From positions 1 to 64,000 of the IMG/VR virus record IMGVR_UViG_2162886007_000107: a DNA stretch of 64,000 nt; one strand, given 5' to 3'. The notes beneath the pieces are model-generated. The model was not told the origin of the DNA and did not search any database. It was given only the letters and a program-made list of their open reading frames with translations. A program made the position numbers and the translations under genes. This document shows, in pieces, positions 1 through 64,000 of this stretch. The number at the start of each line of letters is the position of its first letter. Position 1 is the first letter of the stretch.

Positions 1-11
1 TTTTTTTTGCT

Positions 12-851
12 TTAGTTAATGCAAAGGTTGTGGGTAACAATCCAGTCTTCTACTACAAACAACTTATCTTCACTGTCGATATTAATGCAGATCGTTTCAG
101 TCGGGTGTTCTTTAACGATGCCAACAATCTTTAAGCGACTTGCTGCAAATCTGGCAATGTCGTCTTGCTCGATGTCTCGATGTCTGGCAGTAACTACATA
201 ACCGTCTTCAACCTTTTGAAGATCAGCAATACCGCCAACACTCCATGCCAGGTGTTGGAAGTTAAGAGCACTTTGTTTGTGCTCGGTAATGTAGCGAACA
301 GTACCGTTGCTTGCTACGCAGCCTTCATTGGTGCGCATGGCTGTAGCAATAGCTCGACGGTCCTGGTAATGAAGTTCTTGTATTTCACGGTTAACAGTAT
401 GACGTTCGCCAATTAGCATCATGGCAATGTCTTTAACAAATTCATCGGCAATACGTTTCTCCGCACCACTGATCTCACCAACCAGAGGGATGGCGTATTC
501 GAACTCATTGAAGTGAGCAATGATGTCGGCGGTGGTAGTAACGTACGGAGCAACACTATTACCCTCGTATACTTCCCAAAGATGCAACGGATGACTTACA
601 GCCTCACGTCCGTCCTCAAAGATGAACTTGTAGCAGTCTGTGACGCCCTGTGGGATTACTTCGGTCACTGAGGCTATGTTACCCATAGGACCAATGACCT
701 TACTGCCCTCACGCAGTTCCTTTAAAGCTAGCCAACCGCCAGGTACTTTTACCTTTACGTTGTACGGCATGGCTTTACCCTTGCTAACCATATTAAGCTT
801 AGGTTCGTTATTAACCTTTAACCCTACCATGGATTTTAAGAGGTTGATCAT
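12..851 (-). CDS. Free-standing intein-like (Hint + degenerate LAGLIDADG) protein, class-3 type
   Basis: GK|AMP at the block A start, HLW in block B, block F Cys (TETICINID), IVTHN in block G; only 26 aa upstream and LCIN downstream; AGGA RBS before the ATG. Confidence 0.8.
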   Translation of the reverse strand: MINLLKSMVGLKVNNEPKLNMVSKGKAMPYNVKVKVPGGWLALKELREGSKVIGPMGNIASVTEVIPQGVTDCYKFIFEDGREAVSHPLHLWEVYEGNSVAPYVTTTADIIAHFNEFEYAIPLVGEISGAEKRIADEFVKDIAMMLIGERHTVNREIQELHYQDRRAIATAMRTNEGCVASNGTVRYITEHKQSALNFQHLAWSVGGIADLQKVEDGYVVTARHRDIEQDDIARFAASRLKIVGIVKEHPTETICINIDSEDKLFVVEDWIVTHNLCIN

Positions 852-1011
852 CGTTAATGTCCTACGGGGAAATTTAATGGTTTATCCATATTAATGTTGT
901 GGTGAAGCGCTACAGCGTTGTACAAAATTGATGCATTCATATTAATTCTTTTTGGTGCTGGAACATCGGCATTGAAACTATTCCCAAAAGCTCTACCACA
1001 AGGAAAGCAGC

Positions 1012-2610
1012 ATGTCTGAACAAGCCGATAAAAACATTGGTGAAGCGGTCGCAGAAACCGTTGCTCAGGATAACGAAGCAATTCGTGAAGTCTTGGGTAA
1101 GGATGATCCCTTTGTACAAGCATTGGACGTGAAAAACCGTCCGGTAATCGATGAGACCAAAAGCGGTCCTGTCTGTGGTTGCCCGGGCGTGATTCACGAG
1201 AATCCAGAATGCCAGTTGCCGGATGCAGCGGTGGTTGCATTGGCGGCTGCTAAAGACGTTAGCCTTGCTTTGGCTCAATACGAACACAATATGCCGGCAT
1301 ACTGGGTGAGCATGATGCGCTTGCCAGGCATGCAGTCGTTCTATCCGTTCCACGATCACAGTAAAACTGGCGATCTCGGCGGTCTGTCTCTGACCCGTGA
1401 TGACAGTCCTGAACAGGCTGCTTATCTGGAAGACTATCTGGACCCCAAGAATGTCGAACCGGCATTCAAGAAGTTCTGGTCGACCTTTATGCCAAACGCT
1501 CCACAAACCGGTGCGGTGTTCGTTTACTATGGCCTGGTCGGTGACACTGAGGTTGTTTACCTCCGTTATCAGCAGGATCATGTTCACCCAATGGAGTTCG
1601 TACTGCCTCGTGCTGAACTCACCTACTTCCTGCGTGGCTGGACTGAAGCGATCACCAGCGATCACATGCAGACTGAGATGGAAGACTGGTGCAAACATCC
1701 GACCGGGTACAAAGATCTCCAGAAGAAAGGCTACCGCTATAATGTGAGTGCCCTGGCTCTGGTTCTTCCTTTGAGCTACTTCTTCGCTGATGCCTTTGGC
1801 ATTAAAGAAGATCAGTTTGCAAACATGGTCAATGGTGATTTCAAGATTCTGGAAGACATCAAGAAAGAACTGTCCAATCGCTTCGACCGTTACGTTGCCG
1901 ATATCAGCCGCTTTGCCATCACCCTGAAGGACAAGGTCAAGTTCAAAGACCACAACCTGATGCTGGCGTTCAAGGGCACTGATGACTTCCGTGGTCTGGT
2001 TGTTTCCCTCGACAAGATCTATCCGAAGTTCCCTGAAGGCGGTCAGTACGAGTGTGGCGTCAATCCACTCAAACTGGAAGACTGGAAGACCGAGGGTGAT
2101 AACGTCAAGGTTGTTATCCGCAAGCTGATTCGCCTGTCGACGAAAGTCAACGACATGCTGAACAAGATGTACCGTGAACTGCCAAACAACAAATGGTGCG
2201 AAACCTGGTTGGATGGTTTGGTTCGTGAACGTCTGCTGGCTGCGAGCCACTTCCTGAAAGAGCTGTACCAGGCTAACCCTACTGACATCCGTCCATACGT
2301 GGAAGAGATGGCCAACAAGGTTCTGTCCGCTCTGAACGAACGTGGTGGCAACATCGGTCTCGATCTGACCAGCTGGGTCGTCTACCAGTACTTCGATAAC
2401 GGCAGTCCTCCTATCCCTGTGGTGGCGGAAGGTCTGAACTTCAAGCAAGAACTGTATAACCAGCACACCGAGCGTTTCATGGAAGTGCTGTATCAGTACC
2501 TGTTCCACGTGCGTAGCCCGTACATTCGTCCATACGTCCATAAGGTCGTAGCAGACAAGAATGACGGTATCCCTGTCGGCTCGATTCGTCCGGTCAACAA
2601 AGAAGAATAA
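1012..2610 (+). CDS. Hypothetical protein with tail-tube-like N-terminal peptide
   Basis: 532-aa ORF with AAGGA RBS and strong phage codon bias; residues 32-47 match tail tube residues 20-35. Confidence 0.85.
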   Translation: MSEQADKNIGEAVAETVAQDNEAIREVLGKDDPFVQALDVKNRPVIDETKSGPVCGCPGVIHENPECQLPDAAVVALAAAKDVSLALAQYEHNMPAYWVSMMRLPGMQSFYPFHDHSKTGDLGGLSLTRDDSPEQAAYLEDYLDPKNVEPAFKKFWSTFMPNAPQTGAVFVYYGLVGDTEVVYLRYQQDHVHPMEFVLPRAELTYFLRGWTEAITSDHMQTEMEDWCKHPTGYKDLQKKGYRYNVSALALVLPLSYFFADAFGIKEDQFANMVNGDFKILEDIKKELSNRFDRYVADISRFAITLKDKVKFKDHNLMLAFKGTDDFRGLVVSLDKIYPKFPEGGQYECGVNPLKLEDWKTEGDNVKVVIRKLIRLSTKVNDMLNKMYRELPNNKWCETWLDGLVRERLLAASHFLKELYQANPTDIRPYVEEMANKVLSALNERGGNIGLDLTSWVVYQYFDNGSPPIPVVAEGLNFKQELYNQHTERFMEVLYQYLFHVRSPYIRPYVHKVVADKNDGIPVGSIRPVNKEE

Positions 2611-2622
2611 ATAGTCCAGTCT

Positions 2623-2656
2623 TATACCCTACCAGCCCAGTGGCTGGTAGGGTATA
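2623..2656. terminator. 15-bp perfect hairpin between convergent genes
   Basis: TATACCCTACCAGCC-cagt-GGCTGGTAGGGTATA. Confidence 0.75.
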
Positions 2657-2662
2657 GCTGGG

Positions 2663-3307
2663 TTATGGCTGCTTACCCAACCTGATGATATCAGCTTCCA
2701 GTTCAGCGATGTACACATGAGCTGCGGTCAGATCCTTCTCCAACTTCAATGCGCGAGCTGCATCGTTGTTGTTATCAGTGATCTTGCTTTTACGAAGAGT
2801 TTCATATGCATCGGCTTGATCCTTGGAAACATACCCAATGGTAGGGATGGTACCCAAGGAAACCGTTACAGGGATACCCACGTTGGCTTCTGTGTATTCC
2901 TTGATGTGTTGCAAGGTCAGAGCCAGTGTGTCTTTCATCGACGGAGGAACAGCACCAAAGCTAACAATAGCGCACATGTTCTCATAGCTTACGCCATCAA
3001 CCATCGGCCAGCTTTTGAGATACGTGGTAAGGACGTAAGTAGCTACGTCACTGCGATCCAGGAGACTAAGAACCTTGGCTCCTTTATCCCTGGCTCGTTG
3101 CAGTACTCTGGGGAAGTCCTCTACGGAAACGCCTACCGGTTTGAAGACCAACTCGTACAAGTCGAGTTTGAGAGACTCCATCTCGTGGAGGTTACGGATT
3201 GCTTCTACTTTGTAGTAGACGTCCGTTTTAACCACCGAATCAAATGGAGCCAGTGCTTCGAACCGGCCTCTGGCGTCAATAGACGGAATGATGTTGTTGT
3301 CTGCCAT
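2663..3307 (-). CDS. Conserved jumbo-phage hypothetical protein
   Basis: 214-aa ORF abutting the upstream gene and ending at a hairpin. Confidence 0.75.
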   Translation of the reverse strand: MADNNIIPSIDARGRFEALAPFDSVVKTDVYYKVEAIRNLHEMESLKLDLYELVFKPVGVSVEDFPRVLQRARDKGAKVLSLLDRSDVATYVLTTYLKSWPMVDGVSYENMCAIVSFGAVPPSMKDTLALTLQHIKEYTEANVGIPVTVSLGTIPTIGYVSKDQADAYETLRKSKITDNNNDAARALKLEKDLTAAHVYIAELEADIIRLGKQP

Positions 3308-3308
3308 A

Positions 3309-4658
3309 TCAGAGACCTTCTACTCCATCCTTCTGCATCTGCCAGCGAGTAAGTACCAGCAGTTTGGCTTTACCTACACGACGAGCAGCGTACATCTGAC
3401 CAAAACGCATTACACGAGTAATACCAGGCTGAGGCAGGCTGATATCAGTCATGACTTCGGCAGCAGCCAGGAGATCTTCCATGTTGCGGATGAACTCTTG
3501 AGTACTACGGGACAGCAGATCGAAGTCGCTATCCAGAGAAGAGATCAAGGAATAGTCAGGGTACAGGTTCAAAACCTTCTTCATGCCTTCGCGGTTATTC
3601 AACTTACCGACGATCGCCGTGTTCACGGACTTGTACATGAATGGCACGAACTGGGTGGATTTTATGACATGGTCAGTAGACATGTTTGGGGTAAGGAACT
3701 TATTGACCAGATCCATTCGTGTTTCGTTATCAGTGATCGGGCTGTAGTTACGAGCGCCGTTCGTTTTGTTCTCCAGGCCATAACGGTTGAAGAACGGGAT
3801 AACGTAGTACTCAATCGGGTTGAACAGATCAGGAATCTTTTCTTCCCACTTCGACAACGGGTATTGGGAGTCTTTGAGGATCTCGTTGCGCATTTGCTCA
3901 AAGAGTTGATCGTCAGAGTCTACACCATTACCCCACCACACATAGCGCCACCAGCCAGTAGTGGACATGCCAACGTTGGTGAGGTCCATCATCTCGAAAG
4001 AGATAGTCTCGCCATCGGTAACAGGCCACGCCGCGTTGTCAGTAACCGCATGCATGCGCTTGCTAATTACGTCAGGGGTTTCCTTCTTCAGACGTTCTTC
4101 CATTTGTTGGAAGTTCATCGGCATCAGGGAATCCATGTCTGCAAGTGCAACTGGGTGTACGATCGCAAAGGAGACCTTAGGGTATTCCCGCTTGAAGTAC
4201 TCGTCCGCAAACCAAAGATAGAAAAGCTGCTGCTCACCATCTACGAGATGGTTACCTGTTACGAAGCTGGGGAGCCAGTAACGATTGTTGGTAACCATTT
4301 CACCGATATCTTTAATCTCGATACCGTTAGAGAACTGAGCCTTGAGCAAAGCCAGAGTGTTGGGACGGTTGCCGGTGACGTTGCCTTTCTTGGCCTGATC
4401 CACCAGCCAGTTGCTGATTTCCAATTGCTTGTTAGCAATTGCAGTTGGCATCACAATCTCAACATCGTCTTCGATGCTCAAGAAGTTATGCAGTACCGAA
4501 GAACTAGGCTGATCGTTAAAAGCGAAGATGCCTTGGTCTTTGGAATACGTTTTCGACTTGTTGCTGATTTCACCGATGGGTGATACACTTTTTACCCCGT
4601 TATTGGCGAACTCGGCAATAGCCGCAAACGATAAATAGTTTTTAACACTCATTGCCAC
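3309..4658 (-). CDS. Putative virion structural protein
   Basis: 449-aa ORF; position next to the RNase H-like and UvsX genes as in phiKZ-like phages (synteny only). Confidence 0.6.
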   Translation of the reverse strand: MAMSVKNYLSFAAIAEFANNGVKSVSPIGEISNKSKTYSKDQGIFAFNDQPSSSVLHNFLSIEDDVEIVMPTAIANKQLEISNWLVDQAKKGNVTGNRPNTLALLKAQFSNGIEIKDIGEMVTNNRYWLPSFVTGNHLVDGEQQLFYLWFADEYFKREYPKVSFAIVHPVALADMDSLMPMNFQQMEERLKKETPDVISKRMHAVTDNAAWPVTDGETISFEMMDLTNVGMSTTGWWRYVWWGNGVDSDDQLFEQMRNEILKDSQYPLSKWEEKIPDLFNPIEYYVIPFFNRYGLENKTNGARNYSPITDNETRMDLVNKFLTPNMSTDHVIKSTQFVPFMYKSVNTAIVGKLNNREGMKKVLNLYPDYSLISSLDSDFDLLSRSTQEFIRNMEDLLAAAEVMTDISLPQPGITRVMRFGQMYAARRVGKAKLLVLTRWQMQKDGVEGL

Positions 4659-4685
4659 ACCTCTAACTAGTAAGGGACATACGTT

Positions 4686-5150
4686 ATGCTTTTTGGGCTC
4701 TTAAGAGAGCTGACTGATAGATTCATAGAATTCACCCTAAAGATGGTGAAAGGGGACACTCCAGAAGCCCAACTAACCTCTGCGTTGAAGTCTTGCGTAT
4801 TGTTAATCGCCGGTCTATTGACTGTAGTAGTGACTCTCGCTGGGAACAACTGGGAGTTACATCAACAATACAAGGATTATGAGTCTACCGTCAGCAAGTT
4901 GGGTTTCATTCTTAATCCCGACAATTTGAACGGGACAAGTAAGGAAATCACTGCTTTGGTTAAGTCGATTGATGCTAACACCAATGCTATCCGTAAGGAG
5001 AACGCACGGTTGTCAGGAGTCAACATTGGTTTGGCTAGCGAGAACAATACCCTTCATCTCGTTCTCGGTAAGCAGTTGCAAGAACTCATCCGAATTCGAG
5101 CAAACAACGATACGTTGATGAAAATGTGCGTGTTCAAGGTTGGGGGATGA
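4686..5150 (+). CDS. Membrane-anchored coiled-coil protein (possibly spanin-like)
   Basis: One hydrophobic segment (CVLLIAGLLTVVVTLA) followed by a heptad-rich region. Confidence 0.55.
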   Translation: MLFGLLRELTDRFIEFTLKMVKGDTPEAQLTSALKSCVLLIAGLLTVVVTLAGNNWELHQQYKDYESTVSKLGFILNPDNLNGTSKEITALVKSIDANTNAIRKENARLSGVNIGLASENNTLHLVLGKQLQELIRIRANNDTLMKMCVFKVGG

Positions 5151-5174
5151 TTTAATACCCCCGACCCAATCTTA

Positions 5175-6716
5175 ATGGGTAGGTCATTTAAAAGAGTGAC
5201 GGTGATGGAAGAGATTGAACCGATTAAGAACCTTGTGGCCTATTTGTGCGCAGGTTCTGTAAAAGTAGGTAAGAAAGAAGAATTTTCACTCGGTGGTTTT
5301 GGTTATTCGTACACCATTGCTAACGAGGGTAAGAAACAGCTTAAGAAGGACGTAGCAACTACTTCGGGTTATTACACTGGTAACAATCAGCGTTCTAACA
5401 CAGTGGTGGTAGTTGACGAAATCCTGACATTGGTTGCGTCGAACCGTCACAGTATGTTTGAAGTTATCATGGATGGTTTTAATGAGGTTCTGGAACAGTT
5501 CGTTATTGGCGGATCTGTATTCAAGAACCTTTGCTTGATCTCTTCGTTCACTGAACTTAATCTGGTTTGGAAACTCAAGCCAGAACAAGTTAAAGAAACA
5601 GGGATGAAGATCGGCAAGCATGAGTTAAGTACAGCTGACTATGCGGCACTCAGAAAGGTCATGAAGACTATCGCTGAGTTCCAGGCTCTTCCTGATCGTA
5701 AGGTTATCTTCGATTTCGCTCAGGCTGCTGAAGGTGGGTTCGGGAACAAGAACTCGTTTAAGCAGATGGAGCTGGCAGAAGTAATGACTACCTTTGGCAA
5801 CGAACCAGAGATTAGTCTAGGTCTTATTCCTCGCAAGCAATATGAGGAACCGGAAACTGATTTCAATAAGCTGGTTACTGGCTCGCGCTGGTATATTGAC
5901 TCGGTTAGTCCGGAAGATCATTACGCAGAGATTTACGGTTACAGGAAGTACGGTTTCGGTAAGGTTGAGCCGGATAAGAACTATTACGGGAAACAAACTC
6001 CTGATGTTACTTATTCAGCTCTCTTCACCAAGAAGCCTATTGCTTTCCTGGATAAGTTGTTTGACTTCGCTCACAAGCGGATCTACAACCCGGATGGTTA
6101 CTTGCTGGCTGGTGACTTGCGTCATTTGAACAGTAAAGAAGTAGCACGAATGATCGATACCTATCCAGCTATTAAGCAGGGTAAAGATTTGGTCAGTCCT
6201 GTTACTAAGCAGAACGGTAAGCCGGTTCTCATTGAACTCATTAGCCCGGTGTTGATGAGTTATCGTATTCGTGATCAACTGGACTCGATGAATGTCGTAC
6301 TGGACACCTTCCTTAAGAAGGACGAGAACAACCAGTCCGGCTACACCAAGTTCTACGACATCACGGATATGATCTACCTCAAAGAAGCCAACAAGAAAGG
6401 TGATATCAAGGTTAAGTTGAATCCTGAGTTCAACACTTTGAAGAATACCTTCTTGGTAAAGGTGGAACATCCGAAGGCAGTCAAGCCTGTTGCGTTGTTG
6501 TTGAGTGTTGGCTATGACATGCCCGAGCGGAATTCGTTTAACTCGGTAGATGACCCTAACGTTGAAGTGTGGGTGGCTACTGATACGCGTAATGCTCAAG
6601 GTATTCGTTACTGCACCGTTGTCAAGACCGATGACTGTATCTACATTCATACATCGGCCGTGGCTAATCTCAAAGTGCTCAGTCTAGCGGAACAAGGCCG
6701 AAGCAAAGAGAAGTAA
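5175..6716 (+). CDS. RNase H-like protein (phiKZ gp155-like), catalytic residues apparently degenerate
   Basis: AYLCAGS...GGFGY and GGFGNKNS resemble RNase HI motifs YTDGS/GGWG/GHxGxxGNExAD; synteny; start may be 5205. Confidence 0.5.
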   Translation: MGRSFKRVTVMEEIEPIKNLVAYLCAGSVKVGKKEEFSLGGFGYSYTIANEGKKQLKKDVATTSGYYTGNNQRSNTVVVVDEILTLVASNRHSMFEVIMDGFNEVLEQFVIGGSVFKNLCLISSFTELNLVWKLKPEQVKETGMKIGKHELSTADYAALRKVMKTIAEFQALPDRKVIFDFAQAAEGGFGNKNSFKQMELAEVMTTFGNEPEISLGLIPRKQYEEPETDFNKLVTGSRWYIDSVSPEDHYAEIYGYRKYGFGKVEPDKNYYGKQTPDVTYSALFTKKPIAFLDKLFDFAHKRIYNPDGYLLAGDLRHLNSKEVARMIDTYPAIKQGKDLVSPVTKQNGKPVLIELISPVLMSYRIRDQLDSMNVVLDTFLKKDENNQSGYTKFYDITDMIYLKEANKKGDIKVKLNPEFNTLKNTFLVKVEHPKAVKPVALLLSVGYDMPERNSFNSVDDPNVEVWVATDTRNAQGIRYCTVVKTDDCIYIHTSAVANLKVLSLAEQGRSKEK

Positions 6717-6725
6717 GTGCAGCAT

Positions 6726-6762
6726 ATACCCCCTACCCCCTGCTTTAGGGGGTAGGGGGTAT
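6726..6762. terminator. 16-bp perfect hairpin between convergent genes
   Basis: ATACCCCCTACCCCCT-gcttt-AGGGGGTAGGGGGTAT. Confidence 0.75.
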
Positions 6763-6780
6763 TACCTTATGACTGCTTTT

Positions 6781-7650
6781 TTAGTATTTCAAAGCGTCCA
6801 GGGATTTAACCTGAGCTTGGAACACCGCGGTAAGTTCGTTCAGGAGAACCATCATAACGCCAGCCACGTTGGTGAAATCACGGAAGCGATTCACGATACC
6901 TTCTACTTCGGCAATTGCCTCAGGAGTCAGTATGAGGTCATTGGCTTTGATCTTCTTGACTAAGAGTTGACCGATTTCGAAAACGTCAGTGATAATCTTG
7001 GAGATCATCTCGGCGTCACGGGAACCCAGGTTCTTTACAGCAACGTTGTAGGTGTGGATCACGTCCCACATTTCTTCGAAGCTGGAGTAGACCACACCGA
7101 GGTTCTGAGTAGTGGTACGGCCGTTGTCTGGGAGGCCCTTAATGAAGTTTTCAGCCTTGGTTAAGGCCTGACCAAAGTCACCAATAGACCAGCGGAATTC
7201 CTGTCCCATACGACCTTTGGACACGATATCTTTTAGCCAATCATATAGTCTTGAGGCCTCTGTTTTCAAACTGCTGACGATGTACACACCGAGGGCAACG
7301 TTCTTGGTGTAGAGCATCATCGAACCCATGCCAGGCAGGTAACCTTCAGGGGTCAGCATTGGAACAGTGGTGTTCTTGACGTAGAGGATATTCTCTTTTT
7401 TCAGACGAAGGCGGGTCTGATCAAAGTTGACAGTGTGAATGCTTTTCGCCAGAAGAGATAAACGCTTATCAATGGAGGTCGACAGTTCGGCAAAGAACAG
7501 GCTGAAGCTTTCGCCAATGGACAAAGATTCGAAACCAGCAACAGTTGTGATTGCTGGGTAGTGGATCTCGTGAAGCATTTCATTCACGAGGTTCTTGAGT
7601 TCTTGGCCAGCCGGTGGGTTAGCCTTACCCGGAGTTTGAGAGTGTTTCAT
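6781..7650 (-). CDS. Putative virion head protein
   Basis: 289-aa ORF with N-terminal AGQE and AGFE candidate protease sites; synteny. Confidence 0.55.
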   Translation of the reverse strand: MKHSQTPGKANPPAGQELKNLVNEMLHEIHYPAITTVAGFESLSIGESFSLFFAELSTSIDKRLSLLAKSIHTVNFDQTRLRLKKENILYVKNTTVPMLTPEGYLPGMGSMMLYTKNVALGVYIVSSLKTEASRLYDWLKDIVSKGRMGQEFRWSIGDFGQALTKAENFIKGLPDNGRTTTQNLGVVYSSFEEMWDVIHTYNVAVKNLGSRDAEMISKIITDVFEIGQLLVKKIKANDLILTPEAIAEVEGIVNRFRDFTNVAGVMMVLLNELTAVFQAQVKSLDALKY

Positions 7651-7734
7651 TACGGACCTCTATATACGTATACGTCGGGTAGGGCAGTTTGCCCCTGTGC
7701 TTGAATTTTCATAAAATTAGGGACTACACGTAGT

Positions 7735-9243
7735 ATGACTACTGCATTTAGCTTTACCAACGGCATTAAATCGTCAAATGCCATCATTCCGGCGTTTAAT
7801 GTTAACCCTATCTCGGACATGTTGAACGGGGAGTTCGTAGTAGGGCGGGATGGTATTACTTTTCTTAACGGGGGCGTGGTTCACAACAATGTGAACACTG
7901 GGGGCAGTAACACTCAGAAGACTGGTAAGACGCTGGATGACATCGTTACCACTCTGTGGCGGCACCCTATGTCGATTGCTTTCGTGATCGATATCGAAGC
8001 AACACTTCAAGTACAACGTGCGGCAAACCTGTATGACCGTCTGTGTGGTATTCCGGGCGAGTTCATGGCTAACGTCTTCAACAAGCGCTTCTTCTATTAC
8101 AACAAGAACGACTTCAACGCCAACCCATTCAACAACCCTAAGCTGGTTGGTAACCTGACTGGTGTTGACGGTACCTGGGTTCACCATTTCTTCAAGGATC
8201 TGAACGAAAAGGTTAAGCAGGATATCAAGGACAAGAAAGATATCTGGATGGAACTTCCATATCTGGATAACGACAACAAACCAATGCGTCATATCAATCC
8301 GATCATGTCTTTCGTAGACTCGATCTCGGAGATGCATTTCCACAAGGTATCCGCGCACTTCCAAGAAGGTGACGTGGACGAAGGCGGCGAGAAGCGTACT
8401 CGCGACATGCAGATCGGCAACATGCGCCGTATCGTGTATGAAGACGCCGACAACCTTGGTGGTGAAATCCACATGCTGCAATTCTGGACTGCGCAAGTAG
8501 TAGATGTGATGAACATCTCCGGCCGTCCACAAGAGAAAGAATCTGTATTCATTCGTCCTGGCAAAAAGCTCAAAGGTCCGAAGTCGCTTCTCCGTCTACC
8601 ACAAACTGGTTACGAGATCGTCAAGGGTTCTGCATTGAAGCAGGGTCAGGAATGGATGTACCCTAACCCATTCGGTAAAGACATTGTCCTCGATGCAAAT
8701 GCAAAAGAAAACCCTGATCTGCTGTGGTACCCGTTTACTATTTACCGTAACAAGAGTGGTGGCTCTGGTGGCGACTTTTTCTTTATTGGTTCCCAAAGTC
8801 TAGGGGTCCAGTACGGTCTCACCATGTACCACGCTTTGAAGACCGGCAAGATGTTTGGCCTGGAAGGCAGCATCATTAGCCACTGGTGCGTTCTTTACCC
8901 GGAGCTTAAAGTAGGTCGCACGACTTGCTGGGATAAGAGCATGAGCGATCCGAAGTTTTATCGGGCTCTCACCATCTGCTTCCAAATGGCGCACATGCAG
9001 AACGCATGGCTGGACTTGGACAACAAGTTCCGCATGACTCCGCAGGAGCTGTACGCCAAGATCAAGGATCAAGGTTACGACTGGAACGACATTTTGGAGA
9101 ACACTGTCGATTACTGGCACACCAACCCTCTGATCAAGAAACACAGTTTGAGCACCCAGGAACTTCTATTAATTGCACTGGGTGAACGCAAGCCTTACTG
9201 GCTGGAAAACAAGCCAACGCCTGCGGCGGTTAAGTCAGCTTAA
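7735..9243 (+). CDS. uvsX: UvsX/RecA-like recombinase ATPase
   Basis: Walker A variant GGSNTQKT, IDIE motif, Walker B FVDSISE, WTAQV strand, KNK-like RNKS motif. Confidence 0.75.
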   Translation: MTTAFSFTNGIKSSNAIIPAFNVNPISDMLNGEFVVGRDGITFLNGGVVHNNVNTGGSNTQKTGKTLDDIVTTLWRHPMSIAFVIDIEATLQVQRAANLYDRLCGIPGEFMANVFNKRFFYYNKNDFNANPFNNPKLVGNLTGVDGTWVHHFFKDLNEKVKQDIKDKKDIWMELPYLDNDNKPMRHINPIMSFVDSISEMHFHKVSAHFQEGDVDEGGEKRTRDMQIGNMRRIVYEDADNLGGEIHMLQFWTAQVVDVMNISGRPQEKESVFIRPGKKLKGPKSLLRLPQTGYEIVKGSALKQGQEWMYPNPFGKDIVLDANAKENPDLLWYPFTIYRNKSGGSGGDFFFIGSQSLGVQYGLTMYHALKTGKMFGLEGSIISHWCVLYPELKVGRTTCWDKSMSDPKFYRALTICFQMAHMQNAWLDLDNKFRMTPQELYAKIKDQGYDWNDILENTVDYWHTNPLIKKHSLSTQELLLIALGERKPYWLENKPTPAAVKSA

Positions 9244-9321
9244 CCTTTTATAGAGGAGTTAGTGCTCTTACAGGCTAACTCCTCAATTAATTTCTTTTTT
9301 GCATCAGGGGATTTAAGGGAT

Positions 9322-9708
9322 ATGGTACCTGTACAAAATTCGAGCATTATTCTGGTAGTTGCAGATAGTGGGTTTGCCAATCTCTGTGACGATCCTAATG
9401 CATACGTCATTCGTTTGAAGAAGATTCTGGGCGAGCGTGCTTTGGATACGCTAACCATCATGACCGTAAGTGGTAAGTACGGTATCGGTCCCTTGGCTGA
9501 AGATATCAAAGTGGTCGAAGTGGACGACAAGAACAAAACCATGTTCAGTCAAACACTGGAAAACGTTTCTGGTATCTTCGATGAACTCCTGGCTATCACC
9601 AATACCACCCAGGACAACTTTATCAACGCTGCTAAAGAAGTAATGGGTAACGCGAGCAAGACCATTACCACCTTCGGCTATCCACGGAAAAAAGACAATG
9701 GCCGGTAA
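9322..9708 (+). CDS. Hypothetical protein
   Basis: ORF with AAGGGA RBS before ATG 9322; overlaps the start of the next gene. Confidence 0.7.
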   Translation: MVPVQNSSIILVVADSGFANLCDDPNAYVIRLKKILGERALDTLTIMTVSGKYGIGPLAEDIKVVEVDDKNKTMFSQTLENVSGIFDELLAITNTTQDNFINAAKEVMGNASKTITTFGYPRKKDNGR

Positions 9709-10381
9709 CAGAAAGGCCTTTGAAGCTTACGTGTTAGAGTTCATGGGAGCTTTAACCGAGGGTGGAGGCAACAAGATTATTTACGAACGTCTCTTTGCTA
9801 AGCTTAATGATAAGCAGATTGAAGAGATGGTCGTACGTATTGAGCAAGGTAGTCCGTTGAGTGTCTGGGTAAGTAACTGGAACAAGAAAGAGATGATCCA
9901 GTTCTCCAACATTCAGAAACTTGCCAAGAAGTACGGTATTCTGCTGGAGCAACGAATCATTGTTAAGGATCCTGAAACTGGGATTACTTCAATGTCTCCG
10001 TACAAAGCAACTGTTGGGACCATCCCGGTTCGTAAGCAACGGCAGATGCAGGTTACCAAGTTCTCTTATGCAATGCACGATTACGATATCGATGACTTGA
10101 CCGGTCAGGTAACTGGTGACAGTCGTAGTACCGGTATCAGTCAGCCTGAAATTACTGTACTACGAAACATGGGTCTGGAAACAATGGCCAATGAACTGTA
10201 CAACGTTAAGGGTGGTGATCTGGACGCATTGAAGGCTTACAAGAACAGCCTTATTACCACAGGTAGTGCAAACGTTAACGCAGCTCTGCGTAGCGGGACT
10301 ATTGCCAAGGTACTGAGCAGTGTTCACTTCCTGTTCCGTGGTCGTCATATCGACACGAACTTCAACAAGCGTTACGGGTAA
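9698..10381 (+). CDS. Virion RNA polymerase beta-like subunit, C-terminal piece (phiKZ gp149-like)
   Basis: DDLTGQVTGDSRSTGISQPEITVL resembles the RpoB C-terminal LTQQP..GQRFGEME region; synteny with UvsX. Confidence 0.7.
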   Translation: MAGNRKAFEAYVLEFMGALTEGGGNKIIYERLFAKLNDKQIEEMVVRIEQGSPLSVWVSNWNKKEMIQFSNIQKLAKKYGILLEQRIIVKDPETGITSMSPYKATVGTIPVRKQRQMQVTKFSYAMHDYDIDDLTGQVTGDSRSTGISQPEITVLRNMGLETMANELYNVKGGDLDALKAYKNSLITTGSANVNAALRSGTIAKVLSSVHFLFRGRHIDTNFNKRYG

Positions 10382-10387
10382 ACCTGA

Positions 10388-10936
10388 ATGGATACTTCTT
10401 CTCCTGTCGTTATACCGGAACTACCACCAGTTCCGGTTACTCCTGCTGAAGGTCTCTCTCTTCTGCGGGACCTGGTAATCAGCTTATGGGTCGAATGGGG
10501 AGCTGATCCAGAAGATTACGTTGTCCAATTCATGTCAATCCTTTCCGATGTGGTCAAGAAGCCTTTGTTGAAGTTTGACGAAGGGGCCGGTGAATTTGTT
10601 AAGCAACTTAACGCTCATATAAACACCAACTGGATGCACGACTACTGGCGTATTTTCCAGCTGACATTCTTCACCGAACTAGGGAATGATCGCGAGCGCA
10701 TTCTGGATGAATTTGTTCGCATGGTTAACCGTGTGATGAGCGAGGCCACTGATGATGACAAACTCATCATTAAAGCCATCCAACCTTCACCAGGTAATGT
10801 TCCTGGAGTTGCTCCTGAATGGTTGAAAGGTGTTCGTACTAATCTGGGTCAGTTGGTTCTCCTAGCTGTCAAGATTTACGTCCAGAGTGTTCGTGTTACT
10901 ACTATTCCTAATGAAGGCAAGGAAGGTAGTAAATGA
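10388..10936 (+). CDS. Hypothetical protein
   Basis: 182-aa ORF in a tightly packed operon. Confidence 0.75.
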   Translation: MDTSSPVVIPELPPVPVTPAEGLSLLRDLVISLWVEWGADPEDYVVQFMSILSDVVKKPLLKFDEGAGEFVKQLNAHINTNWMHDYWRIFQLTFFTELGNDRERILDEFVRMVNRVMSEATDDDKLIIKAIQPSPGNVPGVAPEWLKGVRTNLGQLVLLAVKIYVQSVRVTTIPNEGKEGSK

Positions 10937-11676
10937 ACAGGATAATCAACATCTATGCTGACGTGGAAGCTTTCTACGATTATCGTCGGGGATTGTTGCA
11001 GCACCTGATGACCAAGGGCAAGGAGTTCGAAACCCCTGAAGCTCGTAAGTACGAGGCAGACAGGCTCTGGGAACTGCACGTTGCGGATAACTACCGTAAG
11101 CGTCGTATGGACACGTTCAGTTATCCACAGTTCGACATTGATCGCGAGAAGTTCGACGAGATCTACAAGCAACGCAGTGTTGAGCATTGGGCTTCCGGGA
11201 TGTATTACCCAACTCCTTTGATCAAGAACCTGTTGGCTAAGGTTATTGACATGGAAGGTTTGGATGACAAGCCTATCGATATCAAAGAAGTTAAGCTCTA
11301 CGTTAATACCTACCCTTATGACTTCGGTCAAGAACTCACAGAGCTGTTGGTAGAACAGATTCGTGTGGGTATGCGGGGAATGGTTACTGTCTCGGCGATT
11401 CATGCTCCCCATGCTTTATTGGATGCAAAGTTCTACGGGCAATATCGTTATGTGTTCCGTTATGCGTTTATGCTGGATGCGGAAAGCACCCTCTTCATGG
11501 AAACGATGAAAGAGCACCCAAATCCAGAAACCACTTACATCATTCCAGATATCATTTCGCGTGATACCGACTTGTTCACTGGTCCGGTGAAAGATTGGAT
11601 GTTCGGTACCTTGGTTCCGTTGTCGCCTACTGGGCGTTTCATTCCAATCGAACGCATTCTCTACGATTACGCCTAA
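10933..11676 (+). CDS. Conserved hypothetical protein (weak HAD-like N-terminus)
   Basis: ATGA overlap with the upstream gene; IYADVEAFYD. Confidence 0.7.
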   Translation: MNRIINIYADVEAFYDYRRGLLQHLMTKGKEFETPEARKYEADRLWELHVADNYRKRRMDTFSYPQFDIDREKFDEIYKQRSVEHWASGMYYPTPLIKNLLAKVIDMEGLDDKPIDIKEVKLYVNTYPYDFGQELTELLVEQIRVGMRGMVTVSAIHAPHALLDAKFYGQYRYVFRYAFMLDAESTLFMETMKEHPNPETTYIIPDIISRDTDLFTGPVKDWMFGTLVPLSPTGRFIPIERILYDYA

Positions 11677-11689
11677 GCAAACATATTCT

Positions 11690-11723
11690 TAATACCCTAC
11701 TGGCCTAGGCCAGTAGGGTATTA
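11690..11723. terminator. 34-bp perfect palindrome between convergent genes
   Basis: TAATACCCTACTGGCCT|AGGCCAGTAGGGTATTA. Confidence 0.75.
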
Positions 11724-11736
11724 GGGGAGACCATTA

Positions 11737-12273
11737 TTATTTTGCAACTTCACCATCAATATTCACCAGTTCGTTGCCCATTGTCAGTTCTTGTGCGAGG
11801 ATAGGTTTAACACCTACTTCGTCCGCGATTACCGACTTGTTTGGATCGAGCATAAAACTGGAAAGATCGAACACAGGCAAAGCAATAGCACCTTGTTTGA
11901 TCATGGACATTGCGTCGAGCATTTGTTTGAACGAGATAGCGTTATCCTGGTTCTCTTGTTTCTTCATCCGCTCTTTACGGTCATCACGGACTGCTTTCTC
12001 CATGTGGCCGAGAAGAGAAGTAATAACTTCCAGTTGAGAAGGGCTGGGACGTTCCATGTAAGCCTTCATTGCATATTCCAGGAGGAACTTGCGGTTCTTT
12101 TGAAGGGCTACCACGAAACCTACTTGTTCTTTATCCTCGTCGGTCGACTCCAACGTAGCGGCAAGAAGACTCAAAACCTCTTGAAGATTCTGGTCGTCTA
12201 TATTACGTTTGTGATCGACATCGGGGGTAGGCGAGTCTTGTACAACTTTAATCGTAGTAACTGGCTGTTCCAT
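11737..12273 (-). CDS. Hypothetical protein
   Basis: 178-aa helical ORF ending at the palindrome. Confidence 0.75.
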   Translation of the reverse strand: MEQPVTTIKVVQDSPTPDVDHKRNIDDQNLQEVLSLLAATLESTDEDKEQVGFVVALQKNRKFLLEYAMKAYMERPSPSQLEVITSLLGHMEKAVRDDRKERMKKQENQDNAISFKQMLDAMSMIKQGAIALPVFDLSSFMLDPNKSVIADEVGVKPILAQELTMGNELVNIDGEVAK

Positions 12274-12283
12274 AATTTTTTAA

Positions 12284-12295
12284 ACCTATATTACT
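12284..12295 (+). promoter_or_regulatory. phiKZ-type early promoter
   Basis: ACCTATATTACT; same motif at 35978, 40237 and 58199. Confidence 0.6.
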
Positions 12296-12325
12296 AGTGC
12301 AGATAAGTAAAACGGAATTCTAGAA

Positions 12326-12970
12326 ATGGCATTGGCAAATCTGGTATCTAACGCTTTCGTTAATGTCCCTTACTTTGGTAAGCGGATCAAAATCGCTAGA
12401 CTCAATAGCGTACTGTTGGAAATTGAACATATCAAGAAACAGTTCAACAAACCAATGGTTCGCTTCGATGACAATATACATGCCCTATACGATTGCTTAA
12501 AAGGGCTTGATTTAACGCTACAGGAGGATATCGGATGGTTCTTAGACCTAGACATTACCTGCTACTCAAAGACGTCTACAGAGGCTGTCACGTACCTTAA
12601 ACGGCACGTTGAAAATGCCTTTCCGAAGGAAGAACATTTCTTCAAAAACACTTCGGTCGGTAGTTTAGAAACAGGCTTCATGGACTGGTACAGCAACTAC
12701 GATACCGCTCAAGAGTTCGTTGACACATTCCTTTATGTCATCGATCTTTACTGTGCGGAAAATCCAAGGTCAAGTAAACGTCCGGTGTTTGATGCCGAAG
12801 AACAAGACGATGTATTCGGTACTGATGTTTATACCGATAGTCGTAAACGTGAACTCACTCAAAGCATGATTGAGTTTTTCATTAACCAGCCATTCAGGTT
12901 ATTGCTTGACGATTTCCTGGTATTGGTTGAAGTCGTAATCTATTCGCAACTGCGGAGGCTTAATGGCTAG
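12326..12970 (+). CDS. Hypothetical protein
   Basis: 214-aa ORF after the early promoter motif. Confidence 0.75.
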   Translation: MALANLVSNAFVNVPYFGKRIKIARLNSVLLEIEHIKKQFNKPMVRFDDNIHALYDCLKGLDLTLQEDIGWFLDLDITCYSKTSTEAVTYLKRHVENAFPKEEHFFKNTSVGSLETGFMDWYSNYDTAQEFVDTFLYVIDLYCAENPRSSKRPVFDAEEQDDVFGTDVYTDSRKRELTQSMIEFFINQPFRLLLDDFLVLVEVVIYSQLRRLNG

Positions 12971-13499
12971 CCAACTCGTACCTAAAAGAAGACCTAAGCC
13001 ATCTCATGTAAAGAATGCCATCGAATTCGCAACTGAGCCCCCGTCAAGAAACGAGGTTAGAAGAAAGCCCAAGAGCACTTTGCTTAAAAGCATTTCACCC
13101 AAGTTCGTTCCTGATTCAGATCTGGAAGACTGTCCAGCTCGTCTATTCAGGCGTATTCTGAACAAGCTAGAAATGAACCCGTTTAAATGGAACAGTTTTC
13201 TGTCCCGATATCTTGATTGGGTTGTTACTAACCCGGATGAAGATAAAGCAAGACTTGAGCGTCAAACTCGTATTGGTAACATCAAAGAAACTTATTTTCA
13301 TAAGCCCACTCTTACGTTCAACAAACTCCTGGAAGGTTTATCCATTCTGGAGATTGAAGAATGCACAATTGATCTAACCGTGAAGGACATCCACGGAAAC
13401 ATCATACGTGTTTCAGACGTCATCCACATGGTGACTAAGTCTCGTAAGGAACTCATCATCAAAGCTCTTGAAGCTGAAGATGAAGACGGGGCCGAGTAA
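12963..13499 (+). CDS. Hypothetical protein with basic N-terminus
   Basis: GGAGG RBS; overlaps the upstream gene. Confidence 0.75.
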   Translation: MASQLVPKRRPKPSHVKNAIEFATEPPSRNEVRRKPKSTLLKSISPKFVPDSDLEDCPARLFRRILNKLEMNPFKWNSFLSRYLDWVVTNPDEDKARLERQTRIGNIKETYFHKPTLTFNKLLEGLSILEIEECTIDLTVKDIHGNIIRVSDVIHMVTKSRKELIIKALEAEDEDGAE

Positions 13500-13566
13500 T
13501 ACTTAGGGGTAGGTCTTCCTACCCCTCCCTTTACCCTTTTTATTTTTTGTTTTTTGGGAGATCCAC

Positions 13567-14688
13567 ATGGATATCTTTGAGGGAGTAAACCTGGCTCCCA
13601 GCTTGGACTTATTCAAAAAGAATACCAACAACTCCATGCAGCGAGTAAAGGAAGACTCTCTTACTCCGGTGGACGTTACCACCAAGAACATGCAGAAGGG
13701 TACTGCTCTTAAGACTTCGAGGGATACCGGTCTTAAAGGCACTGTTACAAACTACCGCGACACTGTAGTTAACGCACTGGATGGCATCATTGGTGCAGTG
13801 TCGGGTGGCTTCCTGAACACCAAGGACATTACTCGTGCTATCAAGGTAGGACGAGACGGTGTAACCTTTGATGAGAACAACATCTTGCGAGCAGTGTCTA
13901 CGCAGATGGGTTATCCGGTTACCAGTGAATCTGGTGCTATGCGTCAAGTGGCCGGCGATATCTCCAAAGAGTTCAACCGTATTACTGGTTTGAATATTGG
14001 TCGTGTTCTTACTTCTGATGGTAAGTCGTTCAAGGTTAACAAGAACTGGCGTGGTCAAATGGGTGGTGAGGTATTCCGCCAGCTGACCAAGTTTGCTGGT
14101 ATGGATGATTTCCTGGACGTCAGTGTTAAGTCTTCTGTTTACAACAGCTTGTACTACAACTCTGCACGTTTTGGGATGAAGGATAGTTATCGCCGCATTT
14201 ACAACAGCTATCCTCTAGGCTTTGAAAGCATTCGTCGTGATGCCACGCTGGAAGCCCTCCAGTACATGATCACCAATGGTGACATCGACAGTATCGACGA
14301 GGTGTTGAAGATCCTGGACGAGGATGACGCAGGCTTACAGGCTAACCGCAAGATCATTGCAGCCAAGTTCCCTAACTTCATCGAGATTCTGTTCAGTAAC
14401 TTCCATTTCGACGATGACGTATTTCCTGAAGACTACCCACTTCTTCTTGTGAAACTTCTGAGTGTACTGGAACGAATCAAAGGAGATGACTGGTGGTTGA
14501 CTTACACCGAGTTTGGTATGGCTCACAACTTGTCGATCATGACTCACGTAAGTAAGGACATGCGTACTCTGCTGAGTGGTTATCCACCTCTGATTCCCTT
14601 ACTGTGTACTGTCGGTAAATACTCCGAAGAGAAAGCAACCAATATTCTCAAGCGTGACTTTAAAGGCGCTGCACAATTCCCGTATTGA
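13567..14688 (+). CDS. Putative virion structural protein
   Basis: 373-aa ORF with GGAG RBS, convergent with the tail genes. Confidence 0.6.
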   Translation: MDIFEGVNLAPSLDLFKKNTNNSMQRVKEDSLTPVDVTTKNMQKGTALKTSRDTGLKGTVTNYRDTVVNALDGIIGAVSGGFLNTKDITRAIKVGRDGVTFDENNILRAVSTQMGYPVTSESGAMRQVAGDISKEFNRITGLNIGRVLTSDGKSFKVNKNWRGQMGGEVFRQLTKFAGMDDFLDVSVKSSVYNSLYYNSARFGMKDSYRRIYNSYPLGFESIRRDATLEALQYMITNGDIDSIDEVLKILDEDDAGLQANRKIIAAKFPNFIEILFSNFHFDDDVFPEDYPLLLVKLLSVLERIKGDDWWLTYTEFGMAHNLSIMTHVSKDMRTLLSGYPPLIPLLCTVGKYSEEKATNILKRDFKGAAQFPY

Positions 14689-14696
14689 AATAGATA

Positions 14697-14734
14697 ACTA
14701 CTCCCCTAGCCCCGTTAAGGGCTAGGGGAGTAGT
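14697..14734. terminator. 16-bp perfect hairpin between convergent genes
   Basis: ACTACTCCCCTAGCCC-cgttaa-GGGCTAGGGGAGTAGT. Confidence 0.75.
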
Positions 14735-14745
14735 AGGACACTTTT

Positions 14746-16920
14746 TTATCGTGCCATTGGACGAGCGAAGAGTGTGGAGAAAGAACCAATGATGGAGTCA
14801 CTAACCTTACTGGCAATGTTGTCAGCACGGATACTGGTCTTCATTTCGTTTACCATGCCGGTGAGGCCACGGTTGATCCTCTGGTACTTGAGGATGGTAT
14901 CCAAGTAAGGCAGACCAGTTATACGACTGATGTAGTTGTTGTAAGCAGTGTCGTCAGTCAGGACCCGGCTAGCCAGACCGCTCAAGTTAGTTGCATCCAG
15001 AACACTGATGGAACGGTCGATTGGCACAGAGACCAGAGGTTCCAAGTCGTAGATCGAGAAGTCGATCTTCATAGTCAGTGGCTTACGGTCACGAGTCCAG
15101 CGGTCACCAACACCGAAGCTAATGGTGGCGTTGTCGATCATGCTTGTACGGCTAATCAAACGGCCCTGACTGAAAGCTCTGCACATGAAGGGGGAAGTGT
15201 ACGTACCAGCACCTGCCGAGAATGGGGCGACCATTGGCAGGAACAGCGCGAACGGAATCCAAATCTTCATGATCTGCTCATACGGGTGAGCATAGTTACA
15301 GTTGAAAAACATACTGAAACTTTCTTTGTGCAGGTTCGCAGTAGAACCATCCCAGTGATCGGGAATCTTCACGTAGGAGTTGTTAACCAACGCCAATGGA
15401 ATGTTACCAACTACTGTACCGGACAACATACCGGTGACACCTTCTTTCACCATGTTTACGACACCGTCAATGATGTCGATGCCAGTAGCGCCGTTAGCTA
15501 CGTCAAAACGGAAGTCGGTTGCAGCTTTAACCGCTGAGTTGAACTTACTGGCCATAGGTGATGCAGCGTGGCTGTTGTTGAAGGAGTCGCTGGTAGGACC
15601 AGTAGCGCCATCCACTTTCCAGGTAATCGCATCCATACCGCCATATGCAGCAGAACGCAGCAGGTCAAACACGTCGCCAGCCCAAGTACGTTTGTCTGGG
15701 TTGTCTTCGTAGTTAATCTGCTGCCCACCAGCAATGTTTGGATTATTGGTGAGGTTAGGAGAAGTAGCTGGACTAGGACGACCAGAAGGTTCGTTTGGGT
15801 TACCAGAACCATAAGAGCCATTGGTCATGGATTCGTTGAGAATCTGATCAAAGGATCTGTTTACAGTTCCATCCGCACCAGCCGATTGAGCAGAACCAAT
15901 TTGGTTAATCCCGCTTTCAGCATTGTTCACGTTTTGGTAAGCAGCTTTGTCGGTATAAGCAGAGTCTTGCTCTACATAGTTCGCTTCACCGTCACGATAG
16001 CGACCAACAGTACCCATTTCTTGTTCAATGAAATTCTGACTAGGTTCACCTACCCAAGTCGATTCATCGAACTCTACTTCCTGAAGAATCTGACGAGAAC
16101 GACTGATCTTCTCTTCAACAGTAGTAAGTGCTTCGTTATCCAGTTTTGCCAACTCATGCAACATCACGCGGTGCTTACGAGTACCTTTCATGATGAGGCG
16201 CATCAAGTCAATCGTCCCGTCTTCGTTCACCGAATCAGGAATAAGCAGGCGAAGGTCGGCCACTGCCTTGGTGTTATCGTAGTCAGGCTTCAGACCATAC
16301 AGCGGGTCGTGTTGCTCCTGGATACGTTTAGGCAGGATAGGGTCAATGTAACCCAGCTTCAACATGATGTCGTTGAGTACACCAGTTGACGCCATGGTGT
16401 ACGCGCCCATTGCCGGCTTAACAGACCAGAACGTATTCTTGGGGTTATCCAAAAGGAAGTTCAGGAACTGTACCGAAGCAGAAAGCATTTGCATACCAAC
16501 AAACGCAATCGAGGTAATCGCTTGACCCATGTAGAACGCAAAGCCTGGAGCGCGACCTTTGTTAGCAATGATCGCAGCACTAGGGCTAAACATACTGGAG
16601 ATGTATTGAAGTAACCCCGCAAACTGAGGAACACCAGGAGTGATCGTCAGCAGTGTGGCGTTGTCATCAATAGTGCGTTTGTAGTTCGGACCCATCCCGC
16701 CTTCACGAGTCTGCATGAAACGGCCGTAACGGGGATCGGTATAAGGACTGCTCTGCGGCACTGGGTTAACGTAGCGGTTGTCACCAGTGGCCGAACTGAA
16801 TACGTTGAAGTAGGTGTCCCAGTTCATCTGGTCCATCACTTCTGCCGGGTCTACACCACGGCTAAGAAGACGGAATGACTTCGAGATGATATCCCGGTCA
16901 CGAGTCGATACACTAGCCAT
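14746..16920 (-). CDS. Virion tail/baseplate structural protein (phiKZ gp182-like)
   Basis: 724 aa, immediately downstream of the tape-measure/lysin gene. Confidence 0.65.
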   Translation of the reverse strand: MASVSTRDRDIISKSFRLLSRGVDPAEVMDQMNWDTYFNVFSSATGDNRYVNPVPQSSPYTDPRYGRFMQTREGGMGPNYKRTIDDNATLLTITPGVPQFAGLLQYISSMFSPSAAIIANKGRAPGFAFYMGQAITSIAFVGMQMLSASVQFLNFLLDNPKNTFWSVKPAMGAYTMASTGVLNDIMLKLGYIDPILPKRIQEQHDPLYGLKPDYDNTKAVADLRLLIPDSVNEDGTIDLMRLIMKGTRKHRVMLHELAKLDNEALTTVEEKISRSRQILQEVEFDESTWVGEPSQNFIEQEMGTVGRYRDGEANYVEQDSAYTDKAAYQNVNNAESGINQIGSAQSAGADGTVNRSFDQILNESMTNGSYGSGNPNEPSGRPSPATSPNLTNNPNIAGGQQINYEDNPDKRTWAGDVFDLLRSAAYGGMDAITWKVDGATGPTSDSFNNSHAASPMASKFNSAVKAATDFRFDVANGATGIDIIDGVVNMVKEGVTGMLSGTVVGNIPLALVNNSYVKIPDHWDGSTANLHKESFSMFFNCNYAHPYEQIMKIWIPFALFLPMVAPFSAGAGTYTSPFMCRAFSQGRLISRTSMIDNATISFGVGDRWTRDRKPLTMKIDFSIYDLEPLVSVPIDRSISVLDATNLSGLASRVLTDDTAYNNYISRITGLPYLDTILKYQRINRGLTGMVNEMKTSIRADNIASKVSDSIIGSFSTLFARPMAR

Positions 16921-16986
16921 ATGAAATCATCCAAAAAGAAAGAGGTGAGAGTAGAGACCCGAAGGCCCCTACCCTCTCCTAAGATG

Positions 16987-19900
16987 TTACCGAACAGGGA
17001 CAGCTTTTGGAGCGGTCGTACTCTTCTTGTTAAGTTCTTCCAACTGAGCAACCTGCTGAGCAGCGATCTGGGCTTGAGTACCACCCGTCTCTCTGATCGC
17101 ATTAACAATTTTCTCAGCCAAGCCATCCAGGTCGATAAGAGGTCCCGGTGCAGCATTTGGGTTGGACCTAGTATCTACTGGTTGTGGTTTAGGCGTGAGT
17201 TTAGGATTGTCCTGGCCGATCTTTTGGAACGTGCCTGGATCAGTATCCATTTGAGGGTTGTTAGTTGAACCACCTTTACGATCAGGCAGAGGGACCGGAG
17301 TATAAGTCTTCTCTGGAGCATTAGCTTCCTCAGTACCACGAGGAACCGCTGCTTCTACTGGAACTTGCGGAGGAGCAGGAGGCTCAGGAGTGAGCTTCTG
17401 TTCTTGTTGTTGGACTGGACCACCACCAGTAGTAGTATCCTGACCATTTTCCGCATTACCACCTGCCGCTTGGTTGAACTTATTCGCAGCTTCTTCGTTT
17501 ACGAAACCGAAGTGGATGTGACCACCCGTTGCTCCAGCAGAAGCTCTCTTGTACTCGTTGAGCACCAGGAAGTCTTTAGGAGTCAAGCCTGCTTGTTGAG
17601 CCAGACCTTTCACGATAGCTACTGCGTAATCACTACTGGCTATTCCATTAGTCAGAGTGAAGTCAAGAGCAAGTCCTTTTGCGTGTTTGGAGTTAGGCTT
17701 CTTCTGCTTATGCCAAGCGTCGTTCAATGCAGTAAACTGTTTGAACGTCTTCACATTAGTCTGAATCAGCTGACACATACGTTTAATGCCAGAATGTACA
17801 TCACCCCCAGCCGTAGTCTCTGCACTCTTCAGACGCAGTCCGGAATTGTCACCAGTCCGGTTAAGAACCAATCCACCACCAGTAGTGTCGTAACCACCAG
17901 ATGGATCTCCACCACCAGTACCACCATTAGCTCCGCTAATAGCGCCACTACCATACCAACCACCAGGAGCGCTGTTATTAGGGGTACCGTATTGGCTACC
18001 ACCACCAGGCGCTGGAGAAAGAGGAGGCATAGATGGAGCACCTCCACCGTACATCCCAGCAGAACCACCGCCACCACTAGAAGTAGCGCTTGGTGAACCT
18101 ACTGAATCCTTGGATGCATCGACACCACTTTCTTCATCAGCTTTCAGAGTTCCTTTACTGAGCTGATCGAGATAGCTTAGGTACAGCTTGTAGCGATCCT
18201 GCATTCCTGGTAGTTCGTTACCTCCGTTCAGACCACGGGCAGAGTATCCAAAATCACCCTTATCGGTGATGGATTGTAACTGCTTCGAGTTCTTAAAGAA
18301 GTTAACTGCAACAGCAGCCATTACGTTAGGGTCTTCACCCAGTTTCTCTGGATTGTTAACCAGATCCACTCCGATCTCACGACCAGTCTTCTCGTAATTA
18401 GCCTTACCAGTCAGTTGGACAAAACCACGTCCACGATACAGGTAGCCATCCCCTGGAGCCAAGTTACCCAGGGACTTCCCTTTAGCACCGCCGTATACAG
18501 CGTTCCCAATTGCTACTTCCCCTCCTGCAACCAAAGCACGAGCCTGATCCAGACTAGTAACTTCCCTGAAGAGTTTCATCAACCGGGTAGGGTCGGTGTA
18601 TTTAAGGTTTTCGACTGTCTTGGAATAACCACCAGTTTCGTAGTTAGTGAGCGCAAGCATTTCTGCAATTGCTCGTGGGTCAGTAAAGCCTTGTTTCAGC
18701 ATCTCACGAATGATCAACTGTTCGGCCAACTTCCGCGGTACCTTAACGCCGGTATCCTTACCTTCGTTACGTTGGACATTCGACATATCCAAGTGACTGG
18801 TATCAGAATCCCCAGTCAATGCCTTGTAACCAAACTGGTTACTAGGAGTACCGTAAACCCCGTTCAAGGTGTACAGGTTACCTGTACCTGCACCTCTTGC
18901 TACGTTAGTTCCGTATTGACCGCCGGCAAGCATGTCTCTACGGCTCTTGTACTGGTCAGCTGTCTGGACGTTTGCGTAGTGAGGAGTATAACCACCACCA
19001 GTTTTGTGCGGGGAGATCGAGTCTGCCCAAGCCTTGGTATTGGTCTTCCCAGCTTCCTTCTCTGGATCTCTGAGTTTGGCTACAGTAGAAGCCTCACCCA
19101 GCATCTTCACCATACGGTCCACTTTATCTGGTTTACCCGGAGAGCTAGTCCCTTCAAAAGGAGAAGCCCGTACGTTCCAGATAGGAGTGATGATTGAATC
19201 GGTAATCTTCGCCTTGGTCTCTACCAGCCCCTTAGCGATCTCAAAGCGAGCAGTAGCGCTCAGGGACTTCCAGACAACACCTGGTTGACCTTTGCGATAG
19301 TTGTTCACCAAGAGCACGTAGTTACTCATTACAGGAGCGAACCTGTCACGGAACCAGCGGCACCATTCATCACCATCCCCGTCCTTCAGACGGAACGCAT
19401 CTTTAAAGAGGCCAAACAGATCGCCAATCTGTCCTTTGAAGACCACCTCTTTACCGTTGAACACAAACAACGACTCGCAGTAGCGTTCCAGTTTCAGAAC
19501 AGCTTCCACACGCCAATGCACATCATCTTCGTTACCATAGCAGGCCAAACGAATCGCCGTAAGGAGACTCACCGCACCTTCATCTGGTAACAGATCTTTG
19601 ATGTAAATGGCAGAGACTTGAGGACCAATTTTGAAGTTGGAATTAAGGTCTTTCAACCGACCATTAATATCATCCAACTCTACCTTGGCTTTGAACCTTT
19701 GGTCACCGGTCATCCCGGAGTCGTAAGGCTGAGCCAATTGTTTCTCAAGCACTTCTTTTCTGGCAGCGAGAGCCACGGCACCTTTCGGAAGATCAATGCC
19801 TTGTTTCTCAGAGTCAGGAGTCTTTTTGTCGATGAACTTCTTCAGTTCTTCCAGATAGTTGTTAACCCGAATGACCGTGTCTTTCTGAGCAAGGATCGGA

Positions 19901-22900
19901 ACAGACTTATCGATCTTCGCCACAATCGAGTAGGGGTAAGGAGCTACACTACTCAATGTGTTGTGCGTCTGGGACGCGACACGGTAAACGTTCTGACTGG
20001 TAGCCTTGTCGTATTCCTCAAGACTACTGATCTTCACGGTGTCGAGGCAAGCCATGTAGGTCAAGAAGACCGGCTTGAAACGACCATTGAACCAGGAGAA
20101 GACGTTAGCAAGCTTAGCCTTATCCTTAGGGTCATCCACAAACAGTCGGAGCACATCGGCCAACGGAGCATCCTTAGACAACGATGCACGACCGTTACCG
20201 ATTACTACAAACTTGGTTAATGCTTTCTCAGCATTAAGAACCTTCTCGGCAAGATCACTCTCTACGTCAGAAATACCGTATTGAGTAAGACGCAGTTTTA
20301 CCTGTGTGCCTTCACCTGCTTTATACAACCTGTACAGACCGTAACCTACAGCACCTACAGCAAGTGCACCGAGAACAAACGGACTAGACAGCAAAGCAAG
20401 TGCACCAGTACCCAACCAAGCAGCACCAGTAAGCAATGCACTACCGGTAGCGGCAGCAGCGGTGCCAGCGACGGCACTCAGTTCAAGACCTGCCAAACCA
20501 GCAGCAGCCGAAGCCAACTGATAACCACCGTAAACAGTAGCGGCTGTGTCAACTGCACCCATTACCGAACTAGTGAGATCTCCATCCTCAACTAACCCCG
20601 ATTCTTGCAGGCTAGCTAGCGCGGTGCCGGTTGCCATGGAAACACCAGCAGCCAAACCGAATTTCTTCAGCTTAGTACCAGGCTTCTTCCGGTGCTCTGC
20701 GCGATCTTCCTTACGTTTCTTCCGAACCTCTGGATGTTCATCCTTATTATCCAGAATGGTATCCATGATGCTACCACCAGCTGCAGTCAGACTCTTGGTC
20801 TTCATGAGGGTAAAGATACCCTTGGCAATAGCGGTAATACCTGTGGTCATCAGGGGCAGGGCCTTGAGACCCAATTGAGCAAACCAGATAACTGGCTTAA
20901 TACCAGACCAAAGTGTCTTGGTGAAGAATGTTCCAATACCAGCAATGGCACTGAAGATCATCCCGAAGATTCCTTTCTTCTCTGGTTTCTCGTTGTTCCC
21001 CATCTTCCCTGTAATAGCTTCGCCAATCTTGATGATGGCTTCGTCACGTTTGTCGTGCTTCTTCTCCTTCTTCTTCTCTTCCTGATCAGCGAGGGAGTTG
21101 AGACGGGAATCCTTCCCATTAACGTGTTCGAGTACTTTTCTGCTGAAGTCGTCTGTACGGTTGTGGTTGTCCACACCGCTGTTAGCCCGCTCTTGTTCCT
21201 TGCGTGCTTCTACGACTTCCTCAGGGGCCTTAGCAGCCACATCTGGGTTAATGCCCTTGTTGTGTTCAGGAGTGGCGGTAACTGCTTCCAGTTCACTGGT
21301 TTCTGGCATCAGTTTGTAACCCCAATGATCCAGCAACAAGTGGTAGATGCGGTCGATCGAGTTGGTGATTGGACTGTAGTCAGCCTTCATCATTGAAGCG
21401 CCTTTATCAAAGGCCTTGCCGCCATACTCAATCGCCTTTTGACGGGCAACCCCCAACTTATCCCACAGCCAACCAGCCGCTTTCTTAGTAGCAGAATTAA
21501 GCTTGTTGATACTTACACCCATCGAAGTAGTCAGACCACGATCGTACTCTTCTTGGGTAATAAGGACATTCCCTTCTCGGTCATAAACCGGACCATCGAT
21601 TTCATTCCAACCATTCAGCGCAACAGGCTGACCATCTTTGCCTTTCTTGTAGTAAGCGCCTCCTGCGAAGCTCTTACCGTACAAGGTAGGTTCGGATGAC
21701 CCTTCCTTATAAACGTTCATCTGATAGAAACGATCAGCGACACGTTTACCCATCGCTTTAAGACGACGAGTTGGATCAAGCCAATCCCAGGCTTTACCAA
21801 TCCATTCGCGCACCTTGTTCAGCCCACCAAGAATTACTTCCTTGTTCTCAGCAGTAAACAGTTTTCCTGCCAGACGTTTTGCACCAATAATCGCACCGTT
21901 GGTTTTATCCACGACACTGTTCTTGATGTCAGCCCAGCTTTCGATAACCTTATCTGTAACCGCATCGTAGTAGTCGCCACGCTTACGTTTCCAGACTTCC
22001 AGAATAGGACTATTAGAATCGGCCTCATAGAGGTCTTCCTCATCCTCAGCCAGCTTAGCCTTAGCCATACCGCGAAGCTTAAGGTAAGAAGCAGCAGCCA
22101 AACCACCACCAGCTACCAACATGGCCGTCTTCGGATCATGCAATGCAACACCGGCCAGACCGCCCAACAAGCCGCCCAAGATGAGAGGTTCGTTACGCAG
22201 GACAGTATCGACGGACTTATTGAAGAACTCCTTGAAGGAGAACTGTTTAATCCGATCAATGATCTTGTCTTTACCCGAGCGCATATCCTGTTCTTCTTCC
22301 TTGGACATCTTCTTGCGAGCAGGAAGACGTTCGTGGATAGCGGTCAGTGTTTGGTTACGGGCATTAGCCAGACGCAATAGATCCGAAGTATCCTTAACCA
22401 GCAGGTCAAGACTACTGTTAACCGGGGTAAGGTCCAAGTTCTTAAGCGATTCCAATCCTTGGAAAGTACTACCAGCAGACTTAAGGCTGTCGGCAATGTC
22501 TTTAATACCGTCGAGGCGTTTGAAGGCTTCGTCAATACCAACGATCTTGACCGGAACAGGGTTACTGTCACTTGGAGCATTGGCGTTAGCACCAGATGCA
22601 GCGACAATAGGACCAACGTACGGAGGAATCTTCAACCCACCAGCACCTGGACCCATACCACGGGTTGGGTAGTCTGGAGTATCTGGAGCAGCATCCATTG
22701 TCTGCTTGCGATCAGGGTTCTTCAGATAGTCCTTGAGGATCTTGTCAATGAGTCCTTCATTGATCTCGTCCGTGTTACCGTACTTGCTCTTGGTGATGAT
22801 ACCGGCTTCACGCATTGCATCGTAATAACCGTTGGCTTTGTACAGGTCGATCTTGTCAGACAAGTCGGTCCCGAACATTGACAGGGAGTTAGATGCTTCA

Positions 22901-24903
22901 GCGTATTGAGTCAGTTTAGACCGAGCTTTCTCACCCTTCATGTAGGTAAGCATCTTGGCCTTAGTAACTTCGTCTGCTTCGGAGAACTTTTCAAGATCCT
23001 CTTCAGAGATGTTGAAGTTAATCATCATCATCTTGCGAATAGCTTCAGCAGTTTTAGCGTCGTGACCCTCAGCCTTCAGATCCATGAAGTTGTAAGGGTT
23101 GAAGCCCAGGTCTTTGTCAGCATCCTTAATAAGCTGGAATGCCAAAGCCTGTTTGTGTGCTTTGGAAAGAGCGTTGCCCTCATCAATGTGTCCAGCCAGG
23201 CTTAGCGCTTGGTTGGCTTGAGTAGAGAACTCGCCGCGACCCAGGATGTTGTTTGTTACTTTCACCAACCGTTGTTTCGAGTTGATGAACTGAGCCTTGG
23301 TATAGTCGTAGGACAATGGCTTGATGTCGTCATTGCCTGTACGGAACTTTTCAAAGCTTTGATGAAGCAAGCTGAACCAACGAGGGATCTCCTCATTCAG
23401 CGTACGTTCAGAACGGCGAGTCCATAGGGACTGTTCGTGGCCGTCTTCCAGAGTACGTTGTTGCATCTGGTAAGTCGAGCCATTAGAAGCCCACATGTTT
23501 TCAAGCACCGCACCTGCAACCTTGTTACCGGTTTTACGGGCAGCCTTGAGAACAACCCATTGAGCCTTAGGCATTGGCTTAGCGTCAGGTGCCAGGGTCG
23601 TAAGGTAATCGTCGTAAGTACTGAAGTCATCGAAGCCAGTACCACCGGTGTAATGCTTAGCCAGTGTGTTGACGATCTGTTCACCATTGTTGGTGACGTA
23701 GCTTGCCACGTTGCCCAAGTCTTCAAGACGCTTGTAGGCATTTTCAGCCCATTTGCTCAGATCAGGGAAACGTTTCTTGAACGCAGCAACGAGTGCTTTA
23801 CCTTTACCGCTCTCCATGGCTTTGGGAAGCTGATTAAGGAAGATACCGGCAGCAGCGTTACCCATGAGACTACCTACGTTGATAGGCATCCCTTCAGTCA
23901 TCTCAGCAACCATACGCAGGCTGCTGGTAACGTCTTGGATAGTGCTCATGGTTTCATTACGAGCGTCAGCCCCAAGTTTATCGTTCAGGAATTCACTGAA
24001 GCCACCGAACTTGCTCTTAACCGTACTGAATACCGACTCACGAATACTTTTACGCATTGCCTGGCTATGCGTGGTTTTCTCGTAGTCCGACATCTGCGAG
24101 TACTTATTAATAGCCCGCAGTTCTGTGATGGTCCGATGTTGAGCCGCTTCCTGGAACTTAAAGAAGGCAGCAGAGGTCAGGTGATGACGAGCAGTAATGT
24201 TGATCAGCAGCGAATCGTTCCGCTGTTGCACACGACGCTGGTAATCGAGCAAGTGTTCCAAGAGCTGGTTGGTACGAACGGTAGCCTGAACAACAGAGTG
24301 CATACTGGCGATCTGACGACCACCAATCTCTGTCATCATGGATACTTGTTCTTTACCTACCGCCTTAAAGGTTTCCCGAGTAAGTGCTCCGTTGGCGTTT
24401 TCCGAGTTGATCAGACTGCTGACTTCTTCGTCAGAAGTTTGTTTCATCTGCTCGTCATTGTCACCAGAATGACTAGAAGCTTCCCAGTCAGAAAAGTCCC
24501 GAGTAGAGAACTCAGTGAGGGCTTCCGGGATTTTATTAGGAACCTTCCCGGTAATAGCTCCGGCTGCCCGCTTAGCCAAATATTGAAGGTCCTGAACAGT
24601 TTCGTAGCTACCTTCTTGGAGTTCCCGCATGATCTCGTGACGACGTTGGTCAAAGTCACGGAGACTACGGAAAGTAGGTGCCCAGGTGCCCGGGAGAACG
24701 CGCTGGAGCGTTCTTATCTTTGCATCGGTGCTACCGGCAGTCCTTTCAACCAGGCCGTCCAGAAAGCCGCTGGTGAAGCTGCTGAAGAAACCCTTCTTTC
24801 CACCGGGATTGTCGAAATCCATATCGAAGCCCATGTCGCCTTCAAACGGATCTGGTCCCCAGTCGCTGAAGTCTGACATGTCTTCAAAATCATTATCACT
24901 CAT
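16987..24903 (-). CDS. Tape-measure / tail-associated peptidoglycan hydrolase (phiKZ gp181 position) with GH19 and M15-like peptidase domains
   Basis: ~2640 aa, helical with hydrophobic Gly/Ala segments; GH19 motifs YETGG and GDGYLYRGRGFVQLTGKANY; SKHAKGLALDF...GHIHF zinc-peptidase motif; divergent from the RNAP genes. Confidence 0.85.
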   Translation of the reverse strand: MSDNDFEDMSDFSDWGPDPFEGDMGFDMDFDNPGGKKGFFSSFTSGFLDGLVERTAGSTDAKIRTLQRVLPGTWAPTFRSLRDFDQRRHEIMRELQEGSYETVQDLQYLAKRAAGAITGKVPNKIPEALTEFSTRDFSDWEASSHSGDNDEQMKQTSDEEVSSLINSENANGALTRETFKAVGKEQVSMMTEIGGRQIASMHSVVQATVRTNQLLEHLLDYQRRVQQRNDSLLINITARHHLTSAAFFKFQEAAQHRTITELRAINKYSQMSDYEKTTHSQAMRKSIRESVFSTVKSKFGGFSEFLNDKLGADARNETMSTIQDVTSSLRMVAEMTEGMPINVGSLMGNAAAGIFLNQLPKAMESGKGKALVAAFKKRFPDLSKWAENAYKRLEDLGNVASYVTNNGEQIVNTLAKHYTGGTGFDDFSTYDDYLTTLAPDAKPMPKAQWVVLKAARKTGNKVAGAVLENMWASNGSTYQMQQRTLEDGHEQSLWTRRSERTLNEEIPRWFSLLHQSFEKFRTGNDDIKPLSYDYTKAQFINSKQRLVKVTNNILGRGEFSTQANQALSLAGHIDEGNALSKAHKQALAFQLIKDADKDLGFNPYNFMDLKAEGHDAKTAEAIRKMMMINFNISEEDLEKFSEADEVTKAKMLTYMKGEKARSKLTQYAEASNSLSMFGTDLSDKIDLYKANGYYDAMREAGIITKSKYGNTDEINEGLIDKILKDYLKNPDRKQTMDAAPDTPDYPTRGMGPGAGGLKIPPYVGPIVAASGANANAPSDSNPVPVKIVGIDEAFKRLDGIKDIADSLKSAGSTFQGLESLKNLDLTPVNSSLDLLVKDTSDLLRLANARNQTLTAIHERLPARKKMSKEEEQDMRSGKDKIIDRIKQFSFKEFFNKSVDTVLRNEPLILGGLLGGLAGVALHDPKTAMLVAGGGLAAASYLKLRGMAKAKLAEDEEDLYEADSNSPILEVWKRKRGDYYDAVTDKVIESWADIKNSVVDKTNGAIIGAKRLAGKLFTAENKEVILGGLNKVREWIGKAWDWLDPTRRLKAMGKRVADRFYQMNVYKEGSSEPTLYGKSFAGGAYYKKGKDGQPVALNGWNEIDGPVYDREGNVLITQEEYDRGLTTSMGVSINKLNSATKKAAGWLWDKLGVARQKAIEYGGKAFDKGASMMKADYSPITNSIDRIYHLLLDHWGYKLMPETSELEAVTATPEHNKGINPDVAAKAPEEVVEARKEQERANSGVDNHNRTDDFSRKVLEHVNGKDSRLNSLADQEEKKKEKKHDKRDEAIIKIGEAITGKMGNNEKPEKKGIFGMIFSAIAGIGTFFTKTLWSGIKPVIWFAQLGLKALPLMTTGITAIAKGIFTLMKTKSLTAAGGSIMDTILDNKDEHPEVRKKRKEDRAEHRKKPGTKLKKFGLAAGVSMATGTALASLQESGLVEDGDLTSSVMGAVDTAATVYGGYQLASAAAGLAGLELSAVAGTAAAATGSALLTGAAWLGTGALALLSSPFVLGALAVGAVGYGLYRLYKAGEGTQVKLRLTQYGISDVESDLAEKVLNAEKALTKFVVIGNGRASLSKDAPLADVLRLFVDDPKDKAKLANVFSWFNGRFKPVFLTYMACLDTVKISSLEEYDKATSQNVYRVASQTHNTLSSVAPYPYSIVAKIDKSVPILAQKDTVIRVNNYLEELKKFIDKKTPDSEKQGIDLPKGAVALAARKEVLEKQLAQPYDSGMTGDQRFKAKVELDDINGRLKDLNSNFKIGPQVSAIYIKDLLPDEGAVSLLTAIRLACYGNEDDVHWRVEAVLKLERYCESLFVFNGKEVVFKGQIGDLFGLFKDAFRLKDGDGDEWCRWFRDRFAPVMSNYVLLVNNYRKGQPGVVWKSLSATARFEIAKGLVETKAKITDSIITPIWNVRASPFEGTSSPGKPDKVDRMVKMLGEASTVAKLRDPEKEAGKTNTKAWADSISPHKTGGGYTPHYANVQTADQYKSRRDMLAGGQYGTNVARGAGTGNLYTLNGVYGTPSNQFGYKALTGDSDTSHLDMSNVQRNEGKDTGVKVPRKLAEQLIIREMLKQGFTDPRAIAEMLALTNYETGGYSKTVENLKYTDPTRLMKLFREVTSLDQARALVAGGEVAIGNAVYGGAKGKSLGNLAPGDGYLYRGRGFVQLTGKANYEKTGREIGVDLVNNPEKLGEDPNVMAAVAVNFFKNSKQLQSITDKGDFGYSARGLNGGNELPGMQDRYKLYLSYLDQLSKGTLKADEESGVDASKDSVGSPSATSSGGGGSAGMYGGGAPSMPPLSPAPGGGSQYGTPNNSAPGGWYGSGAISGANGGTGGGDPSGGYDTTGGGLVLNRTGDNSGLRLKSAETTAGGDVHSGIKRMCQLIQTNVKTFKQFTALNDAWHKQKKPNSKHAKGLALDFTLTNGIASSDYAVAIVKGLAQQAGLTPKDFLVLNEYKRASAGATGGHIHFGFVNEEAANKFNQAAGGNAENGQDTTTGGGPVQQQEQKLTPEPPAPPQVPVEAAVPRGTEEANAPEKTYTPVPLPDRKGGSTNNPQMDTDPGTFQKIGQDNPKLTPKPQPVDTRSNPNAAPGPLIDLDGLAEKIVNAIRETGGTQAQIAAQQVAQLEELNKKSTTAPKAVPVR

Positions 24904-24929
24904 TACCACACTCCTAGTGAGCTTAAGCC

Positions 24930-26555
24930 ATGAAGCCTAGTAACTTAACCCTGTTAGATCCCAGGACGATTGTCCCTGGGATCTACAAACCTGTTACGTC
25001 TACTGACGCTTTCGAGGGCATGACACAGAACCTTAACGAACTGGGTCTCTACTCCCCTGAAATCTTCGGCAAGATGGGTACCAAAGAAAGGGATAGCACC
25101 GAAGCCTACATCGATGTAAAATTGCCTATCTTTAACCCGACCTACTTAAAAGCGTTAGGGCAAATAAAATCTTTGTACCTTGGGATTCTCAAAGGTTCGG
25201 AATACGCCGTATGGGACGATAAGTCCAAGGATTTCATAAAATCCAACATCATCGACGGCGAGACCGGCTTTAGTTTCTTTAATCGTCACTTCCTGGAATT
25301 GGTAGTAACGACTACCGACTCGCAAATGCGGAAGATCCGGGTTAAAGCTGTTAATATGTTCCGTCACATTGCCCTGACTGATAAGGTCTTGGTTATCCCA
25401 GCTGGGATGCGTGACATTCAGTTTATGCCAAACGGTTCTGTCAGTGAACCCGAGATGACCGAGTACTACCGCAAACTCATGTTCCGTACTGGGGTTGTTG
25501 CAATCGGTAGTAAGGAAGACAAAGAAAACCCAATGTACGACAACGTGCGCTGGGGTCTGCAATCTTCCTTTAATGACATCGACGAATACATCTTTGGTCT
25601 GCAAGGTGGTAAAGGCGGTATTCTCCAACGCCGGATGTCTACTCGTGGTGTTGTCGGCGGTACTCGTAACGTTATTACTGCACGACGTGTTAGCCGTAGC
25701 AACCTCTTTGAGGATGATGGTGTAAACCCTAACAGTGTGGACATGGGTCTGATGCAGGCCATGATGAACTACAGCTTTGTCTGTATTCACGCCATGACCA
25801 CTAAGTACCTGGAAGGGATCTTTACCATTGGTTCGCAAACAGCCAAACTGGTTAACTCCAAGACACTCGAATTTGAGTACGTGGAGATCCTGCCAGCGAC
25901 TGTGGACAAGTGGACTACTGCTACTGGCCTTACCAAACTGTTTAACGGTTTCTCTAACGTTAACCTGCGCAGCAAGCCTATCGTTATCAGCGGCCATTAT
26001 CTGGCTTTGATTTATGACGACGGTAAAGAAGTTATAGTTCTCAACGATATCAACGACCTACCAGAAGGGCGCGACAAGAAGCTGGTAACTCCTATCACGT
26101 ATATGGAGTTGTTCTACTTGTCCTGTCAGGAAGCGATCCGTCGGCAAATGAGCCAGCAGACTCGTTACCCTATTACTGGTTTGGGTTCCATCTTCCCGGC
26201 TAACGTTAACCTGCTGACTACAGTAGGTGCTAAGCCACGGATCTTGATGGAGATCGATGGGAGTGTAATTGGTACGTTGCCAAGGTTCCCTCTTAAAGTT
26301 GGTAAGGTCGATTACTTTGATGCAATGAGTATTGACCCGACTCGTGAAGCACTGGCAGGTTCTGACCACGATGGTGACGCCCTCAACAGTAACTCGTTGT
26401 GTGGCGAAGACTCCAAAGCAGAAGTCAAGGACTTGTTCGGCAAACGCGAGTATTACATCAGCGGTAGTGGTCAGTTCCTTTATGACCCTGTCAACGAGCC
26501 CGCAATGTTTGCACTGAAAGCCATGACCAGTGGCTTAAGGAAGCGTAATAAATGA
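24930..26555 (+). CDS. Virion RNA polymerase beta'-like subunit (phiKZ gp180-like)
   Basis: GLYSPEIFG, VIPAGMRD, GGKGG, RNVIT, TRYP and catalytic DxDGD (SDHDGD). Confidence 0.9.
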   Translation: MKPSNLTLLDPRTIVPGIYKPVTSTDAFEGMTQNLNELGLYSPEIFGKMGTKERDSTEAYIDVKLPIFNPTYLKALGQIKSLYLGILKGSEYAVWDDKSKDFIKSNIIDGETGFSFFNRHFLELVVTTTDSQMRKIRVKAVNMFRHIALTDKVLVIPAGMRDIQFMPNGSVSEPEMTEYYRKLMFRTGVVAIGSKEDKENPMYDNVRWGLQSSFNDIDEYIFGLQGGKGGILQRRMSTRGVVGGTRNVITARRVSRSNLFEDDGVNPNSVDMGLMQAMMNYSFVCIHAMTTKYLEGIFTIGSQTAKLVNSKTLEFEYVEILPATVDKWTTATGLTKLFNGFSNVNLRSKPIVISGHYLALIYDDGKEVIVLNDINDLPEGRDKKLVTPITYMELFYLSCQEAIRRQMSQQTRYPITGLGSIFPANVNLLTTVGAKPRILMEIDGSVIGTLPRFPLKVGKVDYFDAMSIDPTREALAGSDHDGDALNSNSLCGEDSKAEVKDLFGKREYYISGSGQFLYDPVNEPAMFALKAMTSGLRKRNK

Positions 26556-29500
26556 ATGATATCGACTTGGATGCGGTAGATGGCTCTGAAGCCCTCGCTG
26601 CGTTCTACGAGCAGTTCTTCCGTTACTTTGTAATGCGGAAGAAGCAGGACCTGGTTAATCCCCGGTTTCTGCCGGTAGGTGAGATCAGCCTGCCTCGTCG
26701 TTCTCTGCTGCATTACTTCCCCAAGGACACTGTTGAAATCGGTCCTAGTCGTAGTGAAGGGTTTGTTAGTAACTTCCAGGGTGAAGTATTCCTGGAGTTT
26801 GTTACTGAATACAACCCAGTGTTGGGTAATGGCCGTCGATTGGTGGTTGAGATTCGTAAAGCCATTCAGGCTTATCGTGCCAGCCACTATGACTACTTCT
26901 GGACCAAAGACATCAAGACTGTGTACAACAAGGATAAGGTCCTGATTGTTCGCAGTTACGGTTTCATTGACAAGATGTATCTCCAGCGTGCCGGCATCTT
27001 CATCAACTACGAACGGTTCTACAACCACTTCCATGCTCTGATCGAGGGTATTAAGGAAGAGCACAATCGTGTTGGTGTTGAGGCTCGTCGTCAGTTCATT
27101 CGGATTGACTTGCCTATCAACTTCCCTGGTTTTGTCGACATGTCTACCGACTACGACAACTGGGTACACAACTTTGATCTGGAGAAAGGACTGCCTGTTC
27201 CTACCAACCAAGCCGTGCGGATGACTAAAGCCGAAGGCAGTTACTGGTTGCTGGAATTCATGGCATTCCTGTTTGGCGACTACGAGTACACTCAGTTCGG
27301 GAAACTGAACGAAGAAGAACTCAACGCTACACACCTGATCTTTGTGTTTGATAGTCGTTCGCTCATCATTAACCTTGGCGTAGTTAAAGGCTGGTTGGAT
27401 GGTGAACACGACAAAGGTTATACCGCCCGTATTGAAAAGGAAGACGCCGCCCGTGCTGCTAAAGGCGAGAAGCGTAAACCAGTAAGTCATCGGGCTGGTC
27501 ATGGTAAACGTTTAAACGCATCGAAGCGTTTTTACTTGGCATTGATGAACCTGTCTCGTGGCGGGATCAGCGAAGAAGAGAAGGATAACCCAAATGGCGT
27601 TACGACGGCCGAAGATGCCCCAGTGGCTGAAGGAACGCAGGGAGTTCAGAAAGAATCAGCACAAAAACCCGAAAGCCGTAAGGAACAAGAACTTCTTGCG
27701 AACGCTAACGCTGCCGGGACTGATTCTGACGATGGTTCTCTACTCGATGTCTTCCGGGACCCTGTCAAACCTGTGGCATCGGTTGATAACACCGCAGGAG
27801 AAATTGGAGGCAGAACTCATACTCAAGATGATCAAGAATGGAACTCTGAAGTAGACGAAACTCTACTCGTCCAGGAAAAGGTTGAGACTGCGGTAGTTGC
27901 TCGTAAGGATCAGTTTGCTAATCCTGAAGATGGTATCCGGTTGGCTCTGGAGCAAAGGGCTCGGGAAACCAACCTGAGTGTTGCTGAATATGCTTTCTTC
28001 ATGAAGAAGGGTACTCAGTACAAGACCATCAAGATGAATAATGGTCAGACTATGGAGGAGTTCATCAAGATCACTCCAGAGGAAATCGCTGCGCTTAAGG
28101 AAGACGCGACGGTTACTGGTCAATTCACCACCATCTTGGATGAGAGTCAGCTCCAGTCCAAAGCAATGGTGTTGAAGAAAGGTTATGTTGAACGAATCAT
28201 GTACAAGGACGTGGCTTCCATGTTCTTGGGTATACAGAACGCAGGTTTTGCGCTCAACAACTACAAGCATGAAGAGATCAACAGCGTTGAAGGTGAGTAT
28301 GACGTATTCTCGGTTCAGTTCCATGAAGTAAATGGTGAACAGAGTACTCACGTCATTCGTGTGTCCAAGGTGCAGAAGGACGGTACGTTTACTGTTGATG
28401 GTGTAAAGAACCACATGCAGCTGCAACGCCGTGAACTTCCTATCCGCAAGATCAATGGCAACCAGGTAGTCTTGAGTAGTTACTACCCGAACCGCCTGAT
28501 GGTCCAACGCACGAAGAAGATGGCTGAGAACCAGTCGGTATGGATGGGGAAACAAATCCTGCTCAGAGGTAAGGCAGGTACGTTGACCTTTAACCGAGGG
28601 ACCAAGTTCAACCGGGACTATCCGGCTCCTCGTGTGTACAGTGCTTTGGCCACCAAGTTCCAGTGGATCAAAACCAAGGACTATACCTTCGACTTCCGTA
28701 TCGATGACTTGCTGGAGCAATATCCTGACTTCAAGAAATACACCAAGAAGGAAAGCTTCCTGGTAGGGGTCAAGAACGGCAAGCCACTCACCATTGACGG
28801 TTATGGTTACGTTTATTTGGATGGGGCTGAAGTAGGTACCATCGAAGGACTGATGGATATCAGCCTGAAGAAAGCTCCTGTTGAAACTGTGAACATCAAC
28901 ATCAGCGGTTTCAACTTCCCTATTGGTGTGGTTCTGTGCTGGTACTTTGGTATCGACGAACTCATCAAGTTGACTAAAGCTACTACCCGCACAGTTCCAG
29001 CTGGGACTCGTCCTAAGTTGGATGACGATGAGTACGCTATCACCTTTAACGACGAGTTCTTGATCTTCAACCGTCGTGAAAAGTTGCAAGCCATGATCTT
29101 TGGTGGTTTGGTTGATCTGGGGAATATCAGTAACTTCAGTCGCAGTGATCTGAACGGCAACGGTATTTGGGGTCCCCTCATGGCGGAGCCTAAAGTTCGG
29201 GCTCGTCACTTCCAGGAGATGAAGAACCTTAACGACCTGTTCCTCGATCCGATTCACAAGAAACTGCTGCAAGAGATGAAGTACTCGGAGAACTTCCCTG
29301 AGCTTCTGATCGACGCCGTACGGCTTCTGGAAACAGACCAGACCCGTAATGAGGTAGAACTGGAAGAACAGCGCATCGTGGGTTATGAGCGCTTCCCAGG
29401 GCACATCTACACTACATTCTGCGAAGGCGTTCGCGCTTACCGTGGTAAAGGTACTGATAGAAAGCACAAGCTGGAAATCAATCCTGATGCAGTGACGATG

Positions 29501-30952
29501 AAGATTCTTACTGATACTTCGGTTAACTTGGTTGAAGAGGTAGGACCAGTTCACCAGTGCAAGGATCAGGAGGAACTTACCTTTGGTGGTACTGGTGGTC
29601 GCAGTGAGATTACTGTAACCAAGTCTGGACGTGGTATGAAGGCCAGTTATCGTGGTCGTCTTGGCGAGGCTCACAAGGATAGTGGTAAGGTAGGTTTTGT
29701 TACCTACACCACAAGTGACCCGTTGGTTGCCAACTACCGTGGTCTGATGGATATGAAAGGTAAGGTAACTGATACCGGACTTCTGTCCGTTACTGGTAAT
29801 CTGTCCGTGTCCATTACCAAGGATGATGCCAAGCGTCAGGTGTTCGTGTCTACACAGTGGTCTCAAGCTGTTAGTGCACAAAACTACACCTGGGGTATCG
29901 TGCGTACTGGTTATGATTCGATTCTTCCGCATCGCACAAGCGAGCTGTACAGCAAGGTGGCTGCCCGTAAAGGTAAGGTTACTAATGTTGAGTCGGATCA
30001 ATTGACTGTTACTTACGACGACGGTAGCGTTGATAAATATCCGCTGGGTCTGGTTGTCGGTGAGGCAAGTGGTGAATACCACCGCCACACTCGTGTAACC
30101 GATTTGAAGGTAGGGGATAAGTTCGATAAGGGCGACATTATCGGATGGGATGATCAATGGCTGGCACGTGACCCGTTCAACCCTGGTCAGGCTGTTCTGA
30201 AGAAAGGCCAGATGGTTCGAATGATTCTGGTAGAGGACCAGGATACTTACGAAGACTCCATTGCTGTTTCGAAGGAGTTTGCGGAAGGTTCTATTACTCC
30301 TTATCTGAACCCTGCTAAGTTCAAGATGAGGGCTGATCAATCGATCAACCTGATGGTAAAAATAGGTGATGAAGTCGATTATGACGCGATTTTATGCGAA
30401 ATCGATGACAGCCATGTCGATAGCGACGTGAGTGATAATTCTGGTATTTCTAACGAGATCAATCGACTCGGCATCAAGCAGCATCGTTCCAGAAACCACG
30501 GCAAAATTGTGGCGATCGATGTCAAATACAACGCACCTGCTGAAGACATGACTCCTTCGGTGAAGAAGCTCATTGCTACTGCGGATAAGGCGCGCAAACG
30601 GACCATGGAGACTGAAGGTAAAACTCCTGTTACTGGTGCTGTAAACAGTAACCTGAACGTAGCCAAGCCAGTTATTCCTCCAGGGCTCGTAGAGGTTTCG
30701 ATCATGATCGAGACTCTCGATGGTAGTACCACTGCGGATAAATTTGTTGTAGGCAACCAGATGAAGGCCACTACTGGTTTCATCATGCCTGAACCGATCT
30801 ACACCGAAGATGGTAAAGCTGTGCACCTGAAACAAAGTTACAAGGGTGTATTGAACCGGATCGTTAACAGTCTGAGGGACGAGGCTTGCACAAACGAAAC
30901 CGTAATTGGTTTCAGTGATGCCGCGGCTAAAGTGTACAGAGGAGTTAAATAG
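26552..30952 (+). CDS. Virion RNA polymerase beta-like subunit (phiKZ gp178-like)
   Basis: 1466 aa; FGGTGGR, DSGKVG, DDAKR, TYEDS, ADKFVVGNQMK RpoB-like motifs. Confidence 0.9.
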   Translation: MNDIDLDAVDGSEALAAFYEQFFRYFVMRKKQDLVNPRFLPVGEISLPRRSLLHYFPKDTVEIGPSRSEGFVSNFQGEVFLEFVTEYNPVLGNGRRLVVEIRKAIQAYRASHYDYFWTKDIKTVYNKDKVLIVRSYGFIDKMYLQRAGIFINYERFYNHFHALIEGIKEEHNRVGVEARRQFIRIDLPINFPGFVDMSTDYDNWVHNFDLEKGLPVPTNQAVRMTKAEGSYWLLEFMAFLFGDYEYTQFGKLNEEELNATHLIFVFDSRSLIINLGVVKGWLDGEHDKGYTARIEKEDAARAAKGEKRKPVSHRAGHGKRLNASKRFYLALMNLSRGGISEEEKDNPNGVTTAEDAPVAEGTQGVQKESAQKPESRKEQELLANANAAGTDSDDGSLLDVFRDPVKPVASVDNTAGEIGGRTHTQDDQEWNSEVDETLLVQEKVETAVVARKDQFANPEDGIRLALEQRARETNLSVAEYAFFMKKGTQYKTIKMNNGQTMEEFIKITPEEIAALKEDATVTGQFTTILDESQLQSKAMVLKKGYVERIMYKDVASMFLGIQNAGFALNNYKHEEINSVEGEYDVFSVQFHEVNGEQSTHVIRVSKVQKDGTFTVDGVKNHMQLQRRELPIRKINGNQVVLSSYYPNRLMVQRTKKMAENQSVWMGKQILLRGKAGTLTFNRGTKFNRDYPAPRVYSALATKFQWIKTKDYTFDFRIDDLLEQYPDFKKYTKKESFLVGVKNGKPLTIDGYGYVYLDGAEVGTIEGLMDISLKKAPVETVNINISGFNFPIGVVLCWYFGIDELIKLTKATTRTVPAGTRPKLDDDEYAITFNDEFLIFNRREKLQAMIFGGLVDLGNISNFSRSDLNGNGIWGPLMAEPKVRARHFQEMKNLNDLFLDPIHKKLLQEMKYSENFPELLIDAVRLLETDQTRNEVELEEQRIVGYERFPGHIYTTFCEGVRAYRGKGTDRKHKLEINPDAVTMKILTDTSVNLVEEVGPVHQCKDQEELTFGGTGGRSEITVTKSGRGMKASYRGRLGEAHKDSGKVGFVTYTTSDPLVANYRGLMDMKGKVTDTGLLSVTGNLSVSITKDDAKRQVFVSTQWSQAVSAQNYTWGIVRTGYDSILPHRTSELYSKVAARKGKVTNVESDQLTVTYDDGSVDKYPLGLVVGEASGEYHRHTRVTDLKVGDKFDKGDIIGWDDQWLARDPFNPGQAVLKKGQMVRMILVEDQDTYEDSIAVSKEFAEGSITPYLNPAKFKMRADQSINLMVKIGDEVDYDAILCEIDDSHVDSDVSDNSGISNEINRLGIKQHRSRNHGKIVAIDVKYNAPAEDMTPSVKKLIATADKARKRTMETEGKTPVTGAVNSNLNVAKPVIPPGLVEVSIMIETLDGSTTADKFVVGNQMKATTGFIMPEPIYTEDGKAVHLKQSYKGVLNRIVNSLRDEACTNETVIGFSDAAAKVYRGVK

Positions 30953-31863
30953 TGAACTATCGGATGCTTAATGCCATCCGGGATATCCAGGTCGCCTCGA
31001 AAGAGTGCGGCCTTTATCTCGCAGGGGCAATTGACGGTAAGTGGGGCATGGGTTCATCTTCAGCAGTGAAGGTGATTCTGGATGATTACAACTATCGGGT
31101 CAATGGTAGTCGTGCGCAGACTTCGCCTCTTCCTGTTGTCGCGGCAACGCTGACCGAAGTAGACGCACTGAAGGCTATTCAAACTAACCTGAAGTTGCTT
31201 AAGCTTTATTCCGGTGAAGCTGACGGCGTGATGGGTCCTGGTACCTGGGGTGCTTTCGTTAAGGCGGTTAATAGCTTCAAAGCTTATAACCGTATTCCTT
31301 ATCTGAGCCTGTGCTGGAGTAAACGTGTTGGCCAAGCGTTCATCGACAAAGTCGTTGCTGGTTGCCGTGCTCGTGGTTGGTATGACCGTGCTCCGCATGA
31401 TCTCATGGGTTGCATGTACTTTGAATCCGGCGGCACCTTCGATCCTGCTAAGCAGAACAACGGTGGCTCCAAGTACTTCGGTCTGATTCAGTTTGGTGCT
31501 CTGGCTGCTAAAGACCTGGGTATCCCTCTGGAGAAAATCATCGCCATGTCTCAACTGGAGCAGTTGGATCTGGTATTCACTTACTTCGACATGTGGGCGA
31601 AACGCGGCAAGAAATACACTCGTCTGGAAGACTTCTACCTGACCATCTTCTACCCAGCTGCGGTTGGCAAGAAGCCGGATGAAGTGCTGTTCCGTAAAGA
31701 CGGTGCTACCGACATTGAAGTCAAGTCGTATCTCCAGAACAACGGGTTCGATTTCAACAAGGATGGTGCAATCACTGTTGGCGAGATCAACGACCGTCTG
31801 TACAAAGTTTATTACGAAGGGATGCTGCCCAGCAACCGTTCGCCATCCACTGTGCTCTACTAG
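30952..31863 (+). CDS. Modular endolysin: two peptidoglycan-binding repeats plus a lysozyme/SLT-like domain
   Basis: GAIDGKWG and GEADGVMGPGT PG-binding motifs; catalytic FES motif and GLIQF. Confidence 0.85.
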   Translation: MNYRMLNAIRDIQVASKECGLYLAGAIDGKWGMGSSSAVKVILDDYNYRVNGSRAQTSPLPVVAATLTEVDALKAIQTNLKLLKLYSGEADGVMGPGTWGAFVKAVNSFKAYNRIPYLSLCWSKRVGQAFIDKVVAGCRARGWYDRAPHDLMGCMYFESGGTFDPAKQNNGGSKYFGLIQFGALAAKDLGIPLEKIIAMSQLEQLDLVFTYFDMWAKRGKKYTRLEDFYLTIFYPAAVGKKPDEVLFRKDGATDIEVKSYLQNNGFDFNKDGAITVGEINDRLYKVYYEGMLPSNRSPSTVLY

Positions 31864-31874
31864 TTGAGGCAAGC

Positions 31875-32048
31875 ATGTCCAAAGAAAAAATCATTGGTGA
31901 CGTTGTCACCGTTTCCAACGCCGTCGAATTCATCAAGAATACTCTTGAAGGTGTCGGCCTGGTTTACCTCGCCCCTTTGGAAGAATCCGTGAAGGACGAA
32001 AAGATCAGCAAGGCTATCATCAAGGCCATCAAGAAGGAAGGTAAGTAA
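31875..32048 (+). CDS. Small 57-aa protein (not in ORF track)
   Basis: GAGG RBS; MSKEKIIGDVVTVSNAVEF...; its TAA overlaps the ATG of the next gene. Confidence 0.75.
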   Translation: MSKEKIIGDVVTVSNAVEFIKNTLEGVGLVYLAPLEESVKDEKISKAIIKAIKKEGK

Positions 32049-33562
32049 TGATCCGCGAATCCAGCATCGCCCTGGCAGAGCCGATTGCGGTAGCCGGTTT
32101 CGACATCAAGCCTTCCATCATCATTGAAGGTCTGAATGGCGAAGTCGCTGCCCTGGGCTCGTTCACCGACAATTTCCGTCAGGAGATCGTCGAAGTTACT
32201 TCCAGTGAAGACTCCGGTCACACGGCCTTCACCAAGGAAGGTTCCGATCGCATGGCTGCGATCATCCGTACCACTCTGAGCAACATCAGTGAATACGGTA
32301 AACCTCTGGCTATGGCCATCGCACGTAGCGCCAGTAACTGCTACAGCCGTGATGAGCTGAAGTCTCTGGCTATGTCTTCGTTCACTCACAGTTTCGTTCA
32401 CCTGGACGATCCGTTCTTTGACTCTCCTCTCTTCCCGAAAGAAGTAAAGGAAAAAGGCCTGAACTTCACCAACGTCAACCTCGACGTATTGAAGTCGCTG
32501 GTCTTTGAAGATCCGACCCGTGAGCAGATCGTTGACTTCATCGGCACCAACCATGCTGACGTTGCAGAAGTAATGCGCGAGCGTGACTTCTCGATGAACG
32601 ACGCTGCTTTCACCCTGGGTAACTTCGAAAGCCTGGCAGGCATGTTTGTCAAGGGTCCGAATGGTAACTTCGACTTCTCCAAAGTCAAGTCCATGGCTTC
32701 CGAGAAGTTGATCAAGGTCTACGTGCTGCTGACTCGCATGTATGCCAGCGAAGATATCCCTGCCTGGTTCAAAGGCGGCGAGCTGAGCAAGTATCGCGAA
32801 TACGTTAACCTGCTGTGGAACGGTATGACCCTGTACCTTCTGAAGCTTCAGCAAAACGTCAACGCTCTGCGCGCTCGTGACCTGGTTCTGGTTGATGCTC
32901 ACCCGGTTGCTTTCACTGATATCCGTGGCGATTCGAAAGCCCGTATCGTTAAAGCAGAAGTTACCTGCTACTACACTGACAAAGCGCTGAACGCCATCAC
33001 TGGTGCTGACTGCTCGATGTCGGAAGTACTGCTGGGTTACTACTGGGAGAAACTCCAGGGTCGCACCCACCCACTGGCTGAACTGACTGGTGAACCTACC
33101 AAGTTCCAGGAAGCCAGCGAGAAGTATTTCAATTACGTTCACGAGAAACTCCTGGTGCATGCACGGGATCGTTTCATCGAGTCGGCGTTGAAGGCAATGG
33201 AAGAATTCATTGTCGGTAATCCACTGGTTCTGGAACGCGTACAGGCATCAGGTCAACTTCCAGGCAACTGGTTGCGTGCTCGTTTCCTCGGCGAACTGGA
33301 GCGTGGTTACTACACCATCAACAGCAAGAACGCCAACCTGGGTGGCTTGACTATTGACGGTGAAGCTGGTTGCTCTATGGAAGACGCAATCATGGGCACT
33401 CACATCGTTCCCGTATTCCTCCGGGAGATCGGTTGTGAGATGGCTGCGGAGATCATTGAAGATACCTTCGTAAGCCAAGCAGAAGAAGACAATGTGGCGG
33501 ATAAGAAGGAGCGCATTAGCGTTGCTGTTATCAACCTCATTGCCCGGAAGTGCTTCGTCTAA
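32048..33562 (+). CDS. Conserved virion-associated protein
   Basis: 504 aa with strong codon bias; operon between RNAP and protease. Confidence 0.7.
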   Translation: MIRESSIALAEPIAVAGFDIKPSIIIEGLNGEVAALGSFTDNFRQEIVEVTSSEDSGHTAFTKEGSDRMAAIIRTTLSNISEYGKPLAMAIARSASNCYSRDELKSLAMSSFTHSFVHLDDPFFDSPLFPKEVKEKGLNFTNVNLDVLKSLVFEDPTREQIVDFIGTNHADVAEVMRERDFSMNDAAFTLGNFESLAGMFVKGPNGNFDFSKVKSMASEKLIKVYVLLTRMYASEDIPAWFKGGELSKYREYVNLLWNGMTLYLLKLQQNVNALRARDLVLVDAHPVAFTDIRGDSKARIVKAEVTCYYTDKALNAITGADCSMSEVLLGYYWEKLQGRTHPLAELTGEPTKFQEASEKYFNYVHEKLLVHARDRFIESALKAMEEFIVGNPLVLERVQASGQLPGNWLRARFLGELERGYYTINSKNANLGGLTIDGEAGCSMEDAIMGTHIVPVFLREIGCEMAAEIIEDTFVSQAEEDNVADKKERISVAVINLIARKCFV

Positions 33563-34293
33563 TGAGTGTCCATCTCCTCCCTCGGGAAGAGAGCGGTAAG
33601 TTCCTCAAGAAAGCATTCACCATCATGGAAGATAATTCCGTTATGGCAAACCGAAAGCTGGAGATTTATCTCCCGAAGAAGTTTGTAGATAACGGAATGG
33701 CGGTGGTTACGGACAAAGTGCTTTCTGCTGCTGTATTGGGCTTGGTGATTCCAGGGGAGTGCTTCGCTCCCTTGGTAGCCATGATGGACATCACTCTGCT
33801 TCCTTTGAACATCAGAGAAAGTAACGTGTTGGGCGTTCAGTATTTCGTGTTGGAGTTTGAGGAAGGCGACACGGTTATTGAAAACCTTGAGGTCATCCAA
33901 GACCCCAACAAGCCTTATACGTACACTCTGGAGTTTTACGATTACGCTCGGATCCCTTGGTATTTGAGCGAGAAAGAAATCATGGGGTTGTTTGACAATG
34001 CTCCGGCTGAGTGCGGTGGTCGTGTTGGCAGTACTCGCCAAGTTCCACGTGTATTGACTTCAACTATGTTCAGGGACCCAGATAACCCTAACCAGGCTTA
34101 CCGTTACAGTGAAGCAATGAAAGAAGGACGTCCACCACTCATCATGGGGCTTAACAATGGCGCTATGTTGATTGACGGCACGTTCTCCAAGATTACTGGT
34201 GGTTACCTGCGGGATAACACGTTGGCTGCTATGGTAAACCCTGATACCAAAGTAACCGACAACGAAAGGATCATGCGGGGCATTCCATCATGA
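33562..34293 (+). CDS. Conserved protein (phiKZ gp176 position)
   Basis: TAATG coupling; synteny just upstream of the prohead protease. Confidence 0.7.
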   Translation: MSVHLLPREESGKFLKKAFTIMEDNSVMANRKLEIYLPKKFVDNGMAVVTDKVLSAAVLGLVIPGECFAPLVAMMDITLLPLNIRESNVLGVQYFVLEFEEGDTVIENLEVIQDPNKPYTYTLEFYDYARIPWYLSEKEIMGLFDNAPAECGGRVGSTRQVPRVLTSTMFRDPDNPNQAYRYSEAMKEGRPPLIMGLNNGAMLIDGTFSKITGGYLRDNTLAAMVNPDTKVTDNERIMRGIPS

Positions 34294-35138
34294 GCAGAAT
34301 CATTACCTTCGGTAGTACCGTTCTCGAAAAGAGCGGTAAGCAAGGTATCTTGAAACCGATGGAAGAAGGGGGTTTGTACTACCTCATCAACTCCGGTGGT
34401 TTCAACATCGAAAACCGGAGCGGTATTAGCTATCGCTTCAACGATTACCTGCGGGAATGCATGCATCCTGATTCTGATCTGAACCGTCGTGTCAGTGAAG
34501 GTCAGTTGCAGTGTGAAGCAGGTCATCCGCCTCAGTACTTCTGGGAACGGGTTGATGGTCGTATTGTCCAGACCAAGATCACCGACATCTTCCAATGGAT
34601 TCAACGTCTGCGCACCATCCTGGAGCCAAACGTTTGCGGTTCGGTCCGCAAGATCCACTGGATCATGACTGGTGGCGAAAACGATCCTGTGTACAACAAG
34701 ATCGAAGTTCGTCCTTATGGTCAGCTCGGCTACCTGCTGGAAGAAAGCATCAAAGACCAGTACATGAACACCGCTTTCAGTATCCGTACTGTTACGGCGC
34801 CTCAGAAGCTTGGTCAACGTGTCCGTGAAGTTGAATTCTTCACTGGTTACGACCTGGTTATCGAACAGGGTATGCTGGATGCTTGCAAGTACCGTACTGC
34901 TGGTCTGGAAGATCTCATGAACAACATTCTGGTTGCTGCTCCGGCAGAGATGAATGTTTCCGTAGACGAAGCTATTTACGTCTGCGAACGTGAGATGCAA
35001 AAAGAAGACTTCCTGGTTCGTTTTGCTGGTACCGAGTCGTACACCCAGCTTTCGACCATGATCAACCAACTGAAGAAGACTCACCGTCATACTCAGAAGG
35101 TTCAACTGAAGACTTCCAACAGCCTCAGTGTGTTCTGA
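34290..35138 (+). CDS. Prohead (head maturation) protease (phiKZ gp175-like)
   Basis: NRSGISY, CEAGHP (His), FSIRT (Ser) and GYDLV motifs of T4 gp21-like proteases. Confidence 0.85.
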   Translation: MSRIITFGSTVLEKSGKQGILKPMEEGGLYYLINSGGFNIENRSGISYRFNDYLRECMHPDSDLNRRVSEGQLQCEAGHPPQYFWERVDGRIVQTKITDIFQWIQRLRTILEPNVCGSVRKIHWIMTGGENDPVYNKIEVRPYGQLGYLLEESIKDQYMNTAFSIRTVTAPQKLGQRVREVEFFTGYDLVIEQGMLDACKYRTAGLEDLMNNILVAAPAEMNVSVDEAIYVCEREMQKEDFLVRFAGTESYTQLSTMINQLKKTHRHTQKVQLKTSNSLSVF

Positions 35139-35147
35139 TACACCACT

Positions 35148-35181
35148 TAACCAGGACTAGGGGCAACCCTAGTCCTGGTTA
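35148..35181 (+). terminator. Intrinsic terminator
   Basis: 15-bp stem, GCAA loop, followed by a T-rich tract. Confidence 0.8.
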
Positions 35182-35251
35182 TTTATTTTAGCCGCATTCT
35201 TATCATATACCCTCAGTGGGCAAATTCACCCTTAGCCATCAAAGGAACATA

Positions 35252-35977
35252 ATGATGCAAATTTCCGAACAAAACCAGATTGCTCTGAACGAACAACTGG
35301 CTTTCGTTTCCTGCCTGCGCGAAGCTGTCGGTTCGATTGTCTTTCTGAATTCCATTCTGTCTACCTCCAAGAAAGAATGGGACGCCTGTTCCAACATCGA
35401 CAACGACGAACACCTGATCCGTGGCATTGCTACAAGCCCGATCAAAACCGACGCTTGCAACACTTATGTGTCCAAGCTGATCAAGCACTACCTGACCAGC
35501 GAAGGTACTCGGGCCACCGCCTGGACCAAGAACACCATCTCCAGCGAAAACTTCACCAACAAGTCGATCGCTTCGATCATCGCCGCCCACACCTTCTACG
35601 AACACACCGAGTTGTTCAAGATCGTGGCTACTCGCCTGATGGGCTTCGACGATACTCTGATCGATCTGGCTCTGGCCCTGGGTTCCGAAGCTCAAGCTGA
35701 ACAGCTGGTCATCTACCTGGGCGGTCGTTTCGATCTGGTAGAAGCTCTGCAAGTCGTGGAAGTGGAAGACGTCAAGTTCTCCGACTCCGTGAACAAGGCT
35801 CTGCTGGATCGTTACAGCCATGCGGTGGCTTACTTCAAAGCTGCTCTGGACGAAGGTCGTTTCAACGAGACTTTCTACATCAACAAATCTCAGGCTGCTA
35901 TCCAGCACTTCACCACCGAGCCTGAGCCGGGTGATCTGTATATCTACGATCGGCTTGACCTGCTGACCCAAGAATAA
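35252..35977 (+). CDS. Hypothetical protein
   Basis: AAGGA RBS before ATG 35252; strong codon bias. Confidence 0.75.
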   Translation: MMQISEQNQIALNEQLAFVSCLREAVGSIVFLNSILSTSKKEWDACSNIDNDEHLIRGIATSPIKTDACNTYVSKLIKHYLTSEGTRATAWTKNTISSENFTNKSIASIIAAHTFYEHTELFKIVATRLMGFDDTLIDLALALGSEAQAEQLVIYLGGRFDLVEALQVVEVEDVKFSDSVNKALLDRYSHAVAYFKAALDEGRFNETFYINKSQAAIQHFTTEPEPGDLYIYDRLDLLTQE

Positions 35978-35994
35978 TTCAGACCTATATCACT
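35978..35994 (+). promoter_or_regulatory. phiKZ-type early promoter
   Basis: TTCAGACCTATATCACT. Confidence 0.7.
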
Positions 35995-36093
35995 TAGATG
36001 ACCAAGCAGTCTTATGACTGAGGGGAAGTGACACACTTCCCTTTCTGGTCTCGAACAATTTTACCAAAACCTAGATAGAAGTGAGAACTAGCA

Positions 36094-36534
36094 ATGTCCT
36101 TGAATGAAGAATACGCAAAGCTGATGGGTAACGGTGTAACTGCTCTGGTGGAAAACCACACCTACGAGAAGACCACCAACCACGCAACTTTCGACGCTTC
36201 GAAGCTGGTACTCCCAGAAGGTATCACTGAAGACTCGGTGAAGAACGTTGTGAATTTCATCAACAACACCGGCGGTCAGGTGCGCAATGCAACTGCCGAA
36301 ATCGCTCGTCAGCAATTCGCTGACAACAAGAAACTCACCACCGTCGACGGTACTCTGTCCTGGGCTGGTGTGACCTGGAACTCGCAACACAACCTCAGCC
36401 AGAAGGCTGGCGAAGACACTCTGTACGGCCACTCGGTGACCACTACTGATTACGCGCATTCCTCTGACTTCTCTCAGTGGACTGCCGACCAGGACAAGGC
36501 CAACATCGAACTGGCAACCAAGCTGTTCAGTTAA
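36094..36534 (+). CDS. Hypothetical early protein
   Basis: 146-aa ORF after the promoter; strong codon bias. Confidence 0.8.
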   Translation: MSLNEEYAKLMGNGVTALVENHTYEKTTNHATFDASKLVLPEGITEDSVKNVVNFINNTGGQVRNATAEIARQQFADNKKLTTVDGTLSWAGVTWNSQHNLSQKAGEDTLYGHSVTTTDYAHSSDFSQWTADQDKANIELATKLFS

Positions 36535-36546
36535 TTCGGGGGTTAC

Positions 36547-36948
36547 ATGCCTTTACCTGCGATTATTAAAATCTTCGATAAAGGTGCTGTGACCTACGAA
36601 GATCCTTACACCAGGAAGCCAGGAGTTTCAATCGAACTCAATCGCTTCTTCAAGGACGAGACTCAAACTGTTGCGGATTGTCTCCGTGAAGTAAAGGTCG
36701 CTCTGGAAGAAGTCGATACCTGGCCAGAAGGACAAAAGTCTCCTTCTGAACTGGTCGATGAAGTTGCCGCTCATCTGGAACGTGAAGCACTGTATCTCAA
36801 CATCTTCCGGGATGCTGAAGAATATCATCTGCTCATTGCTCCGGTATCGGAAGGTAATCTGCAATGGTTCCCTGATCGTGCAATCGGTGAAACCTACGTA
36901 ATGCCTCGGCAGAAGTGGTTCCTCCGGTTGGTCTTTACGAAAAAGTAA
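36547..36948 (+). CDS. Hypothetical protein
   Basis: 133-aa ORF followed by a hairpin at ~36966-36995. Confidence 0.75.
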   Translation: MPLPAIIKIFDKGAVTYEDPYTRKPGVSIELNRFFKDETQTVADCLREVKVALEEVDTWPEGQKSPSELVDEVAAHLEREALYLNIFRDAEEYHLLIAPVSEGNLQWFPDRAIGETYVMPRQKWFLRLVFTKK

Positions 36949-37025
36949 CATTGTTCGCAGTGAGTCCTATCCCCGGGTTAACTCCTGGGGATAGGGTTTA
37001 TACTGCATTTTTATTTGGGGGTTAT

Positions 37026-37253
37026 ATGTGGTGGATTGTTGCCGCAATTCTGTTGGTTATTTTCTGGGGTGTATTGTTTCGTGCATTCGCTCCTGCGATC
37101 AACATGATCTTGCATGCCCACGCTATCAGCTATAACAAAAAGCATCAGCTCGCCGCTAAGCTGGTGTCAAAAGGAATTGATGTTTGTTTCTATCTTTCCT
37201 GTATTTACGTCGTACTTGTAATTGTCGTGTGCCTTGTTAACTACTTTAAGTAA
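37026..37253 (+). CDS. Small membrane protein
   Basis: MWWIVAAILL...; two hydrophobic segments. Confidence 0.7.
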   Translation: MWWIVAAILLVIFWGVLFRAFAPAINMILHAHAISYNKKHQLAAKLVSKGIDVCFYLSCIYVVLVIVVCLVNYFK

Positions 37254-37266
37254 TTGGAGCTAAACC

Positions 37267-38175
37267 ATGTCTTTTGATGAAAAGCAATATGAAATGATCT
37301 TCGGTCTGCACGAAGATGGTATCGTCGATACTTTCGGTGGTAAGACTTTTGACCTGACAGGCACTTATACCAGTGAAGCCAGAACACTGGATGCTTGCTT
37401 GATGGGTGTTTCTCGTCGTAATGCTTCTGCTGTTGAAGGCTTTGTTCCTCTGGTGACCTATGGTATCACCGTAAAGAAAGTGCCAGAGCAGCATAACCAC
37501 TATGCAAGTCTCATGGATATACGCGGCCAAAGTAATCTGCATGAACCCAGGATCGCTGTTTACAAACAGCGTAAAGTAGACAATAACCTGAAGGAATATT
37601 TCGTACTGTCCATTGGAGTAAGTGGCGAAGTATTTAAAGGTGACCTTATTTCTAACCTGGTTACGCGATTGGGTCTTATTAATCAAAACGTTATTGATCT
37701 AACCACTGTGTTGCAGAATGCTTCGTACCGCAATTACACCGACAAGATTAACAACATGGTCGTAGATCCGGAGCACTTCAATAACTCTATTTTGGTTGGT
37801 CTCTCTACCCCATTCACTTTCATACGCGACGGTGTGAAGAAACCTGGTTATTTTGGTCCTGCCCACATTGGTGCGGTATACGTTCTTCCAATCAGCCTTG
37901 AAAATGAAGTAAGTTACAACGATACCAATTGCGTACATATGGGTTGGTTTACTCTTGAGGAATTGCGTACCGTTGTTGCTGCACAAGAAGGAATGGCGGC
38001 GGTCGGTCAGCCAATTACTCCAGAAACATTTGGCTTTGCTAATCCGGGGTATCAACAACGGCTTGGGCAACTGGTCCTGGTTAATTTTGAACCATGGTCG
38101 GAGCGACTGATTATGGATTCAACGGATGAGTTTGAAAACTTGCTCCGGCACGCTCCTTCTTCAACCGACTTTTAA
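37267..38175 (+). CDS. Nudix-fold protein, degenerate (COG4112-like)
   Basis: LSIGVSGE, HIGAVYV, GWFTLEEL and FEPWS motifs; no canonical Nudix box. Confidence 0.5.
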   Translation: MSFDEKQYEMIFGLHEDGIVDTFGGKTFDLTGTYTSEARTLDACLMGVSRRNASAVEGFVPLVTYGITVKKVPEQHNHYASLMDIRGQSNLHEPRIAVYKQRKVDNNLKEYFVLSIGVSGEVFKGDLISNLVTRLGLINQNVIDLTTVLQNASYRNYTDKINNMVVDPEHFNNSILVGLSTPFTFIRDGVKKPGYFGPAHIGAVYVLPISLENEVSYNDTNCVHMGWFTLEELRTVVAAQEGMAAVGQPITPETFGFANPGYQQRLGQLVLVNFEPWSERLIMDSTDEFENLLRHAPSSTDF

Positions 38176-38213
38176 ATAACGAGGACAAGGACGTCCACTT
38201 TACTAGAGTCTTC

Positions 38214-38420
38214 GTGATGATTTATGAATTGCGATTAGCCTTGTGTGTTATATTCTTTACCTTAGTGTGTCTTTACGACAAGAAGATCGTGCTCGTACTA
38301 AGGAAAGCTATTCCTAGTCTTCTGTGGCGTAACGTTGCAAACATTGCACTCATGGTTGTGGCTATGCAGGTTGGTCTTTACGCTATTAATTTGATCGGGC
38401 TTATTTTGGGGGTTAAGTAA
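38214..38420 (+). CDS. Small membrane protein
   Basis: 68 aa with two hydrophobic segments; TAATG coupling to the next gene. Confidence 0.65.
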   Translation: MMIYELRLALCVIFFTLVCLYDKKIVLVLRKAIPSLLWRNVANIALMVVAMQVGLYAINLIGLILGVK

Positions 38421-39445
38421 TGTCGACTGTTAACTTGGCTTTTTCAGCCGGGATTGAATCCACCTATCTGCTGCAAAAATTGTTATCTGATAACAATCGT
38501 GTACACATTGTGTTTGCTAACCTTTGTGGTGGTGCACAGGGTTATGCCGGTGAGATGTTGCGGGCCAAACAGATCCTCGACTATTTTCGGAAGAAGATCG
38601 ATGAGCCAGACAGCCCTTACACCAGAAGTCGCCTAGGGGAGGTCTTCTGGCATATTGGTGAACCTTATCTCAATGGGGTTTCTCGTTTCAAGTGTAGCAA
38701 TAATACTTGCAACGAAAACGCTACCACCAGTGTTACTCAGCAGTTTGCAATAACTGAAGTCATGATGAACTTCCGTAAGGAGCGCATCGCCAAACATTAT
38801 CCGACTACTGTTCTGGGGTGGATTAAAGAAGACGCTACCGAGTACAGTCTCAATGAATACGACTTCACCGAAGCTGAATATCAAGAGCTGTTGAATCTTC
38901 CAGTGCGGTTAGGTCGACTTACTAATTCTGATCTCATCGCCAAACCTTTCCGGGCACCTTTGTGGGAAATGCGTAAGGCCGACATCTGGAGAGATTTGGA
39001 TACGGACCTTAAGCAGTTGGTGCTGCCGAATGGTAAAGGCGAGTTGTATGACGACCATTTTCTCCACAACATCTCCACTGCCAAACGTTTGGAACTTGAG
39101 CATCATCGACTTCCGTTTAACGAAACTTACAAGATCCCAGTTCCCGACGATGGTTTTGGTTTCTTTGTTCGTCTGTTGTTAGACGCAATTCATCCTAGTG
39201 AGTTTGGATTGCCTAATGAAGCAAGTGGGCTTGTAAATACTTGCCGGACCACCTTTATCCAGAAACTTGGAAACATGGTTGAAGACGAAAGGGTCAAAGG
39301 TCTGAAGAAAAGCTTTGAGAATCACATGAAGACGGTCTACGAATATGCCACTAAATTTGTCTGGCCTGTTCCTGTTCCAACGATCGAAGTATTTGCTGAT
39401 GTGGGCGAAGGTGCTGAACGAGTTGAATTAATAGGGAATCAGTAA
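38420..39445 (+). CDS. PP-loop (QueC-like) adenine nucleotide alpha-hydrolase fold protein
   Basis: N-terminal LAFSAGIESTYLL (SGGxDS variant); APLWEMRKADI (PLxxxxKxxI). Confidence 0.6.
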   Translation: MSTVNLAFSAGIESTYLLQKLLSDNNRVHIVFANLCGGAQGYAGEMLRAKQILDYFRKKIDEPDSPYTRSRLGEVFWHIGEPYLNGVSRFKCSNNTCNENATTSVTQQFAITEVMMNFRKERIAKHYPTTVLGWIKEDATEYSLNEYDFTEAEYQELLNLPVRLGRLTNSDLIAKPFRAPLWEMRKADIWRDLDTDLKQLVLPNGKGELYDDHFLHNISTAKRLELEHHRLPFNETYKIPVPDDGFGFFVRLLLDAIHPSEFGLPNEASGLVNTCRTTFIQKLGNMVEDERVKGLKKSFENHMKTVYEYATKFVWPVPVPTIEVFADVGEGAERVELIGNQ

Positions 39446-39482
39446 TCGTATTGTTCAGTTCTCACATTCAAGCAGGTGCAAG

Positions 39483-40169
39483 ATGAGCAAGGGCTTCTTT
39501 CTCGTAGTAGGTGGCATTGGTGGTAGTGGCAAGACCGGTCTCTGTAAAAAGATCGCTGGGTTTTTTGAAGAGGCTGGTTTCTCTTATATTCAGACGTTTG
39601 AGCCTGGTGGTACTCCTGCTGCTAACTACTTGCGGACACTATGTCGTCAAGGGTTGCCAGATTGCGAGCCACTTACTCCAATGGCTGAAGCTATGCTGTT
39701 CAATGCTGCTCGTGCCCAACACGTTGAGACGGTGATTCGTCCTGCACTTGCTGAAGGCAAGGTGGTTATCTGTGATCGTTATGCAGAGACCACCTATGCT
39801 TACCAGGGTGCCGCTCGTGGCGCAAATATCTTCAATCTGCAACAAGTGCATCATTACGGTATTGGCTTGGATCCTGATCTGACCATTATCCTGGATGGTG
39901 ATGCTGAAGTGTTCATGAGTCGCGTCAGTGATCAAGAGAAACTCACTGACAAGTTCGATGCGATGGCTTTGGCTACTCAAGAGCGCATGCAAGAATATCT
40001 GGCTCATTTGGTTGAACGAGATAACACCGGCAAGTTTGTTGATGTAGAGGCAGACGGTACTCGCGAACAACTGTGGGAGCAAGTCCTCCCTCATTTGGAA
40101 AAGATCAAGAAGCATCTGTTCCTCAACACCATTCCAAATAATAAATTGGAAGTGGGCATTAAAGATTAA
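39483..40169 (+). CDS. tmk: Thymidylate kinase
   Basis: GSGKT P-loop, EPGGT, LFNAARAQH, DRY, AYQG and PDLT motifs. Confidence 0.9.
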   Translation: MSKGFFLVVGGIGGSGKTGLCKKIAGFFEEAGFSYIQTFEPGGTPAANYLRTLCRQGLPDCEPLTPMAEAMLFNAARAQHVETVIRPALAEGKVVICDRYAETTYAYQGAARGANIFNLQQVHHYGIGLDPDLTIILDGDAEVFMSRVSDQEKLTDKFDAMALATQERMQEYLAHLVERDNTGKFVDVEADGTREQLWEQVLPHLEKIKKHLFLNTIPNNKLEVGIKD

Positions 40170-40236
40170 GTCATCCTGCCTCCTGCTCCTCACGGGGCAG
40201 GAGGTGGGTACTTTTCTTATTTAACTTTTGTGTTGT

Positions 40237-40253
40237 TTCAGACCTATATTACT
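40237..40253 (+). promoter_or_regulatory. phiKZ-type early promoter
   Basis: TTCAGACCTATATTACT directly after a terminator hairpin (~40173-40207). Confidence 0.75.
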
Positions 40254-40307
40254 CGGGTAACATGAATTAAACAAATCATTTTAACCGCCTTGTGCAAGGA
40301 GCAATTC

Positions 40308-40751
40308 ATGGTTCTCGCTGATCCTTCTGCTGAGTTACGCCAACGTTTTGAAACCGCCTTTGACAACATCAAAGTAACGGTGTCTTTTAATAAAGACTGG
40401 CGTGATGAACATGGTCGGCTCAGTGGAGCCGTCCAAACCGATCTCAAGATTGGGGAAGTTGTAAAGACCACCTGCCCTGATTCCGCTCGTCGGATCATCA
40501 TGGTCGGTACTCCAATGGATACCGTAGTGGTGTACGAACGTCACAGCCTGAATGAAGGGCGTACCTTCAAACTGGTTTACGACGCTAACCCAATCCTCGA
40601 TCGTTTGCTTGGGAGCAGTTTCCTGAGCATTGCCCAATTCAGTCTGGTCGTTACTGACTACGACGTAAAAGAAAACATGGGTACGTTCCTGGACAAGATG
40701 TATGTCAGCATGCGTAATCATGCTCAACCTTCTGTAAAGAAAGTAGGCTAA
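40308..40751 (+). CDS. Hypothetical early protein
   Basis: AAGGAG RBS; RRIIMVGT..TVVVYER motif. Confidence 0.75.
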   Translation: MVLADPSAELRQRFETAFDNIKVTVSFNKDWRDEHGRLSGAVQTDLKIGEVVKTTCPDSARRIIMVGTPMDTVVVYERHSLNEGRTFKLVYDANPILDRLLGSSFLSIAQFSLVVTDYDVKENMGTFLDKMYVSMRNHAQPSVKKVG

Positions 40752-40760
40752 GAGGTAGTC

Positions 40761-41189
40761 ATGAAAAAGTTTGCAATCGTTGCACTGGTAATGGGGTTGT
40801 TCACTGGTTCTGCAATGGCTACTGAAGTCCAGAGCGTGATCTCGTGCAAAACAGGTGACGGAGTTAATCTCTCTGTTACCTGGGAACCAAAGTCCGGCAA
40901 TGTAGTTCTCAATCATGGGGACTACACCGCCACCCGCAATACCAATGACATGGGATGGAGCAAGATCATCCGTGTCGAAGTGGAAGACACCGAAGTCTAT
41001 CTGGACAAAGGTGATATCCACAACATCATCTCTGTTACCGATACTGGTAATATGAAGGTGGTGAGTCTTAAACAAAGCAAGGTCAGTAATCCAGACGACA
41101 TTCTGTCCATGGATGCATGCATTGCTGATATCCGACTGAACATCACCGACGCGTTCCTAGCAAACATGATTAACGTCGACGACGAGTAA
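40761..41189 (+). CDS. Secreted/periplasmic protein
   Basis: Sec signal peptide MKKFAIVALVMGLFTGSAMA; two Cys in the mature chain. Confidence 0.8.
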   Translation: MKKFAIVALVMGLFTGSAMATEVQSVISCKTGDGVNLSVTWEPKSGNVVLNHGDYTATRNTNDMGWSKIIRVEVEDTEVYLDKGDIHNIISVTDTGNMKVVSLKQSKVSNPDDILSMDACIADIRLNITDAFLANMINVDDE

Positions 41190-41230
41190 GTCTTCCTTCT
41201 TTCAACACCACTGTTATTAAGGATCGTTCC

Positions 41231-42022
41231 ATGCCAATTCTTCCAAGCAAAGATATTCCGATGGGTGCTCAAGACCAACCTTTTGCTTACTGCAATCGTT
41301 GGAAAGTCAACCCTGACTGGCTGCATGAACTTGTACAACTCAACCCAAGCATCGGTCTTATGACCGCTCCTCTGGAACATCGGGTAGTGGTACAGGCCAT
41401 TACCATGGCTGCGCTGCAAATGGTCGGCCGGGACAAGCTGACCTCGGACATCTGCATCGTTGTGGACTGGGATGCTTTCCATTGCGCGGAATATCGCGGT
41501 GACGGCGTAAGCGGTCCAGGCGATCTGTACTTTGTCAGCAGCAACCCGCAGTTCAAACTGACTGAATGGGAAACTGAGCCTACCTTCGGTCATCACCATC
41601 AGGCAGGGTGGGGATATGGCGCCTGGGCAATCAGCAATGAGTGGTTGCGGTGGGCGCTCAAGAAACTGGCGATCGACAATCTTCGGGAGTCCCGTAACTC
41701 TCGTCTTCGCGTATCGAGTTTTGTTATCGACAAGGTTGCAAAACTTGCCGGACAAGATCCCAATACGGTCAGCGTAATCATCGACTGGGATCTATACGTC
41801 AACGAAGGTAGTCGATTCGACAGCGACATTCCTACAGTGATCTTCATGACCAGTGTGGAAATCGATCTTCGTCAAGTTGCCGAACCCCATGGTTCTGGTG
41901 AGCTGATGGAAAAAGCCGCGCAATCTTCCGTGATCTCTACTCAAGAAGGCGGAATCAACCACACCCAACTCCAGGGCGTGGAACTCAAGGGCTTGAAGAA
42001 CGATCCTTCTGGACTTCGGTAA
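41231..42022 (+). CDS. Hypothetical protein with internal duplication
   Basis: Two copies of a segment ending ICIVVDWD / VSVIIDWD. Confidence 0.75.
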   Translation: MPILPSKDIPMGAQDQPFAYCNRWKVNPDWLHELVQLNPSIGLMTAPLEHRVVVQAITMAALQMVGRDKLTSDICIVVDWDAFHCAEYRGDGVSGPGDLYFVSSNPQFKLTEWETEPTFGHHHQAGWGYGAWAISNEWLRWALKKLAIDNLRESRNSRLRVSSFVIDKVAKLAGQDPNTVSVIIDWDLYVNEGSRFDSDIPTVIFMTSVEIDLRQVAEPHGSGELMEKAAQSSVISTQEGGINHTQLQGVELKGLKNDPSGLR

Positions 42023-42109
42023 GCAATCCTTAGAGAAACCTACCGGCCCTTATGGGTCGGTAGTGTTCTTTTATTTTTTTGTTTCCATTCTGTGTAGGAG
42101 GACGGAAAT

Positions 42110-42850
42110 ATGACTATGCGATTCACACTAGCAGACAGTAAGGAATACAAAAACTTTAACTCGATTCTTTCTTCTTTGGAAGGTCTTCTTCCATTGGACT
42201 TTGTAGTCGCCATTTACAACCATATGAAAACAAACCCTCAGGGATTTGATAATACTTGGTTGCAACGCGCTCTTGTAACAGCCTGTGAGGTTGCTGAGGC
42301 TCATGATCTTAACGACCATGGTCGTGGTATCCTTTTGGCTACCGTCTGTCTCATGGAGGCTGGCAGAGGCTTTAAGGGAGCATCCAGTAAAGAAGCAAGC
42401 GCGGCTTTTGCTCTCACCTTCATCAATCAAGTAGCACCCCGCTATTTTGAGGAAGAAGAGATCAAAGTTATATATAACTGTTGCCGTTACAACAGTGAAC
42501 GTTTTAAAAGAGGAGTCGACGGTGCTTTTGTCATCATGGCTGACTCTGTTCGAGTTCTTACCAACGTACGGTTCAACGATATGGACAATACGGTGGTTAA
42601 GTTCGTAAGGGATATTAAGAACACCGAGGTTTGTCAGATAGAATCTGCCTCTATTGACGAATGGCATAACACATTGGCTGTTGCCTTTGATAATGCGTAC
42701 GGTCACACCGGCACTGAATGGCGTCGGGTATCTCTTGCAGCACTAAAAGCGTTTGAGCCTTATGTCACGGCATTCAAACGTCAGGCGGCAAACAAGGTAG
42801 TAGTGAAAACTCTTGTTGGTCAAAATTATCCACAAATCTTTTGCAGGTAA
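42110..42850 (+). CDS. HD-domain-like protein lacking metal ligands
   Basis: ILLATVCLMEAGR (cf. AALLHDIGK), EASAAFA, EEIKVIYNCCRYN; GGAGG RBS. Confidence 0.55.
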   Translation: MTMRFTLADSKEYKNFNSILSSLEGLLPLDFVVAIYNHMKTNPQGFDNTWLQRALVTACEVAEAHDLNDHGRGILLATVCLMEAGRGFKGASSKEASAAFALTFINQVAPRYFEEEEIKVIYNCCRYNSERFKRGVDGAFVIMADSVRVLTNVRFNDMDNTVVKFVRDIKNTEVCQIESASIDEWHNTLAVAFDNAYGHTGTEWRRVSLAALKAFEPYVTAFKRQAANKVVVKTLVGQNYPQIFCR

Positions 42851-42855
42851 GGACT

Positions 42856-43281
42856 ATGCCAGAAGCTGTATTGAACGGCGCTGTTACTATTATCTGGGCG
42901 CTTGTCATGCTCTACTTGGTAATACGGTTCATGGAATCCAGAGCCTTCGAGTACAGCCTAAGACACACAGAGACCGGGTTGGTCTTTGAGTATCGACTGG
43001 GAGTCTACAGCGGACGCATCACCATGGTGCGAGACAGTAATGCTGTAATCCCCACCATCCAGCAAGTCATGGGTGGTTGGAAGCTGAAGTTCCCCACGGA
43101 CTACAGTTTCAAGGAAATGTGTCTATTCGCCCAGGGACATATCAAACGAGGCATGGAGTCAGCTTCACATTCCAAGGATCTGTTGATCTTCGACGAGGTT
43201 GTCAATAAGCACAATGACGCTTTAGTCTCGATCAATGGCAGAGTTTATTGTTACGATAACTCTGATCACAAACCTTACTGA
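42856..43281 (+). CDS. Membrane-anchored hypothetical protein
   Basis: AAGGA RBS; N-terminal hydrophobic helix. Confidence 0.7.
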   Translation: MPEAVLNGAVTIIWALVMLYLVIRFMESRAFEYSLRHTETGLVFEYRLGVYSGRITMVRDSNAVIPTIQQVMGGWKLKFPTDYSFKEMCLFAQGHIKRGMESASHSKDLLIFDEVVNKHNDALVSINGRVYCYDNSDHKPY

Positions 43282-43306
43282 GAATCTGCATATGTGCAGA
43301 CATAAC

Positions 43307-43341
43307 CCTACCCCTACTCCCACTAAGGGAGTAGGGGTAGG
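43307..43341. terminator. 15-bp perfect hairpin between convergent genes
   Basis: CCTACCCCTACTCCC-actaa-GGGAGTAGGGGTAGG. Confidence 0.75.
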
Positions 43342-43366
43342 AATGTCTAACTTAACTACTTGGCTA

Positions 43367-44266
43367 TTAACCGAGGTAGCTTGGGTTATCCACGCGGACC
43401 GCTTGCTCAACCATGCGCTCGATGTTACCCGCTTGCGAGTTTTCAACGATAGCAGTACGCTGAGTGAAGCCGATCGGAGCAGTGGTTGCATCCGGGTTGT
43501 GAAGAGGCATCAGCTTCAACATCTGACGTGCAATCTCGATCACCGCATAGGTGTCGAATTCGATAACGCCAGTGAACTCCATGGCGATGTCACGGATGAC
43601 GTTATCTTCGTCTTTGTTGCGCTTCAGATCGATCTTCACGTTCTGAGTTGGCTGGCCACCAACCAGGATTGCGGCGTGCGCAATGTCCCGGAAGTTGCGA
43701 GTCGGCTCGAAGTAGATAGCCGAGTAACCAGTTTCGTCCAACATCATGTCACCCGGATCGTCCAGAATCACCATCTTGGCGTTCAGGATTTCGGCGTCCA
43801 TCACCAGCCACTGTTGCCATACCTTGAACATCTTGGTGAATGGTTCACCTTCAACGTCATAACCGGTGTGGGTCACAGCACCGAGGGTACGCTGAGCGCC
43901 CACGGCGATGGCCATCCGGTGACCAGTCCAACGCATGTCTGCGAAGTTGATCACGGTTTGATCGGAGAGACCCTCGAAGATCCGCGTACGGTTTTCGAGG
44001 AACGATTTGCACAGGGAGTGCAGCTGGTCACCAGCAGGCAGGCGCGAGAACCCAGCAGGGGTGCTGAGCACGATACACCATGCTTGTTGGGAGACGTGTG
44101 GCTGAGTGGAGACGTAATCGAATACGTTACCAGCCCAGCCGTACTGACCGCCCCGTACGGGGTTGATAACCGGACGGTTACCAATGTCCATTGCCTGGAC
44201 AAATGGGTCGCTCTGTGGGAGCAACGTTTCACTGTCGCGATGCGGCAGGTTAGTATCAGAAGCCAT
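43367..44266 (-). CDS. Tail tube protein (phiKZ gp30-like)
   Basis: 299 aa directly downstream of the sheath gene; very strong codon bias. Confidence 0.8.
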   Translation of the reverse strand: MASDTNLPHRDSETLLPQSDPFVQAMDIGNRPVINPVRGGQYGWAGNVFDYVSTQPHVSQQAWCIVLSTPAGFSRLPAGDQLHSLCKSFLENRTRIFEGLSDQTVINFADMRWTGHRMAIAVGAQRTLGAVTHTGYDVEGEPFTKMFKVWQQWLVMDAEILNAKMVILDDPGDMMLDETGYSAIYFEPTRNFRDIAHAAILVGGQPTQNVKIDLKRNKDEDNVIRDIAMEFTGVIEFDTYAVIEIARQMLKLMPLHNPDATTAPIGFTQRTAIVENSQAGNIERMVEQAVRVDNPSYLG

Positions 44267-44281
44267 GACTTCCTATCTCCC

Positions 44282-46441
44282 TTAGTTGGTGCCCAGTTCT
44301 TCTTCGTTGTGAGCGAAGAGGTCCATGGTCATCATGTATTTAGCCTTGTTGAAGTAGGCGTGTACTTGGGTCTGCATGATAGCTTTGCTACCAACAGTGC
44401 CTTCGAAGTAGCCAGGTTCAACGCGAATGTTGCGAGCCAGAGCACCCACACGGTCACGGCACTCACGTTCTGCGCGGTCCTTGAACAGCGAGACGTAGTT
44501 GTTGGCCGAGTAGTTGGTGTCACCGCACACGTAGTTCCAGCAGTCCTGGCAGATCTTCTCGATGCATACGCAAATGAAGTTCGTGATCAGATCCTTGAGG
44601 ACGGAGTCCACGTTGGAGTAGATCGTTACCAGAGCAGGACGGAACAGACGATCGCCGGAGTCGTACGGACGCAGTGTGATGCAACCACGTTCGAAGTTGT
44701 CGGCGCTTTGCACGTCGCTCTCGAACTCGATGTTCGGAGAGTGCATGGTGCGCAGGATGCGGTTGTCCGCATGACCAGGAGACTTCGATGGGACGATAAC
44801 GCCCTGATCGTTACCAGCGAACTGGGCAAAGGCATAAGCCAAGTCCAGGTTACCGGAGAAGTAATCACCAGTCAACTCGTCGATTGCCAGAGCTTCAATC
44901 AGGTTGATCGACGCACGGCAGGACGGGGTACCCCAGTATTCCGATTCAGGGTACATGCGGGTCATGTTGTTCAGCTGAACCGAACGCGAGTAGACCTGCG
45001 CCAGGGCGTTAGCCTTGGACGGCTCGTAGATGGTGGCGCAAGGCATCACGATGATGTCCTTACGGGCAGCCAGCAGACGGATAGCAGTGTCCTTCACGTC
45101 CTGCGAGTAGCCGACGTCCCAGAAAACCGACTGGCGGTTACGGGTAACGTTGGACTGCTCGATGCCGGAGACGTAACCTTCCATGTCTTCAGCGATCAGG
45201 GCGTTGTTGATCTGCCACGCCTCACCACGAGTCAACGGCTGCTCGGCATCACCCAACAGGTTGAACGGGTCATCCACAGGCTCACGTACCAGATAGTCTG
45301 GCAGTTTGCCTTCGTTGTCGTAGAACGGATTGATACCGCCCGATGCCTTGACCGCGTAGGTCATGTCCCAGGTGGTGGTATCTTTCACGGTCACCGCGTA
45401 GTACGGGATACCGGAATGGTTCTGAGCAGTGAACGGGTTCATCTGCTTGTACGGACGTACGTTCAGAACTTCAACCAGGCTGGTGTTGTTCGGCTTCTCT
45501 ACAGCGTAGAGGGCCTGGCACAGCGCGTCGATCGACTGCTGGTACACATGAACACCAGAGTACGGAGCAGGGATCGGAACAACCTTACGGTTGGCGTTGG
45601 TACCGGTGTACTCACCGAAGGCCAGCTTCAGGTTGTAGCGAGTGCTCAGATACAGGGTATCGAACAGAGTCGCTTCAACGCTTTCACGACCACGCTGGGT
45701 TTTGGCATAAATGCGCTTACCAGCTTTGTTGTCGCGGAAGGTCTTCAGGTTAAAAGGGAAGACGCCGGTCGCTTTCACGAACTTGGCAACTTCGCCGAAC
45801 TGGAACGCGGTTGGAGAAACACCGAAGTTCATGCCGGAGTCGTTGTAAAGGTCGCCCACGCCCGCCATGCCGTCGTAGATCGGGAACACTTCAGTGACAG
45901 GGTCATCTTCAGTGGCACCAGCAATCGAACGGCGAGTCAGATTACCGACCGCTTTGGTTTTCGCGTCTGGGTCGAGTTTGATCTCGATGCTCAGGCCGTC
46001 GAATTCCTTACCAGGAACCGGGATCTTGTTGCCATCCTGGTCACGGACGAAGTTACCGGCCATGTCACGTTCGAAATCCGGAACCTTGATTTTCTGTACG
46101 AAGGCCGAAACGGCAGTACGTGCCATTGCGTTGTTCGCAGACAGACGACGGATACCAACCGAAGCCTGACCGCCAGCGATGAGCCGTTGGATCAGAACAG
46201 AGGTTGGGCCGTAGTAGGACGAGTCCGGATCATTGATGTCGCCGAATACAGCAGCGATGTCTTTGGTCTGGAGCCAAACAGTACCCACTTCACTGGCCAG
46301 TTTGCCTTTAGGGAAGACCCCATGGATTACTGGGCAGTGCAGTGGACGTGTAACCTGGACGGGGGTGTATTCCGGGATCGAATCGTCTTTGATCCCCCGG
46401 TTATCCACCTTACCAGGGATGATACTGGTGAGAGAAGTCAT
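44282..46441 (-). CDS. Tail sheath protein (phiKZ gp29-like)
   Basis: 719 aa; PLHCP, FWDVGY and YPESEYWGTP; divergent from the structural/terminase operon. Confidence 0.85.
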   Translation of the reverse strand: MTSLTSIIPGKVDNRGIKDDSIPEYTPVQVTRPLHCPVIHGVFPKGKLASEVGTVWLQTKDIAAVFGDINDPDSSYYGPTSVLIQRLIAGGQASVGIRRLSANNAMARTAVSAFVQKIKVPDFERDMAGNFVRDQDGNKIPVPGKEFDGLSIEIKLDPDAKTKAVGNLTRRSIAGATEDDPVTEVFPIYDGMAGVGDLYNDSGMNFGVSPTAFQFGEVAKFVKATGVFPFNLKTFRDNKAGKRIYAKTQRGRESVEATLFDTLYLSTRYNLKLAFGEYTGTNANRKVVPIPAPYSGVHVYQQSIDALCQALYAVEKPNNTSLVEVLNVRPYKQMNPFTAQNHSGIPYYAVTVKDTTTWDMTYAVKASGGINPFYDNEGKLPDYLVREPVDDPFNLLGDAEQPLTRGEAWQINNALIAEDMEGYVSGIEQSNVTRNRQSVFWDVGYSQDVKDTAIRLLAARKDIIVMPCATIYEPSKANALAQVYSRSVQLNNMTRMYPESEYWGTPSCRASINLIEALAIDELTGDYFSGNLDLAYAFAQFAGNDQGVIVPSKSPGHADNRILRTMHSPNIEFESDVQSADNFERGCITLRPYDSGDRLFRPALVTIYSNVDSVLKDLITNFICVCIEKICQDCWNYVCGDTNYSANNYVSLFKDRAERECRDRVGALARNIRVEPGYFEGTVGSKAIMQTQVHAYFNKAKYMMTMDLFAHNEEELGTN

Positions 46442-46556
46442 GCTTAACCTCTTTAGCGTTTAGGATTGGGGTCCTTAAACAATCGTATGCAAGCTTTTTA
46501 GGCTACTCAGCTATTATTTAACTGGCCTATAACATATCCTCCGAGGGGTTCGAAGA

Positions 46557-47447
46557 ATGCTTATTAACGCCTACGACACGACCGTAGGGAAACCTTTTAA
46601 GGTAACCGACCAGGTTGAGGCCACAATTAAGGCCTTGCACATTGCTCGAACCTTGGTCCCCACCAAGAAAGAGGGTGTGTTTTGTATCGACTACAGCGCT
46701 GAAGTGTCAGTGAAGATTTTCGCCTTTCCGATTACTCTGCGTGCGTACAACAACAAGAACATTACTGTTCATGATGAACGTCCTTATCGCAACAAGAGTA
46801 ATAATCAGGTAGTCAACAGTAACGAGCTGACTGCTTTGCGTTTGGCTTCCTTTTTACAGCATGATGTGGCAGAAGGAGATCCTGGTCCTCTGAAAAAAAT
46901 GCGAGCTGTTGCTTGCAAGGGTTTCTCTGAGTCGATCAGTAACCGTATTTCCAAGCCTGCTGGTCTGAACGCTAACGAATCGATGACCTTGAAGATCTTG
47001 CTGGGTCATTACTTTGTTTCGTTGATTGAGCCACAAGGTAATGACGTTGAGCTGGTAACCACCAACGTTATGCGTGAAGTCTACGGTGCAGATAAAGGCT
47101 TTGTACTTGGTATCATTGACGATATTCAAGACATCGGCCATTTGCACAACCTTGAACAGTTGCTTCAGGCTATCAACAGAAACCCAACGCTGTACAAGTT
47201 GAAGGGTTACGAGCTGAAAGATTTGATTGCGGCTTATTCAGGTATTACCTTTGCTGCTTTGGGTAGTAAGGTAATTGGTGCTGCTTGTGAGGCTCCTTGT
47301 CTCTTCTCAGCTCTTACCTACGTGGCTGCTAAATTCACCAGTTCCTATTCCAGGACAAAACTGGGTGAAGCCCTGGATATCAAATACAACAAAGAACTGT
47401 TGAAGAACTTTACCCTCAACGTCGAATGTACCTATGATCTTTGGTGA
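46557..47447 (+). CDS. Conserved protein (phiKZ gp28 position)
   Basis: 296 aa; synteny. Confidence 0.7.
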   Translation: MLINAYDTTVGKPFKVTDQVEATIKALHIARTLVPTKKEGVFCIDYSAEVSVKIFAFPITLRAYNNKNITVHDERPYRNKSNNQVVNSNELTALRLASFLQHDVAEGDPGPLKKMRAVACKGFSESISNRISKPAGLNANESMTLKILLGHYFVSLIEPQGNDVELVTTNVMREVYGADKGFVLGIIDDIQDIGHLHNLEQLLQAINRNPTLYKLKGYELKDLIAAYSGITFAALGSKVIGAACEAPCLFSALTYVAAKFTSSYSRTKLGEALDIKYNKELLKNFTLNVECTYDLW

Positions 47448-47452
47448 TACCT

Positions 47453-50119
47453 ATGAACGAAAGGAGCCCGGTAGACGACACACCATTGGTGCGTCACGCC
47501 GAAAGTCGCCTCTGGGCTAACCCGGAGGAGAATGGTCAGTACCAAGTAAAAATGGTGCGCATTACTCCAGATGAAGGGGTAGTGGTGAACTTCGGTTACA
47601 TGGGGAAGTGGCGGTCATTACCTCGTGAAAAACGTACCTTCCACATCTTTACCGTAGCAGGCTTGGTTCCGGGGTATTGGAACTTCCGTAACAACGTCCT
47701 GTTGCGTAACCCGTTGGACCGTTGGGTCAATGCGGGTCGCTTGTGTAAGACTCGTGGTGTAATGCTGGATCTCTACGACGAGAAGGGTTTCCAGTATCCT
47801 CGCAGCTATGCTTGGATCATGCACACTTACGACGGCCTTACACTGATTGCTTTTGAGAAGTTCCCACAATACCCTATCCCTTCCAAGAAGGCGATGTGGT
47901 TCCGCTGCTACACCCCAAGTAGCCCAGTGGATAAGTGGGAGAACTCCACTCCAGATCGTAACCCCTACGAATACGAGTGTATGCGTTACTCCCGTCCTGA
48001 TGAAATGCAGACCTTCATGGCCATGTACAACAGGATGAAGAGCAAGCCAGGCTACACAGGGGTGTTCCATAACGGTGCTTTCTTTAAGGGTGCTCCGAAC
48101 GCTATCCCTGACCTGAAGTCGAATGACCTGGTAGAGATCTGGCACGATCCAACCGTACTGCGTGTTGAAACCTACGCTTACAGCAGCATGTTCGACTTCT
48201 ACTCGGAGTTGGATAAGAAGCGCAAGGTTATCGTGCATCCGCCGAAACGTAAGGGTGATTTCACTCTGCGTTACTTCGATGACAACGATTACTTCATGAC
48301 CGCCCGTAACAACCGAGGCTTGATGCTTCCTCGTTACGACGTTACTGCTGTACGGCAGTTAACTCATGCTGACGTTGCGATTGCGGATGAGTTTGTCCAG
48401 AACGCTGCTACTTACCACCCTGACCTGGCCAAGGTGGAGAATATCCAGATTACTGTGTTGGTTCGGAAGAGTAGTTGGCAGTTTGATTGGCCTCAAGAGC
48501 ATCAGCGTTTCCGTTACCTTTATCGGTTGCCGGATGCGGATATCTTGCGAGCCATGACAGGTCCTCGGGCTCTTGTCCCTGAGTGGGAAGCCAAGACCTT
48601 GGAGGCGGGAGCAGTCAGTTCCTTCACTCGTCTTCAGTGGAACAAGATCAATCGTGAGAACTCTGCTTTGGCGGAAGGTTACAACGCGGCTACGCGTGTG
48701 CTGGCTGAAACTCCATTGCCTGCAACTTATGCTCCTGGTACCTTGGGGATTGATGTTCCTTACAGTTACCGTGAAAGCTACACAGCTTGGGAGTATGACG
48801 ACAAGGGTCATTTGATTGGTTACTACAACGCCTACAACCGCTCTAAGTACAGCCCGGTCAATCCGGAATGCGTGATGGTTGAATTCGTAGTAGGTGAAGC
48901 GGGTCGTGAGTTCGATATCACAATCACCAACGTTACCACCAAGGTAGATCCTAATTGGGACCTGCGAGTTTACACGGTGGGTTGGAGCATTGTTACCAAC
49001 ACCACGGTAGGTGATTGGATAGACGTTACGGATGACAAGACTGTCTACGATATCGAAGACGGGAACGTGGTGTGGAAAGGTTTGGACACGGTTAACAAAC
49101 GCGGCATCCTTGTTACCAACAAGAAGAGCATCGCGTATACCTTCCAGCTTGAACACATTGACCACAGTCTCTCGTTTGCTCTGACAGACATTTACGTTGG
49201 CGGTGGACATCTCTTCCCATACAGCCCAGCCGAGTTCGATCTGTGGATGAACAAACATCCCCTGATTGAGAACGTTGACTGGTTGTGGAGAGACGGTCGT
49301 ATCTACGTCCACAACAAGGAGTTCATCGTAGATGGCCCGCAAGAGTTCACTGTACGAGCGCATTCTTTCTACGATAATCTGGTTAGACCTAACTCTGACA
49401 CCGAGCTTGGGTTCGTGGACGGTGGGTGTATTGGTCGCACTGATCGTTATAACCTCCGCGGCGATCGAGTTACTCGTACGGTTATTAATGGGGCGTTGTA
49501 TTTCAGTGATTCTGTTCCTCGCACTGAGCGGCTCGTACCCGCAGACCAATGGGCCGAGCTTAATGGTCGTCCCTATTGCGTCAAGCACATCTACGCTCCC
49601 ATCAAAAGCGTGGTGGACTACAAGCACTTCCCATTGAGGGCTCGTAGTCGGGAAACGGATCAGAACGTTAGCGATTACCTTACTGAATATCTGCCTAAGC
49701 CTCGTACTCTTGCTGAAGAGATTCATTACGAGAAAGGGGATAGTCCTGGTCCAATCGGGACGAAGGCAGCCATTACCAACATCCAGGATAAATACCGTCT
49801 GTTCAGTCCGTTCATGAATGCCGTGACAAACGCCATTCTGAATAAGCTGCTGACAGTACCTGAGTTCGGGGATGGGGAAACCACGTTCAGTGAGCAGCAA
49901 GTCCGTGATCTGGTTAAGCAGTACATCTGGTGGTTGGAGTTTGATCCACTCATCCTGAACTATGATCTGCGGTTCTTTGCGGTAATGCCTTACGCAAACT
50001 TCGAGATGGTTGAAGTAACAGCTCCGGAATTTGTTTTCCTGAAGATTGTGAACCGACTGTTCCTTAAATCCGCCTGTCACATTGAAGGGCATTATGGAGT
50101 AACCAAGTATGGCAGGTAA
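47453..50119 (+). CDS. Virion structural (baseplate-region) protein (phiKZ gp27 position)
   Basis: ~890 aa; synteny. Confidence 0.7.
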   Translation: MNERSPVDDTPLVRHAESRLWANPEENGQYQVKMVRITPDEGVVVNFGYMGKWRSLPREKRTFHIFTVAGLVPGYWNFRNNVLLRNPLDRWVNAGRLCKTRGVMLDLYDEKGFQYPRSYAWIMHTYDGLTLIAFEKFPQYPIPSKKAMWFRCYTPSSPVDKWENSTPDRNPYEYECMRYSRPDEMQTFMAMYNRMKSKPGYTGVFHNGAFFKGAPNAIPDLKSNDLVEIWHDPTVLRVETYAYSSMFDFYSELDKKRKVIVHPPKRKGDFTLRYFDDNDYFMTARNNRGLMLPRYDVTAVRQLTHADVAIADEFVQNAATYHPDLAKVENIQITVLVRKSSWQFDWPQEHQRFRYLYRLPDADILRAMTGPRALVPEWEAKTLEAGAVSSFTRLQWNKINRENSALAEGYNAATRVLAETPLPATYAPGTLGIDVPYSYRESYTAWEYDDKGHLIGYYNAYNRSKYSPVNPECVMVEFVVGEAGREFDITITNVTTKVDPNWDLRVYTVGWSIVTNTTVGDWIDVTDDKTVYDIEDGNVVWKGLDTVNKRGILVTNKKSIAYTFQLEHIDHSLSFALTDIYVGGGHLFPYSPAEFDLWMNKHPLIENVDWLWRDGRIYVHNKEFIVDGPQEFTVRAHSFYDNLVRPNSDTELGFVDGGCIGRTDRYNLRGDRVTRTVINGALYFSDSVPRTERLVPADQWAELNGRPYCVKHIYAPIKSVVDYKHFPLRARSRETDQNVSDYLTEYLPKPRTLAEEIHYEKGDSPGPIGTKAAITNIQDKYRLFSPFMNAVTNAILNKLLTVPEFGDGETTFSEQQVRDLVKQYIWWLEFDPLILNYDLRFFAVMPYANFEMVEVTAPEFVFLKIVNRLFLKSACHIEGHYGVTKYGR

Positions 50120-51845
50120 CATGTTTGATAGCTCGCCGGTGACGAACCTCCTCACCGGTGCAGCTCCTGCTACTCAACCCACTGGGTTGAACAAGGGGGA
50201 ACGACGTTCTATCCTCTACATTGAGGACATGTACGACCCAGACATTCACCCGGTTAGCGAAAAAGAGAACTACGTGGTTCCTTTTGAGAACCAGGCGATC
50301 ATCGATGTGGTCAACGGCATGTGGTATCGCTGTATCCATGTGGACACCGAGGGGACCTTGAAGGCTACCTTGGTTCCTCTGGTCTGGCAGAACCCGACTG
50401 ACGTTAACGTGGTTGAGCAGGATTGGTTGTTTGGCATGAAGGGCGGCCCATTCATTGGTGAAGCTCTGCTGGCTATCGATTTCAGTGTTCGTCCGAACGT
50501 AGCACGTGTGGATAGTACCATCATGCGTCCTGGTGCTGACTATGCGCTGCTTTATCGTGGTCAGACCCCTGATGGTAAGGGTCGGATCATTTCGGCCGTA
50601 TACAACCAGAACGGGGACCTCATCACCAATGAGATTCCTACCCCTTTGGCAGAGATTATCGATCGCACCAACTCGATGATCAAAACCACTGGTCAGTTCA
50701 GCGTTACTGAAAACGAGGAAGCCCTACCTAACGGTACTCAGGCTGTCTTGTGCTTCTACGCTACTGGTGGTGTCTTCATTCCTCCGGCCCAACTTGTACG
50801 TGTGCAACATTCTGCATACATGAAGGATCATCGGATCGGGATTAAGTACATCGATCGGATTCAACTCATCTCGCCATGGTTCACCAACAGTAACCAACCG
50901 GATACCTTGGTGCTTCCTATCAACACGCCGATCAGTCAGATCGAATTCCGTGCTGAGAAGATCTACAACGATGGGTCGAGTTCTGGTCCTCTACCAGTAA
51001 ACGGTACTGTGTTCACGCTGCATGGTTTGAACGAGTATCGTCCGTCCTATCCTGGTCAGAGCGCAGAAGTGGTGTTGATTGCCGAGTTGGCTGATGACGA
51101 ACGCATGCTCTTGCCTCAACCTGGTAGTCCGAACTTTGCTCGGGCAACTTACACCATGGTTGCCGGTGCGGTGGAAGGAGCCTACTCTCCACGCGTCTTC
51201 ACTTACCCACAGTGGGATTCGGCGATCAACGGTTACAGTCTTCAGCACTTCCTGTATGACCTGGACCGTAAGGCTTGGGTTGATGTCACTCAACAGGTTA
51301 CGCTCAATGACAAGAGCCCGGCATGGCGTCCAGCCGCTTACGGTACGGCGCAGAGCATGATCTTCAACATCAACCTGCGGGATGTTGCTCCTACCTACAA
51401 GTCGGAGACCTTCATCCAGTACACCGAGATCGTGTTGTATCGCGACCTCAACACCGCAGGCAAGAAGTGGGACGTCAGCTTCGTGTTCGACAAACCTACT
51501 TACGGTGCTCTCAACTTGAAAGCCACCAACAATGGTGCTGCAAGTAAAGCGAACATCCGTAACGAGATCTGGTATCAGAAGGACTGGATCGACGCAATGT
51601 ACTGGGGTGTGTACCCAAGCTACAACGTGTGGGATGAAGACAAGGCTCCTGAACCAACGCACTTCTACCTGCGTCATCCAACCGATGGTCGCAAGTGGTT
51701 GTTCCCGTTGGAACAATGGTCTGAAGATCTGCCAATGCCTATCTCGATGCAGCCTGGTACTACCTGGTACGTTGACTGGGTACGTCGTGATTCGACCGGT
51801 AGTGAATTGCAGCTCGCAACAACTGGCGTTACCGTTACGTTGTAG
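50109..51845 (+). CDS. Virion structural protein (phiKZ gp26 position)
   Basis: 578 aa, beta-rich; directly upstream of terminase. Confidence 0.7.
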   Translation: MAGNMFDSSPVTNLLTGAAPATQPTGLNKGERRSILYIEDMYDPDIHPVSEKENYVVPFENQAIIDVVNGMWYRCIHVDTEGTLKATLVPLVWQNPTDVNVVEQDWLFGMKGGPFIGEALLAIDFSVRPNVARVDSTIMRPGADYALLYRGQTPDGKGRIISAVYNQNGDLITNEIPTPLAEIIDRTNSMIKTTGQFSVTENEEALPNGTQAVLCFYATGGVFIPPAQLVRVQHSAYMKDHRIGIKYIDRIQLISPWFTNSNQPDTLVLPINTPISQIEFRAEKIYNDGSSSGPLPVNGTVFTLHGLNEYRPSYPGQSAEVVLIAELADDERMLLPQPGSPNFARATYTMVAGAVEGAYSPRVFTYPQWDSAINGYSLQHFLYDLDRKAWVDVTQQVTLNDKSPAWRPAAYGTAQSMIFNINLRDVAPTYKSETFIQYTEIVLYRDLNTAGKKWDVSFVFDKPTYGALNLKATNNGAASKANIRNEIWYQKDWIDAMYWGVYPSYNVWDEDKAPEPTHFYLRHPTDGRKWLFPLEQWSEDLPMPISMQPGTTWYVDWVRRDSTGSELQLATTGVTVTL

Positions 51846-51927
51846 TTGTAATTTTATACACTTACGCACTCAGGAGGGGAAACCCTCCTGGGGACGTATG
51901 CCGTTTATATATTCGGGGTATTTCATT

Positions 51928-54900
51928 ATGTCTTTGGACCGCTCTGAAATTCTGAAGATCGCTAAGGATATGCAGAATTACTTGGGGGCGCATTTACTTC
52001 CCAAGAAACTGATCGACGATGAATTGAACCTTGTCGACTCAGATGCCAGGACAGATGACGATACAGTTTTGGCGCATTTTGAAGAAGACAGTCTGCACGG
52101 TATCAAGACTGTTCGTTTTCTGAAAGACTTTGCTCGCTATCGAGCAACAGCTGACACAGAGACAAAGAACACCAGCTTTAAACGTACCGCAGAGATCTTC
52201 CGGCAACAGGGGATTAAGAACTATTTCTTCCTGTTGCAGTTGAACAACCCGATGCTCAAAGGTGTTGACCCTTACTCGGAGAATTTGACTAACGAGCAAG
52301 TTCTCTGGATTGCTGAGGAATGCCGGACCAACTTCTGGTACTTCCTTCGTGAGGTTTGTAAGGTTCGTGCTGACCGGTTCTTCCAAGCTAACCGCGGCAA
52401 CATCAGCTTTATCTGGAACTATCTGAACCACATCACCAGTTACATGATCATGCCTCGGCAGCAGGGTAAGTTCCAAGAGAACGAAACTCCTGTACGGATC
52501 ATTCCTCGTGAGATCGTTGGTAACACTAATCCTGCTGACCATTGGACAACTATTGGTCAGTTGCGCATCGGTGATCAGGTAGTAGACCATCACGGTGAGG
52601 CTAGTACTGTTATCGGTGTTCACCCACAAGGTAAAAAGCGTCTTTACAAGATTACCTTCAGTGACGGTCGTTCTACCAATGCTGGTGCTGAGCACTTGTG
52701 GTTAATTGGTGATCATTCGGATACTCTCAATGGAGAATGTATCTGGGACGAGAAGACCACCGCTGAATTGCTTTACAAGTGGCAGAACGGTGTCAAGATT
52801 GAACTGCCGTTGATCAAGCCTGAGGACAACTGCAAGAACAACTTCATCATCAAGCCTTACATCATGGGCCTGATGTTTGCAAACGAAGTTGTGGATGGAA
52901 AGATCTACGTAGATCCGATCAAGGAGATCACGGCTAATGTTCTGCGTCATGGCACACCTACTCATCTGACCTATCGGGTTGATAATGGTAGTCAGTACCT
53001 GGAACGGGCTGATAAATCGCCTCTGACCCTTAATCAGGAAGCTGGTCTCCCAGCAGACTACCTGGAAGGTTCTTTGCAGGACCGTAAGGACCTCTTAGAG
53101 GCGTTTCTACACAAATCTCGCACTACCTCTGAGGGTCGGTTCCTACCATCCTCTAACAACGTTCTAATGACTCAGATTCAATATCTGATTCGTGGCTTGG
53201 GCGGTACTGCCAAGAAAGTTGAAGGTGGGTTGCAGTTCACTCTGCAAGGCGATGCTGGTAACGAACTCTTCATTTCCGATATCAGTTATTTGGTCGATGC
53301 GGATTGTACTTGCATTGAGGTGGATAACGAGGAACATCTGTATTTGGCGGAAGACTTCATTGTCACGCACAACACAGTATCAGTTCAGGTAATTAACTTC
53401 TGGCTGACGTATATCAACGGCCGTGGTTACAAGACTCATGTCATTACCTTGAAGAGTGATAACCGTGCTCAGTTCATTGACGCGGTTAAACGGATGAGGG
53501 CCTGTGTTCCTAAGTATTTGGTTAACTCCACGTACAAGGACAAGGACGCAGGTACTTATCTAACGTATAAAGCTTTTGGTGATGAGCTGGTAAACACCTT
53601 AACCATTAGCGTTCCTCAGATCGGTAAGGATGCCGCGGGGGACATGGGTCGTGGTTTGACGGTAGGGACAACCTTCCTCGACGAACCGGCCTACATTTCG
53701 TGGATCGAGGAAATCGTCAACGGCGCGATGCCTTCTGCTTTGACAGAGATGGAGTTGATGAGGGCCAACGGGTTGCCGTACGGGATTGGTTACATTACAA
53801 CACCAAACACAACTCTGCACCCATCTGGCGACTACATGTTCAAGAAACTCATGTCTGCTACCGAGTGGCGTGAGAAGTTCTTTGATTCGTACAGTGAGAG
53901 TCATCTCAAAGACAGGCTCATTCGGGCTTCTCCAGAGAAGACGACCAGTCCGGCGATCAGCATGGTTTACAACTACATGCAGCTTGGCAAGAACAAGGAC
54001 TGGGTGAAGCGAACCATTGACGATCTGAAACTTAGTTTGTCTAAGGCTAAGATCGACTTGCTGTTGATGTGGGTTGAAGATGGCGAGAACCGATTGTTTG
54101 ACGACCTTACTCGTGAAGCGATCAGTAACGTTAAACGACAACCAGTGTGGAGTAAAGAGTATCGGAACAGTGGGTTGTTCATGGACTTCTTCTGTACCCA
54201 GGAAGAGTTAATCCGAATGGGCAAGAAAGAGTACAACGATCACTTCCTTATTGGGGTCGATACCTCCTCCGCTATCAACAAGGACGCCTGTACGCTCATC
54301 ATTCGCTCTATGAAGACTGGTAAGGTCATTGGCGTAGGTCGCTATGCCCTGGCTATGCTGGACGACGTTACAGCGATTATTGTGGACATGCTGGAAACCT
54401 TGCAAAACAGTCTGTTGGTCATTGAACGTAACTACGCTCACCACATGATCGATAGTCTGCTGATCCTTCTGCCTGCAAAAGGCATGGATCCATTCATGCG
54501 TATCTACAATCAGGTTTACCAAAGCCCGATTGACCATCAGAAAGAACTGGAGCTAGTGCAGTCAACCAAGTTCGCCTACAGAGATAAGAACTTCTACCTG
54601 AAGCTCAAGCATCTGTTTGGTTTCGTTACCACTGCTAACTCTCGGAAGATTCTGTATGGCTTGATTCAAGAAGCCGTGGCTGTGACTGGTTATGGTATCA
54701 ATTACGACAAGTTGGCTGATGAACTGATTAACCTCAGGACTAAGGGCGACCGTATTGACCACGACGCGAAACAGCACGATGACTTGGTAATCGCATGGCT
54801 GCTCACTTACTGGTTCATTAAGCTGGGTGCTAACAAACCGTTCTACGGAATCATGGGTGCGTTGGCTCTTAGCGATACACAGAACCTGTTGGATGCTGGC

Positions 54901-55158
54901 AAAGAAAGTAAACAGGCTCCGATGGATCCGAGTATCAAACTGTTCTTTGAACAAGTAAGGTTGAAAATCAATAACCTTACCGAGGAGCTGCTGCGTACTA
55001 CGGACAACATCCTGGCACTGCGGTTGGAAGCAGAGATTATGAAGTACTCTAAACTCCTGCCCCCAGAAACTGCCAAGCTGCTTACTATCGATACATTGCT
55101 GGAAAAGGCGCGTCTCGAAAGAACGCGTCGAGTTATGGAAAACAGAAGAGCAGCATAA
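51928..55158 (+). CDS. terL: Terminase large subunit, intein-containing
   Basis: Walker A PRQQGK|T split by an intein, Walker B FLDE, YITT coupling motif, nuclease motifs GVDTS, IERN and HDD. Confidence 0.95.
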   Translation: MSLDRSEILKIAKDMQNYLGAHLLPKKLIDDELNLVDSDARTDDDTVLAHFEEDSLHGIKTVRFLKDFARYRATADTETKNTSFKRTAEIFRQQGIKNYFFLLQLNNPMLKGVDPYSENLTNEQVLWIAEECRTNFWYFLREVCKVRADRFFQANRGNISFIWNYLNHITSYMIMPRQQGKFQENETPVRIIPREIVGNTNPADHWTTIGQLRIGDQVVDHHGEASTVIGVHPQGKKRLYKITFSDGRSTNAGAEHLWLIGDHSDTLNGECIWDEKTTAELLYKWQNGVKIELPLIKPEDNCKNNFIIKPYIMGLMFANEVVDGKIYVDPIKEITANVLRHGTPTHLTYRVDNGSQYLERADKSPLTLNQEAGLPADYLEGSLQDRKDLLEAFLHKSRTTSEGRFLPSSNNVLMTQIQYLIRGLGGTAKKVEGGLQFTLQGDAGNELFISDISYLVDADCTCIEVDNEEHLYLAEDFIVTHNTVSVQVINFWLTYINGRGYKTHVITLKSDNRAQFIDAVKRMRACVPKYLVNSTYKDKDAGTYLTYKAFGDELVNTLTISVPQIGKDAAGDMGRGLTVGTTFLDEPAYISWIEEIVNGAMPSALTEMELMRANGLPYGIGYITTPNTTLHPSGDYMFKKLMSATEWREKFFDSYSESHLKDRLIRASPEKTTSPAISMVYNYMQLGKNKDWVKRTIDDLKLSLSKAKIDLLLMWVEDGENRLFDDLTREAISNVKRQPVWSKEYRNSGLFMDFFCTQEELIRMGKKEYNDHFLIGVDTSSAINKDACTLIIRSMKTGKVIGVGRYALAMLDDVTAIIVDMLETLQNSLLVIERNYAHHMIDSLLILLPAKGMDPFMRIYNQVYQSPIDHQKELELVQSTKFAYRDKNFYLKLKHLFGFVTTANSRKILYGLIQEAVAVTGYGINYDKLADELINLRTKGDRIDHDAKQHDDLVIAWLLTYWFIKLGANKPFYGIMGALALSDTQNLLDAGKESKQAPMDPSIKLFFEQVRLKINNLTEELLRTTDNILALRLEAEIMKYSKLLPPETAKLLTIDTLLEKARLERTRRVMENRRAA
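52471..53373 (+). mobile_element. Class-3 intein (301 aa) in terminase Walker A, with degenerate LAGLIDADG domain
   Basis: Removing it restores RQQGK-TVSV; HLW, block F Cys (CTCIEV), VTHN|T. Confidence 0.92.
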
Positions 55159-55162
55159 AGAC

Positions 55163-55201
55163 TATAACCCCTCCCACCCTTCTGGGGTGGGAGGGGTTAT
55201 A
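55163..55201. terminator. 17-bp perfect hairpin between convergent genes
   Basis: TATAACCCCTCCCACCC-ttctg-GGGTGGGAGGGGTTATA. Confidence 0.75.
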
Positions 55202-55213
55202 TCTGACTAAAGC

Positions 55214-55507
55214 TTATCGGCGGTTACGGATGCAATGCTCAGTGAAGCTACCCAGGTCGCGGCCTTGCAGAGCCCCTTCCAGTTTAAGACCTTGGGACAG
55301 GTCTTTGAAAGCTACTTCAGACACCAGGGCGGTGCTGTAGAACTGTGTACCAGGAACTTCCACATCGGTCTCTTCGAAGACCTTGCCCGGGACAGCGACA
55401 GGGGCTACGAAGAAGGCAGCGTCTTCACCACTTTTGTGAGTGAGGGTGACGGTACCCAACATGTGAGTGTCACTGGAAGTTTTGATCTGAGCGTTGGAGA
55501 GTTTCAT
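55214..55507 (-). CDS. Hypothetical protein
   Basis: 97 aa with AGGA RBS; last gene of the minus-strand operon. Confidence 0.65.
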   Translation of the reverse strand: MKLSNAQIKTSSDTHMLGTVTLTHKSGEDAAFFVAPVAVPGKVFEETDVEVPGTQFYSTALVSEVAFKDLSQGLKLEGALQGRDLGSFTEHCIRNRR

Positions 55508-55520
55508 GGATGGATAGTCC

Positions 55521-56873
55521 TTAGTCGTAAAGGTCTTTTGATAGGATTCGGATAACGATGTAGAGACTCAGACCTGCCCGAAGCGATTGGACCGTAATGG
55601 GGGTCTTAACGCCAGATAGTTCCTTAACGATCTCTTCACCGAGTGTACGTACTTCTTTAACGGTATCGTTCTTGCTCTTTGGAGCACCGTAAGCTCCACG
55701 AAGTCTGACCAGCACATCATAGACGTTTGTCTTCTTGATGTTGTTTGCGTGTAGATACTCGATCATGTGAGTGATCACGGCGTCGATGAATTGCTTGCCT
55801 TTAGGCTTCTTGGGATTCTTGTAGTACCCAGGGAGCTGTTGGACAATATACTCCAGCTTGGTCGTGTTCGGATGTTCAAGTACCGATGACGCATACTTAA
55901 CAAGCTCTGGTTTAAAGAAAGATGTTTCCTCTGTGAGGATGCGCTCAATGTACGTGTTGTACGCCACTGCGTCTTTCTGGACAGACTTGATTGTCACCTC
56001 ATCCTTAAGGTTGACCTTTGCCCCTTCAATGCTCACGATGTCAGTTTTGTTCTTAACGTCGTGGAAGACTTTGTTGATATCGTTGATGAGCCGGCGGAAC
56101 CGGTTCTGGATATCACCGACCATGTAGATGATCTTCTTGTCATCTTCCATTCGGCTGTAAGCTTCGAAGTGAATACCGGTCTTGGGATCGAGGATAAACT
56201 CAGCGCGAGCCTCGATAAGCTTCTTCCAAGAACCGTAACGCTTGATGTCATACTTCAGACTCAAGCGGTTGTAGGTCTCAATCACCACCTCACGACGAGC
56301 CTGGTAGGGATAGTCGTTATGGATGATGCTGGTAAAGCACTTGTAGTGGTACATGCAGATGATATCCACCAAAGCCTGGTGTTTAGTCTTCTGGTCCAAC
56401 TTCGAGTGATATACCCGGAACAACAGATAAGGAATAGTCAGGTTAAAGACATCCCCTACTACGTTCCATTCCTTCTCTACAGCCTTAACCTCGTGGAGGT
56501 TCTCCTTGAGTTCCTCTTCATCAACGTCGAAGATCTCAGAGAACCAAAGGTTACGGTCCCCAGTAGTGAAGGTAATCTTCTGCAACCCCAAATAGGGACT
56601 ACCGAAGAATTCCTGGTAATCGACAACCCCTACACGACGAGTGATGAAGTTGTAGACATACCGACGCAGTTGCAAAGCCCATTTGTTATCGATGTCCAGG
56701 TACTTACCGAACTTATCACAAACAGCTTTGATCGCGTTAGAGCTTTCATAGTTGATGTCGGAGAACAAAGCCTCCATACCGTCAACACAACCAGGGCCGT
56801 GATCGGACTTGGGTTCAAACCAGCTGAGGATATCCAGCTTGTCACTAGGTGGTAGCTCTTGGTAGATCGACAT
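55521..56873 (-). CDS. Conserved protein, probably head-packaged
   Basis: 450 aa with AAGGAG RBS; N-terminal VDGMEAL candidate cleavage site. Confidence 0.7.
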   Translation of the reverse strand: MSIYQELPPSDKLDILSWFEPKSDHGPGCVDGMEALFSDINYESSNAIKAVCDKFGKYLDIDNKWALQLRRYVYNFITRRVGVVDYQEFFGSPYLGLQKITFTTGDRNLWFSEIFDVDEEELKENLHEVKAVEKEWNVVGDVFNLTIPYLLFRVYHSKLDQKTKHQALVDIICMYHYKCFTSIIHNDYPYQARREVVIETYNRLSLKYDIKRYGSWKKLIEARAEFILDPKTGIHFEAYSRMEDDKKIIYMVGDIQNRFRRLINDINKVFHDVKNKTDIVSIEGAKVNLKDEVTIKSVQKDAVAYNTYIERILTEETSFFKPELVKYASSVLEHPNTTKLEYIVQQLPGYYKNPKKPKGKQFIDAVITHMIEYLHANNIKKTNVYDVLVRLRGAYGAPKSKNDTVKEVRTLGEEIVKELSGVKTPITVQSLRAGLSLYIVIRILSKDLYD

Positions 56874-56882
56874 GGAAGCTCC

Positions 56883-57731
56883 TTAGATTCGACGAGGCAC
56901 TGCCATGCGTACGTTGTTGTTAACGTTAATCCGATCGTTCCAAGCCATGCAACGAGTCCAGTCTTCTTTCAGGAAGCGCTTGTACTCATCCCATGCATCC
57001 TTGAAGTCGTTAATGTCATCACGGATATCGTCGAGAGGAACGCCACTACGCTGAATAGCCTCGCTTGTAGGGCGTCTGCAGGTGCGATAGATGTAAGCCT
57101 TGACCGCCAGCTCAACCAGGTCAGCAAATTGCTCCCAGTGACGCTCATTGATGTTGGAGAGACCTTCGTCGTACTCCATGGTCATCTTGGCACTCATGCT
57201 CATTACTCCGGAGTTCAAACCGAAGATAACGAAGGAGTTGTGACCGGTCATGTGGATGTTGGTGTAGGTAATCGGGAAGTTACGGTTAGGCGACAGACCA
57301 TCCATCAAGGATTGAGTCATATCACTTACTACACCTTGACCACAGGTAGCGCCATCGTTGATACCAATGCCCAGCATACCGGTAGCGGATGTCATGCTAC
57401 CCAGGTAGACCTCTGCTACGGAAATGATCTTGCGACCACCAGTAACGATGTCAGGGACGTTGATTTCAATGCAACCGTTACCCAGGTCACGAATCTTCGA
57501 CCCGCTCAGGTCAATGTACTCTGTCTTACCACCACGAGTGTTACAGGCGGGGAGGACGATACGGTGGATAACCTTGTCAAGGATACCCTGGTCAACCGTG
57601 GTTTGGTTTACTGTGTTGTACCAGTTACCAGACCAGTTACGGTTGGGGTTCTGTTCGAAAGCCAGCTTAAGCAGGTACTCATCGATGTTAGAACCATGAA
57701 GTCTGTTAATAGCGTAGTTAACGCAACTCAT
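56883..57731 (-). CDS. Putative virion structural protein
   Basis: 282 aa with GAGGA RBS; position near terminase. Confidence 0.6.
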   Translation of the reverse strand: MSCVNYAINRLHGSNIDEYLLKLAFEQNPNRNWSGNWYNTVNQTTVDQGILDKVIHRIVLPACNTRGGKTEYIDLSGSKIRDLGNGCIEINVPDIVTGGRKIISVAEVYLGSMTSATGMLGIGINDGATCGQGVVSDMTQSLMDGLSPNRNFPITYTNIHMTGHNSFVIFGLNSGVMSMSAKMTMEYDEGLSNINERHWEQFADLVELAVKAYIYRTCRRPTSEAIQRSGVPLDDIRDDINDFKDAWDEYKRFLKEDWTRCMAWNDRINVNNNVRMAVPRRI

Positions 57732-58198
57732 GTGTGTGTCCTCTAGCCCGGCTGCGCTTCAGCGGACCGGTCTGGGTTAATACATTTTTCCAGGTAACTC
57801 CTTAAGGAGAAAATGGTTTTCTTACCTAATTAAGGAAATTGGTTTAAAGGTTCTTATAGCATCTTTACAAGAGGACTTTTTGTTAACGGAGTTGTATCCT
57901 ATACATAATCGGGAAGAGAGAGCAGAGGAAGATAGTGAAGTAGGATACCGGGAAGAAGCCCTAGTAGACTACGAAGCAAAGCGGAGTGGGATACTAGAGA
58001 GCCTTCCTGGTATACTACTGAACGACTAGAAGCGGAGTAATCTTTAGATTACGACCTCCTGCTATCTCTGTAAGGCCGCAGGCCTTACTATAGTGTATTT
58101 TTTAACCTCACTTATTATCTTATTATTCAAAGTATAAAATCTTGTCTCAGTCCTACGGGATTGGGGTAAGGGGTTTATTTTGCATTTCGTTAGAAATA

Positions 58199-58215
58199 TT
58201 CAGACCTACATTACT
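58199..58215 (+). promoter_or_regulatory. phiKZ-type early promoter
   Basis: TTCAGACCTACATTACT upstream of the Ntn protease gene. Confidence 0.7.
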
Positions 58216-58317
58216 AAGGTGAAGTGAAAACAAGATTTATTAACTAACAATGTAATCATATTACTAACCTATTCAACATTCCGTTTAAGTTAGGTTAGAG
58301 AAGAGGAACTTGGGATA

Positions 58318-58944
58318 ATGACTACCGTAGCCGTTACCGACAAACAACTGGCAACTGATAGCCAGGCTACTCGTGCCATGACAGCTATGCCGTCGAATTT
58401 CCAGAAGATCTTTACTCCGGAAGAGGACAAGGAGTACTGGGAAGTAAATGGCGTCAAAATCATCGCATTCGGTCTGTGTGGCAATTACCACGCAGCAGAC
58501 TTCATCAAGCACTACCTGGCCAAGGGCATCGACTACCGCAGTCGTGTGGAACACGAAGATGAGCTGGACTTCGAAGCACTGATCATTGACGAGAACCACA
58601 ACATCTTCACCTGGAGCGTTTACGCCAACAAAGAAAAGCGTGGCGAAGATCAGTTCCTGGTGCGTGTACAACCACCGATCGCTGCTGGTAGCGGTTTCAA
58701 GTTTGCACTGGCAGTAATGTGCAACGGTCGGACCGCTGAGAAAGCAGTCCAGGTTGCAATTAAACTGGATCCGTTCAGCGGTGGTGAAGTGCAGGTCTTC
58801 GACTTCCCTGCCAAACCTGAGGTACCAAGTGTTCGTCCAGAGCACCTGAAACCGAAGGAAGAAGAGAAGAAAGACGACCCCAAGGCTGCTGAAGAAAAGC
58901 CGAAGGGTAAGGGTAAGAAAGAAGAACCAGTTAAGGCCGCGTAA
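58318..58944 (+). CDS. HslV / proteasome-beta-like Ntn-hydrolase protease
   Basis: M-TTVA N-terminal Thr, ATDSQAT, AAGSG and DPFSGG motifs; charged C-terminal tail. Confidence 0.85.
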   Translation: MTTVAVTDKQLATDSQATRAMTAMPSNFQKIFTPEEDKEYWEVNGVKIIAFGLCGNYHAADFIKHYLAKGIDYRSRVEHEDELDFEALIIDENHNIFTWSVYANKEKRGEDQFLVRVQPPIAAGSGFKFALAVMCNGRTAEKAVQVAIKLDPFSGGEVQVFDFPAKPEVPSVRPEHLKPKEEEKKDDPKAAEEKPKGKGKKEEPVKAA

Positions 58945-58960
58945 GGCACCTACCTGGCGT

Positions 58961-58995
58961 ATAACCCTACCTACCCCTGGGGTAGGTAGGGTTAT
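58961..58995. terminator. 17-bp inverted repeat
   Basis: ATAACCCTACCTACCCC-t-GGGGTAGGTAGGGTTAT. Confidence 0.7.
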
Positions 58996-59034
58996 TACCT
59001 TTATGTTTGTTAAATCGTTTTGGAGGGCTTTATC

Positions 59035-59679
59035 ATGTACATCATTCTTGAGCAACCTGATGGTTCTTTGAACGTTACCGATACTGGTGACAGCTATACC
59101 AAGACGGAGATCATTCCGGCTACTGCTAACCAGGATCCGTACATTCGGGTTACTAACTTTGGGGGCAATGCTGTTCTCAATGAGAAGATTACTGGATCGG
59201 TAGAAATCGTTGGGGTACACGGCAACATCCTGGTGAGCAAGACCTTCAGAGAACTGGCCAAGGCAATCATCGAAAAGCCTCCGGCACATTGTTTCCATCC
59301 AAAGAAAGCATTGCTGGAATGGATGTCTATCAACGGCAACATTAACGAAGAAAAGATCCAAGCACTACTGCACAACTTTGTGCAGGGAGTGGATGTAAGG
59401 CTGGATGAAGTTCGATTGATTGTGCTGGATCCAAAGTTTGAAGAAAACCATTTGGTCTGCTTCATCGCCAAACAGGAAGGTGACTCTAACTTACTTCCTT
59501 TGGTTGCATTAAACGATCAGGGCGAAATCCACATGATTGGATATGCCGCTGATGAAGTCTTAAAGGCAATGGGGATGACCAGACACAGTAAAGTATCTGT
59601 TGGCTGGCAGCACAGTGGTGATCTGAAAAGTTACGAGCTTGTAACCGATCGCTATCAACAAATCTGGATTAAGGGATAA
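59035..59679 (+). CDS. Hypothetical protein, shared N-terminal module family member 1
   Basis: GGAGG RBS before ATG 59035. Confidence 0.75.
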   Translation: MYIILEQPDGSLNVTDTGDSYTKTEIIPATANQDPYIRVTNFGGNAVLNEKITGSVEIVGVHGNILVSKTFRELAKAIIEKPPAHCFHPKKALLEWMSINGNINEEKIQALLHNFVQGVDVRLDEVRLIVLDPKFEENHLVCFIAKQEGDSNLLPLVALNDQGEIHMIGYAADEVLKAMGMTRHSKVSVGWQHSGDLKSYELVTDRYQQIWIKG

Positions 59680-59682
59680 GCA

Positions 59683-59931
59683 ATGGCACTCAAAGTAATT
59701 CTGGAAGCACATAGCGGCAACGTAAAGATCTTGGGCTTTACTGAACACGGCCTTGAACTGGACATTCATAGAGCACAAAATACAACACCCGACCCCAAGC
59801 TTTACGTCTCCTACCATGGGTCGGCTGCCAACAGTTATGGTATCTACGGGTCTATCACCATCATTGATGACCACGGTAATGTCATTTACACGAAAACTCG
59901 TGAAGAACTGGGATGGAAGCCTAAACAATGA
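59683..59931 (+). CDS. Hypothetical protein, stand-alone module (member 2)
   Basis: 82 aa; aligns with the N-terminus of 59035. Confidence 0.75.
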   Translation: MALKVILEAHSGNVKILGFTEHGLELDIHRAQNTTPDPKLYVSYHGSAANSYGIYGSITIIDDHGNVIYTKTREELGWKPKQ

Positions 59932-60629
59932 TTGTACTCAATCGAGATGATCGTGGGGTAGCTGTAGAGTCCATGCAGGTACCAAACGGAACAGCCATCA
60001 ACATTACTTCTGATGGCAACGGTGTTCCCAAAGTCCTTATCGGTAAATCCTCGTCAATGCTGGTAAAACACACGTTAGTCATTATGACCGACACCGGGGT
60101 GATTATCGAGGAGCACAAAAGAGAATCGTTGATTGAAAAACAATTTGTGCGTTTTAGCAAGGACTTTTATTTCGCAACGTCTATTTGCTTAACTCCAGAA
60201 GGGCGAATCCTGGGAGGTCATCGAACTAAACAGGTTGCGATTTATACAGGCTCAACTTTGGCAGAGGGGTATGAAAAACCTCTTAAAGATTTGCTCGACA
60301 ACATTGTCCTGACAACCAAACAGGACGGACCTTGGAGAGCAGTAAATAAATTTAACAATGCTTCTATCCTTGATTTGAGTGATGAGATCAAATCAACACA
60401 CACATTCTGGGGATGGTCGGAAGAACCAGGTCATTTTAGTACTGGCGACTACACCAGCAACTACGTGGGCCTGAACATGATTAAACATAGTGAGGAAACT
60501 TGGGCTTTTTGGCAAGCAAACCTCAACACCAATCCAGAAGCAATTATTGATGCTATCAAACAAGACATCGTTGAGTCTACCCGACAAGCGCATGTAAAAG
60601 CTATCCTTTTGGAAACCGGTCGTAGTTAA
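59928..60629 (+). CDS. Hypothetical protein, family member 3
   Basis: ATGA coupling; 233 aa. Confidence 0.75.
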   Translation: MIVLNRDDRGVAVESMQVPNGTAINITSDGNGVPKVLIGKSSSMLVKHTLVIMTDTGVIIEEHKRESLIEKQFVRFSKDFYFATSICLTPEGRILGGHRTKQVAIYTGSTLAEGYEKPLKDLLDNIVLTTKQDGPWRAVNKFNNASILDLSDEIKSTHTFWGWSEEPGHFSTGDYTSNYVGLNMIKHSEETWAFWQANLNTNPEAIIDAIKQDIVESTRQAHVKAILLETGRS

Positions 60630-60742
60630 CTGGCTTTCCATATTAAAGATCAGGGGCGGCTCTGATCTTGTTTCACCAGCACGCACACAATACTCCGAAA
60701 TACCCAAGCAATACCTACTAATCAATAAACAGGAAATAGATC

Positions 60743-62155
60743 ATGTCCGTACATGTAAAGATGCTCGACAAAGATGGTGTAGGCTTCCGCTTCGTAACTG
60801 TGGAAGACCCAGTTTGTATTCAACTGATTCCAACCGATCCAGATATCGGCGGTTATCCAGTTCTGCGTATTGGCCGCACTCCAGCACCAATCATCAACTA
60901 CCCACTCACCAATGACGCCTATGTCATGAACGATGCGGGCGAAACCATTTCCAAGGTGTCCCTGAAGGAATGCCTGCGGGAAGTTGGTAAAGAACAATTC
61001 CGTCCTGACCGTAAAGGTTTGGCCGAACTCCCACCGTTTGAAGAACAACATCGGAAAGTCATCTCCGATAGTCTTCGTATGGGCTCCCTTTCCGTAAACA
61101 TTAAGACCGACGACCCTGTTGGCCTGGTTAAAGAAATGCGTGAAGCATTCAACGGGACGGACAAGAATCCAAATGGTAACCGCCCGCGTCAAATCCAACT
61201 TGATCCTAGCTTCAGACGCATCGAAGCTAGTGAAGAAAAGTGGTGGGTGTACAACGGTGATAAGCTCATAGACGTCCTCATGCTCGGTGCAAGAGACCTT
61301 GCAACGCTCAATGCATGCGTCTCTCCAAATGACCGTGTTGCATTTGACGAGTACCTAATCCTTAACTGGTCGGGTAAGGCTGAAACCCTTCAAGGATTTC
61401 AGAAAGAGATTGCCCGTAATAACAAACTCTACGATGCCTACATGTTGGTAGCGGGTACTACCGTTTGTACAGCCACATCTTTTACTCCATTGATGCCTGA
61501 TCCAGAATTGGGTGCTCATTTGTACGCCTTAATCAATGGGCAGAAAGTCCACGTTTCTGCCCTGACTATGGGCGACGTCATAATCAACAATGTGTTCTAT
61601 CTGAACCCGTTGTCGGTTGATCCAACAGTTGTTGATTGTGATCCAGAAATCATGACGTACATGTTGGCTGCATCTACCGTGTATTTCCATGCTCGTCCAG
61701 AAGAACGTACCGATGAAACAGGGATCAAAGGCTGGATTGATTACGCTTTCCATGATTCCAAGTACAACGTAACCTTGCCAAAGAGTGCGGTCGGTGAAGA
61801 AATCGACTCTACTATTGAAGCTGCTTCTACAGGGCTTTGGAAGAACGCCATCTTATCTTTGACCCAATACACCAAAAATCTTCTTGGCAACCCGGCTCTT
61901 TCTGACAAGATCCAGTTGTTACAGATTCGGGTTACAAAAGGTAGCGTGCAAAGTTTCAGAACCTTCATTACCAGAAATGGTGTGGCGGTCCGTATGTTCT
62001 GGGAAGATAGGGAAGACGCGGTAACTGACGAAGCAATCGAATTAATCAAGAAAGCTTTCGATAACCCTCGCAATTACTTCTGGTTTAACGTTTACCTGGA
62101 TGTAAAGGAAGGTTACGATAGTGATCTGATTGTCAAAGAAGTAAAAAGCAACTGA
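60743..62155 (+). CDS. Hypothetical protein, family member 4
   Basis: 470 aa with AGGA RBS; AYVMNDAGETI motif. Confidence 0.75.
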   Translation: MSVHVKMLDKDGVGFRFVTVEDPVCIQLIPTDPDIGGYPVLRIGRTPAPIINYPLTNDAYVMNDAGETISKVSLKECLREVGKEQFRPDRKGLAELPPFEEQHRKVISDSLRMGSLSVNIKTDDPVGLVKEMREAFNGTDKNPNGNRPRQIQLDPSFRRIEASEEKWWVYNGDKLIDVLMLGARDLATLNACVSPNDRVAFDEYLILNWSGKAETLQGFQKEIARNNKLYDAYMLVAGTTVCTATSFTPLMPDPELGAHLYALINGQKVHVSALTMGDVIINNVFYLNPLSVDPTVVDCDPEIMTYMLAASTVYFHARPEERTDETGIKGWIDYAFHDSKYNVTLPKSAVGEEIDSTIEAASTGLWKNAILSLTQYTKNLLGNPALSDKIQLLQIRVTKGSVQSFRTFITRNGVAVRMFWEDREDAVTDEAIELIKKAFDNPRNYFWFNVYLDVKEGYDSDLIVKEVKSN

Positions 62156-62174
62156 CAGTTGTTATGTTATACAA

Positions 62175-62755
62175 GAGGTGTGCTTTCTGAACCTCTAACC
62201 CAATTCCCCGAGAGGGAATCTTTGGTCCCTTAAGGGTGGAGCCGAAGTACGTAAGGGGATATGCTATTTCGTGACTGCTTGTGTATATCCGAACCCTATG
62301 GTGGTATGTCAAAGCCACAAGTCACAACTGTTTCTATTACATGCCCGCTGGACTGGGAGCCGTTGGCCGATAGGCGAATGCGGCAAAGCACGGTCTGGTA
62401 GGATTCTGAGATAGTTGAGGCGAACCTTTACGCCTGGGGGTGATTCTAGAAAATCCCCGGGGGTCTAGGTCTTGCCCGGATGGTTCCGGGTTTTCCGGGG
62501 GAGGGGACGGCAAAGGACGTTCTTTTCCCCGGCGCTATTTAAAGGTAACGTTTATGACGGGACCTAACGAATCCGTGTAAGAGACGGTATCTGGATAAAC
62601 CTAATGTTGCGGTCTTCTCTTTAGTCTGAATAAGACGGTCAGAGTTGTGCTAGATGTTAGGATGAAAAGCCTCATGACAGAGGGCGATTCAGACTAAGCG
62701 TATTCAGTACGTCTTAGAGAGCAGGGCGTCAATCCTGTGATCTGTCCCGATTTCC
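62175..62755 (+). ncRNA. Candidate large structured ncRNA (or several adjacent ncRNAs)
   Basis: No plus-strand ORF of 60 aa or more; many helices and a potential pseudoknot; flanked by two TATGTTATAC motifs. Confidence 0.45.
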
Positions 62756-62778
62756 TATGTTATACGAAAAAGTGTTTT

Positions 62779-62866
62779 GGAGAGATTCCCGAGTGGCCAA
62801 AGGGATCAGACTGTAAATCTGACGTGCGATCGCACTTCGTAGGTTCGAATCCTTCTCTCTCCACCA
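62779..62866 (+). tRNA. trnY: tRNA-Tyr(GTA)
   Basis: Cloverleaf with TCAGA-ctGTAaa-TCTGA, long variable arm, TTCGAAT, encoded CCA. Confidence 0.95.
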
Positions 62867-63018
62867 TGTTTATTCATAAGCCAAGTATCCAACAAGCGTA
62901 AGCCTGGATGCAGGGAACCACAAAGCCAACGCGCTGCCAGTGATTGGTTAGGCAAGCAGAAAGTAACATTACAGCCGATGGTACGGTGAAATCTACTTGA
63001 CTTATGAATAGCTTTATT

Positions 63019-63095
63019 GCGGCCATAGTTCAGCTGGTTAGAATACCCGCCTGTCACGCGGGTGGTCAGGGGTTCGAGTCCCCTTGGTCGCGCCA
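63019..63095 (+). tRNA. trnD: tRNA-Asp(GTC)
   Basis: CCCGC-ctGTCac-GCGGG, TTCGAGT, encoded CCA. Confidence 0.95.
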
Positions 63096-63511
63096 AACGT
63101 GTAGCTCTTGGCCCTGTGGGTCTCCTTGGTTGGTGTGGTGTTGTTACGCCAAGAGCTACACCCTATATTCGACGCCCCGCTACCCCGCGCCCTCGCCCGA
63201 AGAAAACACTTCCTGATTGTGGTGAGTCAGGTTCTGAGCATTTAATGCAGTGTAGTAAGAGTCTATATCGCCACGCATATTCCTTCTTCAGGTTTCATCT
63301 AGGTTTCCTGGAGAGAATCTTTGCCATTGTCCCCTGGTCCGGGCTGACGTTAACCGTGTCTATGGCAGAGTAAAGTTGTCCTGGCAAATAAGCCGGATAG
63401 AGCAAACGGTAGTTTCGTATTAAAAGTTGAAAGCAGCCTGGGATGCAGTTTGAGGTGGGTCCCCTATCGACAAGGCTAGGTTTAAAGCACTTACACTGAT
63501 CCGATTTATTA

Positions 63512-63587
63512 GGCCTAGTAGCTCAACTGGCAGAGCATCGGTCTCCAAAACCGAAGGTTCCAGGTTCGACTCCTGGCTACGCCGCCA
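63512..63587 (+). tRNA. trnW: tRNA-Trp(CCA)
   Basis: TCGGT-ctCCAaa-ACCGA, TTCGACT, encoded CCA; one C:C mismatch in the acceptor stem. Confidence 0.92.
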
Positions 63588-63731
63588 AATTCCCTTACCA
63601 GATCCATTGATCAAGGACAACCTGGTAAGGTAAGAAAACACGTAGGAGCGTGCGACGGTCTACCTCCCTTGACTTAGGTCATGAGCAACGTGCGGTATAA
63701 GTCCGAAGACACGTCAAGATTTTTGTTACAT

Positions 63732-63807
63732 TCCGTGTTAGCTCAGTTGGTAGAGCAAACGACTGTTAATCGTTTGGTCCCTGGTTCGAGTCCAGGACAC
63801 GGAGCCA
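63732..63807 (+). tRNA. trnN: tRNA-Asn(GTT)
   Basis: AACGA-ctGTTaa-TCGTT, TTCGAGT, encoded CCA. Confidence 0.95.
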
Positions 63808-64000
63808 ATTCTTTAAACCTGTGCGTAATCACCCGAGATGCACCGCCCTCACAGGTTTTCATAGCTACATTCAAAATTGTCAGTCCGATCGTTGAGGTGG
63901 TCTAAACTGATAAGGCAACGCATCGTATCCGAAGGCATGTTAACTCTAGGGACCTTACCCCTACGTTAACCGCAGCCAAACCCGCCTGAGCGTTAGAAGG

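What the first reader, a model, noticed from the sequence alone, without database searches (positions are those of the whole stretch)
62163..62765. ~600-nt candidate large ncRNA upstream of the tRNA cluster
Seen: no credible ORF; identical TATGTTATAC motifs at 62163 and 62756 (the second precedes tRNA-Tyr); dense helices with G-U pairs. An 11-bp helix (62621-31 with 62687-97) is crossed by AAGACG 62632-37 with CGTCTT 62710-15, forming a pseudoknot, all enclosed by CGGGAC 62558-63 with GTCCCG 62744-49. Known: large ncRNAs such as GOLLD and ROOL occur beside phage tRNA clusters. Inference: a novel structured RNA or ribozyme; I could not match it to a named family.
Basis: partly seen in the sequence, partly recalled or inferred. 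Interest (0 to 1): 0.72.

Follow-up and report, generated by a model that had tools for sequence, protein, structure and literature searches.

The report
New structured RNAs heading phage tRNA cluster
The stretch in front of this giant phage's tRNA genes encodes two conserved, folded non-coding RNAs that match no catalogued family; one also occurs in the cultured Pseudomonas phage EL, so its unknown function can be tested at the bench.

Summary
The window is the first 64 kb of a 236-kb jumbo phage related to Pseudomonas phage EL. The flagged region (62156-62778) has no conserved ORF. It folds far better than shuffles on the + strand only (z -5.2 against -0.3). It has no Rfam 15 match.

Homologues exist in seven other distinct sequences, about six lineages in all, from soil and rhizosphere jumbo-phage contigs. 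They show two separable modules rather than one 600-nt RNA.
- **Module A** is about 370 nt (62170-62541). It is present in all lineages and, diverged, in phage EL. It ends in a hairpin followed by a U-rich tract.
- **Module B** is about 170 nt (62587-62754). It is present in four lineages. A tRNA-Leu separates it from A in some genomes, and it abuts a tRNA directly in another.

Both modules show compensatory base changes well above shuffled and slid controls.

Its 11-bp helix, pseudoknot and enclosing helix occur only in this genome and conflict with the conserved fold.

TATGTTATAC is a signal specific to this locus. It is probably a start site of the phiKZ TATG type.

Verdict: a real, new family of phage non-coding RNAs, similar in genomic context to GOLLD and ROOL. 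Function and transcription remain untested.

The parts
62163..62172 (+). TATGTTATAC box, copy 1, at the 5' edge of module A. It is a candidate transcription start signal: it begins with TATG, the phiKZ late-promoter core in which G is +1.
   Evidence: The exact 10-mer occurs only twice in the genome. In relatives the exact copy occurs only at this island, and 1-mismatch copies are at background level. Other lineages and EL carry ATTATATAC at the same place. The phiKZ TATG rule comes from PMC4666361. The function is inferred.
62170..62541 (+). Module A, a structured RNA of about 370 nt. Its helices are:
- H1: 62176-81 with 62191-96
- H2: 62205-09 with 62213-17
- H3: 62221-29 with 62238-46, with the invariant loop CCUUAAGGGUGG
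- H4: 62257-69 with 62278-90
- H5: 62300-04 with 62314-18
- H6: 62321-34 with 62408-21, enclosing a variable insert
- H7: 62424-44 with 62449-70
   Evidence: Eight distinct homologues were found. RNAalifold gives 64 pairs, 36 of them with compensatory changes. With ribosum scoring there are 90 pairs, and 41 carry double changes against 21 +/- 3 in shuffles (0 of 500 reach it); slid controls give 14-18. On the alignment fitted to the covariance model, 13 of 29 pairs carry double changes against 7.7 +/- 1.6. Folding z = -3.1.
62495..62541 (+). Terminator-like end of module A: a 15-bp hairpin (62495-62509 with 62518-62532) followed by CGCUAUUUA.
   Evidence: Every lineage ends module A with a stable hairpin followed by a U-rich tract (UUAACUUUUUAC and similar). 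In EL it is an 11-bp G+C-rich stem followed by a run of eight U. The U-tract is weak in this genome.
62546..62586 (+). Linker between the modules, with a small hairpin (CCGU/ACGG, about 62573-62588) and a TATG at 62552-62555.
   Evidence: G003 has a covarying hairpin (CCAUGG/CCAUGG) here. In G002, M062 and L110 a complete tRNA-Leu occupies this position.
62587..62754 (+). Module B, a structured RNA of about 170 nt. Its helices are:
- P1: 62590-96 with 62687-93
- P2: 62600-20 with 62641-61
- P3: 62624-26 with 62634-36
- P4: 62669-73 with 62680-85
- a variable hairpin: 62698-703 with 62708-13
- a hairpin: 62723-26 with 62734-37
- an invariant unpaired tail, GUCCCGAUUUC: 62744-54
   Evidence: Covariance model R1 finds exactly one copy each in G000, the G002 group, G003 and L104, and none elsewhere. 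Of its 40 pairs, 92.4% of cells are paired. Twelve pairs carry double changes against 4.1 +/- 1.6 in shuffles (0 of 500 reach it); slid controls give 1-6.
62756..62765 (+). TATGTTATAC box, copy 2, lying 13 nt upstream of tRNA-Tyr. It is a candidate start signal for the tRNA operon.
   Evidence: The same box follows module B in G003 and the G002 group. It is absent in L104, where module B abuts tRNA-Leu directly.
62779..62866 (+). tRNA-Tyr (GTA), the first of six tRNAs. Four lie in the window and two more follow, up to genome position 64248.
   Evidence: ARAGORN and Rfam.

Best explanation
The region holds two genes for folded, non-coding phage RNAs at the head of the tRNA island of an EL-like (phiKZ-type) jumbo phage.

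**Module A** (about 370 nt) is most likely its own transcription unit. It would start at or just after the TATGTTATAC box (ATTATATAC in other lineages). It folds into at least seven covarying helices around invariant single-stranded blocks. It ends at a hairpin followed by a U-rich tract.

**Module B** (about 170 nt) is part of the tRNA precursor. It would be released by ordinary tRNA processing: RNase P cutting at the 5' end of the tRNA that follows it, and 3' trimming of the tRNA that precedes it in some genomes.

Both are then proposed to act in trans as stable folded RNAs during infection, like the GOLLD and ROOL RNAs that accompany phage tRNA islands.

**Shown here:** conservation, strand-specific structure, covariation, absence of coding potential, modularity, terminator-like ends, and a homologue in phage EL.

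**Inferred:** transcription, the start sites, the processing route, and action in trans.

**Unknown:** the molecular target.
For: - **No known family.** No Rfam match even at E <= 10 for the window, and none for the homologues.
- **Strand-specific folding.** z = -5.16 on the + strand against -0.30 on the - strand.
- **Homologues.** They occur in about six lineages at 48-72% identity, always at the head of a tRNA cluster in jumbo-phage contigs of 230-244 kb.
- **Covariation above controls.** Seen for module A and for module B.
- **No conserved ORF**.
- **Modularity.** tRNA-Leu lies between A and B in three sequences, B abuts tRNA-Leu in L104, and G001 has A alone.
- **EL homologue.** Model R2 hits a 323-nt unannotated gap at 106633-106779. 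It shares five ordered invariant blocks with the family. In EL the element ends in a classic terminator.
- **Constraint within Elvirus.** 16 of 23 variable columns fall in the 30% of columns that are unpaired.
- **Autonomy.** The genes flanking the EL copy have no homologue in this genome, so the RNA is conserved independently of its neighbours.
- **RNA libraries.** In RNA-seq run X4, contigs 97-99% identical cover the RNA at word depth 12-18, against 2-8 for the flanking genes.
Against: - Transcription is not shown. The RNA-library contigs could come from contaminating DNA, and the depth excess is only about two-fold.
- The terminator U-tract is weak in this genome.
- The promoter role of TATGTTATAC rests on analogy with phiKZ. 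The genome's clear promoter-like motif is different: TTTAACTT, about 17 nt, then CCTATATTAC, in 12 copies.
- Only eight distinct sequences are available. They are phylogenetically related and three are close, so the covariation statistics are modest.
- No function or partner is identified.
- The invariant tail of module B is unexplained, except that it resembles the GAUUUCU leaders of other tRNAs.
Confidence: 0.55

Rival explanations
1. Module A is a cis-acting leader or attenuator, like a riboswitch or T-box. It would sense a signal and set read-through of its terminator into the downstream tRNAs (or into gp102 in EL).
For: Module A always lies upstream of the next unit and in the same orientation. 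It ends in a terminator-like hairpin. G- and C-rich stretches upstream could form alternatives to the terminator stem; this was seen by eye only, in G001 and G000. The RNA sits beside tRNA genes and has an invariant GGUGG-containing loop.
Against: - The downstream unit differs between lineages: tRNA-Asp, tRNA-Leu, module B, or an unrelated protein gene in EL.
- A TATG-containing box follows the terminator in most lineages, which suggests that transcription re-initiates there.
- There is no match to T-box or any riboswitch model.
- No conserved antiterminator pairing was demonstrated.
Confidence: 0.2
2. It is one continuous ncRNA of about 600 nt (62163-62765), closed by CGGGAC/GUCCCG, with the 11-bp helix and the pseudoknot. 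It might be a ribozyme.
For: All the stated complementarities exist in this genome. Modules A and B are adjacent here and in G003. The whole stretch folds with z = -5.2.
Against: - A and B are separated by a tRNA in three sequences.
- B is missing in G001 and EL.
- The three named pairings are absent from the relatives and compete with covarying helices.
- A terminator-like hairpin lies between A and B.
Confidence: 0.08
3. The RNA has no function of its own. The conservation would reflect DNA-level signals (promoters, terminators, protein operators) and processing spacers of a tRNA operon.
For: The boundary boxes, the hairpins with U-tracts and the GAUUUCU leaders are plausible DNA or processing signals. 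Another spacer, upstream of tRNA-Asn, is also conserved.
Against: About 540 nt with dozens of compensatory pair changes, invariant loops and strand-specific stability is far more than such signals need. The EL copy is not part of a tRNA operon.
Confidence: 0.12
4. The region encodes small peptides.
For: ORFs of 46-47 codons exist on the + strand at 62261-62414.
Against: No ORF is conserved between lineages. Insertions and deletions are not in multiples of three, and the variable inserts differ in length.
Confidence: 0.02

Closest known systems
GOLLD RNA (Rfam family; large ornate RNA of phages and prophages)
   Same: It is a large structured non-coding RNA encoded by phages next to tRNA islands. 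It has a two-part architecture with a linker that sometimes holds tRNAs (bioRxiv 10.1101/2024.12.08.627333). Here a tRNA-Leu lies between modules A and B in three sequences.
   Different: There is no match to the covariance model at E <= 10. The total size is smaller (about 540 nt against about 800). Here the 5' module is the universally conserved part, whereas in GOLLD it is the 3' region. The hosts are Gram-negative-type jumbo phages. Oligomerisation was not tested.
ROOL RNA (Rfam RF03087, accession from memory)
   Same: It is a structured RNA of about 580 nt from phages and prophages, often near tRNA islands, with unknown function and no known protein partner.
   Different: There is no model match. 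The secondary structure is different. The present element splits into two separable modules, and module A has its own terminator.
sRNAs of phiKZ-like phages found by ONT-cappable-seq (for example 201phi2-1 sRNAs, one directly upstream of a tRNA)
   Same: They are non-coding transcripts of nucleus-forming jumbo phages, one lying immediately upstream of a tRNA. In 201phi2-1 the Leu-tRNA is transcribed from a phage middle promoter (PMC11512511).
   Different: Those are short sRNAs derived from 5' UTRs and defined by transcript ends, not by conserved structure. No sequence relation was tested or is evident.
T-box and other riboswitch leaders
   Same: They are long structured leaders that end in a terminator hairpin and are functionally tied to tRNA.
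   Different: There is no Rfam match. The element is not upstream of aminoacyl-tRNA synthetase or related genes. The downstream unit varies, and no antiterminator was shown.

Membership tests
GOLLD RNA | Match to the Rfam covariance model (conserved 3' domain) | tested here: not met
   cmscan with permissive filters found no GOLLD hit at E <= 10 in 61900-64000. There was none in the homologues at the gathering threshold or at E <= 5.
GOLLD RNA | Phage or prophage location beside a tRNA island, with tRNA sometimes inside the linker | tested here: met
   The region lies directly upstream of six tRNAs. tRNA-Leu lies between the modules in G002, M062 and L110. Context alone does not establish membership.
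ROOL RNA | Match to the Rfam covariance model | tested here: not met
   No hit.
GOLLD/ROOL-like nanocage RNAs | Homo-oligomeric assembly | not testable with these tools
   Complex prediction requires a protein chain. SEC-MALS or cryo-EM is needed.
tRNA / tmRNA / RNase P RNA / group I and II introns / known small ribozymes | Model match (ARAGORN, Rfam) | tested here: not met
   ARAGORN finds nothing within 62156-62778. Rfam finds only the flanking tRNAs.
Stand-alone sRNA gene with an intrinsic terminator | Stable hairpin followed by a U-tract at the 3' end | tested here: met
   The feature is present in all lineages and is classic in EL. It is weak in this genome (hairpin 62495-62532, then CGCUAUUUA) and was not called by the simple scanner.
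phiKZ-type nvRNAP late promoter | TATG with the G as the transcription start | tested here: inconclusive
   Both boxes begin with TATG, and the rule comes from PMC4666361. However, four lineages and EL have ATTATATAC instead, TATG alone is not sufficient even in phiKZ, and no 5'-end data exist.
T-box / riboswitch leader | Model match and a conserved class of regulated genes | tested here: not met
   There is no Rfam hit. The downstream units differ between lineages.

The most novel reading that the evidence does not exclude
Module A, with or without module B, is a new class of ornate, trans-acting RNA of nucleus-forming jumbo phages. It would have its own biochemical activity, for example binding or handling tRNAs, assembling into an RNA-only particle like GOLLD or ROOL, or catalysis. 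It would be directly testable in the cultured pair phage EL and P. aeruginosa.
Probability: 0.25. Interest if true: 0.85.

Novelty: new variant of a known kind. Interest (0 to 1): 0.6.

Why it matters
Large structured RNAs beside phage tRNA islands (GOLLD, ROOL) are among the least understood bacterial and phage RNAs. Their known hosts have made function hard to study.

This family is unrelated to them in sequence and structure but shares the same context and the same tRNA-in-linker arrangement. It belongs to the phiKZ/EL group of jumbo phages. One module is present in phage EL, which grows on P. aeruginosa. That gives a tractable system for asking what such RNAs do.

The work also corrects the likely start of EL gp102. 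It shows that the tRNA islands of these phages carry several conserved non-tRNA RNA modules.

Tried and rejected
- **Direct searches of cultured phages.** blastn of the region and tblastn of the upstream 470-aa protein against cultured phages found nothing. PHROGs and Pfam gave nothing for the neighbouring proteins except DUF7193.
- **Single-protein locus searches.** They found no relatives. An alignment of DUF7193 proteins was needed.
- **A wasted scan.** One viral-contig scan used a miscounted gap.
- **Searches in relatives.** Models R1, R2 and R3 found no further copies in 31 other EL-like contigs, nor in RisingSun or FishSpeaker. blastn with the EL copy found only one chance 16-mer.
- **Bacterial genomes.** None of the 120 loci checked carries the family's other signatures.
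The enclosing helix, 11-bp helix and pseudoknot were rejected as family features.
- **Alternative closing helix for module B.** AUCUGGAU with GUCCCGAU was rejected because the L104 change breaks it, while the same change compensates in the P1 model.
- **TATGTTATAC as a genome-wide promoter.** Rejected, because the box is specific to this locus.
- **boxA-like reading of CUCCUUAAC.** Considered from memory only and dropped in favour of a terminator U-tract.
- **Structure prediction.** Complex prediction could not take RNA-only input.
- **Read data.** Read laying gave only weak expression evidence, and its single call was used on the window. The RNA runs that hold the EL copy could therefore not be inspected.

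Full report
**Setting**

The window is the first 64 kb of a 236,430-bp IMG/VR virus record. Its 892-aa DUF7193 protein (47441-50116) is 53% identical to that of Pseudomonas phage EL and 47% identical to those of Erwinia phages RisingSun and Joad. The record is therefore an EL-like, phiKZ-type jumbo phage.

The flagged stretch lies between the stop of a 470-aa ORF (60743-62155) and tRNA-Tyr (62779-62866). That tRNA is the first of six on the + strand, which run to genome position 64248.

**Checking the observation**

- TATGTTATAC occurs exactly twice in the whole genome, both times here.
- In relatives the exact 10-mer is again found only at this island, and one-mismatch copies are at background frequency.
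- The region folds much better than dinucleotide shuffles on the + strand (z = -5.16) but not on the - strand (z = -0.30). This fits a + strand RNA with G-U pairs.
- No Rfam 15 family matches inside the region, even at E <= 10.
- No ORF is conserved between homologues.

**Relatives**

Direct blastn against cultured phages found nothing. An alignment of DUF7193 proteins recovered 38 related viral contigs.

blastn of the region hit six of them, in patches. Pattern scans of the viral and metagenome collections added more.

After removing identical copies there are eight distinct sequences in about six lineages, at 48-72% pairwise identity. They are G000 (with an identical metagenome copy, L107), G003, M092, G001, G002, M062, L110 and L104. 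All come from contigs that carry a tRNA cluster immediately downstream, and where the contig is long it measures 230-244 kb.

Of 31 other related contigs searched for tRNAs, seven have any. Four of those seven (G024, G026, G029, G034) have two tRNAs each and no copy of this RNA.

**Two modules, not one RNA**

The alignments show two separable modules.
- Module A is about 350-390 nt. It is present in all eight sequences.
- Module B is about 170 nt. It is present in G000, G003, the G002 group and L104.
- Module B is absent from G001. In M092 something different takes its place.
- In G002, M062 and L110 a complete tRNA-Leu lies between A and B. There, B starts right after the tRNA's CCA end.
- In L104, B ends at GUCCCGAUUUCU and tRNA-Leu begins at the next base.

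**Structure and covariation**

| Module | Method | Pairs | Pairs with compensatory (both-side) changes | Shuffled control | Slid control |
|---|---|---|---|---|---|
| A, whole | RNAalifold on MAFFT alignment | 64 | 36 | – | – |
| A, whole | RNAalifold, ribosum scoring | 90 (88.7% of cells paired) | 41 | 21 +/- 3 (0 of 500 reach it) | 14-18 |
| A, first 160 nt | alignment fitted to model R2 | 29 | 13 | 7.7 +/- 1.6 (0 of 500 reach it) | 0-5 |
| B | alignment fitted to model R1 | 40 (92.4% of cells paired) | 12 | 4.1 +/- 1.6 (0 of 500 reach it) | 1-6 |

Helix coordinates in the window are listed under 'parts'.

Invariant single-stranded blocks sit between the helices. They are CCUUAAGGGUGG, UGAC, AACCUAUG, AGUCAC and UGAGGCGG in module A, and GGAUAAACC, GAAAAGCC, GGGCGAU and GUCCCGAUUUC in module B.

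There are caveats. The sequences are few and related. The structures were derived from the same alignments that were scored. The shuffle test is not a probability.

The 11-bp helix, the AAGACG/CGTCTT pseudoknot and the CGGGAC/GUCCCG closure exist only in this genome.
- In the family, AUUCAGA (62687-93) pairs with UCUGGAU (62590-96). In L104 an A-U pair becomes U-A there, which supports this pairing.
- GUC and GAC (62624-26 with 62634-36) form a small hairpin that covaries with GCC/GGC in relatives.
- 62698-62713 is a local hairpin whose sequence differs in every lineage.
- An 11-bp stem or longer arises in 3 of 100 shuffles.

**A homologue in phage EL**

Model R2 gave one weak full-length hit in EL, at 106633-106779 on the + strand (17.4 bits). 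It lies in a 323-nt gap with no annotation, between gp101 and gp102.

The EL sequence carries five blocks in the same order as the family. They are ATTATATAC, AACUUAAGGGUGA, CCGAACCCUAUGG, AAGUCAC and GUGAGGCGGCUUGU. Its hairpins are equivalent, with 13 pairs changed on both sides relative to the family majority.

The EL element ends in an 11-bp G+C-rich stem followed by UUUUAUUUUUUUU. This overlaps the annotated start of gp102. Two other Elvirus records start that gene about 130 nt further downstream, so the EL start is probably misannotated.

Ten Elvirus records hold the element at 95.6-100% identity. Of 23 variable columns, 16 fall in the 30% of columns predicted to be unpaired, and the paired ones keep pairing.

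The EL copy is 3.6 kb from EL's single tRNA. Its flanking genes have no homologue in this genome. Module A is therefore conserved as an autonomous unit.

A model rebuilt with EL found no further copies in 31 relatives.

**Ends and signals**

In every lineage module A ends with a stable hairpin followed by a U-rich tract. The tract is UUAACUUUUUAC or similar, and in this genome the hairpin is 62495-62532 followed by CGCUAUUUA. That is how an intrinsic terminator looks. The simple scanner did not call it.

After it, most lineages have a near-palindromic element, UUGUUAU-CAUAU-GUAACA, which contains TATG. Its stem covaries.

phiKZ late promoters are defined by TATG with the G as +1. phiKZ middle promoters have AAanTTACc centred near -24 (PMC4666361). 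In 201phi2-1 a middle promoter drives the Leu-tRNA (PMC11512511).

By my reading of the alignment, most lineages have TTAC about 19-22 nt upstream of the G of TATG. G003 places it about 3 nt closer, and this genome has no TTAC there.

I therefore read the TATGTTATAC boxes as locus-specific start signals for module A and for the tRNAs. This is inference. The genome's obvious promoter-like motif is a different one: TTTAACTT, about 17 nt, then CCTATATTAC, in 12 copies, all on the + strand.

The invariant tail of module B resembles the GAUUUCU leaders that precede several other tRNAs in these islands.

**Expression**

Public runs hold the sequence.
- In RNA-seq run X4, contigs 97-99% identical to the phage cover modules A and B at word depth 12-18. 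Pieces of the flanking genes have depth 2-8.
- Run X3, of unknown library type, has 100% identical contigs at depth 24 in the RNA and 6-11 elsewhere.

This is weak, because DNA carry-over cannot be excluded. RNA libraries that hold the EL copy exist but could not be inspected.

**Comparison with known RNAs**

GOLLD and ROOL are large ornate RNAs of phages and prophages that lie near tRNA islands. GOLLD has a conserved 3' region, a variable 5' region, and a linker that sometimes contains tRNAs.

The present RNAs share that context and the tRNA-in-linker arrangement. They fail the model tests for both families, and here the 5' module is the conserved one. They also match no tRNA, tmRNA, RNase P, intron, riboswitch or ribozyme model. 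A literature search found no description of such an RNA in EL-like phages.

**Verdict**

This is a real, conserved, structured non-coding locus and a new RNA family: one autonomous module and one embedded in the tRNA operon. The mechanism beyond expression and processing is unknown. A cis-acting attenuator role for module A is the main rival.

Noticed in passing
window 12287-12294 and 40245-40252 (also 12199); further copies in the genome at 64607, 70618, 137318, 175643, 198526, 202956, 215064, 218869, 233303: A strongly conserved promoter-like motif: TTTAACTT, about 17 nt, then CCTATATTAC. There are 12 copies, all on the + strand, and 11 are intergenic. It resembles the TATATTAC early-promoter box that I recall for phiKZ.
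   Followed up: partly
window 63588-63731: The spacer of about 140 nt between tRNA-Trp and tRNA-Asn is conserved in all lineages. Its invariant blocks are CAUUGAUCAAGG, AAAGAAAGCAC and GUGCGGUAAAAGUCCGAA, and it has small covarying hairpins. It may be a third non-tRNA RNA module of the island.
   Followed up: partly
window 63099-63169: Right after tRNA-Asp there is a long perfect hairpin (GUGUAGCUCUUGG ... CCAAGAGCUACAC). It is followed by CCTATATTCG, which resembles the phage promoter box and was called as a sigma-70-like site. The rest of the 416-nt spacer folds no better than shuffles (z = 0.27).
   Followed up: partly
L058 (G002), L062, L092 (M092) and L057 (G001): downstream of the second TATGTTATAC box or of tRNA-Asp: A class-II tRNA-like gene (AGAGAGTTGTCCGAGTGGTT ... 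GGGTTCGAATCC ... ACTCTCT) appears to be interrupted by an insert of about 30 nt or more near the anticodon arm. ARAGORN misses it, or calls part of it a 92-nt tRNA-Gly(ccc). Rfam gives a weak tRNA-Sec-like hit in G003.
   Followed up: no
genome 64079-64248 (just past the window; L133:79-245): The last two tRNAs are called tRNA-Ile(AAT) and tRNA-Gly(ACC). Anticodons with A34 are unusual in bacteria, and the tRNA-Ile call is 85 nt long.
   Followed up: no
L118:1136-1264 (phage EL, 106935-107063): The annotated first 43 or so codons of EL gp102 overlap the terminator hairpin and U-tract of the RNA. The true start is probably the ATG at L118 1265, as annotated in phages HHBS8_1 and MIZ-Pa99.
   Followed up: yes
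after the last tRNA in several lineages (G000 genome about 64250-64275; L057, L058, L110): A conserved element, ACAUGGUCUAGCGGCCGUGU, follows the final tRNA of the island in at least four lineages.
   Followed up: no
window 64000 boundary; genome 64682-65677 (+): A protein of about 331 aa downstream of the tRNA island is conserved in all relatives that have tRNAs, including the distant G024 and G026 group. A long antisense ORF overlaps it.
   Followed up: no

What the first reader, a model, noticed from the sequence alone, without database searches (positions are those of the whole stretch)
62871..63010. 140-nt closed-stem RNA exactly filling the Tyr-Asp spacer
Seen: TATTCATAAG-C-CAAGTA (62871-87) pairs with TACTTG-A-CTTATGAATA (62994-63010), 16 of 17 bp. 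It starts 4 nt after the tRNA-Tyr CCA and ends 8 nt before tRNA-Asp. Inference: tRNA processing would release it as a discrete stable small RNA.
Basis: partly seen in the sequence, partly recalled or inferred. Interest (0 to 1): 0.6.

Follow-up and report, generated by a model that had tools for sequence, protein, structure and literature searches.

The report
Conserved structured RNA in jumbo-phage tRNA operon
The 140-nt stem-closed spacer between tRNA-Tyr and tRNA-Asp is a real non-coding RNA gene, one of five known copies of an undescribed RNA family in the tRNA operons of distantly related tubulin-encoding jumbo phages. Its core is more conserved than the neighbouring tRNAs, but what it does is unknown.

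Summary
Arms 62871-62887 and 62994-63010 pair at 16 of 17 positions. The stem starts 4 nt after the tRNA-Tyr CCA and ends 8 nt before tRNA-Asp. It is the only long-loop inverted repeat of that quality in the 236-kb genome.

The window is the first 64 kb of an uncultivated PhuZ-tubulin jumbo phage. Pattern scans found four homologues. All lie between tRNAs, on the tRNA strand, in other jumbo-phage contigs (PhuZ checked in three of the four: 27-30% identical to ours).

- The ~85-nt core is 87-99% identical, more than the co-resident tRNA-Asp (77-86%).
- The outer closing helix shares no sequence (0-33%) but stays 98.5% paired, with compensatory changes in 9 of 13 pairs.
- A 2-bp helix under a GNRA tetraloop and a variable-length hairpin also covary.

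No Rfam 15 family matches, and neither do T4 rnaC/rnaD. No copy was found in cultured phages, in the scanned bacterial genomes or in ten other jumbo phages.

It is therefore a new structured RNA family. "Exactly filling the spacer" is incidental, because homologues sit in larger spacers. Release by tRNA processing as a stable RNA is plausible but unproven: one RNA-seq contig spans Tyr-element-Asp. The function is unknown. A trans-acting folded RNA is my best guess, and a ribozyme is the main rival.

The parts
62779..62866 (+). tRNA-Tyr (GTA), CCA encoded; upstream neighbour
   Evidence: ARAGORN; Rfam tRNA 53.5 bits
62867..62870 (+). 4-nt linker (TGTT) between the CCA and the element
   Evidence: sequence
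62871..62887 (+). P1 5' arm (closing helix). The outer part is free in sequence among homologues; the inner AGTA is invariant.
   Evidence: covariation
62888..62908 (+). P2 hairpin: a conserved 5-bp stem (one A/C mismatch in this copy), an asymmetric internal loop, and a 2-bp covarying helix capped by the GNRA tetraloop GTAA (62898-62901)
   Evidence: alignments A3/A4. The tetraloop is GCGA, GUGA or GUAA in different copies.
62909..62920 (+). Conserved joining strand J2/3 (TGCAGGGAA...)
   Evidence: invariant columns
62921..62949 (+). P3, a variable hairpin. It is expanded here to about 29 nt; the homologues have a 3-4-bp stem with a GAAA or GCAA loop.
   Evidence: The stem assignment in this copy is inferred.
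62950..62973 (+). Conserved joining strand J3/4 (AGGCAAG-N-AGAAAGTAACAT-N-ACA), the family's signature
   Evidence: invariant columns. This pattern retrieved the homologues.
62974..62987 (+). P4 hairpin (GCCG / CGGT with a G-U pair, 6-nt loop). It is invariant, so it carries no covariation evidence.
62988..62993 (+). Conserved joining strand J4/1 (GAAATC)
62994..63010 (+). P1 3' arm
63011..63018 (+). 8-nt linker, which is also the 5' leader of tRNA-Asp
   Evidence: sequence
63019..63095 (+). tRNA-Asp (GTC); downstream neighbour

Best explanation
The element (62871-63010, + strand) is a gene for a compactly folded non-coding RNA. It is the most divergent of five known copies of an undescribed RNA family carried in the tRNA operons of PhuZ-tubulin (phiKZ-like, nucleus-forming type) jumbo phages.

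Shown:
- A long closing helix P1 of about 16-17 bp, whose sequence is free but whose pairing is kept.
- A conserved hairpin P2 ending in a GNRA tetraloop.
- A variable-length hairpin P3, a conserved hairpin P4, and about 45 nt of nearly invariant joining strands.
- The tRNA strand is the functional strand.

Inferred:
- It is transcribed with the tRNAs as one precursor.
- RNase P cutting at the 5' end of tRNA-Asp, plus endonucleolytic cutting just 3' of the tRNA-Tyr CCA (RNase E or a similar enzyme), free it with tails of at most 8 and at most 4 nt.
- 3' exonucleases trim back to P1, which then protects both ends and gives a stable RNA of about 140 nt.
- The invariant junction core then binds a partner, either a protein or a small ligand of the host or phage translation, tRNA or defence machinery. 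It would act in trans, as is presumed for the two function-unknown small RNAs of the T4 tRNA cluster.

The partner and the physiological role are not known.
For: Homologues lie between tRNAs on the tRNA strand in L012 (277 kb), L026 (240 kb), L027 (244 kb) and L057 (151-kb contig).

Covariance model R1 scores them at 122-142 bits and the window copy at 107 bits. Nothing else among 64 sources scores above 17 bits.

On the structural alignment A4, 97.1% of cells are paired, against about 30% when the partners are slid. Twelve of 28 pairs have changes on both sides, and 0 of 500 shuffles reach the observed values. P1 has 9 of 13 pairs with compensatory change.

Core identity is 87-99%, while outer P1 is 0-33% identical between clades. 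The same phages share only 77-86% of tRNA-Asp and 27-30% of PhuZ protein.

The P2 tetraloop stays GNRA while changing sequence, and P3 varies in length. Both are typical of RNAs with a tertiary fold.

G-U pairs in P1 of L012 (read from the sequences) and in P4 would be A/C mismatches on the other strand.

No promoter-like or terminator-like site lies inside the spacer. RNA-seq run X5 has a 379-nt contig covering 62796-63104 with one differing letter.

Precedent: T4 rnaC and rnaD lie in the T4 tRNA cluster, and their roles are still unknown (PMC3014915).
Against: There is no direct evidence of a discrete processed product. The reads were assembled contigs, which cannot show ends or levels. The contig over the element has depth about 9, no higher than neighbouring non-coding pieces at 5-16, so it gives no sign of an abundant stable RNA. 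Standard RNA-seq under-represents small RNAs, and DNA carry-over cannot be excluded.

Only five copies are known, and three of them are close to each other. The core is almost invariant, so its internal pairings (P4, inner P1, P2 stem) have no covariation support.

Two mutually exclusive pairings of the invariant AGUA/UACU segments cannot be told apart.

The element is absent from ten other jumbo-phage records. These include G006, whose tRNA array (Tyr-Asp-Gln-Asn) matches that of carrier G003. It is therefore dispensable or recently mobile.

No partner is identified.
Confidence: 0.55

Rival explanations
1. It is a new class of self-cleaving ribozyme, or another cis-acting catalytic module, that cuts the polycistronic tRNA precursor. 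This would make the phage less dependent on host RNases, like the HDV-like theta ribozymes next to gut-phage tRNAs.
For: The architecture is typical of small ribozymes: a nearly invariant junction core, helices free in sequence but covarying, a GNRA tetraloop and a variable peripheral hairpin. In three of five copies the element begins within about 1-5 nt of the upstream tRNA's 3' end. There is precedent for ribozymes placed at phage tRNA 3' ends (PMC10879173).
Against: No known ribozyme family in Rfam 15 matches, even at E <= 10 on the element alone. In L026 and L027 the element lies about 50 and about 170 nt from the upstream tRNA, and it is 100-350 nt from the next tRNA in four copies. A precise end-forming role for tRNAs is therefore not general. 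The other tRNAs of the same array have only simple hairpins after them. Nothing here tests catalysis.
Confidence: 0.17
2. It is a riboswitch-like aptamer without an expression platform. A highly expressed RNA of this kind could bind and sequester a small molecule, for example a nucleotide signal of host defence.
For: The conserved junction nucleotides inside a multi-helix fold closed by a long P1 resemble aptamer domains. No ORF follows the element, so it is not a classical riboswitch.
Against: This is purely an analogy. There is no match to any riboswitch family, no ligand clue, and no gene association was tested beyond TROVE and RNase III.
Confidence: 0.08
3. It is a passive spacer. The long stem would merely insulate neighbouring tRNAs from misfolding, or serve as a double-strand processing site, and the enclosed RNA would have no function of its own and be degraded.
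For: Every tRNA of this array is followed within a few nucleotides by a hairpin: 63099-63161, 63590-63633 and 63815-63858. P1 has a steady length of about 16-17 bp in all copies (my reading of the sequences).
Against: A passive hairpin does not need an ~85-nt core held at 87-99% identity between phages whose tRNAs and proteins have diverged far more. None of the other spacers of this array has homologues in the relatives. No phage RNase III was found.
Confidence: 0.12
4. It is a miniature mobile element (MITE-like) with terminal inverted repeats that inserted into the spacer.
For: It has inverted terminal arms. It is present in G003 and absent from G006, which carries the same Tyr-Asp-Gln-Asn array, and it sits at different array positions in different phages.
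Against: The pattern is the reverse of a MITE: the arms are the variable part and the interior is conserved. There is a single copy per genome, no clear target-site duplication, and compensatory changes that keep RNA pairing, including G-U pairs.
Confidence: 0.03
5. It is a chance inverted repeat, or a small protein gene (the mechanical 50-aa ORF 62874-63026 on the minus strand).
For: The list of ORFs contains frames across the spacer. The fold energy alone is unremarkable.
Against: Homologues with covariation exist. The copies are 114, 114, 115, 115 and 132 nt long, so they differ by 1-nt indels. The minus-strand ORF runs into tRNA-Asp. The expected number of such repeats by chance is about 0.14 per genome.
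Confidence: 0.01

Closest known systems
Phage T4 rnaC (species 1, 139 nt) and rnaD (species 2, 119 nt), the small stable RNAs of the T4 tRNA cluster
   Same: They are non-tRNA RNAs of about 120-140 nt encoded on the tRNA strand inside a phage tRNA gene cluster. They are transcribed from the tRNA region and their role is still unknown (PMC3014915). rnaC also folds with its ends paired.
   Different: There is no sequence or structure homology: R1 scores at most 7 bits anywhere in the T4 tRNA region with filters off. rnaC carries a T-arm-like GGTTCGAATCC hairpin near its 3' end, and this element has none. The phage lineage is also different (Straboviridae versus a PhuZ-encoding jumbo phage).
Theta (minimal HDV-like) ribozymes next to tRNAs of gut Caudoviricetes (PMC10879173)
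   Same: They are small conserved structured RNAs placed directly 3' of phage tRNA genes and are thought to take part in tRNA precursor processing.
   Different: Theta ribozymes have a nested double pseudoknot, and their cleavage site abuts the tRNA 3' end. This element is a multi-helix junction closed by a long 5'/3' helix, matches no HDV-like model, and is not always adjacent to a tRNA.
Bacterial Y RNA-like RNAs (YrlA) with Ro60/Rsr (from my own knowledge)
   Same: They have a long closing stem formed by the 5' and 3' ends, enclosing a conserved structured module.
   Different: No TROVE (Ro60) gene is present in this genome. This element has no tRNA-like D/T-arm module. A second spacer RNA in relatives L027, L057 and L012 does have such a module, but it is not in this window.
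rRNA-operon processing stalks (the RNase III stems flanking 16S and 23S) (from my own knowledge)
   Same: A long helix formed by the sequences flanking a functional RNA inside a polycistronic stable-RNA precursor. Its sequence is free but its pairing is kept.
   Different: The stem here is only about 16-17 bp, cleavage was not tested, and the enclosed RNA is an unknown ~105-nt core.

Membership tests
T4 rnaC/rnaD-type tRNA-cluster small RNAs | Encoded within a phage tRNA gene cluster on the tRNA strand | tested here: met
T4 rnaC/rnaD-type tRNA-cluster small RNAs | Sequence or structure homology to rnaC or rnaD | tested here: not met
   R1 against the T4 tRNA region with filters off gives at most 7.2 bits. 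The folds differ.
T4 rnaC/rnaD-type tRNA-cluster small RNAs | Accumulates as a discrete stable RNA processed from the tRNA precursor | not testable with these tools
   Only assembled contigs were available. One spans Tyr-element-Asp.
Theta / HDV-like self-cleaving ribozymes | Nested double-pseudoknot fold recognised by HDV-like covariance models | tested here: not met
   No Rfam hit at E <= 10 on the element alone or on homologue L026
Theta / HDV-like self-cleaving ribozymes | 5' end (cleavage site) directly adjacent to the tRNA 3' end | tested here: inconclusive
   Within about 1-5 nt in the window copy, L012 and L057; about 50 and about 170 nt away in L026 and L027
Theta / HDV-like self-cleaving ribozymes | Self-scission in vitro | not testable with these tools
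   Needs a bench assay
Other Rfam families (hammerhead, twister, hatchet, pistol, riboswitches, 6S, SRP, tmRNA, Y RNA, GOLLD/ROOL) | Score against the family's covariance model | tested here: not met
   Only tRNAs pass. The best other hits score 14-16 bits against gathering thresholds of 65-71.
MITE / terminal-inverted-repeat mobile element | Conserved termini, variable or degenerate interior, several copies, target-site duplication | tested here: not met
   Termini are 0-33% identical and the interior 87-99%. There is a single copy in the genome.
Y RNA / YrlA-Ro60 system | Ro60 (TROVE) protein encoded by the same genome, and a tRNA-like module in the RNA | tested here: not met
   No TROVE match in G000. 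The element has no T-arm or D-arm.
Intrinsic terminator | G+C-rich hairpin followed by a T run | tested here: not met
   No terminator-like site in the spacer. The stem is A+T-rich with a 106-nt interior.
New family proposed here (jumbo-phage tRNA-array RNA) | Closing helix P1, P2 with GNRA loop, variable P3 and P4, plus the invariant strands TGCAGGGAA, AGGCAAG-N-AGAAAGTAACAT and GAAATC, on the tRNA strand of a phage tRNA array | tested here: met
   R1 scores 106.6 bits, E about 1e-23, for window 62875-63006

The most novel reading that the evidence does not exclude
The family is a new class of catalytic or ligand-binding RNA that nucleus-forming jumbo phages place in their tRNA operons. It could be a self-cleaving ribozyme that processes the precursor, or an aptamer 'sponge' that acts against a host function. 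Either way it would not be just a stable by-product of tRNA processing.
Probability: 0.2. Interest if true: 0.85.

Novelty: new variant of a known kind. Interest (0 to 1): 0.62.

Why it matters
Non-tRNA RNAs inside phage tRNA clusters have been known in T4 for decades, and no function has been assigned to them. Here is a second, unrelated family, this time in jumbo phages that encode PhuZ tubulin. Its conservation (core more conserved than the neighbouring tRNAs, between phages with about 28% PhuZ identity) argues strongly for function. At 115-140 nt it is small enough to synthesise and test directly for self-cleavage, ligand binding or protein partners. If it proves catalytic or ligand-binding, it adds a new RNA class. 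If it is a stable RNP component, it gives a handle on how these phages manipulate host translation or tRNA metabolism. Relatives carry at least two further stem-closed spacer RNAs, so jumbo-phage tRNA arrays look like an unexplored reservoir of structured RNAs.

Tried and rejected
- **Rfam.** Rfam 15 was scanned in E-value mode on 60000-64000, on the element alone and on homologue L026. Only tRNAs matched.
- **Cultured phages.** blastn of the window spacer and of the L026 copy against 50,697 cultured-phage records found nothing but roughly 20-nt chance hits.
- **Synteny through neighbouring genes.** The upstream 470-aa protein has no relatives in IMG/VR by pattern scan. The closest PhuZ relatives (L003-L006) have no tRNAs beside PhuZ and no similarity to the non-coding stretch.
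- **Pattern scans.** Three independent core patterns in IMG/VR each returned the same three contigs plus chance hits: L025, L071, L028-L056 and L072-L110, which are purine-rich coding sequence. The metagenome scan added L057/L059/L061, and also the window's own source contig (L062) and the contig of L027 (L063). The genome-contig scan over 185,579 species gave four Firmicutes hits that score at most 13 bits with R1.
- **L049/L058.** These share only a 19-nt word, have no tRNAs nearby and do not match R1. I rejected them as members.
- **Other jumbo phages.** R1 found nothing in ten further jumbo-phage records.
- **T4.** The T4 rnaC/rnaD region gave no match.
- **Phage-encoded partners.** Neither Ro60 (TROVE) nor RNase III is present in this genome. 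There is one weak, stop-interrupted TROVE-like stretch in G005 only.
- **Sequencing runs.** All four runs laid (3,001 letters, within the operators' limit) were assembled contigs, so no ends, strand or levels could be read.
- **Alternative fold.** A four-way-junction fold, in which internal AGUAGA pairs with the 3' UCUACU and P2 is extended, is favoured by RNAfold in three of the four homologues (L026, L012, L057; L027 was not folded). It has no covariation support and carries a C/A mismatch in the window copy. It can be neither accepted nor rejected.
- **Genetic code.** Only table 11 was used.

Full report
**Setting**

The window is the first 64 kb of a 236,430-bp IMG/VR virus record, estimated complete. 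Just beyond the window, at genome 64682-65677, lies a 331-aa protein that matches annotated PhuZ tubulins of jumbo phages by tblastn: Shewanella phage FishSpeaker at 42%, Erwinia phage RisingSun at 37%, and Vibrio, Aeromonas and Pseudomonas EL-type phages. The genome is therefore an uncultivated PhuZ-encoding jumbo phage of the phiKZ-like, nucleus-forming type.

The finding lies in a non-coding stretch of about 2.5 kb (62156-64680) between a 470-aa ORF and phuZ. That stretch holds tRNA-Tyr, Asp, Trp and Asn, and two odd ARAGORN calls beyond the window, all on the + strand.

**The observation**

The stem starts 4 nt after the encoded CCA of tRNA-Tyr and ends 8 nt before tRNA-Asp.

In the whole genome only 12 inverted repeats reach this quality with a loop of at most 200 nt. 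Eleven are tight hairpins, and this is the only long-range one. The minimum-free-energy fold uses the stem, but folding energy alone is not remarkable (z = -1.3 for the spacer and -2.0 for the 140 nt). Energy therefore cannot decide whether this is a functional RNA.

**Homologues**

Neighbour-gene synteny led nowhere. I then searched IMG/VR for the identical 3' end of this phage's tRNA-Tyr. That search returned 13 loci, 10 of which carry tRNA arrays and most of which come from 170-280-kb contigs.

Folding every inter-tRNA spacer of these arrays showed that the Gln-Asn spacer of L012 (a 277-kb contig) contains a clear homologue. The interior is nearly the same, while the closing stem differs in sequence but still pairs.

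Core-sequence patterns then retrieved L026 (240 kb) and L027 (244 kb) from IMG/VR, and L057/L059/L061 (151-kb contigs) from metagenomes. They also returned the window's own source contig, L062. Four different patterns converged on the same set, and all other hits were chance matches in coding sequence.

A covariance model (R1) built from the five distinct copies scores them at 107-142 bits. It finds nothing else:
- among 64 session sources;
- in ten further jumbo-phage records;
- in the T4 tRNA region;
- elsewhere in this genome.

blastn against 50,697 cultured phages also found nothing. The signature 19-mer is absent from representative genomes of 185,579 prokaryote species, apart from four chance hits.

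**What the comparison shows**

- **Position and strand.** All copies lie between tRNA genes, on the tRNA strand.
- **Closing helix P1.** On the model-guided alignment A4, 13 aligned pairs are 98.5% paired, and 9 pairs show changes on both sides. The outer 9 bp are 0-33% identical between clades, which is random. By my reading of the flanks, P1 extends to about 16-17 bp in every copy.
- **P2.** A 5-bp stem, an asymmetric internal loop, and a 2-bp helix that switches A-U to G-C under a tetraloop. The tetraloop is always GNRA but reads GCGA, GUGA or GUAA.
- **P3.** A peripheral hairpin that covaries (GGC/GCC versus GCC/GGC) with GAAA or GCAA loops. In the window copy it is expanded by about 18 nt.
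- **The rest.** J2/3, J3/4, the P4 hairpin and J4/1 are essentially invariant.
- **Whole structure.** 97.1% of cells are paired, against 26-36% when the 3' partners are slid. Twelve of 28 pairs have compensatory change, and no shuffle out of 500 reaches the observed values.
- **Strand evidence.** G-U pairs in P4 and in P1 of L012 (my reading) fit only the tRNA strand.
- **Not coding.** One-nucleotide length differences between copies (114, 114, 115, 115, 132 nt) rule out a conserved reading frame.

**Strength of conservation**

The carriers whose records could be searched (L012, L026, L027) are only distantly related to this phage. Their PhuZ is 27-30% identical to ours, their tRNA-Asp 77-86% and their tRNA-Asn 79-86%. 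The ~85-nt core of the element is nevertheless 87-99% identical.

None of the other spacers of this array has a detectable counterpart in the relatives. The element is thus the most conserved non-tRNA sequence of the operon. Either almost every core nucleotide is under strong purifying selection, or the element has moved horizontally in the recent past.

Some mobility or loss is indicated in any case. The element occupies different array positions: Tyr>Asp here, Gln>Asn in L012, after Trp in L026/L027 and after Asn in L057. It is also missing from G006, whose array otherwise parallels that of carrier G003.

**Uncertainty in the fold**

The invariant AGUA at the inner end of the P1 5' arm can pair in two ways. 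Alternatively, GUA can extend P2 while an internal AGUAGA pairs with the 3' UCUACU, giving a four-way junction.

RNAfold and RNAalifold prefer the four-way junction in the homologues folded (L026, L012, L057). The window copy has a C that would give a C/A mismatch there, and it folds with the long P1. No covariation separates the two models, and they could even be alternative states.

**Comparison with known RNAs**

No Rfam 15 family matches. This excludes detectable membership in the hammerhead, twister, hatchet, pistol, HDV-like, riboswitch, 6S, SRP, tmRNA, Y RNA and GOLLD/ROOL families.

The closest analogues are T4 rnaC and rnaD (139 and 119 nt). They are encoded in the T4 tRNA cluster and their roles are still unknown (PMC3014915). 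They are not homologous to this element, and rnaC carries a T-arm-like hairpin that this RNA lacks.

Theta ribozymes share the genomic niche, directly 3' of phage tRNAs (PMC10879173), but not the fold.

This phage encodes no Ro60 and no RNase III.

**Expression**

Sixteen public runs, from 16 studies, hold the 3-kb stretch or parts of it. They include soil, rhizosphere, indoor and plant metagenomes and coded organisms, and two of them are RNA libraries.

In RNA-seq run X5 a 379-nt contig covers 62796-63104, running from tRNA-Tyr through the whole element into tRNA-Asp with one differing letter. Other contigs of the same phage cover flanking coding and non-coding DNA at similar depth. This fits co-transcription as a precursor, but contigs cannot show ends, strand or level, and DNA carry-over is possible. 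The data show no enrichment of the element.

No sigma-70-like promoter or intrinsic terminator lies inside the spacer.

**Mechanism I commit to (confidence about 0.55 for the whole chain)**

The element is transcribed with the tRNAs. It is freed by RNase P cutting at tRNA-Asp and by endonucleolytic cutting after the tRNA-Tyr CCA. It is then trimmed to P1, which protects both ends, and it acts in trans as a compactly folded RNA that binds a protein or ligand.

That it is a real conserved structured RNA I hold at about 0.9 or higher. The release step and the trans action are inferred.

The main rival is a new self-cleaving or cis-processing ribozyme (about 0.17). A ligand-sequestering aptamer (about 0.08) and a passive insulating or processing stem (about 0.12) follow. 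A MITE, a chance repeat or a small ORF are effectively excluded.

**Verdict**

The stem closes a real RNA, but "exactly filling the spacer" is incidental. This is a new RNA family in a known kind of niche, with a function that can now be tested at the bench.

Noticed in passing
L027:~3760-3945 (-), L057:~1435-1610 (+), L012 Asp>Gln spacer: Relatives carry a second stem-closed spacer RNA of about 165 nt directly beside the element. It has an 11-bp closing stem, a conserved GAGTGGGGGAATTGGTATACCC stretch, and D-arm-like and T-arm-like parts (weak Rfam tRNA hit, 17 bits, covering the D and T arms only). It is reminiscent of T4 rnaC or bacterial YrlA. A word search did not find it in the window's genome.
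   Followed up: partly
L012 Gln>Asn spacer 3' half; L016 Gln>Asn spacer: A third stem-closed spacer RNA of about 100 nt (CACTGCCCATTGGC ... GCAGTGA) is shared by two 276-277-kb phages. In L012 it lies immediately 3' of the element studied here.
   Followed up: no
window 63099-63161, 63590-63633, 63815-63858: Each of the other tRNAs of the array (Asp, Trp, Asn) is followed within about 3-9 nt by a hairpin with a 14-, 12- or 9-nt stem. None is followed by a T run and none has homologues in the relatives. They may be precursor-processing or insulating hairpins.
   Followed up: partly
genome 64079-64163 and 64174-64248 (just beyond the window): ARAGORN calls two unusual tRNAs, Ile(AAT) of 85 nt and Gly(ACC). 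Both anticodons are atypical for bacteria, and the first is overlong, so it may carry an insertion or be a tRNA-like RNA.
   Followed up: no
window 62156-62778 and 63096-63511: There are long non-coding stretches of about 620 nt (before the first tRNA) and 416 nt (Asp>Trp), with G+C-rich hairpins such as 62445-62510. No Rfam hit and no homologue in the relatives. What they do is unexplained.
   Followed up: partly
genome 64682-65677 (L002:2683-3678): A PhuZ tubulin gene lies directly downstream of the tRNA operon, after a hairpin followed by a T run at about 64497-64556 that I read as a terminator (the consensus scan did not report it). In the closest PhuZ relatives, phuZ is not next to tRNAs.
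   Followed up: partly
G005:C1:190175-190561: A weak TROVE (Ro60)-like stretch (25 bits) interrupted by three stop codons lies in the genome that carries L027. It may be a decayed Ro60 gene, which is of interest given the tRNA-like spacer RNA in that phage.
   Followed up: no
runs X4 and X7 (coded organisms A and B), window 61500-63200: Two runs filed under single organisms rather than metagenomes hold pieces of this phage's tRNA region that are 100% or nearly 100% identical. They might point to a host or a contaminated culture. The names are coded and I did not pursue them.
   Followed up: no
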